From: Ruminiclostridium sp.
GTDB taxonomy: Bacteria; Bacillota; Clostridia; Oscillospirales; Oscillospiraceae
NCBI GenBank assembly: GCA_021442645.1
Contig: JABUSR010000014.1
Coordinates: forward strand, 1-37,254
Direction: 5' to 3'
DNA length: 37,254 bases
The notes under the pieces are model-generated. The model did not search any database and was not told where the DNA came from. It saw nothing but the letters and a program-made list of their open reading frames with translations. This document shows, piece after piece, positions 1-37,254 of this stretch. The number at the start of each line of letters is the position of its first letter. Position 1 is the stretch's first letter. The position numbers and the translations under genes are program-made.

Positions 1-428
1 ATGGAGGCAGGGATGGGCAGGCGCTCCTTCAGGATACGGACAGCCTCCCGGTCGTCGCCTCTGGCAACGGCCTGAACATAGCCCTGGGCGTTGACACTGC
101 CGGGGCACTTGAGCACACAGGGACCGCGGCAGTCGCCCTCGTGGTCGCTCATAAGCAGTTCCAGGCTGGTCTTCCGGGTGCGGATGACCCGCTCAGACTC
201 GGTGTAGATCACCTGGCCGTCGGTGGCGACGGTGGCACAGGCCCGCAGCAGCTTGGGGCTGTTCTCAGCCTCCACCACGCACAGGGAGCAGCCGCCGTAA
301 TGCTTCAGCTCACTGTTGTGGCAGAGGTTGGGGATCTGGATCCCGTTGGACTCGGCGATCTGGAGCAGGGTCTGACCGGGGGTGCCGGTGCAGACCTGAC
401 CATTGATGGTTACTTTGATCTTCTTCAT
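1..428 (-). CDS. NuoG-like N-terminal [2Fe-2S] domain fused to a GltD/NsoC-like FAD oxidoreductase (3' part runs off the window)
   Basis: Manual translation from ATG at 428: MKKIKVTINGQVC...IPNLCH...GGCSLCVVE...RACAT...LLMSDHEGDCRGPCVLKCP...GYV. RBS AAGGAGG upstream; directly follows the NuoEF fusion. Confidence 0.8.
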   Translation of the reverse strand, partial: MKKIKVTINGQVCTGTPGQTLLQIAESNGIQIPNLCHNSELKHYGGCSLCVVEAENSPKLLRACATVATDGQVIYTESERVIRTRKTSLELLMSDHEGDCRGPCVLKCPGSVNAQGYVQAVARGDDREAVRILKERLPIPAS

Positions 429-445
429 GGTGACACCCTCCTTTC

Positions 446-2686
446 TTACTCTGCGACAATGGCGTCAAACTTACAAGAACTCAGGCACTGCTTGCACTTG
501 ATACAGGCTGCCTGGTCGATGATATGGGGCTCCTTACGCGTGCCGCTGATACACTCCACGGGGCACTTTTTGGCGCACAGAGTACAGCCCGTGCACTTGT
601 CGGGCACAATGGAGATGGTGAGCAGGGCGGAACACTCGCAGGCGGGACATTTCTTATCCCGGATGTGGGCCTCGTACTCGTCTCGGAAGTAGCGGATAGT
701 GGTGAGAACAGGGTTGGGGGCTGTCTGGCCCAGGCCGCAGAGGGCGCCGTCCTTGATGGAGACGCACAGTTCCTCCAGCATCTCGATGTCCCCTTCCTGG
801 CCTCTGCCTTCGCAGATGCGGTCCAAGATCTCCTTCATACGGGTGGTGCCGATACGGCAGGGGACACACTTACCGCAGGATTCCCGGGCAGTAAAGTCCA
901 GGAAGAAACGGGCAATATTGACCATACAGGTGGTCTCATCCATGACGACCATACCACCGGAACCCATAATGGCGCCGGTGGCTGCAAGGGCCTTGTAGTC
1001 GATGGGTGTGTCTGCCAGGGCAGCGGGAATACAGCCACCGGAGGGCCCGCCCATCTGAACAGCCTTGTAGGCCTTGTCTTCCTTGATGCCGCCTGCGATG
1101 TCAAAGATAACGTCTCTCAGGCTGTTGCCCATGGGGACCTCCACCAGACCGCCCCGGCGGACCTTACCAGTAAGGGCGAAGACCTTAGTGCCCTTGGAAT
1201 TCTCAGTGCCCATAGCGGCAAAGGCAGCACCGCCGTTGCGGATAATCCAGGCGACATTGGCAAAAGTCTCCACATTGTTGATGTTGGAAGGCTCGTTGAG
1301 GTAGCCACTCTGGGCAGGGAAGGGGGGCTTCAGGCGAGGCATGCCGCGCTTACCCTCCATAGACTCAATGAGGGCGGTCTCCTCGCCGCAGACGAAGGCG
1401 CCTGCGCCAATCTTGATATTCAGATCGCAGGAGAATCCACTGCCCAGAATGTTTTCACCCAGCAGTCCCCGGGCACGGGCCTGCTCGATGGCCTGGCCCA
1501 GGTGCTCCACGGCCAGGGGATACTCAGCTCGGATGTAGACGTACATATCGGAGGCACCGATGGCATAGGCGCCAATCAGCATGCCCTCGATGAGGGTGTG
1601 GGGATCGGATTCGATAACAGCGCGGTCCATGAATGCGCCGGGGTCACCCTCGTCGGCGTTACAGATGATGTGCTTGTTTTCACCGGGTGCCTTGCGGGCT
1701 GCGTCCCACTTGAACCAGGTGGGGAAGCCTGCACCGCCGCGGCCGGCCAGACCGGATACCTTGATCTCCTCGATGACTTCCTCGGGAGTCATCTGCAGGG
1801 CCTTGTCCAAAGCCTTGTAGCCGTCGTGGCGGATATAGTCGTCGATACTGGTGGGGTCGATGATGCCACAGTGACCCATAGCCACCCGCTTCTGCTTTTT
1901 CAGGAAGCGAGCGTCTTCATCGCTGATAAACAGGGGCTCCAGCTTGGAGAGATCCTTCTTGCGGACAGCCTCCACGATGGGCAGAGCGTCCGCCTCATTC
2001 ACCCGGACCAGACGGTGGAGGAACTTGTCACCCTCGTAGATATCCACGATGGGTTCCAGATAACACATGCCGATACAGCCAGTCTTCTCCACGGTAAAGC
2101 TGTCAGTGGCGGCCATGTGGCCGGCAAGGACCTTGGCCACGCGGGCTGCGCCGGCGGACACGCCGCAGCTGCCCTGACCCACCAGCAACCGGATACCATT
2201 GCCCGACTCCCGGCTCCGCAGCTCCCGGAGGATTTTGACGGTCTTCTCTGGGGTCAGATTACCGTAGGTATCCCCGTTAATCATCATAACAGGTGCCAGG
2301 GAGCAACAGCCCAGGCAAGCCACCTCGTTGAGGGTGAACATACCGTCCTCGGTGGTCTCGCCGTTCTGGATGCCTAGCTCCTGGGTGATGGCGACGCGGA
2401 TACGCTCTGCGCCGTTGACATGGCAGGCAGTGCCCTGGCACAGCATGATCTGATAGGTGCCCATGGGCTTCAGACGGAAGTAGCTGTAGAAGGTGGCCAC
2501 GCCCATAACCTTGGCAGGGCTGTTGCCGGTGCGTTCCGCCACGTGGTAGATCACCTCCTGGGGCAGGTAGCCGTAGATGGCCTGGGCCTGCTGCAGGATC
2601 ATGATCAAGCTGGTGGAGTCCTCCTGATACTGGCGGAGTACGCCATTCATCAGGGAGAGGTCAACACCTGACTTAAACTCGGTCAT
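446..2686 (-). CDS. Fused HydC/NuoE-HydB/NuoF flavin iron-sulfur subunit (746 aa)
   Basis: NuoE motifs CQGTAC and CLGCC; thioredoxin-like SCGVSAGA/GCIGMC; NuoF motifs GRGGAGFP, CNADEGDPGA, GAFVCGEETAL, ESCGKCVPCRIG; C-terminal 2x[4Fe-4S]. Start MTEFK has RBS AAGGAG. Confidence 0.92.
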   Translation of the reverse strand: MTEFKSGVDLSLMNGVLRQYQEDSTSLIMILQQAQAIYGYLPQEVIYHVAERTGNSPAKVMGVATFYSYFRLKPMGTYQIMLCQGTACHVNGAERIRVAITQELGIQNGETTEDGMFTLNEVACLGCCSLAPVMMINGDTYGNLTPEKTVKILRELRSRESGNGIRLLVGQGSCGVSAGAARVAKVLAGHMAATDSFTVEKTGCIGMCYLEPIVDIYEGDKFLHRLVRVNEADALPIVEAVRKKDLSKLEPLFISDEDARFLKKQKRVAMGHCGIIDPTSIDDYIRHDGYKALDKALQMTPEEVIEEIKVSGLAGRGGAGFPTWFKWDAARKAPGENKHIICNADEGDPGAFMDRAVIESDPHTLIEGMLIGAYAIGASDMYVYIRAEYPLAVEHLGQAIEQARARGLLGENILGSGFSCDLNIKIGAGAFVCGEETALIESMEGKRGMPRLKPPFPAQSGYLNEPSNINNVETFANVAWIIRNGGAAFAAMGTENSKGTKVFALTGKVRRGGLVEVPMGNSLRDVIFDIAGGIKEDKAYKAVQMGGPSGGCIPAALADTPIDYKALAATGAIMGSGGMVVMDETTCMVNIARFFLDFTARESCGKCVPCRIGTTRMKEILDRICEGRGQEGDIEMLEELCVSIKDGALCGLGQTAPNPVLTTIRYFRDEYEAHIRDKKCPACECSALLTISIVPDKCTGCTLCAKKCPVECISGTRKEPHIIDQAACIKCKQCLSSCKFDAIVAE

Positions 2687-2785
2687 TATCTTCACTCCTT
2701 TGGGCTCTGTGAGGTTTCTATGAAATGCAGTTTGCGTCTCTCGATGGTTCATTCCCTTACGATATTCGCGCACATATTCCTGTTG

Positions 2786-2814
2786 ATTATACCCTGAATT
2801 CGGTCATTTTACAA
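2786..2814 (-). promoter_or_regulatory. SigA-type promoter of the nuoEF-like operon
   Basis: TTGTAA-17 bp-TATAAT on the minus strand. Confidence 0.6.
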
Positions 2815-2924
2815 GACTATTTCCCATTTAAATAGACAAATGTTGTGCTGTTTCCTGTGCATTTTGCCAATCCTTCAAGGTTGGTGTATTTCCTGCAGAG
2901 ACAGTGGGAGAAGGTTCCTGCAAG

Positions 2925-2960
2925 AAAAAAAGGGAGCCCGGCGCAGCCGGACTCCTTTTT
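2925..2960. terminator. Intrinsic terminator after nrdD
   Basis: GC hairpin GGAGCCCGG/CCGGACTCC flanked by A-run and T-run. Confidence 0.7.
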
Positions 2961-2972
2961 GCATAATCTCTG

Positions 2973-5297
2973 TCAGACGCTGTGTTTTACGCGGTCCCGC
3001 TCTTCAGCCCGCTTGCCATTGTTGAAACGGTCCAGGGTGCCCACCAGATAACCGGTGATGCGGCGGATGCGCTCGAAGGGGGCGTCGTCCTCTTCACTGC
3101 GGCCGCAGCCGGGGCAGCGGTCGCCAATGATACCGGAGAATCCACAGACGGGATCCCGGTCCACCGGGTGGTTCACGGAACCGTAGCCAATGCCCTTCTC
3201 CTTCATGCAGCGGATGACATTCTCGAAGGCCTCCAGATTCTCGGTGGGGTCGCCGTCCATCTCGATGTAGCTGATATGGCCGGCGTTGGTGAGAGCGTGG
3301 TAGGGTGCCTCGATGGCAATCTTGTCATAGGCACCGATAGGGTAATACACCGGCACATGGAAGGAGTTGGTGTAGTACTCTCGGTCGGTAACACCCTCAA
3401 TCACGCCGTACTTCTGGCGGTCGATCTTTACGAAGCGGCCGGAGAGGCCCTCTGCGGGGGTAGCCAGCAGGGAGAAGTTCAGGTGGCGGCTCTTGCTTTC
3501 CTCGTCCATCCGAGCGCGCATGTGGCCCACAATCTCCATGCCCAGGATGCGGGCCTTTTCACTCTCGCCGTGGTGTTCGCCGATGAGGATCTTCAGCGTC
3601 TCAGCCAGGCCGATGAAGCCCACGGACAGGGTGCCGTGCTTCAGGACCTCCCGGACTTCGGACTCCCAGTCCAGGTCGTCGGAGTCAATCCAGACGCCCT
3701 GGCCCATGAGGAAGGGGGCGTTCTTGACCTTCTTGCGGCACTGGAACTCAAAGCGCTCCAGGAGCTGCTCCACAGCTATATCCAGCATATGGTCCAGGCT
3801 CTCGAAGAAGGCATTTAAATCGCCCTTGGCCTTGATGCCCAGGCGGGGCAGGTTGATGGTGGTAAAGGACAGGTTGCCGCGGCCGGGGCAAATCTCCCGC
3901 TGGGGATCCACGATGTTGCCGATAACACGGGTTCGGCAACCCATATAAGCAATCTCGGTCTCGGGATGACCGGGCTTGTAGTACTGGAGGTTAAAAGGAG
4001 CATCCACAAAGGAGAAGTTGGGGAACAGCCGCTTGGCGGAGCACCGGATGGCCAACTGGAACAGGTCATAGTTGGGCTCGCCGGGATTATAGTTGATGCC
4101 CTCCTTGACGCGGAAAATCTGGATGGGGAAAATGGGGGTCTCTCCGTTGCCCAGGCCCTCCTCGGTGGTGAGGAGGATGTTCTTCACGGCCATACGGCCC
4201 TCGGGGCTGGTGTCCATGCCATAGTTGATAGAGGAGAAGGGGGTCTGTGCCCCGGCACGGGAGTGCATGGTGTTCAGGTTATGGATAAGGGCTTCCATGG
4301 CCTGGAAGGTAGCACGGTCGGTCTCCTTGATGGCTCGGGTGTGGGCAAAGTCCTGGCACTTGCGGGCCGTGGCCTCATCCAGACCACAGGTCTCGGTGAG
4401 GAAGGGCAACTCGGCAGCGAAGAAAGCATCACAGTCCTCCATCTGGGGGAAAAGTCCGGTCTCGTCCTCGATTTTCTGGATGTTGGCCTTCACCGCGGAT
4501 TCAGGGTCTTCCTGTCCGGCCAGGAGTGTCAGGGCCCGCGCCAGATTCTGGCGATAAATGCGGCGGAAAGTCTTCCGCACACCGATGGCCATGCTGTAGT
4601 CGAAGTTCACGATGGACTGGCCGCCGTGCTGATCGTTCTGGTTGGACTGGATGGCGATGCAGGCCAAGGCAGCGTAGGAAGAGATGTCGTTAGGCTCCCG
4701 CAGCGTGCCGTGGCCGGTGGAGAAGCCGCCGGTGAACAGCTTAGTCAGGTCAATCTGGGTGCAGGTGGTGGTACCCATAGGGGCGAAATCCATGTCGTGG
4801 ATGTGGATGTCACCGCTCTGGTGAGCAGCAGCGTGCTCGGGCTTCATGACGAACATCTGATAGAACTGCTTGGAGCCCTCACTGCCGTATTTAAGCATGG
4901 TACCCATAGCGGTATCGCCGTCGATATTGGCGTTCTCCCGCTTGATATCGCTTTCCTTGGCGGAGGAGAAAGTGATATCCTCGTAGATCTTCATCAAACG
5001 GGTATTCATCTCACGGGCGCGGCTGCGCTCAGAGCGATACAGGATATAGGCCTTGGCGGTCTGGACATAGCCGTTGTCCATCAGCACACGCTCTACGATA
5101 TCCTGAATATGCTCCACGTCGGGGCACTCGCCCCCCTCCACCTCAAGGATGGACGCAACTTCGTGAGCCAGCTGAGCAGCAACCTCCCCGTAGCCGGGTT
5201 TATAGGTCGCCTCGAAGGCCTTGTTGATAGCCTCTGCAATCTTATTTTCATGGAACGGAACAAGGCGCCCGTCGCGCTTGCGGATCTGAAGGATCAT
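2973..5297 (-). CDS. nrdD: Anaerobic (class III) ribonucleoside-triphosphate reductase with N-terminal ATP cone
   Basis: ATP cone KRDGR; KRENAN, HIHD, MGCRT, GNLSFTTINL, TPAEG, YYTNS motifs; C-terminal Zn site and RRITGYL glycyl-radical loop. Confidence 0.97.
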   Translation of the reverse strand: MILQIRKRDGRLVPFHENKIAEAINKAFEATYKPGYGEVAAQLAHEVASILEVEGGECPDVEHIQDIVERVLMDNGYVQTAKAYILYRSERSRAREMNTRLMKIYEDITFSSAKESDIKRENANIDGDTAMGTMLKYGSEGSKQFYQMFVMKPEHAAAHQSGDIHIHDMDFAPMGTTTCTQIDLTKLFTGGFSTGHGTLREPNDISSYAALACIAIQSNQNDQHGGQSIVNFDYSMAIGVRKTFRRIYRQNLARALTLLAGQEDPESAVKANIQKIEDETGLFPQMEDCDAFFAAELPFLTETCGLDEATARKCQDFAHTRAIKETDRATFQAMEALIHNLNTMHSRAGAQTPFSSINYGMDTSPEGRMAVKNILLTTEEGLGNGETPIFPIQIFRVKEGINYNPGEPNYDLFQLAIRCSAKRLFPNFSFVDAPFNLQYYKPGHPETEIAYMGCRTRVIGNIVDPQREICPGRGNLSFTTINLPRLGIKAKGDLNAFFESLDHMLDIAVEQLLERFEFQCRKKVKNAPFLMGQGVWIDSDDLDWESEVREVLKHGTLSVGFIGLAETLKILIGEHHGESEKARILGMEIVGHMRARMDEESKSRHLNFSLLATPAEGLSGRFVKIDRQKYGVIEGVTDREYYTNSFHVPVYYPIGAYDKIAIEAPYHALTNAGHISYIEMDGDPTENLEAFENVIRCMKEKGIGYGSVNHPVDRDPVCGFSGIIGDRCPGCGRSEEDDAPFERIRRITGYLVGTLDRFNNGKRAEERDRVKHSV

Positions 5298-5388
5298 AGA
5301 ACACTTCTCCTTTCTTGGGGCCCGGCCACCGCCGGCATCTGCTGTGCCCGGCTTTTTGGTGGAGGTCTCTGCAACCCGTCCGGTATTC

Positions 5389-5436
5389 CGGTGCTATCTT
5401 GTGGTTTTGGCCCCTTTGTTGCACAATATCATGTGT
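5389..5436. promoter_or_regulatory. Tandem NrdR boxes (5421-5436 good match; 5389-5404 half match, 32 bp apart)
   Basis: GCACAATATCATGTGT matches consensus acaCwAtATaTwGtgt; lies downstream of the nrdD promoter. Confidence 0.7.
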
Positions 5437-5457
5437 TTTCTCTTTTGCAACAACCAC

Positions 5458-5486
5458 ATAATAGCAGACCCCTTTCCTTCCGTCAA
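5458..5486 (-). promoter_or_regulatory. SigA promoter of nrdD
   Basis: TTGACG-17 bp-TATTAT with TGn extension. Confidence 0.7.
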
Positions 5487-5537
5487 TAGCAATTCTGCAA
5501 AAAAACGGTTACAAAATTGTGTCAGTCTCGTTTTCAA

Positions 5538-5555
5538 ACCACAATCTGTAGTGGT
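5538..5555. promoter_or_regulatory. Additional upstream NrdR box
   Basis: ACCACAATCTGTAGTGGT, an imperfect palindrome matching the NrdR consensus. Confidence 0.65.
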
Positions 5556-5850
5556 TTAAGAAGAATTTGGGGCCACTGTGTCGTCTGTTTTTCCATCTCA
5601 TTCCAGGTGTGTTCCCACCCTTTAGTTCGTTTCAGGTAGGATGTCGGCCCTCCAGTCCCTCCCAAAAGATGATATAGCGCAGCAGAGCAGGATGTCTGTT
5701 CTGAACGGTTTCCAGAAGAAAAAATTCCCTCCATTTTCTCTCTCAGAGCTCCTGCTATCAGGCATTTTACAGGGGGTATATCCGGAATTTCTTCCCCGCA
5801 AAGCACCGAACTCGTCCGCTCCCATCAACCGCGCTTACCAAAATCTTCTC

Positions 5851-5879
5851 TTGACATCTGCTCCTTCCCGGGGTACTAT
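5851..5879 (+). promoter_or_regulatory. SigA promoter of the ABC importer operon
   Basis: TTGACA-17 bp-TACTAT (overlapping TATAAT). Confidence 0.7.
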
Positions 5880-5930
5880 AATTAACAAGTTAGCAATCTA
5901 CCAGACTAAAGCGCTAAATGGAGTGACCCT

Positions 5931-6701
5931 ATGCGATCCGGAAAGAAAACTTACCGCTGGCTGTCCATCGTATCTTTCTTCGTTATTATGGCCGCCTGGT
6001 GCCTCATCACCTACGGGGGGCTGGTGAAGCCTCTCTTCGTCCCCTCTCCCAGCGATGTCATCCACCAGTTGGTCCTGGCCTTTCAGGACGGTTCCCTCTG
6101 GCTCAACTGCTGGGCCTCCACCCGACGTGTCATGGTGGGCTGGTTCCTGTCGGCCCTGGTCGCCCTGCCCTGCGGCATGCTGATGGCCCGCTCCCCCAAG
6201 TTCACAGCCATCGTACAGCCGGTCATTGAGTTCGTCCGCTATCTGCCCGTGGTGGCCCTGGTCCCCCTGACCATCCTCTACCTGGGCATCGGCGAGACCC
6301 AGAAGTACATTATTATCTGGCTGGGAACCTTCTTCCAGTTGGTCCTCATGGTCTGCGACACGGTTGCCTCCGTAGACAAGAACCAGATTAACGCCGCCAG
6401 GACTCTAGGGGCCAATAAGTGGCAGGTCTACAAAGAGGTTATTTTTCCCGCCTCCCTGCCGGGGCTCCTGGACGATTTCCGTCTTACCATCGGCTGGGCC
6501 TGGACCTACCTGGTGGTGGCCGAAATGGTGGCCGCCAGCGACGGCCTGGGCTATATCATCCTCAAGTCCCAGCGGTTCCTGGCCACTGACGTCATCTTCA
6601 TGGGCCTCTTCCTCATTGGCTTCATCGGGCTGGTGACGGATTTCCTCATGAAGCTCCTCACCAAACTTCTCGTCCCCTGGCGCAGACGCCTGACGGATTA
6701 A
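5931..6701 (+). CDS. ABC transporter permease, SsuC/TauC (nitrate/sulfonate) family
   Basis: PSPSDV motif, multiple TM helices, EAA-like AARTLGA, VVAEM motif. Confidence 0.9.
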   Translation: MRSGKKTYRWLSIVSFFVIMAAWCLITYGGLVKPLFVPSPSDVIHQLVLAFQDGSLWLNCWASTRRVMVGWFLSALVALPCGMLMARSPKFTAIVQPVIEFVRYLPVVALVPLTILYLGIGETQKYIIIWLGTFFQLVLMVCDTVASVDKNQINAARTLGANKWQVYKEVIFPASLPGLLDDFRLTIGWAWTYLVVAEMVAASDGLGYIILKSQRFLATDVIFMGLFLIGFIGLVTDFLMKLLTKLLVPWRRRLTD

Positions 6702-6716
6702 GGGAGGTGGAACAGA

Positions 6717-7481
6717 ATGGAAAAACTGTGTGTTTCCGATGTAAGTAAGATTTTTACAGGCAAGGGCGGCACCGTCACTGCAGTAGACAAGGTCTCCTTC
6801 TCCGTAGAAGAAGGAGAGTTTGTTGTCATTGTGGGGCCTTCGGGCTGCGGTAAATCCACCCTATTGAACATCGTAGGCGGACTGGAGTCCGCCACCTCCG
6901 GTACCGTCACCGTAGCGGGTAAAGCGGTCACCGAGCCGGGAGCCGACCGCGGCATGGTCTTTCAGGGATACAGCCTCTTTCCCTGGCTCACCGTCCGTAA
7001 AAACGTGGAGTTCGGCCTGAAGATGAAGGGACTCCCCGCCCAGGAGCGAACGGCTATCGCCGACCAATTTATCCGTCTGGTGGGTCTGTCTGGGTTTGAG
7101 AACGCCCTGCCCGACGAACTCTCCGGCGGCATGAAGCAGAGGACAGCCATTGCCCGGACCCTGGCCAACCAGCCGGAGATTCTCCTGATGGACGAGCCCT
7201 TCGGGGCGCTGGACGCCCAGACCCGGGTGGTCATGCAGGAGCAGCTGGCAGAAATCAGCCGGAAAACGGGCAGCACCGTCCTCTTCATCACCCACGACAT
7301 TGACGAGGCTATTCTCTTAGGCAACCGGGTGCTGATCATGAGCCGACGGCCCGGTCGAATCAAGAAGGTGATTCCCATCGATCTCAAGTGTGCTCGAGAC
7401 CACACGGCGCTTATCGACCCGGAATTCCTACATATCAAGAAACAAATCATGGACGTGCTCTGGGAAGAGCAAACAGTTTAA
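6717..7481 (+). CDS. ABC transporter ATP-binding protein, SsuB/TauB family
   Basis: Walker [34 protein letters not shown]. Confidence 0.95.
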
Positions 7482-7494
7482 GGAGGTCAAATCA

Positions 7495-8487
7495 ATGAAA
7501 AAAATCATCGCACTCATCCTGTCCCTGACCCTGATTGCCGGGTTGCTGGCCGGCTGCGGCAGCAACGCTGACGCTGACGCAGACAACACCGCCGACGAGG
7601 CCAAGCAGATGACCATCGCCTTCTGCACCTGGGCCGGGTACGCCCCCCTCTTCATCGCCCAGGAACTGGGCTACTTCGACGAGTACAACTACGATGTGGA
7701 GATCGTCATTATTGAAGACGAATCTACCTACGGCGCTGCCTTCGTCTCCAACTCCATTCAGGCCCTAGGTCAGGTGATGGACCGTGACATTATCCAGTAT
7801 GACGCCGGTGCCCCTGAGCAGTATGTCTGCACCATGGACTGCTCCACCGGCGGCGACGGCCTCATCGCCACTGCTGACATCAAGACCATGGACGACTTGG
7901 CCGGGAAGACCGTAGCTCTGGACAAATCCGCCACCTCTTACTTCTTCTTCCTCCAGGCTCTGGCCGACAGCAACATCACCGAAGACCAGATTACCATCGT
8001 AGAGATGGGCAACGACGAGGCCGGTGAGGCCTTCTTGGCCGGCCGTGTTGACGCCGCTGTCACCTGGGAGCCCGCCCTGTCCAACTGTTCTGAGCGAGAG
8101 GGCGGCCACATCCTGGTCTCCTCTGCCGACTATCCCAAGGCCATCATCGACGTGCTGACCGTCTCCTCCGACTTCGCCAAGGAAAACCCCGAGGCCGTGG
8201 ATGTACTCAGCGATTGCTGGTACAGAGCTGTGGACTACCTGAACGCCAACTTTGAGGAAGGTTGCGCCATCATGGCCGAGGGTCTGGACCTGAGCGCCGA
8301 GGACGTCGCCGCCGAGTGCACAGGCATCACCTTCTACGACAAAGCTATGAACGAAGCCTTCAACGACACCGCCACCCCCGAAAATATCTATGAAATCGCC
8401 TGCATGGCAGCCGATTTCTGGGTAGAAAAGGGCTACATGGAGAGCGCCGACATCGCCGGCTTCTTCCCCACCCTGAACATCGGATAA
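7495..8487 (+). CDS. ABC substrate-binding lipoprotein, NMT1/SsuA-like
   Basis: RBS AGGAGG; lipobox LLAGC; WAGYAP and AVTWEP motifs. Confidence 0.88.
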   Translation: MKKIIALILSLTLIAGLLAGCGSNADADADNTADEAKQMTIAFCTWAGYAPLFIAQELGYFDEYNYDVEIVIIEDESTYGAAFVSNSIQALGQVMDRDIIQYDAGAPEQYVCTMDCSTGGDGLIATADIKTMDDLAGKTVALDKSATSYFFFLQALADSNITEDQITIVEMGNDEAGEAFLAGRVDAAVTWEPALSNCSEREGGHILVSSADYPKAIIDVLTVSSDFAKENPEAVDVLSDCWYRAVDYLNANFEEGCAIMAEGLDLSAEDVAAECTGITFYDKAMNEAFNDTATPENIYEIACMAADFWVEKGYMESADIAGFFPTLNIG

Positions 8488-8501
8488 TTTCTGGAACTTT
8501 C

Positions 8502-8543
8502 AAAAGGCGCAGATGAGTGAATGAACTCATCTGCGCCTTTTTT
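8502..8543. terminator. Bidirectional intrinsic terminator
   Basis: 13-bp stem GGCGCAGATGAGT/ACTCATCTGCGCC with A-run and T-run between convergent genes. Confidence 0.85.
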
Positions 8544-8571
8544 CTGTTATCGGGAGTTCTTTCTCTCATTC

Positions 8572-9612
8572 TCAACTCTGCCTGAAAAGGCTGTCAAAAT
8601 CGTATCCCGCCAGGAAAGCCCCAAAGGCCTCCAGTCGGGGCCCGACCTCCTCCGGCCGAAGTGGTTCCTCCTCCAACAGCCGTCGGGCCAGCTCCCGGCA
8701 GACGGTCTGAGAATAATGAACCTCGTCGCAGTAGTTGTCTAGGTTGGTGATAAGCTCCAGGTCGTCCATGAAGTAGAAGACCCGGGCATTGGGTTGGGCC
8801 GTCAGGGCCGTCAGGACTTCCTCCTGCATGACCAACATGGCCTCCAGTTCCCCCTCCCGGTCCAACTTGTCCCAGGAAAGGATGCTGTAGGGGGCCAGGA
8901 AGAACGTAAAGGTGATTTGAGGGTTGGCCTCCACCCGGGCCAGTACGTTTTCCAGGTTCTCCCGGGCGGCGGGCAAAAGACTGTTCGGGGGTTGTTTCTC
9001 CTCCGTCTTTTCCGGCCTCTGATAGACAGCCAGCGCAGTCTCTCGGCTCCAGACTTGGTCCCCGCCCCAGGTGAAACCTCCGGCACTCTCGTCATAGTCC
9101 CCCGTCCGGGCAGCCCGGATTATATCCGGGATGTACCAGAAGAAGGTGTCCTTGTTCAGTAAATATCGCACGTCATTCCAAGGGTTTTGGTCAAAGAGGT
9201 ATTCGGGCTCTTCCCATGTGTTCTCAGCATCCAGCCGTCGCCAGCAGTTGGCATCCACCCCCCAGAAAATCTGCTGGACATCATGGGTCTCCAGAGCCCG
9301 GTCGAGAGGGCGGAAGAACTCGGAAAAGTATCCCCCCAGGAGGATTAGTTTTTGGGTCCGGCCGGGCAGGGCATCGTCGAACTGGGAAGCATCGAAGTTG
9401 GCGGTCACCGAGGTTCCCAGAAGGATGTTCTCGTAGTCCAAGTTCTCCGCCGCCCCTACGCTCTGATAGCGGCCATCCTCCAGCCAAAGGGGCAGCCCGG
9501 CTATTGGGCCGTGATAATGGTAGTAGGGATCCGCCAGGGCAGTGACCCCTGCAAAGATAGCGGTCAGGGACAGGAATACAGCAAAAAACGTGAGCAGGAA
9601 TCGCCGAGGCAT
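8572..9612 (-). CDS. Membrane-anchored SGNH-like protein, probable MBOAT partner (AlgJ/DltD-like role)
   Basis: N-terminal TM plus DPY motif; block I-like LLGTSV; C-terminal DEVHY (DxxH); adjacent to MBOAT. Confidence 0.7.
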   Translation of the reverse strand: MPRRFLLTFFAVFLSLTAIFAGVTALADPYYHYHGPIAGLPLWLEDGRYQSVGAAENLDYENILLGTSVTANFDASQFDDALPGRTQKLILLGGYFSEFFRPLDRALETHDVQQIFWGVDANCWRRLDAENTWEEPEYLFDQNPWNDVRYLLNKDTFFWYIPDIIRAARTGDYDESAGGFTWGGDQVWSRETALAVYQRPEKTEEKQPPNSLLPAARENLENVLARVEANPQITFTFFLAPYSILSWDKLDREGELEAMLVMQEEVLTALTAQPNARVFYFMDDLELITNLDNYCDEVHYSQTVCRELARRLLEEEPLRPEEVGPRLEAFGAFLAGYDFDSLFRQS

Positions 9613-9624
9613 GAGTCTCCCCCC

Positions 9625-11070
9625 TTAGAAATTGGAATAGATAAACTGGGTTGCTCCGGTCAGGGAGATTACAGACCAGAAGAGGCACACCCCGGCCAGC
9701 ACGCCCCGACGGGCGGTCATGACATGGCTCCGAGCACAGGCCTCCCGCTCCTGAAGGCAAAACAGGAAGGCAAAGGCCATAAAGATCAGGAACATCAGCA
9801 GAGCCACCCGGGAAAAATCCAGCCCCAGCATGCGCACCAACCAGGTCTCCTCAGGGAGGTGGAACTGGCTGAGGAGCTCCGGCGGCAGTGGGCCGAAACT
9901 GCACTGGGCGATAGTCCCGCACAGATCCAGCGCGGACGTTACATCAGGCGCCCGGAAAAAGATCCATGCGAAGGTGACAAAGCCGAAGGTCAGAGCCCAA
10001 GACAGGGCAGGGTGAATCCGCTCCACCCGGTTGCCCAGCAGGCGGTCTGCTACCATAGCGGCCCCGTGGATGCCCCCCCAGAGGACGAAGGACCAATCGG
10101 CCCCGTGCCACAGTCCGGAGACCAGGAAGATAATCATGATATTGAGGCAGGTACGGGCCGTCCCCCTGCGGCTGCCTCCCAAAGGGATGAACAGGTACCG
10201 GGTAAAGAACCGGGTCATGGTCATGTGCCAGCCCTTCCAGAAGCCCCGGATGGTCAAGGCCCGGTAGGGAGCGTCGAAGTTCTCCGGCAGAGTAACCCCC
10301 AGCATCCGGCCAATGCCTCGGGCCATATCGGTGTAACCGGTAAAGTCAAAGTAAAGCTGGAAGCTGTAACAAACGGCCACCACCAGGGCACTGGTGGAAT
10401 CCAGGGCTGCCAGGCTGCTGTAGCCCCAGTCGGTCGCCGCTCCAAAGGTCTGGGCCAAGATGACCTTTTTCCACATCCCCAGGGAAAAGAGCCACAGGCC
10501 CTCGGCCAGTTCCTGGCCAGAGGCCCGTCTGCCTACCTGGGCCCGAATCTGGGGAATGACCTCGCTGTGAAAAGCGATGGGGCCCGAGGCCACACAGGGA
10601 AAGAACGTAACATAGACTGCATATTCCAAGATGCTATAGGGCTCGGCCTCCCCTCGGTAGGCGTCCACCAGGTAGGCAATCTGCTGGAAAGTAAAAAAGC
10701 TGATCCCCAAGGGCAGGAGTATGGCCAAAGCCCCCACGGAGGTCCCAAAGAGTATATTGATGTTCTCCAGCAGGAAGTTGGTGTATTTGAAATAACCCAG
10801 GACACCCAGGTTCCCCAGGATACCCAGGACCAATAGGGCACGTTTTTTCCCGACTCCGACGGTGAGACCCCGGCCCACCAGGAAGTTGAACAGGAGACTG
10901 CCCGTCAGAACAGGCAGGAACAGGAGGCTCCCCAGGGCGTAGAAGACCAGGGATGCTCCCAGCAGGAAGACTTGAGCCGTCCGTCCGTACCCAAATCGGT
11001 TCAGAGCCCGCCAGCCGATGACCGTCACCGGAAGCAGAACAAAAAGAAAGGAATAGCTTTGGAAGGACAC
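9625..11070 (-). CDS. MBOAT family O-acyltransferase (AlgI/DltB-like)
   Basis: LPLGISFFTFQ, YFDFTGY, NFDAPY, FWKGWH, SGLWHGA, FIYSNF; GTG start with RBS GGAGG. Confidence 0.93.
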   Translation of the reverse strand: MSFQSYSFLFVLLPVTVIGWRALNRFGYGRTAQVFLLGASLVFYALGSLLFLPVLTGSLLFNFLVGRGLTVGVGKKRALLVLGILGNLGVLGYFKYTNFLLENINILFGTSVGALAILLPLGISFFTFQQIAYLVDAYRGEAEPYSILEYAVYVTFFPCVASGPIAFHSEVIPQIRAQVGRRASGQELAEGLWLFSLGMWKKVILAQTFGAATDWGYSSLAALDSTSALVVAVCYSFQLYFDFTGYTDMARGIGRMLGVTLPENFDAPYRALTIRGFWKGWHMTMTRFFTRYLFIPLGGSRRGTARTCLNIMIIFLVSGLWHGADWSFVLWGGIHGAAMVADRLLGNRVERIHPALSWALTFGFVTFAWIFFRAPDVTSALDLCGTIAQCSFGPLPPELLSQFHLPEETWLVRMLGLDFSRVALLMFLIFMAFAFLFCLQEREACARSHVMTARRGVLAGVCLFWSVISLTGATQFIYSNF

Positions 11071-11109
11071 GCTCCTCCCCCCTTTTGAAAACAAAATTTC
11101 ACATTTTAT

Positions 11110-11138
11110 AGTATAGCACGAACCTTCCCCGTCGGCAA
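11110..11138 (-). promoter_or_regulatory. SigA promoter of the MBOAT operon
   Basis: TTGCCG-17 bp-TATACT with TGn. Confidence 0.55.
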
Positions 11139-11174
11139 GGCTCTCCCCCTCCTTCGCCTTCCCCTCTGACAAGC

Positions 11175-11213
11175 AAAAAGTCCATGGCTGTGCACAGCAC
11201 AGCCATGGGCTTT
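11175..11213 (-). terminator. Intrinsic terminator of cysE-cysS-DUF5714
   Basis: CCATGGCTGTGC/GCACAGCCATGG stem followed by T-run on the minus strand. Confidence 0.75.
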
Positions 11214-11220
11214 CGATTTC

Positions 11221-11925
11221 TCACAGGTGGTTCGCCGGGTTGAATGAACATGCCTTCTTGTGGCACTGGTTATTGTACCGGGAGTAGCGGCAGGCTATCT
11301 GTCCCAACTCCATCTCCACACCCAGTTCTTCCCGGGTGTATTCCACGGCGCTCCGCAGAGCCACAAAAGCGTTCCGCTTACAGCACCGGGGCCCGCCCAG
11401 CTCCCCCAATTCGGTAAGGACTCTGCCGGTCATAGCGTTAGACATTCCCCACGCCTTGCCTGCTAAAGGGTTAGAACCGGAGACGATAGCCAGATACATC
11501 CCTGCGCTGACCCCTGCGCCGCAGCAGCCCCAGAACCCGCAGGCCCCGCCGGGAACCTTCCGGCCTCGGGCCTGCATCTCTGTCAGGGCGGCGGGCAAAT
11601 CCAGGTCGCCGCCGGCGTTGCGGTAGGCCGTCAGCAGGCTGGCCCCTACCATGACATGGTGTTCGGGTCCGTGCATGTGGCTAAATGGCTGGCCCATAAG
11701 TTTTTCCAGAATCTTGCAGGGATCTTTCCCCGCCTCAGCCAGGCAGATTCCAAAGATTTTGCCCAGTCCCCGGGTGTGGCAGTTGTCACAGACATAGTGG
11801 CCTCTGACGCACCGGGTCTTGCTGCTCTCCTTCTTACGGCAGACGGCACATTCCATGACCTCGTCCCGCTCCAGGTATTCCAGAGGGGCCTTGCAGATGA
11901 GGCATTCCCCATTTTTTGCAGGCAT
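11221..11925 (-). CDS. DUF5714-like Cys-rich protein with N-terminal zinc ribbon
   Basis: HGPEHH, GACGFWGCCGA and GGPRCCKR motifs; 17 Cys in 234 aa; RBS GGAGG before MPAKNG. Confidence 0.75.
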   Translation of the reverse strand: MPAKNGECLICKAPLEYLERDEVMECAVCRKKESSKTRCVRGHYVCDNCHTRGLGKIFGICLAEAGKDPCKILEKLMGQPFSHMHGPEHHVMVGASLLTAYRNAGGDLDLPAALTEMQARGRKVPGGACGFWGCCGAGVSAGMYLAIVSGSNPLAGKAWGMSNAMTGRVLTELGELGGPRCCKRNAFVALRSAVEYTREELGVEMELGQIACRYSRYNNQCHKKACSFNPANHL

Positions 11926-11963
11926 GGCTGTACCTCCTCCCTCGGTTCTCTCCTTCAAGCCGA

Positions 11964-13409
11964 TTAGATTCGGCTCCACTTGGCTCCTCCGGGCACATCG
12001 GTGATCTCAATGCCCTGGGCCTTCAGTTCGTCACGGATTCGGTCAGCCTCGGCGAAGTTTTTGGCTTTCTTTGCCTCGTAGCGCTGCATGACCAAGGTAT
12101 CCACAGCGGGGTCACCCTCTCCCAGGATGGTGTAGCCTCCGGCGGACTTGGCGGCAGCAGCCTTCTCTGCCTCCTTACGCTTGACCTCGGCCTTGGCCAG
12201 CAGGTCCAAGCTCAGGACCTGGTCAAAGTCGTCCAGAACAGCCAGCTTGGTAGCATCGGTCGTCTTGGCCTTCAGCACGTCGTACACGGCGGTCATGGCC
12301 AGTGCAGTGTTCAGGTCGTTGTCCAGGGCAGCCTTAAACTTGTCCTTCAACTCCTGCGCTGCAGCTTCGTCTACTTCTCCGCCGGGCTTCAAATTTGCGA
12401 TACGGCCGATGAGCTTATTGAACGTACCCACGGCGTTATCCAGGTTGTCCCAGCTGAAGACCAGGCCCTTGCGATAGTGGCTCTGGAGGCAGAACATCCG
12501 GTAGACCAAAGGATCGTAGCCCTTCTCCTCCAGCAGGGAGACGGTGAGGAACTCGCCCTTGGACTTGGACATCTTGCCGTCGTTAGTGTTCAGGTGGTGG
12601 ACATGGAACCAGTGGGGGCACCAAGTATGCCCCAGGTAGGATTCGGACTGGGCAATCTCGTTGGTGTGGTGGGGAAACGCATTGTCAATACCGCCGCAGT
12701 GGAGGTCCAAGTACTCGCCGTTGAACTTCATGGAGATACCGGAGCACTCAATGTGCCAACCGGGGTAGCCCTCACCCCAGGGAGAATCCCATTTGAGGGC
12801 CTGGTCCTCGAATTTGGACTTGGTGAACCAGAGGACGAAATCGTTCTTATTCCGCTTGTTGGTGTCCTCTTCCACGCCCTCACGGACGCCCACAGCCAAA
12901 TCCTCCTCATTGTGGTCGTTGAAGACATAGTAGCGGTCCAGCTTGGATGTGTCGAAGTAGACATTTCCTCCGGAGAAGTAGGCGTACTCCTTTTCCATGA
13001 GGGTGGAGACAATGTGGATATAGTCGTCAATAAGGCCGGTAGCGGGTTGGACCACATCGGGGGTCTTGATATTCAGCTTGCGGCAGTCGTCAAAGAAGGC
13101 ATCGGTGTAGAATCTGGCGATATCCATGACGGTCTTGTTCTCCCGCTTGGCGCCCTTGAGCATCTTGTCCTCGCCCTCGTCGGCATCGCTGGTCAGGTGG
13201 CCCACGTCGGTGATATTCATCACGCGGTTGACATCATAACCGGCGTAACGGAGGTACTTCTCCAGCACATCTTCCATGATATAACTGCGGAGATTGCCGA
13301 TGTGGGCGAAGTGGTAGACGGTGGGGCCGCAGGTGTACATCTCCACATGTCCGGGGGTGTGGGTCTGGAATTCTTCCTTTTTTCTGGTAGCAGAATTATA
13401 CAGTTGCAT
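11964..13409 (-). CDS. cysS: Cysteinyl-tRNA synthetase
   Basis: CGPTVY, HIGN, PGWHIECS, KMSKS motifs. Confidence 0.97.
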   Translation of the reverse strand: MQLYNSATRKKEEFQTHTPGHVEMYTCGPTVYHFAHIGNLRSYIMEDVLEKYLRYAGYDVNRVMNITDVGHLTSDADEGEDKMLKGAKRENKTVMDIARFYTDAFFDDCRKLNIKTPDVVQPATGLIDDYIHIVSTLMEKEYAYFSGGNVYFDTSKLDRYYVFNDHNEEDLAVGVREGVEEDTNKRNKNDFVLWFTKSKFEDQALKWDSPWGEGYPGWHIECSGISMKFNGEYLDLHCGGIDNAFPHHTNEIAQSESYLGHTWCPHWFHVHHLNTNDGKMSKSKGEFLTVSLLEEKGYDPLVYRMFCLQSHYRKGLVFSWDNLDNAVGTFNKLIGRIANLKPGGEVDEAAAQELKDKFKAALDNDLNTALAMTAVYDVLKAKTTDATKLAVLDDFDQVLSLDLLAKAEVKRKEAEKAAAAKSAGGYTILGEGDPAVDTLVMQRYEAKKAKNFAEADRIRDELKAQGIEITDVPGGAKWSRI

Positions 13410-14115
13410 GATTATTCTCTCCTTTTTCATTGGTCAGCTGCAGGAGTTCCTCCCGATGATCCTCCTCAGGGTGGGCTTTCAGATACTGCTCATCCAACAG
13501 CTTTTCCACCAGTTCCAGGCGGGAGGACATAGCCATAAGGCGTTCCAGAAGGGGGTTTTCCACGTTAATCTGGTCCACAGCATCGGCGAAGTGGACGACC
13601 TCGCCCTGGACGCGCACCACCTGGGCAGGGACGCCGACAGCCGTGCTGTCAGGCGGGACCTCGCTCAGGACCACGGAACCGGCCGCAATACGGGCGTTAT
13701 CCCCCACAGTGAAGGGGCCCAAGATGCGGGCACCGTTGCCCACCAGAACGTTGTTTCCCAAGGTGGGATGTCGTTTCCCCTTGTCCTTGCCGGTACCGCC
13801 CAGGGTGACACCGTGGTAGATCAGGCAGTCATCGCCCACCTCAGCGGTCTCGCCGATGACGATCCCCATGCCATGGTCGATGACGAAACGTCGACCGATT
13901 TTGGCACCGGGATGGATCTCAATGCCCGTCCAGAAACGGCTCCACTGGGAGATAGCACGGGCAAGGAATTTCAGGTTATGGTTGTAGCATGCATGTGCAA
14001 TGCGGTGGTAGATGGTGGCATGGACACCGGGGTAGAGGAGGAAAACCTCCAGCTTACTCCGGGCCGCCGGGTCACGGGCCTGATAGGCGCCAAGGGTTTC
14101 AAGCAAATGGGGCAT
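13396..14115 (-). CDS. cysE: Serine O-acetyltransferase
   Basis: RDPAA, TGIEIHPGA, IDHGMG, KRHPTLG hexapeptide-repeat motifs. Confidence 0.95.
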   Translation of the reverse strand: MPHLLETLGAYQARDPAARSKLEVFLLYPGVHATIYHRIAHACYNHNLKFLARAISQWSRFWTGIEIHPGAKIGRRFVIDHGMGIVIGETAEVGDDCLIYHGVTLGGTGKDKGKRHPTLGNNVLVGNGARILGPFTVGDNARIAAGSVVLSEVPPDSTAVGVPAQVVRVQGEVVHFADAVDQINVENPLLERLMAMSSRLELVEKLLDEQYLKAHPEEDHREELLQLTNEKGENNHATV

Positions 14116-14169
14116 AATGCGGGTCACCTCGAAAATCAGAAATACGGTTGGTCGCTCGGGTACCGCAGG

Positions 14170-14405
14170 CAAAAGAAAAAGTCCCCTCTCACCCACGGCG
14201 GGTCAAGAGGCGACTGTTACGATCGCGGTTCCACTCTTTTTTATCACTTAAAGGGCCGGTAACGGTGCCAAACCGGGGGGCATCTGTATCCCCCTCGCTC
14301 CCGGGCGCACTTTCCCGCCCCTCCACGCAGGGCGGCTTGCAGTCGGTGGCCGCCCCTCTCTGTCCGCTTCTGGCACAGTACTCTTCCCGTTCAACACGAG
14401 ATGCA
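14170..14405 (-). ncRNA. Cysteine T-box leader
   Basis: Stem I with specifier GAAAG-UGC (Cys codon, 14307-14309); T-box AGAGUGGAACCGCG (14224-14237), whose UGGA fits tRNA-Cys UCCA; terminator with U-run before cysE. Confidence 0.9.
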
Positions 14406-14423
14406 ATTGTCTATAGTACCAGT

Positions 14424-14452
14424 ATATTATCACGCCCTGCTGAGGGTGTCAA
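14424..14452 (-). promoter_or_regulatory. SigA promoter of the T-box leader
   Basis: TTGACA-17 bp-TAATAT. Confidence 0.75.
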
Positions 14453-14474
14453 GGGGGCATGGGGCCTCACCCGC

Positions 14475-14503
14475 AAAAAAGCGGACCGTTTCCGGTCCGC
14501 TTT
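14475..14503 (-). terminator. Intrinsic terminator ending the recA cluster
   Basis: AAAGCGGACCG/CGGTCCGCTTT hairpin with T-run on the minus strand. Confidence 0.75.
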
Positions 14504-14509
14504 GCGGTT

Positions 14510-14728
14510 TCAGTTGCCCAGCAGGAAATCCAGCACGTTCCAGCCGTCAGAGGTCTGACTCCGGTATAGCTCGGTGAAACCGCACCGCCGGCAGCTAATG
14601 GTGATAAATTTCTTATTCTGCACATCGAAGATTTTGGCAAAGTTCCCGCCGGTGGCCTGGAACTGGTCATGGTCAAAATATGCATAGCCGCACTTAGGGC
14701 AGCTGTAGTGCTGATTATTGGGTCCCAT
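14510..14728 (-). CDS. Small zinc-ribbon protein (zinc_ribbon_13/YpzJ-like)
   Basis: CPKC...KIFDVQNKKF...CRRCGFTELY; RBS AAGGAG. Confidence 0.8.
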   Translation of the reverse strand: MGPNNQHYSCPKCGYAYFDHDQFQATGGNFAKIFDVQNKKFITISCRRCGFTELYRSQTSDGWNVLDFLLGN

Positions 14729-14782
14729 GGTAATCTCTCCTTTCTAATCTGCTTGAAGGATAGTAACAGACGCCTCAGGGCT

Positions 14783-15301
14783 TTACAAATCCCCATTGAG
14801 CAAAACGTCCTTGTTCTTCATGAAGTACTCGATGCCGGAGTAGACAGTGGTAACCAGAATAACCGTCACGCAGAGGGCTATGAGGGTTTTGTTGGGGAAA
14901 GCCAGCATCAGGATAATACCCACCATTGTGGACGCCGTCTTGACCTTGCCGGACCAACCTGCAGCAATGACCCGGCCCTGCTCAACGGCTACCAGCCGCA
15001 GACCGGTGACAGCGAATTCCCGGGCAAGAACGATAAAGAATGCCCACCCGGGCATCCAGCCCACTTCCACAAACCAGGCCATAGCAGAGATGACCAGGAG
15101 CTTATCCGCCAGGGGATCCATGAACTTACCAAAATCGGTGACCTGGTGGTAGTGGCGAGCCACATAGCCGTCCACAAAGTCTGTAACACTGGCCAGGATG
15201 AAGACAAGGACGGCGGGGATGGTCGCCTCCAAGTAAAGCAGAACAATGAACACAGGGATGAGAACCACCCGAATCATGGTGAGTTTGTTCGCAGTATTCA
15301 T
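14783..15301 (-). CDS. pgsA: CDP-diacylglycerol-glycerol-3-phosphate phosphatidyltransferase
   Basis: DFVDGYVAR...GKFMDPLADK CDP-alcohol phosphotransferase motif. Confidence 0.95.
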   Translation of the reverse strand: MNTANKLTMIRVVLIPVFIVLLYLEATIPAVLVFILASVTDFVDGYVARHYHQVTDFGKFMDPLADKLLVISAMAWFVEVGWMPGWAFFIVLAREFAVTGLRLVAVEQGRVIAAGWSGKVKTASTMVGIILMLAFPNKTLIALCVTVILVTTVYSGIEYFMKNKDVLLNGDL

Positions 15302-16638
15302 GTTTCTTCCTCCTCGTTGTCAATGACGCCGATGAGCTCGCCGTCGTATGTCGCAGTAATCTTCACCCGATAGATTCCACCGGGGCGGACGCCCCCCTCT
15401 TCTCCCTCAAAGTGGACGACGCCGTCGATGCCGGGGGAATCGTACTCACTGCGTCCGAAGAAGAGCTCGGTCTCGTCGTCGTAGCCCTCGCAGAGGACCC
15501 GGAGGGTCCTGCCCACCTGGCTCTCACAGAACTCGTCTACCACGCGGAGCTGCAGGTCAGTGATGAGCTCTACCCGGCGGCGCTTCACATCCTCGTCCAC
15601 CTGGTCAGGCAGGTTGACAGCGGGGCTTCCCGCCTCAGGGGAATAGGGGAAGACCCCGGCCCGTTCAATCTTCTGCTCCAGCAGGAATTCGCAGAGCTCC
15701 TCAAAGTCCTCGTCAGTCTCCCCGGGGAAGCCGGCGATGAGGCTGGTCCGCAGGACCAGCCCAGGAATACGGTCCCGAAGCTTGCGGAACAGGGCCCGAA
15801 TCTCGTCTCCGGTGCCCCGACGGTGCATGGCCCGCAACATCCGGTCGCTGATATGCTGGATGGGCAGATCGATGTATTTGACGATCTTGGGCTCGCTGGC
15901 GATAACATCAATGAGCTCGTCGGTAATCTCATCGGGATAGAGGTAATGAAGGCGAATCCACTCCACGCCCTCAATGGCGCAGAGCTTGGGCAGAAGCTCC
16001 GCCAGAGTCCGCCGCCCGTAAAGGTCCAGACCATAGCGGGTGGTATCCTGGGCCACTACGATGAGCTCCTTCATCCCGGCCTCGACCAAACTCCTGGCTT
16101 CCTCTAATATCTTCTCCTCCGGGCGGCTTCGGAATCTGCCCCGGATGTAGGGGATGACACAGTATGCGCACCGATTGTCACAGCCCTCGGCGATGCGGAG
16201 CCAAGCCCAGTGGTCGGACGTGCAGACCACCCGATCCACCTCAGGCACAGGGGCGTGGATGTCCCCAAAGAGAGATGCCTTCTCCCCTCTCTCCAACTGC
16301 CCCAGGAGCTTCCCGATGTCCTCGTAGCCCCCCACGCCGATGAAGCCATCGGCATCAGGGCAGAGCTGTTCCAATTCCTCCCGCTTCCACTGTGCCATAC
16401 AGCCGCTGACGATAATCTTTTCCAGCTTACCGGCACGCTTCCGCTCGACCAGAGCCTCGATCTCGGCCAGAGCCTCCTGTCGGGCTTCCTCCAGGAATCC
16501 GCAGGTATTCACCACCACGGCGTCGCAGTCCTCGGCCCCCAGGGCCACCTCGTACCCGGCCTCATAGGTCTGCCAGATCATCTGCTCGCAGTTGACCTGG
16601 TTCTTCGCACAGCCAAGGGAGATAAATCCAACTTTCAC
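15298..16638 (-). CDS. rimO: Ribosomal protein S12 methylthiotransferase
   Basis: LGCAKNQV, NTCGF, radical SAM motif CDNRCAYC, C-terminal TRAM domain. Confidence 0.93.
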   Translation of the reverse strand: MKVGFISLGCAKNQVNCEQMIWQTYEAGYEVALGAEDCDAVVVNTCGFLEEARQEALAEIEALVERKRAGKLEKIIVSGCMAQWKREELEQLCPDADGFIGVGGYEDIGKLLGQLERGEKASLFGDIHAPVPEVDRVVCTSDHWAWLRIAEGCDNRCAYCVIPYIRGRFRSRPEEKILEEARSLVEAGMKELIVVAQDTTRYGLDLYGRRTLAELLPKLCAIEGVEWIRLHYLYPDEITDELIDVIASEPKIVKYIDLPIQHISDRMLRAMHRRGTGDEIRALFRKLRDRIPGLVLRTSLIAGFPGETDEDFEELCEFLLEQKIERAGVFPYSPEAGSPAVNLPDQVDEDVKRRRVELITDLQLRVVDEFCESQVGRTLRVLCEGYDDETELFFGRSEYDSPGIDGVVHFEGEEGGVRPGGIYRVKITATYDGELIGVIDNEEEET

Positions 16639-16662
16639 TGTGATCCTCCTATCTGTATCCTG

Positions 16663-17283
16663 TCAGTGCCCGTCCCGCCAGGCCCGGCGGGATCGCTCAA
16701 TCCCCTCCGACACCTGCTCCCAGGTAAATCCCCGGCGCATCAGTGCGTCGGCGGCCTTCTTTACCTGCTTGCGGTCCTCGGGATCGGTGAGCTTCCGGGC
16801 CAGGAAGGCATCGATGGCCTCCTCCGGTCCGTCCAATGCCGCCAGAGCCTCCTCCCAGTGTTCCCGGGGGACCCTTCGACGGCGGAATTCGGCTTTGATT
16901 TTATAAACGCCCCAGCCCCGTGACTGACCATGCCGGGCCAGAGCCATGGCGTATTCTCTATCGTTGAGCAGACCGACGTCCTCGGCCCAGGCCACAATCT
17001 CCTCCGTCTGAACGGGTTCAGCCCCCCGGGCCGCCAGCTTTTCCGCCAACATCCCGGTGGAAAGGATCCGCCCCGTTAGCAGGGTAATGGCATAATCCCG
17101 CAGAGCAGCAAATCGAACGGCCGTCCGGAGTTCCTTCAGAGTTTCCTCCTCCAGGATCTTTCCGGTACAGAGGGCGAAGTCAGCCGCCACGCCCTCCCCT
17201 ACCTTCAGGGTCTCTCCCCCCTCCAGGTGCAGAGTCCACGGCTTTCCCGGTCGGGCCGGAGGCACCAGGGCCTCAATCTTCAT
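16663..17283 (-). CDS. recX: Regulatory protein RecX
   Basis: Directly follows recA; [24 protein letters not shown] motifs. Confidence 0.85.
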
Positions 17284-18442
17284 CGTCGAAGTCGTCGGCA
17301 CTCACGTCGATGCCCCGGGGGGCAGCGGCAGCAGTTCTGGGCTGAGCGGCGTGGGTAACGGCATTCTCCTGGGGCGCCCGCCCAGCGGCCCGGGCAGCAG
17401 CCTGTCCCTGGGCACTGAGGAGCTTAAAGGCATTCTCCCGGATCTGCTGCTCCACATAGTCGCAGAGGTCCGGGTTGTCTTTCAAGTATTGCTTGGCAGC
17501 ATCACGGCCCTGTCCGATGCGTTCCTCGCCCATGGAAAACCAGGACCCGCTCTTCTGGATGATGTCCAACTTTACAGCCAGGTCGACCATTTCCCCGTAC
17601 TTGGAGATGCCCTCGCCGTACATGATGTCGAACTCGGCCTCCCGGAAGGGAGGTGCAACTTTATTTTTGACCACTTTAGCCCGGGTGCGGTTGCCGATGA
17701 CCTCACCGCCGGCCTTGATGGCCTCTATCCGGCGCACATCAATACGGACGGAGGCGTAGAACTTCAGGGCCCGGCCACCGGTGGTAACCTCGGGATTGCC
17801 GTACATAACACCCACCTTTTCCCGGAGCTGGTTGATAAAGATGACCACGCAGTTTGTCTTGGAGATAGACCCGGCCAGCTTTCGCAGGGCTTGGCTCATG
17901 AGGCGGGCCAGAAGACCCACATGGGAGTCTCCCATGTCACCCTCGATTTCAGCCCGGGGCACCAGGGCAGCCACGGAGTCCACCACAATGACGTCCAAAG
18001 CGCCGGAGCGCACCAAGGCCTCGCAGATCTCCAGGCCCTGCTCGCCGGTGTCGGGCTGAGCGATGAGCATGTTCTCGATGTCCACGCCCAGGGCCCGGGC
18101 ATAGGTGGGATCCAAGGCGTGCTCTGCGTCGATGAAGGCCACCTCGCCGCCCCTCTTCTGGGCCTCTGCAGCAATGTGGAGCGCCAGGGTAGTCTTACCG
18201 GAGGATTCGGGGCCATAAATCTCGATGATCCGTCCCCGGGGGACGCCGCCGATGCCCAGAGCCAGGTCCAATGCCAAAGATCCGGTGGGGATGCCCTCAA
18301 CCATAGCCCTGTTGTTGTCTCCCAGGCGCATGATAGAACCCTTGCCGTAGGTCCGCTCAATCTGGGCCATAGCGGTCTCCAGGGCTTTTTTCTTATCGGA
18401 GGCCGGGGCTGCGGACTCCACTGTCTTCTTCTTTTCTGCCAT
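17273..18442 (-). CDS. recA: Recombinase RecA
   Basis: [34 protein letters not shown]. Confidence 0.99.
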
Positions 18443-18444
18443 AG

Positions 18445-19356
18445 TCAACTCTCCTCCTGCTTTCTCTCGCGGGGTTCGTCGGGGATCTCCCGTTCCATGG
18501 GCTTCCGCCCTTCAACCACCCGGTCGATCCCGCCGGTGTCCCGGGTGATTCGAATCTGTTCAAAGCCGGCCTCCCGGAGCAGCATCCCCACCTTTTTAGA
18601 CTGGTCGATGCCCACCTCATACACCAGGTGTCCGCCGGGCTTTAATGCCGGCATCCAGAGGGTGGTAATGGCCCGGTAGAAGTCCAGGCCGTCCTCCCCA
18701 CCGTCCAGAGCCATAAGGGGCTCATAGTCCTTCACAGAGCTGTCCAGCCCGGGGATATCCCCGGAGGGGATGTAGGGGGGATTACACACCAGCATGTCGA
18801 ACTGCCCCAGGGCATGACTGGGTGCCTGGAGCGCGTCTCCCCTCATGTGGACCACCCGGCCGGTGAGGTTGTGGCGGCGGATGTTCTTCTTACAGAGCTC
18901 CAGCGCCCCGGCAGACAGGTCTACCAGCACCACCCGGGCGTTTTTCAACCGCTGAGCGATGGTGATACCCACGCACCCCGATCCTGCGCAGAGGTCCAGT
19001 ACCCGCAGATTGCCGGTCTCCCGACGGAGGCGGTCTACGGCAATGTTGGCCAGCATCTCGGTGTCAATGCGGGGGATGAGCACGTTTTCGTTCACGTGGA
19101 AATTCAGGCCGCAGAAGGCCCACTCCCCCACGATGTAGGCCACAGGCTCTCCGGCTTCCCGCCGGGCGGCCATGGCCGACGCTGTCTCGATAATCTCATC
19201 GGTGGTGTAGATATTCATATCCTGCAGGAACTTCTCCGGGGTCTTCCCGGAGGCCGCACAGAGGATCTCCCTGGCCTCCAGCCGGGCGGCCTCGATGCCC
19301 ACTGCTGCCAGGCGTTTATTGATGATATAGTATAGATCTAAGTAAGTTACGGCCAC
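18445..19356 (-). CDS. prmC: Release factor glutamine methyltransferase
   Basis: [35 protein letters not shown]. Confidence 0.93.
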
Positions 19357-19405
19357 AGTTCACACCCCAATCCGGTCATTGTATCGTATCGTGCCAGTCG
19401 CTTTT

Positions 19406-20404
19406 TTACCAGGCATCGTCGCCTGCCTTCCGGGGCAGGACCAGTGTCAGAGCCTCGATGGCCACCTCCAGCATGGAATCGTCCGGCTCGAAGGTGGTGA
19501 AATTCTGCATCCACAGGCCGGGGGCCGACAGAAAACGGGTCACCGGGTTATCGTGGCGCCCAATGAAGCGGTTAATCTCGTAGGTCACTGAGACCACCAG
19601 GGGCAACAACACCAGGTGGAGCAGAATTCGCACCACGGGATTGGCGGCCACGTCCCGGATTCCAGGCAGGGCAAATACCACGCAGGCAGCCAGCACAGCA
19701 ACGACAATGACCACGAAGAGGAAGCTGGTGCCGCACCGGGGGTGGTGCCGCGGCATCTCCCGGGCGTTTTCCACGGTGAGATCCAGACCCCGCTCATAGC
19801 AGAAGATGGTCTTGTGCTCCGCCCCATGGTACTGGAAAGTCCGCCGGATATCCTTCAGGCGGGAACAGAGGATCAGATAGACAAAGAAGATAATCAGCTT
19901 GACCACGCCCTCCAGCAGGTTCCGGACCCACATGGGTGCATCGGGGAAAAAGTGGAGCAGGGCGGTAGTGGCCAGGGTGGGCAGAATGATGAACAGCAGG
20001 ATGGAAAAGCCAATGCCCGCTGCCACAGCCACGCCGATAATCCACTTCATAAGGGTCTCAGAGCCAAAGTGGCGCTCCAGCCACTGCTCGAAGGGGGAGA
20101 GTTCCTCCTCCTCATCCTCGGGGTAGAACTCCGCCGACCACATGAGGGCCTTGACGCCGTTGACCAGGGACCCCAGGAATGTGAAGACCCCACGGATGAA
20201 AGGGACTCCCAGTATGGGGTGCTTGTCCTTGATGAGCCTGAGCTCCTCCTCCCGGACCTCCAGGCCGCCCTCCTGGTTTCTCACCACGGTGGCCTGCTTC
20301 TGGGGTCCGCGCATGAGGATACCCTCGATGAGGGCCTGTCCTCCTATGGTGGTGCGGAAGGCACAGCTTTGGTCGGCTGCGCCGCAGGTGGTTTTACGTT
20401 CCAT
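19406..20404 (-). CDS. DUF1385 family membrane protein
   Basis: GGQALIEG, FQYHGAEHK, HPRCGTSF motifs; usual position upstream of prmC. Confidence 0.88.
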   Translation of the reverse strand: MERKTTCGAADQSCAFRTTIGGQALIEGILMRGPQKQATVVRNQEGGLEVREEELRLIKDKHPILGVPFIRGVFTFLGSLVNGVKALMWSAEFYPEDEEEELSPFEQWLERHFGSETLMKWIIGVAVAAGIGFSILLFIILPTLATTALLHFFPDAPMWVRNLLEGVVKLIIFFVYLILCSRLKDIRRTFQYHGAEHKTIFCYERGLDLTVENAREMPRHHPRCGTSFLFVVIVVAVLAACVVFALPGIRDVAANPVVRILLHLVLLPLVVSVTYEINRFIGRHDNPVTRFLSAPGLWMQNFTTFEPDDSMLEVAIEALTLVLPRKAGDDAW

Positions 20405-20472
20405 AGTCTCTCCTATCGGTCCCAGTCCTCTGGACCGAATCCGCACCGGATTCACGAAATGGGTGCAGATAT

Positions 20473-20501
20473 ATGGTAACAGAGAACAGGGGAAAATGCA
20501 A
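20473..20501 (-). promoter_or_regulatory. SigA promoter of the DUF1385-prmC-recA cluster
   Basis: TTGCAT-17 bp-TACCAT with TGn. Confidence 0.6.
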
Positions 20502-20510
20502 GAATTTTAT

Positions 20511-20524
20511 CGAACTTATGTTCC
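20511..20524. promoter_or_regulatory. Putative LexA (Cheo/SOS) box
   Basis: CGAACTTATGTTCC = GAAC-N4-GTTC, about 10 bp upstream of the -35. Confidence 0.6.
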
Positions 20525-21958
20525 AGTCGGCAGTCGAATCTCCACCAGGCAGCCGCCTGCCTCATCGTCGGCATTTCGGATGGTGAGCTCGCCGTTGTGG
20601 CGGGTGATAATCTCCTCACAGACCGCCAGGCCAATACCGCTGCCGCGGGCAGTAGAGCTGCCCTTGTAGAATTTGTACTTCACATTGGGGAGCTCCTCCG
20701 GGGGAATGCCGGGGCCGTAGTCCCGGATGGTGACGACCACATCCCCGGCCTCCGGGTAGATGCCCGTATCGATGCGCTTACCCGCCCCACCATGCTTGGA
20801 AGCGTTGTCCAGCAGGTTGCAGAAAACCTGGCGCAGGCGGTCGGGGTCTCCGGGGATGGGGCCAAACTCCTCCTGGCAATCGCTGTGATAGACGGCGATG
20901 CCCTCCCGGGCAAGGAACTCGTGGTAGGTGTAGACGGCGTCCTCCAGCTCGGCCTTGATGTCTATGGGTTCAATGGACAGGGTGAATCTGCCGTCCTCGA
21001 TGCGGGAGAATTCCAACAGCTCCTCCACCATGCCGGAGAGCCGTCGTGCCTCGCTGGCGATGATACCCATACCCTTGCGGATATCCGACTCGTCCTGGGC
21101 CTCACCGTTCATGATAGTCTCGGCCCAGCCTGTGATGGCTGTCAGAGGAGTGCGGAGCTCGTGGGAGACAGAGGAAATGAACTCGGACTTCATACTCTCT
21201 GCCTGCTTGATCCGCAAGGACATGTCGTTGATGGCGTCGATGAGATCGCCGATCTCGTCGTCGAATTTTTTCTCCAGCTGTATGCCATAGCTGCCCCCGG
21301 CGATACGCTGGGCGATGCCGGTGATGTTTCGGACAGGGGCCTCGATCGACCGCACAAAGTAGCTGTTTGAGATGTATACCAAGGTCAGGATAACCAGGGA
21401 AGCCCCCACAGCGGCCAGCGTCAGCAGGGTAACCTGTCGGTCTACCGTGTGCATGGGGCTCACATAGCGCATGAAGCCCACCAGAGTATCACCACGGATG
21501 AGGGGGGCAGACACGGCAGTGACCCGTTCCCCAGTCTGGGACAGGGTCCCCACCCAGGAAGCCACCGTTCGGCTATCCCGGGAGTCAATGATGTCCTCTG
21601 TCTCAGGCATGGTACCGGAGGGCGTCAGGCCGTTGGAGGCGTAACAGACCCTGCCGTCCGGAGCAAGGAGCTGGAGCTCGATGCTGCCGCCGTCCTCAAA
21701 GGAACTCACGTAGTCCTGGGCCATGGACAGCTGATTGCTGCCGCCGGGGTCGTTGGCGGAGGCGTAGGTGCCGAAGTAGGCGGAGGCTGTACGGGCCTGG
21801 CTCTCCAGATCAGATTGGATGCCAGTCTCGTAATAGCTCCTCATAACCAGGGAGAAAGCAATGACCATCAGAGCCAGGATGAGAACCAGGATGCTGATGG
21901 TGTTGAGGATCCACCGCTTGCGGATGCCGCGGATCCTTGGAATCGGAATGGATTTCAT
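20516..21958 (-). CDS. HAMP-domain sensor histidine kinase
   Basis: Two TM helices, SHELRTPL, NLLDNA, DYGPGI, GSGIGL. Confidence 0.95.
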   Translation of the reverse strand: MKSIPIPRIRGIRKRWILNTISILVLILALMVIAFSLVMRSYYETGIQSDLESQARTASAYFGTYASANDPGGSNQLSMAQDYVSSFEDGGSIELQLLAPDGRVCYASNGLTPSGTMPETEDIIDSRDSRTVASWVGTLSQTGERVTAVSAPLIRGDTLVGFMRYVSPMHTVDRQVTLLTLAAVGASLVILTLVYISNSYFVRSIEAPVRNITGIAQRIAGGSYGIQLEKKFDDEIGDLIDAINDMSLRIKQAESMKSEFISSVSHELRTPLTAITGWAETIMNGEAQDESDIRKGMGIIASEARRLSGMVEELLEFSRIEDGRFTLSIEPIDIKAELEDAVYTYHEFLAREGIAVYHSDCQEEFGPIPGDPDRLRQVFCNLLDNASKHGGAGKRIDTGIYPEAGDVVVTIRDYGPGIPPEELPNVKYKFYKGSSTARGSGIGLAVCEEIITRHNGELTIRNADDEAGGCLVEIRLPTGT

Positions 21959-21983
21959 GGCACGCTTCCCTCACAGCTCTCCG

Positions 21984-22667
21984 TTAGAATTCCCACTTGT
22001 AGCCGTAACCCCAAATGGTATTAATGCAGATGGGGCTGGTAGGATCATCCTCAATCTTCATCCGCAGGCGGCGGATGTTCACGTCCACGATCTTCAGCTC
22101 GCCCAGGTAGTTCTCCCCCCACACGGCCTTTAGGATATCGGCCCGAGAGAGAGCCCGGCCGGGATTCTCCATGAACAGCTTCATAATGGCGTACTCCACC
22201 TGGGTGAGTTTAATCCTCTGTCCATTCTTCTCCAGGGTGCGCTTGCGGGTATTCAGGGTGAAGGGGGGCTGCTGGAGCTCTCCCTCGTCCATCATCTCCC
22301 CTCCGATGCGGCGGTAGAGGGCATCGATGCGGGCTGTAAGCTCCATAGGAGAGAAAGGTTTGGTGACGTAGTCATCGGCACCGGTCATAAAGCCGGTGAC
22401 CTTGTCCATCTCCTGGGTGCGGGCAGAGAGCATGATAATGCCAATCTTGGAGTTGCCTGCCCGGATTCGGCGGCAGACCTCAAATCCGTCCATATCAGGC
22501 AGCATGATATCCAGGATGGCCACCCGCACATCGGGATTCAGACGAAGCTGCTCCAAGGCCTCTTCCCCGGTGCCAGCCTCAATGGCCTCATAGCCCGCCC
22601 GGCTGAGGTTGAGCACCACAAAGCTGCGGATATTTGCTTCGTCCTCCAGAACCAGAATTTTTTTCAT
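21984..22667 (-). CDS. OmpR-family response regulator
   Basis: LEDE, LDIMLP, DDYVTKPF, winged helix VDVNIRRLR...TIWGYGY. Confidence 0.95.
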   Translation of the reverse strand: MKKILVLEDEANIRSFVVLNLSRAGYEAIEAGTGEEALEQLRLNPDVRVAILDIMLPDMDGFEVCRRIRAGNSKIGIIMLSARTQEMDKVTGFMTGADDYVTKPFSPMELTARIDALYRRIGGEMMDEGELQQPPFTLNTRKRTLEKNGQRIKLTQVEYAIMKLFMENPGRALSRADILKAVWGENYLGELKIVDVNIRRLRMKIEDDPTSPICINTIWGYGYKWEF

Positions 22668-22873
22668 AGGTTGGCTCCTTTCTCCGGGACTGTCCCCATC
22701 CTGCCCACGCCAATTGGAGCAGGGCCTGGTCTTCTCGGTCATCGGTATTTTTTCGTGCGGAGCTCAGGAATCAGCCCCACACGTTCTCATAGTAATACCA
22801 TAATAACATATCATACCACACTCCGGCCGGTTTTCCTATGGTTTCTTTGAAAAAAATTACAAAAGAAAAACAC

Positions 22874-22902
22874 TTGCCATCCATGGCAAGCTGATGTATA
22901 AT
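22874..22902 (+). promoter_or_regulatory. SigA promoter of tRNA-Leu
   Basis: TTGCCA-17 bp-TATAAT. Confidence 0.75.
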
Positions 22903-22922
22903 CGATTTTGCAATTCCCCTTT

Positions 22923-23009
22923 GCCGGTGTGATGAAATTGGTAGACGTAGTGGACTCAAAATCCACCGCTGGCAACAGCGTACCGGTTCGAGTCCGGTCA
23001 CCGGCACCA
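22923..23009 (+). tRNA. tRNA-Leu (CAA)
   Basis: Acceptor GCCGGTG/CACCGGC, anticodon arm GTGGA-CTCAAAA-TCCAC, long variable arm, GGTTCGAGTCC, encoded CCA. Confidence 0.97.
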
Positions 23010-23018
23010 ACTTTACAG

Positions 23019-23056
23019 ACTCCGAACGTATTTTCTGCAAATACGTTCGGAGTTTT
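23019..23056 (+). terminator. Terminator after tRNA-Leu
   Basis: Perfect 15-bp stem ACTCCGAACGTATTT/AAATACGTTCGGAGT plus T-run. Confidence 0.7.
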
Positions 23057-23216
23057 CTGTCTCTGACACGATGCCCGGTGCAGGCTGCCTTTGATAAATC
23101 GTCGGCCTGTACCGGGCTCTTTCTGTCCTGTTGGTTTTCACTTGTCGGCACAGACGGAAACCGAGCATCTGTCCCGTGCTCTGATTCCCTTCCCCGTGAG
23201 ACATCGGACCGGGCTT

Positions 23217-23612
23217 TTAAAAATCCACGAGGAATATCCCGATGGAAATCTGTGTGTAGCCCGAATGAGGGGTAACCTTCGTGATGCGGGCGACCAGCAG
23301 CTTACCCGCATCCATGAGGCGGGAAAAAATCAGGTTGTCCTTTTCCGGCACATAGCCCACTTTTCTGCCGTCCTCCGTCAGGACCAGAATGGCATTCCGG
23401 TCGAACTTATTGTCCTCCCGGCGTAGGTTCAGCCTGTCGCCGACTTGGATTTCCTCCAGAACGGTCTTGTCCTTTAGGTACGTCGTCCCGGCGATGTTGG
23501 TATCAAACAGATGGATCTCCTGGGTCAGCGGTTTTATGATGTCTCCGAGATTGGTATTGCTGATGGCAGTAACCAGGTCGTTTCCCCCGGCGACGGTCAG
23601 CTCTCCTGCCAT
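23217..23612 (-). CDS. Stand-alone HIRAN-domain protein
   Basis: IAGTTY...LRREDNKFDRNAILV...KVGYVP matches the HIRAN signature (LxREPxNxyDxnAi...lGYvP); RBS GAGGAG. Confidence 0.85.
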   Translation of the reverse strand: MAGELTVAGGNDLVTAISNTNLGDIIKPLTQEIHLFDTNIAGTTYLKDKTVLEEIQVGDRLNLRREDNKFDRNAILVLTEDGRKVGYVPEKDNLIFSRLMDAGKLLVARITKVTPHSGYTQISIGIFLVDF

Positions 23613-24382
23613 TCGATGATCACTCCTCTCATCAGAAGCTGCTTCAGCGTCTTCTCAAGTTCGTCTGCGTATCGTGCGTAGGACGCATACTCCTCCTCCA
23701 GTGCCCGTTTCTTTTCGGCGACGGCAGCGGCATCCTCAAGCAGGTCCTTATACCGATACGGATCTGTACTGATGATCTTACTAATCTCCTCTTCGAGCTG
23801 TGCGATCCGCTCGTCAAGGTTCTCCAGGACCAGCTCCCCGGGCTCGAAGCCGTGGTCATCCAAGGCCTTGTGGACAAGGACCTCTATGGCGGTGAGCTCC
23901 TCAGCGTCATTGAGCCCGTAGGCGGTGAGCGTCCTGTTCCATAAATCGGCAATTTCCGGATACTCCCAGGCCTTCGGACTGATGTCCGGGTGAATCAGCT
24001 TTGCAATGCGCCGATAGAGGAGCTTACTCCTGATGCAGTCGTATTCGGTGGAAGTCCCGACCTTTTGCGCCTCTCTGTACTCCTCAATCATCTGCGCAAG
24101 CTGTGCATTGTATTCCCGCATAGTCGTTTCGATGTAGTTCTGAAGCTCCGAAGCATTGACCGGCTCCCCGCGGTTCACCGCCGCCTGGCAGAAGGCAATG
24201 CTCTTTTTCCTGGAGATACAGTCGATCTTTTTTTCAAAGACCTTGGTTATGAACTCGCCGAATTCCTTGATATACGCGGTCAGACAACTCCCGGCCTCTT
24301 TCCGCAGGGCGTCCCGTTCCAGGAGCAGCTTCTCGTATTTTTCGTAAACGGACGCCTGGTCGCTTTTCCGGATTTCCCTCAT
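23597..24382 (-). CDS. Coiled-coil protein with a central J-domain-like (HPD) segment
   Basis: LYRRIAKLIHPDI...LWNRTLTAY resembles J-domain helix II-HPD-helix III; flanked by helical, charged regions. Confidence 0.65.
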   Translation of the reverse strand: MREIRKSDQASVYEKYEKLLLERDALRKEAGSCLTAYIKEFGEFITKVFEKKIDCISRKKSIAFCQAAVNRGEPVNASELQNYIETTMREYNAQLAQMIEEYREAQKVGTSTEYDCIRSKLLYRRIAKLIHPDISPKAWEYPEIADLWNRTLTAYGLNDAEELTAIEVLVHKALDDHGFEPGELVLENLDERIAQLEEEISKIISTDPYRYKDLLEDAAAVAEKKRALEEEYASYARYADELEKTLKQLLMRGVIIEWQES

Positions 24383-25260
24383 CTGTGTACCTCAAACATA
24401 TAGAAGTTGTGGCAGATATCCGTCAGGCGGGTCCTGCCTATGGTCGCCTTGCTGAAGAAATCCTCCCGGGTCCGGTACCAGGCATCCTCGAAACAAATCA
24501 CACACCGGCCGTCCTCCTCGAGGGCCTGCACGGTGTAAACCTGTTTCTTATACCGGAAGGACACGGTGCAGGGGCTCTTCAGCAAATGATAAAGGTCGTA
24601 AAAATCAACAGCGGCGTCGTCGAGCTCGACGAGGCGATACAGGTCGTCAATGAGCCACTTCATATTATTCAAATCCCCGAAGAAGGCATTATACCGTAGC
24701 CGCTGTGCAAGGAAATCCTTGGCGGCGTAATAGAGCCGTACCGCCTCGTCCATGCGCCCCTCCTCGGTGTAGATCCTGGCCAGGCGTGTAAAAATCTCCG
24801 GCAGGGGATCATTCAGGTATCTCGCATCCTTTACCCTCGGATAAAGGGACTTTATGATCTCCTTGTATTTCTCATAGTCCCGCTCCACATAATAGCCATT
24901 TTTGTACATGTCGGCGATCTTGTATTCGGACTGGATATTGCCGAGGGCTGCAGACCTGGAAAAGCACGCAAAGGCCTTCTCATCATTCTTCTCGCCGGTC
25001 CTGCCGTAGTACCAGATGTAGCCCAGGCAGTTGTAGGCCTCCTCATAGTCATAGGTGGCAGCCATCTCGTAATACTTCAGCGCAAGGTCGAACTGCTTCA
25101 GCTCGTAATACACGCCGCCCAGATACATCATATCGCGGGGGTCTTTATTGGTTTCGATCAGGAATCCCATGGCCTCTGTAAAGGCAAAGAACTCGTCCTC
25201 CGTGGGGTTATTCTTTCCTGCAAAATCGTTGCGGATGGCTTCCGCCTGTTTCACTGTCAT
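24379..25260 (-). CDS. Sel1-like repeat protein
   Basis: YLGGVYY, AYNCLGYIWYYGRTGEKNDEKAF, YKIADMYKNGYYVERDYEK repeats. Confidence 0.85.
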   Translation of the reverse strand: MTVKQAEAIRNDFAGKNNPTEDEFFAFTEAMGFLIETNKDPRDMMYLGGVYYELKQFDLALKYYEMAATYDYEEAYNCLGYIWYYGRTGEKNDEKAFACFSRSAALGNIQSEYKIADMYKNGYYVERDYEKYKEIIKSLYPRVKDARYLNDPLPEIFTRLARIYTEEGRMDEAVRLYYAAKDFLAQRLRYNAFFGDLNNMKWLIDDLYRLVELDDAAVDFYDLYHLLKSPCTVSFRYKKQVYTVQALEEDGRCVICFEDAWYRTREDFFSKATIGRTRLTDICHNFYMFEVHR

Positions 25261-25296
25261 CGTGCAGCACTCCTTTGAATCACTTTCTACGCTGTC

Positions 25297-25329
25297 AGCT
25301 TACCAAACGATCTGTACCAAAAATGACGC
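25297..25329 (-). promoter_or_regulatory. Putative WYL-activator-dependent internal promoter
   Basis: GCGTCA-TTTTT-GGTACA-N10-TAAGCT with no canonical -35; spacing matches PafBC-type TGTCGG-N10-TAnnnT promoters. Confidence 0.4.
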
Positions 25330-25333
25330 TCGG

Positions 25334-26347
25334 TCATTCTGCCTCAGGCGCTTCCTCCGGCAGGTACTGACGGTACAGCCGCTTTGCCTCCTCCCGGAGC
25401 TGTTCCACAACATCGTGCGGTTCCGTTATTTTTACCCCCTCCCCCAGGGCAAAGATCCAGCCAAAGAACTGCTGGCTGACGGCAACCTCCACAAGGCAGG
25501 AAAAGTGCGCCTCATCCACCGGGCGCAGGGAGATCTCCTTGCCGAACCGGTCAATGATGACCCCGGCCATATCGTTGGCACATTCCAGCCTGACAGTGGT
25601 TCGCTCCCCGCTGAACATACCAAAGAGGCCCTTTGAATACCGCGGCAGATTGAATTCCCGGAAGGCCTTCTTCCCCTGGCGCGGGGCGTCCTCTATTTTG
25701 ATGTTCAGCATCTTATCGACGCGGTAGTGCTTGACCTTCTCATCGGCAGCATCGTAGGCGACCATATAATAATACTCATCGTCCCAGATGAGGCCCCATG
25801 GAGAGAGCACATACCAGGCGCCGTCCCTGCGCAGTTCCATTTTCTTTTTTACGGTCCACTGAAAATAGTGGAAGCGAAGCTGCCGGTTGGAACTGATGGC
25901 CTCGTGAATGGCATCCACATTGTAGTAGACACTCTCGTTCATGGTTTTCACGCGGCCGGATATGACCACCTGGCGTTGGAGATGCCTGGCCTCATATTTG
26001 CTCACCAGCGCCTCCAGCTTCTTTATGAGGTCTCCGGATTTCTTCTCCGTAATGAATTTTGCACTCTGGACAGAGTCCACAAGCAGCTTCAGCTCGGGAA
26101 GCTCAAAGTCCCTGTGCCCAAGGTGGTAGTACACATTTCTGCCGATTTGCTCGCTGAGGATATCCAGGCCAAATGTCCGGAGCTCATCCAAGTCGCGGTA
26201 GAGGGCCTTGCGCTCTGCACTGACGCCGCAAGACGCAAGCCGGTCTATCATATCCTGGACGGTGAGAAAATGCCCGTCGTCAGTTTCCTCCGACAGTATT
26301 TTTACCAGATAGAGCAGCTTCAGCTTCTGGTTTTCACCCTTTGCCAT
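25334..26347 (-). CDS. wHTH-WYL-WCX transcriptional regulator
   Basis: HTH SAERKALYRDLDEL; WYL domain SPWGLIWDDEYYYMVA...HYRVDKM; WCX FFGWIFALG...KITEP. Confidence 0.92.
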   Translation of the reverse strand: MAKGENQKLKLLYLVKILSEETDDGHFLTVQDMIDRLASCGVSAERKALYRDLDELRTFGLDILSEQIGRNVYYHLGHRDFELPELKLLVDSVQSAKFITEKKSGDLIKKLEALVSKYEARHLQRQVVISGRVKTMNESVYYNVDAIHEAISSNRQLRFHYFQWTVKKKMELRRDGAWYVLSPWGLIWDDEYYYMVAYDAADEKVKHYRVDKMLNIKIEDAPRQGKKAFREFNLPRYSKGLFGMFSGERTTVRLECANDMAGVIIDRFGKEISLRPVDEAHFSCLVEVAVSQQFFGWIFALGEGVKITEPHDVVEQLREEAKRLYRQYLPEEAPEAE

Positions 26348-26377
26348 GCTATTCACCCCCTGAGAGAATTCCTCTCT

Positions 26378-26406
26378 ATTGTACCACAGAAGCCGCCGGT
26401 AGTAAA
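26378..26406 (-). promoter_or_regulatory. SigA promoter of the WYL gene
   Basis: TTTACT-17 bp-TACAAT with TGn. Confidence 0.55.
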
Positions 26407-26439
26407 GAACCGAGTCCCAAAACCAAGACTTGTTTTTGA

Positions 26440-26753
26440 CAGACAACCAACTACGGAACCCAAGAATCAGGAACGAGTAAAACCTATAAAGTTGAGTATC
26501 TTGCAAGCGATGGAAAATGGCATGCGTACATTTGCAAGCGCAGCAAAAGTTAGTTCAACATTGTCTGGTGTATCAAACCTTCAGGCGCAAGGAGAAGTAC
26601 ATAAAAAATCTCCAAATGGGTCCGTTTGAGTTTTCTAACGTTAAAATTAAAGAATCAAATAATGTTTGGGGGAACAATGCCGTTTCACCTACGGCAGAAT
26701 CTCCATATTCAGTCTCTGGTTCTGTAACAAGTTATACTGTATCGGGTCCGTGA
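26440..26753 (+). pseudogene. Probable frameshifted, 5'-truncated gene remnant in an AT-rich islet
   Basis: One frame (..FASAAKVSSTLSGVSNLQAQGEVHKK) appears to continue in another (NLQMGPFEFSNVKIKESNNVWG..) across an A6 run near 26603-26608. Confidence 0.4.
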
Positions 26754-26810
26754 TAGTCTTTTGGATATCAGCATCTCTTTAAAAACGTATCGTGACTGAG
26801 GAGGTTAATT

Positions 26811-27581
26811 ATGAACGCTATTAAATGGGGAAAGCCATTCGGAGTAGTTTGCGTATGCTTGGCGGTAATTCTTGTTATTGCCTGCGTACAACCCACTATT
26901 AAAGCATATGCACTTGAACAATCTATAGATGGATATTTGAATGAGCGAAAAATCAACTATAGTTCTGTTGAAATCAACAAAGACACATTAGAAGTCAATC
27001 TGATTTCTTCAGGAAAAGACCGCTGTACAGTAGATGATGTCAACGCTATTCACAGTGTTTATACGGCTGTACATAGTCGTGATGTTGATAGTGCCATAAT
27101 GAATGTTCAAATTAACATTTATAATTCTGATGCTAAACAAATATATAGCTGTTATCAGGCAGACGTTGCAGCGGCAAGCGAATATTCAGGTTTCAAAGAT
27201 AAAATTAACGCGCAGGATAGCAAATCATTTGCCGATGATCCGAAAAGCGCTTTAAGTAATATTATTACTTCTCACTCTTTTTTGGTTGACGATATATCCT
27301 TTGCAAAAGCTGATGGAATATCGGGGCAGTGCGTTAGCATCATGGTTAATCCAGTCCGTATGGATTTAGTATCACTAAGTGATTTGCGCATACTTTATGA
27401 AGCAATTGAAACGTATGCTATCCCATCAAGAGAAATTACGCAATGCTGTCTTAGTATGGTAGATGAAAACGGTGAATGTATGTTTTATTTAACAGGTGAC
27501 TTCAGCTTTGGCAACATAACGGCATGGGTTAGCCCAACGATGGAAGATAGCATCATTGAAAATGAGGGCCCTCAGCACTAA
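26811..27581 (+). CDS. Hypothetical exported/membrane-anchored protein (AT-rich)
   Basis: RBS GAGGAGG; N-terminal hydrophobic segment; codon usage differs from the flanks. Confidence 0.75.
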   Translation: MNAIKWGKPFGVVCVCLAVILVIACVQPTIKAYALEQSIDGYLNERKINYSSVEINKDTLEVNLISSGKDRCTVDDVNAIHSVYTAVHSRDVDSAIMNVQINIYNSDAKQIYSCYQADVAAASEYSGFKDKINAQDSKSFADDPKSALSNIITSHSFLVDDISFAKADGISGQCVSIMVNPVRMDLVSLSDLRILYEAIETYAIPSREITQCCLSMVDENGECMFYLTGDFSFGNITAWVSPTMEDSIIENEGPQH

Positions 27582-27762
27582 GCTGCTCTGCGTAAAACAA
27601 AAGCTTATTCATTGCTGATTTGGATTGCCAGCATTGATAATATCTACATGCCACCTTGCTTTCATTGCTGAAGAACTTGATGCCGCGTTTCCATAATCCC
27701 TTATCGTCCTCTGCTGCAGCAAACTTGAAGCCCAGCGGTGCCCCGGCATACCTCCCTGTCCA

Positions 27763-27791
27763 TTGCCTTGTTTTCAATTTTGTGGTATAAT
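27763..27791 (+). promoter_or_regulatory. SigA promoter of the SLH protein gene
   Basis: TTGCCT-17 bp-TATAAT with TGn. Confidence 0.65.
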
Positions 27792-27846
27792 TATAGACAC
27801 TTCTTTCCTTATTACGGAAAAACACCCGCAATTGGAGGAGATTCTC

Positions 27847-29115
27847 ATGAAAAAACTCACTGCCGCCCTCCTGGCCTGCGTAATGCTTCTGGGCATGGCC
27901 CCCCTGTCTCTGGCCGCCCCCACCACCCAGGCCATCGTGGACGCCGCCCTGGAGCTGATCTACTCCCACGAGGGCACCTATAATTCCATCAACAAAAACG
28001 ACAACGGCGCCGTGTCCGTGGGCAAGATCCAGTGGCACGGCACCCGCGCCCTGGCCCTGATAAAAATCGTGGTGAACAGCAACCCCACCAACGCCAAATC
28101 CATCCTGGGGGACACCCTCTACACGGAGGTCACCACCGTCGACAACTGGTCCTACCGGACCGTGAACGATGAGGAGGCCGCCGCCCTGGCCACTCTCCTC
28201 TCCACCCCCGAAGGCAAGGCCGCCCAGGACAAGATGGCCAACGGCGACATCACCGGCTACGTCACCCGTGGCCAGAAGCTGGGCATCACTGACGGGGCCG
28301 CCCTAGTCTACTTCGCCGACCTGGAGAACCAAGGGGGATACGGCATGTCCAAGCGGGTGGCCACCGCCGCCGCCAACACTGTGGGCTCCTTCGCCGCCAT
28401 CACCCTGGCCGACATCCACCAGGCTGGGCTGGCAGACTCAGTGGCCGGAAAGTACCCTACCCTCCGGAACCGGGCCTATACCTACTGTCAGAGTCTGGGC
28501 TTCGGCGGCACCGCTGGGGTCCACTTCCCCAAAAAGAGCACCTATCGGAACGGCATGTTCCCTGATGTGGCATCCAGTGCCTGGTACGCCAAATCGGTTG
28601 CCGGCGCCGTGCAGTACGGTCTCATGAAGGGGGACGAACTGGGTGCCTTCCGTCCCAACGGGACCGTGACCCTGGCTGAGGTCATCACCATGGCCGCCCG
28701 GATCCATTCCATCTATACCACCGGCACAGAGAAGTTCGTCCAGACCTCCGGCAAGTGGTACCAGGTCTACCTGGACTATGCCTACAACAAGGGCATCATC
28801 AACAAGGCCCGGTACACCTCCAACGTGACCCTGCCCGCCACCCGAGCCCAATTCGCCGAAATCTTTGCCAAGGCTCTGCCCGCCGCCGGACTGGCCTCCC
28901 GGAACACCGTGAATAACAACGCCATCCCCGACGTGAAGAGTTCCGCCTCCTATGCGGAGGCCGTGTACACGCTGTACCGGGCCGGGGTCCTGACGGGCAC
29001 CGACGCTGCCACCCGGGCCTTCCTGCCCGGCAGCACCATCACCCGGGCTGAGGCCGCCGCCATCGCCTCCCGCATGGCCAACAGCGACGACCGGGTGAGC
29101 TTCACCCTGAAATAA
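27847..29115 (+). CDS. Secreted S-layer homology (SLH) protein with a putative lysozyme-like N-terminal domain
   Basis: Signal peptide MKKLTAALL; HEGTYNSIN-NDNGAVSVGKIQW; SLH repeats FPDV...FRPNGTVTLAE, ATRAQFA, PGSTITRAEAA. Confidence 0.8.
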   Translation: MKKLTAALLACVMLLGMAPLSLAAPTTQAIVDAALELIYSHEGTYNSINKNDNGAVSVGKIQWHGTRALALIKIVVNSNPTNAKSILGDTLYTEVTTVDNWSYRTVNDEEAAALATLLSTPEGKAAQDKMANGDITGYVTRGQKLGITDGAALVYFADLENQGGYGMSKRVATAAANTVGSFAAITLADIHQAGLADSVAGKYPTLRNRAYTYCQSLGFGGTAGVHFPKKSTYRNGMFPDVASSAWYAKSVAGAVQYGLMKGDELGAFRPNGTVTLAEVITMAARIHSIYTTGTEKFVQTSGKWYQVYLDYAYNKGIINKARYTSNVTLPATRAQFAEIFAKALPAAGLASRNTVNNNAIPDVKSSASYAEAVYTLYRAGVLTGTDAATRAFLPGSTITRAEAAAIASRMANSDDRVSFTLK

Positions 29116-29140
29116 CTCTCAGGCAAGGGAGGGCATCCCC

Positions 29141-29644
29141 ATGTATGACGAACTTACCCAGTCGGACATCGACAAAATGAAGGAGGAGCTGGAGCACCGC
29201 CGCCTGGTCCTCCGGCCCCAGCTCATCGAAGAGGTCAAGATAGCCCGTTCCTTCGGCGACCTCAGCGAAAACTTTGAGTACAAGGCCGCCAAACGGGAGA
29301 AAAACCGCAATGACAGCCGCATCCGCTACCTGGAAAACATGATTAAAACCGCCCGGCTCGTCGATGTAGCCCCCACTGGCGCAGGCATTGGCCTCTTTGA
29401 CCGGGTGACCCTCTGGATGGAGGAGGACGAGGAGGACGAGGTCATCCAGCTGGTGACAACCCTCCGGCAGGACGCCCTGAAGGGCCTCATCAGCAAGGAG
29501 TCCCCTGTGGGAAAAGCCCTGTGGGGCCGCAGCGTGGGTGACCGGGTCCTCATCGAGGTCAACGAGGACTACCGCTACTATGCGGAGATTCGTGCCGTTG
29601 AACACACCGGCGAAGACCCCGACGTTCCCATCAGCAGTTTCTGA
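29141..29644 (+). CDS. greA: GreA/GreB family transcription elongation factor
   Basis: ARSFGDLSENFEY and ISKESPVGKAL motifs. Confidence 0.9.
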   Translation: MYDELTQSDIDKMKEELEHRRLVLRPQLIEEVKIARSFGDLSENFEYKAAKREKNRNDSRIRYLENMIKTARLVDVAPTGAGIGLFDRVTLWMEEDEEDEVIQLVTTLRQDALKGLISKESPVGKALWGRSVGDRVLIEVNEDYRYYAEIRAVEHTGEDPDVPISSF

Positions 29645-29656
29645 ACGGAATAAGGC

Positions 29657-29697
29657 AGGACAGCCCGCCCGGAAATAACCCAGGTGGGCTGTCTTTT
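29657..29697 (+). terminator. Intrinsic terminator after greA
   Basis: GACAGCCCGCC/GGTGGGCTGTC stem plus T-run. Confidence 0.75.
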
Positions 29698-29900
29698 CCC
29701 CTGCCTGCAGCTTTTCGTGCAGACAAAAGGGACTTTTCGGCCCTTTCCCCGGGTTCTTTTGCAGGATTTGCCCCGTTCCGGTGAATTTCCTTTCTTCTGC
29801 AAGTTGTTCTGGCAAATCTCTTAAAATCTCCCCGTTTCATCCGGGAGATTCGGCAGATTCCCCATTGATTTCTGCAAGTTTTCTGGTGTATCATTTCATT

Positions 29901-30085
29901 AAAGTCAAGTACGGAAGCACTTCCATTCCGGTGCCCCAGCCTTCCCAGGGGCAGCTTGACCCCTTCTTTATCCTATCCGTTTCTTCCTTTACCCTTCCGT
30001 TTCATTGTAACGGCTCCGGTCTTCTCCACCCGGAGCCGGGCCGGCGCCCCGGGCTTCTCCTGCCCGGGGCGCCGGCCTTTGTTTT
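29901..30085 (+). ncRNA. Candidate small RNA with repeated CUUCC/CUUCUCC loops
   Basis: Own promoter TTGATT-18-TATCAT (29865-29894), four hairpins with UCC-containing loops, 16-bp terminator stem plus U-run, no credible ORF. Confidence 0.6.
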
Positions 30086-30134
30086 CAAAGCAAAGGGCCC
30101 CACCCCGGTACATTGCGCGGGAGAAGGGGCCCTG
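30086..30134 (-). terminator. Terminator of the ABC/two-component operon
   Basis: AGGGCCCC...GGGGCCCT stem followed by TTGCTTT on the minus strand, just after the regulator stop. Confidence 0.6.
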
Positions 30135-30141
30135 TTTTTCC

Positions 30142-30834
30142 TCAGCCACGGAACCGATAGCCCACGCCCCATACGGTCTCGATGTACTGGATATGCTCTG
30201 GGTCGAGCTCAATCTTGTCCCGGATGTGCTTAATGTGGACGGTCACCGTGGAGACATCGCCGTAGGCATCCATGCCCCACACACTGTCGAAGAGGCGGTC
30301 CTTGGAGAAGACGGTGTCGGGGTGCTCAGCCAGGAATAGGAGAAGGTCGTACTCCTTCCCTGTCATGGTCTTTTCCCGGTCGTTGACCCAGACCCGACGG
30401 GCCTCCCGGTCAATCTTCAGGCCACGGATCTTCAGCACCTCCGGTCGGGGGGGCTCCCGGCTGCCCACCAGCCGCTGATACCGCTGGATGTGGCCCTTTA
30501 CCCGGGCCACCAGCTCGCTGGGGCTGAAGGGTTTCGTCATGTAATCGTCGGCCCCCAGGCCCAGACCCCGGACCTTGTCGATGTCGTCAGCAAGGGCAGA
30601 GATGATGATGACGGGGATGTCTTTCACCTCCCGCAGGCGGCGGCAGATCTCGAAGCCGCTGAGTCCGGGGAGCATCACGTCCACGATGACCAGGGCGAAG
30701 TCCTCCTCCAGGGCCAAACGGAGGCCTTCGATCCCCTCCTCGGCCAGGGTACAGGTGAAGCCGCCGCTGAGCTCCAGGTAGTCCCGCTCCAGCTCGGCTA
30801 CGCTCCGGTCGTCTTCGATGATCAGAATGTTCAT
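30142..30834 (-). CDS. OmpR-family response regulator
   Basis: IIEDD, DVMLP, DDYMTKPF, TVTVHIKHIRDK, TVWGVGYRF; ATGA overlap with the kinase. Confidence 0.95.
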   Translation of the reverse strand: MNILIIEDDRSVAELERDYLELSGGFTCTLAEEGIEGLRLALEEDFALVIVDVMLPGLSGFEICRRLREVKDIPVIIISALADDIDKVRGLGLGADDYMTKPFSPSELVARVKGHIQRYQRLVGSREPPRPEVLKIRGLKIDREARRVWVNDREKTMTGKEYDLLLFLAEHPDTVFSKDRLFDSVWGMDAYGDVSTVTVHIKHIRDKIELDPEHIQYIETVWGVGYRFRG

Positions 30835-31982
30835 AAGATATCCTCCTCTCGCTGCAGGGGGAGATAGAGGTAGGCCTGGGTGCCCTCCCCCTTCCGGCTG
30901 GTGAGCCAAATCTTGCCGTGGTGGCTCTCGGCGATACTCCGGCAGATGGCCAGCCCCAGGCCGCTGCCGGGGACAGCAGAGGACCGGGCGGCGTCCTCCC
31001 GGAAGAAACTGTCAAACACATGGCTCAGGGCCTCGCTGCCGATGCCCTTGCCGTTATCAGAGAGCTGGATTACCAAGCCGCCCTCATAGCCCTCCGCCGT
31101 CATACAGATGGCTCCATTTGCCCTGCTGTACTTGATGGCGTTGGACATAAGGTTGTCCATCACCCGCTTGAGCTTGCTTCGGTCAGCAGTCACCAGGTAC
31201 CGCCCCCGGGGTAGGCTACAGGTGAAGGTCATGCCGGCTTCTTCGGCCTCCAGCCGGTACTCCTCCCCAAGGTCAGTGAGGAAGGCCAGCATATCCACAT
31301 ATTCAAAGTGATACTGCATCCGGCCCAGCTCATACTCAGAGAAATCACTCATGTTCCGGACCAGTTTCTCCAGCACCAGGGTCTTGCTGTAGACGATGTC
31401 CAGGTAGTGGGCCTGTTTCTCGGGAGTCCCAGCCACACCGTCCCGGATTCCCTCCACATAGCCCTTGATGGCGGTGATGGGGGTGCGCATATCGTGGGAG
31501 AGATTGGCCATAAGAAGGCCCCGCTCCTCCTGGGCTTTGGCCTCGGCATTTGCAGCAGTCTTCAGCCGCTGGCGGACGCTCTCCAGGGACTTGCCCAGCT
31601 CGTCCAGTTCCCGCTCCCTGCAGGAGAGGACCTCAAAGTCCAGCTCCCCGGCCTGGAGGCGGTCGGCATCCTGACGGAGGGTCCTGAGGGTGACACCGAT
31701 CTGCCCGGTGAGCCGGGACGTGAGGACGATGCACACCACCGCCACACACAGGCACAGGAGGACGGCCCCCAGGACGATATATGGAAGGATCTGGCTGATG
31801 CCCTCCGACCGGCCCCGGAGGAGGTCCAGCACGGCGAAGACGATGTTATCCTCCCCGGGTACCTGGGAGATAAAAACGGCAAGCATCCCCATCACCAGGA
31901 CCAGGGCGATGAGGATGGAGAGCAGGATCATGAGCAGGCAGGTCTTCAGAAACCGGCCGCGGAGGGTGGTTTTCTGTGCCAC
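30831..31982 (-). CDS. Intramembrane-sensing-type HAMP histidine kinase
   Basis: Two TM helices with a short loop; SHDMRTP, NAIKY, DNGKGI, GSGLGL; GTG start. Confidence 0.92.
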   Translation of the reverse strand: MAQKTTLRGRFLKTCLLMILLSILIALVLVMGMLAVFISQVPGEDNIVFAVLDLLRGRSEGISQILPYIVLGAVLLCLCVAVVCIVLTSRLTGQIGVTLRTLRQDADRLQAGELDFEVLSCRERELDELGKSLESVRQRLKTAANAEAKAQEERGLLMANLSHDMRTPITAIKGYVEGIRDGVAGTPEKQAHYLDIVYSKTLVLEKLVRNMSDFSEYELGRMQYHFEYVDMLAFLTDLGEEYRLEAEEAGMTFTCSLPRGRYLVTADRSKLKRVMDNLMSNAIKYSRANGAICMTAEGYEGGLVIQLSDNGKGIGSEALSHVFDSFFREDAARSSAVPGSGLGLAICRSIAESHHGKIWLTSRKGEGTQAYLYLPLQREEDIL

Positions 31983-32040
31983 AGGGGAACCCCCTTTCCA
32001 AGATAGCGGGGCGGTAATCCGCCCCGCCTGGGATGACCGG

Positions 32041-32793
32041 TCAGGCTTCCTTCCGGTCGAAGAGCAGGTAGCCTCCGCAGGCAAAAATCAGGCTATAGCC
32101 CACCAGCAGACCCACCCGGGCGAGCATGGCCATAAAGGGCAGAGGCACGCCCAGCCACAGGTTGTGCCAGCGCAGGTACCCGGTAAAGAGCAGGCCCCCC
32201 AGGGTGGGCAGATAAGTCCCCACCGCCGCCAGCACCACATAGAGGAGGATGCTCAGGAGGACAACCAGCCCAGGCCCCTTCACCACCTGGTTTACCAGGC
32301 AGAAGAAGAGGATCAGGGTCAGCAAGGGGATGAGGTCCAGCAGGCAGGCCAGAACGATGGCCCCGATGCCCCGGGTACCGCCGCCCAGAGCCACCTGGGT
32401 GATAGCGGAGACCAGCGTGAGCACCGCCAGGTCGAAGGCACACAGGACGAAAGCCGCCGCCGCCTTGGACAAAAAGAGCTTCCCCTTCCCCACCGGCCGC
32501 ACGAGGGCAAACCGGATGGTCCGGTCAGCCTGCTCCCCCACAAAAAGGTCGCAGACGGCTAGGATGGCCACCAGCGGCAGAAAGAGCACAAGGATAAAGG
32601 AGAGGTTGGAGGCAGTAAGTCCCCCCAGGGCGGCCGGGGCGGAGATGGCCCCGTGGGAAATGTAGTTGGCCACCACCAGCCGCAGGGCACTGGCCACACA
32701 GACCAGACAGCCCAAAATGAGAAAGATCAGGTATTTTTTCCGCTTTCGGAGCTTAAAGATCTCATTTTTCAGGTTGGCCAGAAACTGAGTCAT
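32041..32793 (-). CDS. ABC-2 type permease (LanE/G- or BcrB-like)
   Basis: NEIFKL start, GEQADRTI...LVRPVGKGKLFLSK, about 6 TM helices. Confidence 0.85.
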   Translation of the reverse strand: MTQFLANLKNEIFKLRKRKKYLIFLILGCLVCVASALRLVVANYISHGAISAPAALGGLTASNLSFILVLFLPLVAILAVCDLFVGEQADRTIRFALVRPVGKGKLFLSKAAAAFVLCAFDLAVLTLVSAITQVALGGGTRGIGAIVLACLLDLIPLLTLILFFCLVNQVVKGPGLVVLLSILLYVVLAAVGTYLPTLGGLLFTGYLRWHNLWLGVPLPFMAMLARVGLLVGYSLIFACGGYLLFDRKEA

Positions 32794-32805
32794 GGGTATT
32801 CCTCC

Positions 32806-33540
32806 TTACAGCACCACAGAGCCTTTTTTATCCCGGACCTTGGCCAGGAAGTAGTCCTCCAGGGAGGGATGCAGCCGGAGTGCCTCCTCCCTGGTATCAA
32901 AGGCAAGCATCTCCCCCTCGTGGAGAACCAGGACCTTGCTGCACATCTTTTCAATCTCCCCGGCCAGGTGGCTGGCCACCAGGAAGGTGACGCCCTTTTC
33001 TCTGGCCAGGCGAATGATGATTTCTCGGATCTCCACGGTGGCCTCAATATCCAGGCCATTTGTGGGCTCGTCCAGAATGACCAGCTCCGGCTCGGACAGG
33101 AGGGCCAGAGCAAGGCCCATCCGCTGTTTCATACCCAGGGAGAACTTGCCGCATTTTTCCTTTCGGTAGGGCGTCAGGCCCACCAACCCCAGGATCTTTT
33201 CCATGCGGGCCGCATCCACATTAGGGTAGTACCGGGCGGCCAGGCGCAGGTTATCCCAGGCAGTGAGATTTTCAAAGAGGGCGGGCTGCTCGATGAGGGC
33301 ACCCACCTTCGCCAGGGCGGCCTCCCGGTCCTGGACCACGTTGGAACCAAAGACGGTGACGGTCCCCTCGGTGGGCTGGCTCAGGCCGCAGACAGCCTTC
33401 ATGATGGTGGTCTTGCCGGAACCGTTGGGACCCAGCAGACCCACCACTTCCCCTCGCTCCACAGAGAAGTCGATGTTTCGGGCGCCCCGCCCGTTGCTGT
33501 ATACTTTGGACACATGGTCCAGCTGAAGTACGATATCCAA
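32806..33540 (-). CDS. ABC transporter ATPase (LanF/BcrA-like)
   Basis: GPNGSGKTT, FSLGMKQR, LDEPTNGLD; TTG start with RBS AAGGAG. Confidence 0.92.
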   Translation of the reverse strand: MDIVLQLDHVSKVYSNGRGARNIDFSVERGEVVGLLGPNGSGKTTIMKAVCGLSQPTEGTVTVFGSNVVQDREAALAKVGALIEQPALFENLTAWDNLRLAARYYPNVDAARMEKILGLVGLTPYRKEKCGKFSLGMKQRMGLALALLSEPELVILDEPTNGLDIEATVEIREIIIRLAREKGVTFLVASHLAGEIEKMCSKVLVLHEGEMLAFDTREEALRLHPSLEDYFLAKVRDKKGSVVL

Positions 33541-33615
33541 AGCGTGCTCCTTTCCAGACAGGTGTATCGGAGAGGTTGGGCGACAGACCCCTAGGCTCTG
33601 CCCCTATTTTTCTCT

Positions 33616-33670
33616 ATTATAGCGGATGATCCTGAAAAAAGGATAGATATTCTCTTAAGTTTTTATTAAA
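33616..33670 (-). promoter_or_regulatory. Promoter (-10 TATAAT) with putative response-regulator operator TTTAATAAAAACTTAAGA
   Basis: 17/18 identical to the site at 36463-36480, at the same distance from a -10 hexamer. Confidence 0.6.
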
Positions 33671-33691
33671 TCAGCGGGGAAACCCGGGGGC

Positions 33692-33843
33692 AAAAAAGCC
33701 GCCCCGCGGGGAGACCCGGGGACGGCAGGTGGGCACTGAGAAAAAAGAGAAAGGAAAGAGAAAAGAGAGAGAAAGAAAAGAGTGTTTATAAGGAGTAACG
33801 TTGGGGCCGGCCGCCCGTGCCCATGGGCCTGCCGTCTCTGTTT
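33692..33843 (-). ncRNA. Candidate CU-rich small RNA or attenuator leader
   Basis: Promoter TTGTTC-17-TATACA (33849-33877), pure pyrimidine tract of about 45 nt, GC terminator plus U6. Confidence 0.55.
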
Positions 33844-33904
33844 ATCTGTGTATAGCATACCCGGAAACCGTGAACAAATCATGGGAAATTTCTGAATAAT
33901 CTGT

Positions 33905-34031
33905 TAAGGATCCTCTCAAGCCGGGTATTTTTCTGTCCCGTCAGGAAATATCCCCCGAATCCTTCTGGCGGTCGCCCACATCCGGGAGTCGGACCACCGT
34001 AGTGCCGTAGTCACTGACGTAGGCGGTGAGG
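33905..34031. repeat. 127-bp direct repeat, copy 1 (duplicate of the 3' end of gene 35207-36361)
   Basis: Matches 35171-35297 with 8 substitutions by manual comparison. Confidence 0.92.
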
Positions 34032-34049
34032 AAACAGGGGATAAGCCGA

Positions 34050-34997
34050 TTAGCCAGCCTTTTGATCCTCCCCGTTTAGCGCGGCCTCCAGGGCGTAATA
34101 GTTCCCGTTGGGGACATCCAGGGCACTTGCTGCGGCGTAGGCTTCTTCAAACGTGACAAAGTGTTTTCCATAAACGGACAAGTTTTCCTGTAGTGCGGCG
34201 GCGGATTGACGGACAGCGGGATCTTCTGACCGGGAGAATTCTTGGAGGATAGTTTCCGCTTCCCTGTCTGTAATAGTAAGCAGTTTTCCATTTTCCCCTT
34301 TCATGGTGGCCGTTTTATCGACGTCATATTTTTTAAGAACATAATCCCGGATGGCCTTATCGTAGCCGCTTGCCATGGGCGTGTATTCTTCTGTTCCCAA
34401 GATTTTCCACGTGTTTCCTTCTTTTACCATGCGGACAATCACATGAACCTTTCCTATGGATGGTGTCACAAGGAAGTAGGTGCCTTTTGATTCAGGTTCG
34501 TTTTCCGACCAAGAAGAGATTGCCGTATTCCATTTAATCACATTTGCGTCAACAATGGCTTGATTCCCGTTGTCTTCCGACTTGATACTGTGAATGTCAC
34601 AGCGATACACTCCCCCATTAATCACATTGTAGATATCAACAGGATTACGAAATCCACATCTCAGATACTCTTCATTCATGCTTTGATACGCAGAATTCTG
34701 CGTGGAATCCTTAGAGTAGTATAGGTTTACCCTATCGTTATAGTCCTCCACCAACGCATCAAGTTCCTCCTCAGACAGGTTCGCGGTGGTTCCATCCTCC
34801 GAAGCAAACGAGCCAAGCAGACTCATGGTTGTGTAAGCGCCTGTAATCGTGTCTTTGATCTCAGCCTGCTCCGCTGCCATTTCCTCATTGGGGTCATTAT
34901 GATACGCAGCAGACATAACAAATGAAAAAGCGATAATACACACAATTAAAACAACCATCCTGAGTGCTGTTTTTTTATTACCGATTATTGTTCTCAT
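34050..34997 (-). CDS. Hypothetical exported protein (AT-richer cassette)
   Basis: RBS AGGAGG; N-terminal signal/TM segment; lies between the direct repeats. Confidence 0.8.
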   Translation of the reverse strand: MRTIIGNKKTALRMVVLIVCIIAFSFVMSAAYHNDPNEEMAAEQAEIKDTITGAYTTMSLLGSFASEDGTTANLSEEELDALVEDYNDRVNLYYSKDSTQNSAYQSMNEEYLRCGFRNPVDIYNVINGGVYRCDIHSIKSEDNGNQAIVDANVIKWNTAISSWSENEPESKGTYFLVTPSIGKVHVIVRMVKEGNTWKILGTEEYTPMASGYDKAIRDYVLKKYDVDKTATMKGENGKLLTITDREAETILQEFSRSEDPAVRQSAAALQENLSVYGKHFVTFEEAYAAASALDVPNGNYYALEAALNGEDQKAG

Positions 34998-35170
34998 TAC
35001 ATCCTCCTGTCCTTTCGGAATGGTTTACGTCTGTCAGTTGGTCATAACTTAAGATAAAGACCTCGGAAGAAGAAACGCATGAACTCGGGTTGTTAAAACT
35101 TCATTCGTCTGATTCGGCTGGTTCGGCTGGTTCAACTGCCTTAAATCAGGTCTCCAAAAAACCTGTCTCC

Positions 35171-35297
35171 TAAGGCTCCTCTCGAGCCGGGTATTTTTCT
35201 GCCCCGTCAGGAAATATCCCCCGAATCCTTCTGGCGGTCACCCACATCCGGGAGCCGGACCACCGTAGTGCCGTAGCCACTGACGTCGGCGGTAAGG
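35171..35297. repeat. 127-bp direct repeat, copy 2
   Basis: Covers the last ~30 codons and 3' flank of gene 35207-36361. Confidence 0.92.
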
Positions 35298-36361
35298 GTA
35301 GCCTTCACCGTGTGGCGGTCGCCTGCGGCGTCCTTGGTAAGGAAGATGGCGGTGAAGGTCCCGTCCGCCACCCTGCCCTTGCTGTCCAGGGCGAAGGTGC
35401 AGTCCACTTCCTCCAGGGTCACTTCCTGAGCCACAAGGTACTCCAGGGTCTCGTTGCTCCCATCGGCATGGGCCATCAGGTACTCTCCCCTGTTGGCATA
35501 GTATTCGTAGGAGCCGTCAAGTTTCACATACAGGACGCCCTGGCCGTTCTTCTCGTTAAAGAGGATATCATCGTACTTCTGCCACAGCTCGGCCTGATAT
35601 CCCCAGATGGCGTCGATCTCCGCCTGATTGGCCTCATAGATGGTCTCCGCCTTGTTCTCCTCCATAGGGCCGGAGATGTAGGCCATGGTCTCCTGAGAGG
35701 CCTGCTTGCCGGTAGCCTTCTCGTAGGCGGCAACAGCAGCCTTGTCCAGATCCTCAAAGATGACCTGCCCCCCGGTGTTTTCTACAGCGGTGGAGGCGAG
35801 CAGAGACAGACCGGCGTTTACCAGGGCGGGCACCTGGCTGCCGGAGACCGTGGCCTGGTACAGGTCCTTGCCGTCCTGGCTGCCCACCTTCACCACATTG
35901 TTCTTCAGGTCACCCACCACGGTGTCGACGGCAACGGAGAAGAAATTCACCAGCCGGACCGCCGTGGGGTCGTTCTGATCGATGCCCAGCAGGTTTCTGT
36001 CGCTCCGGTCATTCCTCGTCTGGAAGTAGACCGTGTCGTCGCTGCTGAAGTAGGTCTCCACCCCGTTGAGGATGGTCTCGTAATATACATACTCCCCGTC
36101 GTCATCCAGGGTGGTGGTGCAGGTGGATCGGTTGGTCCCGTCCTGGGTGTAGTCCACCTTCATCTCTGTCAGAGCTATATCATCCACCGTCACAGACATG
36201 CTGCCCTTGGCGGTGAAGTTCTCCTCCTGGGTGGCCAGGGTGATGACGGCGCTTTTGAAGGCCCCGTAGCCGTTGGCACTGCCGAAGGCTGCCACGGCGG
36301 AGATGGACAGAAGGACCAGCCCGGCCACCAGGCAGAAGACAATGCGGTTTTTCTTTTTCAT
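35207..36361 (-). CDS. Hypothetical secreted protein
   Basis: RBS AAGGAGG; signal peptide MKKKNRIVFCLVAGLVLLSISAVA; host-like codon usage. Confidence 0.82.
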   Translation of the reverse strand: MKKKNRIVFCLVAGLVLLSISAVAAFGSANGYGAFKSAVITLATQEENFTAKGSMSVTVDDIALTEMKVDYTQDGTNRSTCTTTLDDDGEYVYYETILNGVETYFSSDDTVYFQTRNDRSDRNLLGIDQNDPTAVRLVNFFSVAVDTVVGDLKNNVVKVGSQDGKDLYQATVSGSQVPALVNAGLSLLASTAVENTGGQVIFEDLDKAAVAAYEKATGKQASQETMAYISGPMEENKAETIYEANQAEIDAIWGYQAELWQKYDDILFNEKNGQGVLYVKLDGSYEYYANRGEYLMAHADGSNETLEYLVAQEVTLEEVDCTFALDSKGRVADGTFTAIFLTKDAAGDRHTVKATLTADVSGYGTTVVRLPDVGDRQKDSGDIS

Positions 36362-36425
36362 ATGAATTCCTCCTTTGGAAGGGTTTGTCCCTGCTGCTGC
36401 AGGGGGCGATTCTCTTTACACCCCT

Positions 36426-36480
36426 ATTGTAGGCCCTGTTTCAAAAGAAAAAATAGAAAAATTCTTAAGCTTTTATTAAA
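36426..36480 (-). promoter_or_regulatory. Promoter (-10 TACAAT) with putative operator TTTAATAAAAGCTTAAGA
   Basis: Same motif and spacing as upstream of the ABC ATPase. Confidence 0.6.
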
Positions 36481-36482
36481 AC

Positions 36483-36509
36483 AAAAGCCGAGCGGGTCCA
36501 CCGCTCGGC
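36483..36509 (-). terminator. Terminator after the DegV gene
   Basis: GCCGAGCGG/CCGCTCGGC stem plus T-run. Confidence 0.75.
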
Positions 36510-36531
36510 CTGTATGCCTGTTTTATCGGCC

Positions 36532-37254
36532 TCACCAGGTTTTGGCGCAGGCCACGCCCAGGGCCCCCTCGCCCGTGTGGCAGCAGATGCTAAGAGGCAG
36601 GGAGATGAGTTCCACCTCGTACTCGGGGAAGTCTCTCTGGACCTCCTCCCGCCAGGCCTCGCCCAGGGCGGCGTCCCCGCCGGAGTACCCGGCAAAGACC
36701 TTCATGTCCAGATCCCGGAAGCGGGTGTCCAAATCCTTCCGCAGGGCATCCATGAGGACGGACCGGGCAGCATTCATACCCCGGACCTTTTTGTAGGCAT
36801 CCAACTGCCCCCCCTGAATCTGAAGAACCGGCTTGATGCTCAGGATGGTGGCCATAGCGGCCCCGGCTGCGGTGACCCGCCCCCCCTTTTTCAGGTACTC
36901 CAGGGTGTTCACCGCGATATAGATGCTGGAGAGGAACTTCTCCTCCTCCAGGATATCTCGGACCTCCTCGGCAGTCTTCCCCTGGGCCAGCAGGGTCCGG
37001 GCGTTGCACACCGACTGCATGAGGGTAACGGAGATTCGCTGGTCGTCCACCACCAGCACCCGGCCATCATAATCCTGGGCCAGAGCCCGGGCGGTCGCGC
37101 AGGAGCCGCTGAGGCGGGAGCTCATGGGGAAGTAGAGGATACGGTCGTGAGTCTCCATCAGGGTATCCCACAGGGCGGTGAGGACCGCCGGGGAGGGCTG
37201 AGAGGTGGTCAGATCCACACCCTCTCGCATTTTTTCAAAGAAGAGAGGGTGCGA
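36532..37254 (-). CDS. DegV family fatty-acid-binding protein (5' end outside the window)
   Basis: TTSQPS, SSRLSGS, YLKKGGR, LSIKPVL, CHTGEGALG; frame open to the window edge. Confidence 0.92.
   Translation of the reverse strand, partial: SHPLFFEKMREGVDLTTSQPSPAVLTALWDTLMETHDRILYFPMSSRLSGSCATARALAQDYDGRVLVVDDQRISVTLMQSVCNARTLLAQGKTAEEVRDILEEEKFLSSIYIAVNTLEYLKKGGRVTAAGAAMATILSIKPVLQIQGGQLDAYKKVRGMNAARSVLMDALRKDLDTRFRDLDMKVFAGYSGGDAALGEAWREEVQRDFPEYEVELISLPLSICCHTGEGALGVACAKTW

What the first reader, a model, noticed from the sequence alone, without database searches (positions are those of the whole stretch)
23217..26347. WYL regulator + Sel1 + J-domain-like + HIRAN operon beside tRNA-Leu: candidate nucleic-acid-damage or anti-phage system
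Seen: four co-oriented genes; the last three overlap (ATGA at 24379-24382; 16-nt overlap at 23597-23612) and sit between a tRNA 3' end and an AT-rich islet. Known: WYL regulators (PafBC, DriD, BrxR, CapW) sense ssDNA/RNA and control repair or defence genes; HIRAN binds free 3' DNA ends; HPD J-domains recruit DnaK; Sel1 repeats are scaffolds. Inference: a module with no recognisable enzyme that senses DNA ends and recruits the Hsp70 machine to them. I do not recognise it as a named system.
Basis: partly seen in the sequence, partly recalled or inferred. Interest (0 to 1): 0.8.

Follow-up and report, generated by a model that had tools for sequence, protein, structure and literature searches.

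The report
Damage-inducible DnaK-recruiting HIRAN cassette
Three linked genes that travel together among gut bacteria (a repeat scaffold, a co-chaperone with the motif that engages the chaperone DnaK, and a protein from a DNA-end-binding family) sit behind a promoter motif that also precedes recA and restriction genes, so they are likely switched on by a DNA-damage sensor and would bring DnaK to proteins at broken DNA ends.

Summary
Observation confirmed. The conserved unit is Sel1/TPR + J-domain + HIRAN. In 85 related loci, HIRAN adjoins J in 79 of 81 and Sel1 in 55 of 83. HPD is nearly invariant. No enzyme or Hsp70 travels with it, so housekeeping DnaK is the likely partner. WYL is adjacent in only 5 of 85 loci.

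New: a promoter box (WGTCCGTTTTATGGKACA, 10 nt, TAnnnT, no -35) emerges de novo upstream of the cassette. It scores 12 bits or more in 13 of 70 cassette upstream regions against 5 of 491 other genes. It also follows WYL homologues in cassette-free loci. Elsewhere it precedes recA-recX, lexA, restriction-modification, BREX and Cas12a genes. The window's copy starts 3 nt after the WYL stop and has a degenerate left half. The WYL's closest solved relative is DriD.

Best reading: a DriD/DdaA-like activator induces a DnaK adaptor that acts at DNA ends. Caveats: the HIRAN pocket lacks two basic residues; defence-neighbour enrichment is modest; function is untested. No PADLOC 2023 system fits, and my paper searches found neither the cassette nor the box.

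The parts
25334..26347 (-). WYL-WCX transcription regulator, predicted DriD/DdaA-type activator
   Evidence: Pfam WYL and WCX; all 5 PDB hits are one WYL protein (7U02, 7TZV, 9CU3, 9PFQ, 8TP8; that this is DriD is recalled); subfamily in 66 of 199 random same-class genomes
25297..25330 (-). predicted WYL-box promoter: AGCG-TCATTTTTGG-TACA (25330-25313), 10 nt, extended -10 TG-G-TAAGCT (-10 at 25302-25297); left half degenerate; no -35 hexamer; -10 ends 36 nt before the Sel1 start
   Evidence: top site of the whole 1.77-Mb genome with a matrix trained on 7 non-cassette sites (14.0 bits, next 13.9); only 6th with a stricter 29-site matrix, 1st on right half plus -10
24379..25260 (-). Sel1/TPR solenoid (about 1-210) plus a small alpha/beta C-terminal domain (about 220-293) of no named family
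   Evidence: the C-terminal domain gave only unnamed Atlas leads under 0.9
23597..24382 (-). class-C-like J-domain protein: helix II-HPD(131-133)-helix III-helix IV inserted in long coiled coils
   Evidence: HPD invariant in 54 of 54 aligned homologues, in 84 of 89 locus ORFs; model pLDDT 89; PDB J-domain hits; Atlas cluster 'J domain-containing protein', score 0.98
23217..23612 (-). stand-alone HIRAN protein with a 30-residue N-terminal extension
   Evidence: Pfam HIRAN; PDB 3K2Y and HLTF HIRAN alignments; pocket tally
23019..23053 (.). perfect 15-bp hairpin between the tRNA and HIRAN, likely terminator for both converging units (inferred)
   Evidence: I2
22923..23009 (+). tRNA-Leu(CAA); its 3' side carries different cargo in each of 7 congeners

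Best explanation
A patchily spread three-gene cassette (Sel1 scaffold, HPD J-domain protein, HIRAN protein) lies behind a promoter box, and it is likely induced by the neighbouring DriD-like WYL activator on DNA damage and would then recruit the host's DnaK to protein complexes at DNA ends. Shown: gene content, overlaps, co-conservation, the HPD motif, the box and the genes it precedes elsewhere. From established knowledge: DriD-type WYL proteins bind ssDNA and activate promoters; helix II-HPD-helix III is the interface that stimulates Hsp70. Inferred steps: (1) ssDNA from damage or invading DNA activates the WYL, which binds the box in place of a -35 element; (2) the translationally coupled proteins form a complex; (3) HIRAN localises it to 3' DNA ends; (4) the J-domain loads DnaK on a client chosen by the coiled coil or the Sel1 repeats. 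The likely client is an end-processing machine such as AddAB, or a protein that blocks it. The output would be remodelling or removal of end-bound proteins, not catalysis by the cassette.
For: Co-conservation: HIRAN next to J in 79 of 81 evaluable loci, Sel1 within two genes in 55 of 83 (85 loci). No other gene family follows the cassette: apart from antisense shadow ORFs and generic ABC-ATPases (8 loci), the largest neighbour families were WYL and ADP-ribosylglycohydrolase, 5 loci each. DnaK: no Hsp70 among 224 nearest neighbours; 35 of 47 carrier genomes hold a single Hsp70 locus. Box: de novo EM on 59 cassette upstream regions without an adjacent WYL gave aGgccgtTTTtTnGgACa (log-likelihood 90, against 49-60 in 3 lighter shuffled runs). 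TAnnnT, which the 18-nt model never included, lies exactly 10 nt downstream in 12 of 28 sites, against 0-4 at other offsets. The cassette-trained matrix finds sites 1-82 nt after the WYL stop in 5 of 27 cassette-free WYL loci. The reverse matrix scores 12 bits or more in 13 of 70 cassette upstream regions against 5 of 491 other genes. A strict pattern gives 39 matches in 28 of 301 genomes against 4 for the reversed control; 12 of the 14 matching genomes with handles up to G258 are's WYL list (background 66 of 199). Regulon: recA-recX (L159, L244), lexA as second gene (L199), two lone HIRAN genes, HsdM, C5 methylases, PLD and GmrSD nucleases, BrxA/B, IrrE-type peptidases, Cas12a. The WYL keeps equivalents of DriD Tyr192, Lys202, Arg207 and Tyr240 (alignment; residues from PMC9186387 passages). 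In one Bacilli order J stands directly before addB in 7 of 9 carriers, 4 of them with HIRAN between.
Against: Only 13 of 70 cassette upstream regions score clearly. The window's own site has a poor left half and ranks 6th genome-wide under the stricter matrix. Among 50 carriers, those with a box hold the WYL no more often (5 of 8) than those without (27 of 42) at E <= 1e-40 (genomes incomplete). HIRAN keeps N68 (75 of 81), F/Y/H70 (78), D71 (75) and Y87 (76), but has T/S where HLTF has Arg71 and mostly Glu (56 of 81) where HLTF has Lys113 (HLTF numbering recalled). The addB link is one clade and may be one event; the 3 such genomes tested have no match to this WYL. This genome's recA shows no box upstream, and the genome has a lexA. 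The seven training sites were picked with a pattern first seen by eye upstream of cassettes, so that test is partly circular; one search is the independent one. No induction or binding data exist.
Confidence: 0.45

Rival explanations
1. The cassette is an anti-phage system under the same WYL box. It would use DnaK to disassemble or misroute phage proteins, for example end-protecting or replication proteins, and damage induction only primes defence.
For: The box mostly precedes restriction genes: HsdM is first gene in 22 of 80 metagenome loci, though probably redundant copies; also BREX and Cas12a. Near-full-length PADLOC matches among nearest neighbours: 11 of 142 genes (7 of 41 loci) against 1 of 146 control genes from carrier genomes; any hit 15 of 142 against 6 of 146. 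Patchy: 0 of 36 congeners, 17 of 399 same-class genomes, a tree that mixes families and phyla. Insertion at a variable tRNA site. DdaA precedent (PMC12392091).
Against: 34 of 41 loci have no defence gene within two genes. No effector domain is present. Neighbours are clustered and kin are not independent. Stable position before addB in one order.
Confidence: 0.27
2. It is an Atc-like chaperone network in which HIRAN has become a protein-binding module. The damage-induced complex uses DnaK to control a host target, such as RNA polymerase or the division machinery, to pause growth.
For: Loss of the two basic pocket residues, and of the first pocket motif in some members, while the non-pocket FxRLMDAGK surface is near invariant. 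J occurs without HIRAN in 4 of 9 members of the Bacilli order. AtcJ-AtcC-AtcB precedent (PMC6715715 abstract).
Against: The N-x-F/Y-D and G-Y pocket residues stay in 75-78 of 81 members. The box also precedes other lone HIRAN genes.
Confidence: 0.18
3. The WYL and the cassette are unrelated neighbours in an insertion hotspot, and the window's 'box' is a decayed or chance sequence.
For: Six of 18 positions differ from the consensus. Rank 6 under the stricter matrix. WYL is adjacent in only 5 of 85 other loci.
Against: About 0.4 copies of this WYL per genome predicts far less than one chance adjacency in 85 loci (my arithmetic). The site starts 3 nt after the WYL stop, as at L129 (1 nt) and L133 (12 nt), with exact -10 spacing. 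The closest cassette (L003) keeps the right half and spacing in a different locus without an adjacent WYL.
Confidence: 0.1

Closest known systems
DriD (Caulobacter) and DdaA (Moraxellaceae) WYL activators
   Same: WYL-WCX protein; closest PDB match; ssDNA-contact residues largely kept; one motif before both recA and restriction/CRISPR genes, as reported for DdaA (PMC12392091 passages)
   Different: Different motif (DriD CGAC-N7-GTCG, DdaA CGWCA-N5-TGWCG, per PMC12392091), fixed 10 nt from the -10; Clostridia; controls a chaperone-adaptor cassette not reported in those regulons (0 occurrences of HIRAN or DnaJ in PMC12392091 main text)
BrxR/CapW WYL repressors
   Same: WYL regulator upstream of a candidate defence operon
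   Different: BrxR represses through inverted repeats downstream of its own promoter (PMC9122601 passages). No such repeat lies upstream of this WYL, and the box sits upstream of the -10, which is activator geometry (inferred)
AtcJABC of Shewanella oneidensis
   Same: operon-encoded dedicated J-domain protein that couples partner proteins to DnaK (PMC6715715 abstract)
   Different: AtcJ is a bare J-domain plus 21 residues for cold growth; here a 261-aa coiled-coil J protein with Sel1 and HIRAN behind a damage-type box
HscC-DjlB/DjlC of E. coli
   Same: specialised J proteins, with a UV/Cd2+ phenotype of unknown mechanism (PMC8215388 passages); flanking Sel1 genes ybeQ/ybeT (recalled, from no call)
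   Different: has its own Hsp70; none travels with this cassette; no HIRAN
HipA-HIRAN modules (HipL, HipN; PADLOC PDC-M03)
   Same: bacterial HIRAN in a mobile module; the HIRAN hits PDC-M03B at 3e-14 over the HIRAN part only
   Different: no kinase or HipS domain in the cassette (PMC8262856 passages; one HipA two genes away in L037 only)

Membership tests
J-domain protein (class C) | HPD between helix II and helix III | tested here: met
   definition from PMC10410713 passages
J-domain protein (class C) | complete four-helix J-domain including helix I | tested here: inconclusive
   model shows helices 113-130, 142-156 and 160-176, with a long coiled-coil helix 77-107 where helix I would be; Pfam DnaJ not called on the window protein but on 16 of 104 homologues
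J-domain protein (class C) | stimulates Hsp70 ATPase | not testable with these tools
   needs an assay
3'-end-binding HIRAN (HLTF type) | HIRAN domain | tested here: met
   Pfam 1e-15; 3K2Y 1.6e-10
3'-end-binding HIRAN (HLTF type) | complete 3'-OH pocket | tested here: inconclusive
   N, aromatic, D and Y kept in 75-78 of 81; both basic positions mostly replaced (HLTF roles recalled, source papers not held)
DriD/DdaA/PafBC-type WYL activator | WYL and WCX domains with ssDNA-contact residues | tested here: met
   (the Arg204 position is Lys)
DriD/DdaA/PafBC-type WYL activator | N-terminal HTH | tested here: inconclusive
   no HTH family called on residues 1-140; not modelled
DriD/DdaA/PafBC-type WYL activator | shared motif before recA and defence genes, near the -35 position | tested here: met
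   assignment of the motif to this protein is by association
DriD or DdaA orthologue | same recognition motif | tested here: not met
   motif differs from those quoted in PMC12392091
DriD/DdaA/PafBC-type WYL activator | ssDNA-dependent activation | not testable with these tools
   needs EMSA and a reporter
BrxR/CapW repressor | inverted repeat at the regulator's own promoter | tested here: not met
   no inverted repeat of 12 nt or more in 26347-26520
HscC-DjlB/C type system | dedicated Hsp70 in the locus | tested here: not met
PDC-M03 / HipA-HIRAN | HipA-type kinase partner | tested here: not met
Atc system | homology to AtcA/B/C | not tested
   sequences not fetched

The most novel reading that the evidence does not exclude
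A new class of enzyme-free system: damage-induced adaptors that plug the housekeeping Hsp70 motor onto DNA ends, to strip end-blocking proteins (host or phage) and free AddAB. They are wired into an undescribed SOS-independent WYL regulon of Clostridia that also turns on recA, restriction-modification, BREX and Cas12a.
Probability: 0.3. Interest if true: 0.88.

Novelty: new variant of a known kind. Interest (0 to 1): 0.7.

Why it matters
It gives two testable things. First, a J-domain co-chaperone tied to a DNA-end-binding family would be a direct link between the Hsp70 machine and DNA break processing or phage defence in bacteria; the UV phenotype of HscC is the nearest precedent and its mechanism is unknown. 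Second, the box defines a candidate WYL activator regulon in gut Clostridia that couples recA to restriction, BREX and CRISPR genes. It parallels DdaA in a phylum where my searches found no such report, and it can be used to mine further defence genes.

Tried and rejected
Complex prediction of Sel1 + HIRAN + J, with J as partner: no answer, best score 0.31 against a mark of 0.32; not evidence either way. Fold searches with the J model: Foldseek gave nothing at E <= 0.001; VIA best Z 8.5, generic helical bundles only. Sel1 C-terminal domain: only unnamed Atlas clusters under 0.9; not folded alone. Fusions: single-sequence J-HIRAN (P0253), Sel1-HIRAN (P0251) and HIRAN-Lon (P0252) joins look like deletions or misassemblies and were not used; the longer-J search found none (weak evidence); P0217 (ARH-J) is one representative. 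Expression: four RNA runs of one study cover genes and intergenic DNA alike as contigs, so transcription is not shown. Viral contigs: 122 pattern hits, none confirmed. No integrase or att duplication at the tRNA. Perfect or near-perfect dyad counting did not find the box, because it is only loosely palindromic. PADLOC and NCBIfam gave no system-level match; DefenseFinder and catalogues after 2023 were not available. Paper searches: noise; 5 listed, none on this cassette; 1 unrelated hit; motif string: 0; 0. Subscription papers and supplements were not searched and could hold the cassette or the motif. Two look-ups of earlier findings returned nothing. The tree is the quick one; the careful search did not finish. 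Dropped before counts: L002 and L090 (duplicates of counted loci), the window itself, and loci too short to evaluate (4 for HIRAN, 2 for Sel1). For the EM, near-duplicates, contig-edge loci and WYL-adjacent loci were also left out. The defence comparison used 142 of the 224 neighbours (L003-L047, without L019 and the WYL genes). Gene calls in loci are from my own ORF scorer.
Full report
Observation. Pfam calls WYL, WCX and HIRAN above cut-off and Sel1 just below. The Sel1 model matches solved Sel1-repeat proteins and ends in a small alpha/beta domain with no named family. The third protein has no Pfam hit itself. Its family profile hits solved J-domains over helix II-HPD-helix III, HPD is invariant in 54 of 54 aligned homologues, and the model places this core between long coiled coils. 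dN/dS against the nearest cassette is 0.05-0.14.

The conserved unit. I gathered 68 loci from a genome scan and 18 from class and relative samples; 85 remain after removing a duplicate. HIRAN adjoins J in 79 of 81 evaluable loci; Sel1 is within two genes in 55 of 83; 84 of 89 J ORFs have HPD, and 3 of the 5 exceptions are fragments. No other family follows the cassette. WYL adjoins it in 5 loci and is one gene away in 1. The J family was found in 0 of 36 congeners, 17 of 399 same-class genomes and 9 of 106 genomes of a Bacilli order. Records titled Chloroflexi, Planctomycetes and Elusimicrobia also carry it, and the quick tree mixes host families, which points to horizontal spread (inferred). 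No viral contig encodes it. In 7 congeners the tRNA's 3' side holds different cargo each time, so the tRNA is an insertion hotspot and the islet (GC3 0.32 against 0.71 for the cassette) is a separate arrival.

Which Hsp70. No Hsp70 is among the 224 nearest neighbours. 35 of 47 carrier genomes, including this one, have a single Hsp70 locus, in 3 cases split over contig ends. The J protein therefore most likely uses DnaK (inferred).

The promoter box. Reading the upstream regions suggested a motif 10 nt before a -10 box. Unseeded EM on 59 upstream regions without an adjacent WYL returned aGgccgtTTTtTnGgACa. TAnnnT lay at offset 10 in 12 of 28 sites, against 0-4 at other offsets, which argues against terminator tails as the source. 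That matrix found sites 1-82 nt after the WYL stop in 5 of 27 WYL loci without the cassette, and one at a divergent promoter. A matrix from 7 non-cassette sites scored 12 bits or more in 13 of 70 cassette regions against 5 of 491 other genes, one of which was a training site (partly circular). The positive cassettes are spread over the tree. A strict pattern matched 39 times in 28 of 301 genomes against 4 for the control, consensus TGTCCGTTTTATGGGACA-N7-TGN-TATAAT. The -35 position reads GTTTTA, so the geometry is that of an activator site (inferred).

The window's copy. It starts 3 nt after the WYL stop (25330-25297). It ranks first in the genome under one matrix and sixth under the stricter one, first again on right half plus -10. 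Against: box-positive carriers do not hold the WYL more often than box-negative ones (5 of 8, 27 of 42), although carriers overall do (32 of 50 against 66 of 199; kin not independent).

The regulon. Of 30 genome loci fetched, 28 had a gene call. They include recA-recX, two lone HIRAN genes, HsdM, two C5 methylases, a PLD restriction nuclease, GmrSD, an IrrE-type peptidase, T5orf172, a nucleotidase and this cassette; most others have no Pfam match. In 80 listed metagenome loci of at least 120, first genes were HsdM 22, IrrE-type 15, C5 methylase 3, and one each of recA, BrxA, ADP-ribosylglycohydrolase, SNF2/ResIII helicase, PAPS-reductase and exonuclease; lexA was second gene once (redundant copies likely). 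In L020 one box precedes J-HIRAN-WYL and a second precedes Cas12a. This mix parallels DdaA, which activates both repair and defence genes (PMC12392091, passages). The WYL's only PDB relatives are DriD structures (name recalled), and DriD's ssDNA contacts Tyr192, Lys202, Arg207 and Tyr240 map to Tyr, Lys, Arg and Phe.

DNA ends. HIRAN aligns with the HLTF NxYDxNA and GH motifs. It keeps N68, aromatic 70, D71 and Y87 in 75-78 of 81 members, but the two basic positions are T/S and mostly E (HLTF roles recalled). End binding is therefore plausible, possibly weak, and unproven. In the Bacilli order J stands directly before addB in 7 of 9 carriers, with HIRAN between in 4. This is one clade, and the three such genomes tested lack this WYL.

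Defence context. Near-full-length PADLOC matches occur in 11 of 142 neighbours (7 of 41 loci) against 1 of 146 control genes; counting any hit, 15 against 6. This is real but modest. The cassette itself matches no PADLOC 2023 system; only the HIRAN part hits PDC-M03B.

Mechanism and verdict. Most likely (0.45), ssDNA activates the WYL, the box turns on the cassette, and the complex brings DnaK to proteins at DNA ends. Rivals are anti-phage action (0.27), an Atc-like network with a HIRAN that no longer binds DNA (0.18), and chance adjacency of the WYL (0.10). It works like DriD/DdaA in regulation and like Atc in chaperone wiring, and fails the membership tests for BrxR, HscC-Djl and HipA-HIRAN.

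Papers. Passages of PMC9503650, PMC11706625, PMC8215388, PMC12392091, PMC9186387, PMC8262856, PMC10410713 and PMC9122601 were read, the abstract and outline of PMC6715715, and search listings for the rest. No supplements were read. Searches found neither the cassette nor the box.

Noticed in passing
L138-L167, L185-L264: Candidate WYL regulon of Clostridia with box TGTCCGTTTTATGGKACA-N10-TAnnnT before recA-recX, lexA, RM, BREX and IrrE-type genes; many targets have no Pfam match and could be new defence or repair genes.
   Followed up: partly
L143, L146, L147, L149, L150, L156 (first ORF after the box): Small hydrophobic ORFs of 47-81 aa directly behind the box; leads for DidA-like division inhibitors (resemblance only).
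   Followed up: no
L020:3591-5790: J-HIRAN-WYL followed by a second box and a Cas12a gene.
   Followed up: partly
L176-L180, L183, L184: The J gene, with or without HIRAN, heads the addBA operon in 7 of 9 carriers of one Bacilli order.
   Followed up: partly
window 26811-27581 +: AT-rich islet ORF (256 aa, GC 0.38) with a hydrophobic N-terminus and no Pfam, NCBIfam or PADLOC match.
   Followed up: no
window 22742-22923: All 7 congeners examined carry a 440-480 aa lipoprotein-like gene between the response regulator and tRNA-Leu; the window lacks it here.
   Followed up: no
window 17273-18448 -; 29141-29644 +: The genome's recA lies 5 kb from the cassette with no box upstream. The ORF at 29141-29644 reads as GreA (recognised from the sequence); 29102-29815 minus is its shadow.
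   Followed up: partly
P0217; L016, L018, L019, L025, L039, L046, L198: Recurring ADP-ribose-processing neighbours (ADP-ribosylglycohydrolase, Macro, PARG), one hydrolase-J fusion, and one box before a hydrolase gene.
   Followed up: partly
L051, L053: J-HIRAN embedded in arrays of 5-6 longer Sel1-like paralogues; these HIRANs have lost the first pocket motif.
   Followed up: no
L066 and L068: A record titled Parabacteroides distasonis (1.5 Mb) has the same gene order as an Elusimicrobiaceae record and is its sister in the J tree; the title may be wrong.
   Followed up: no
G000:C96:4258-5163 (L175): A second WYL paralogue (33% identical) in the same genome.
   Followed up: partly
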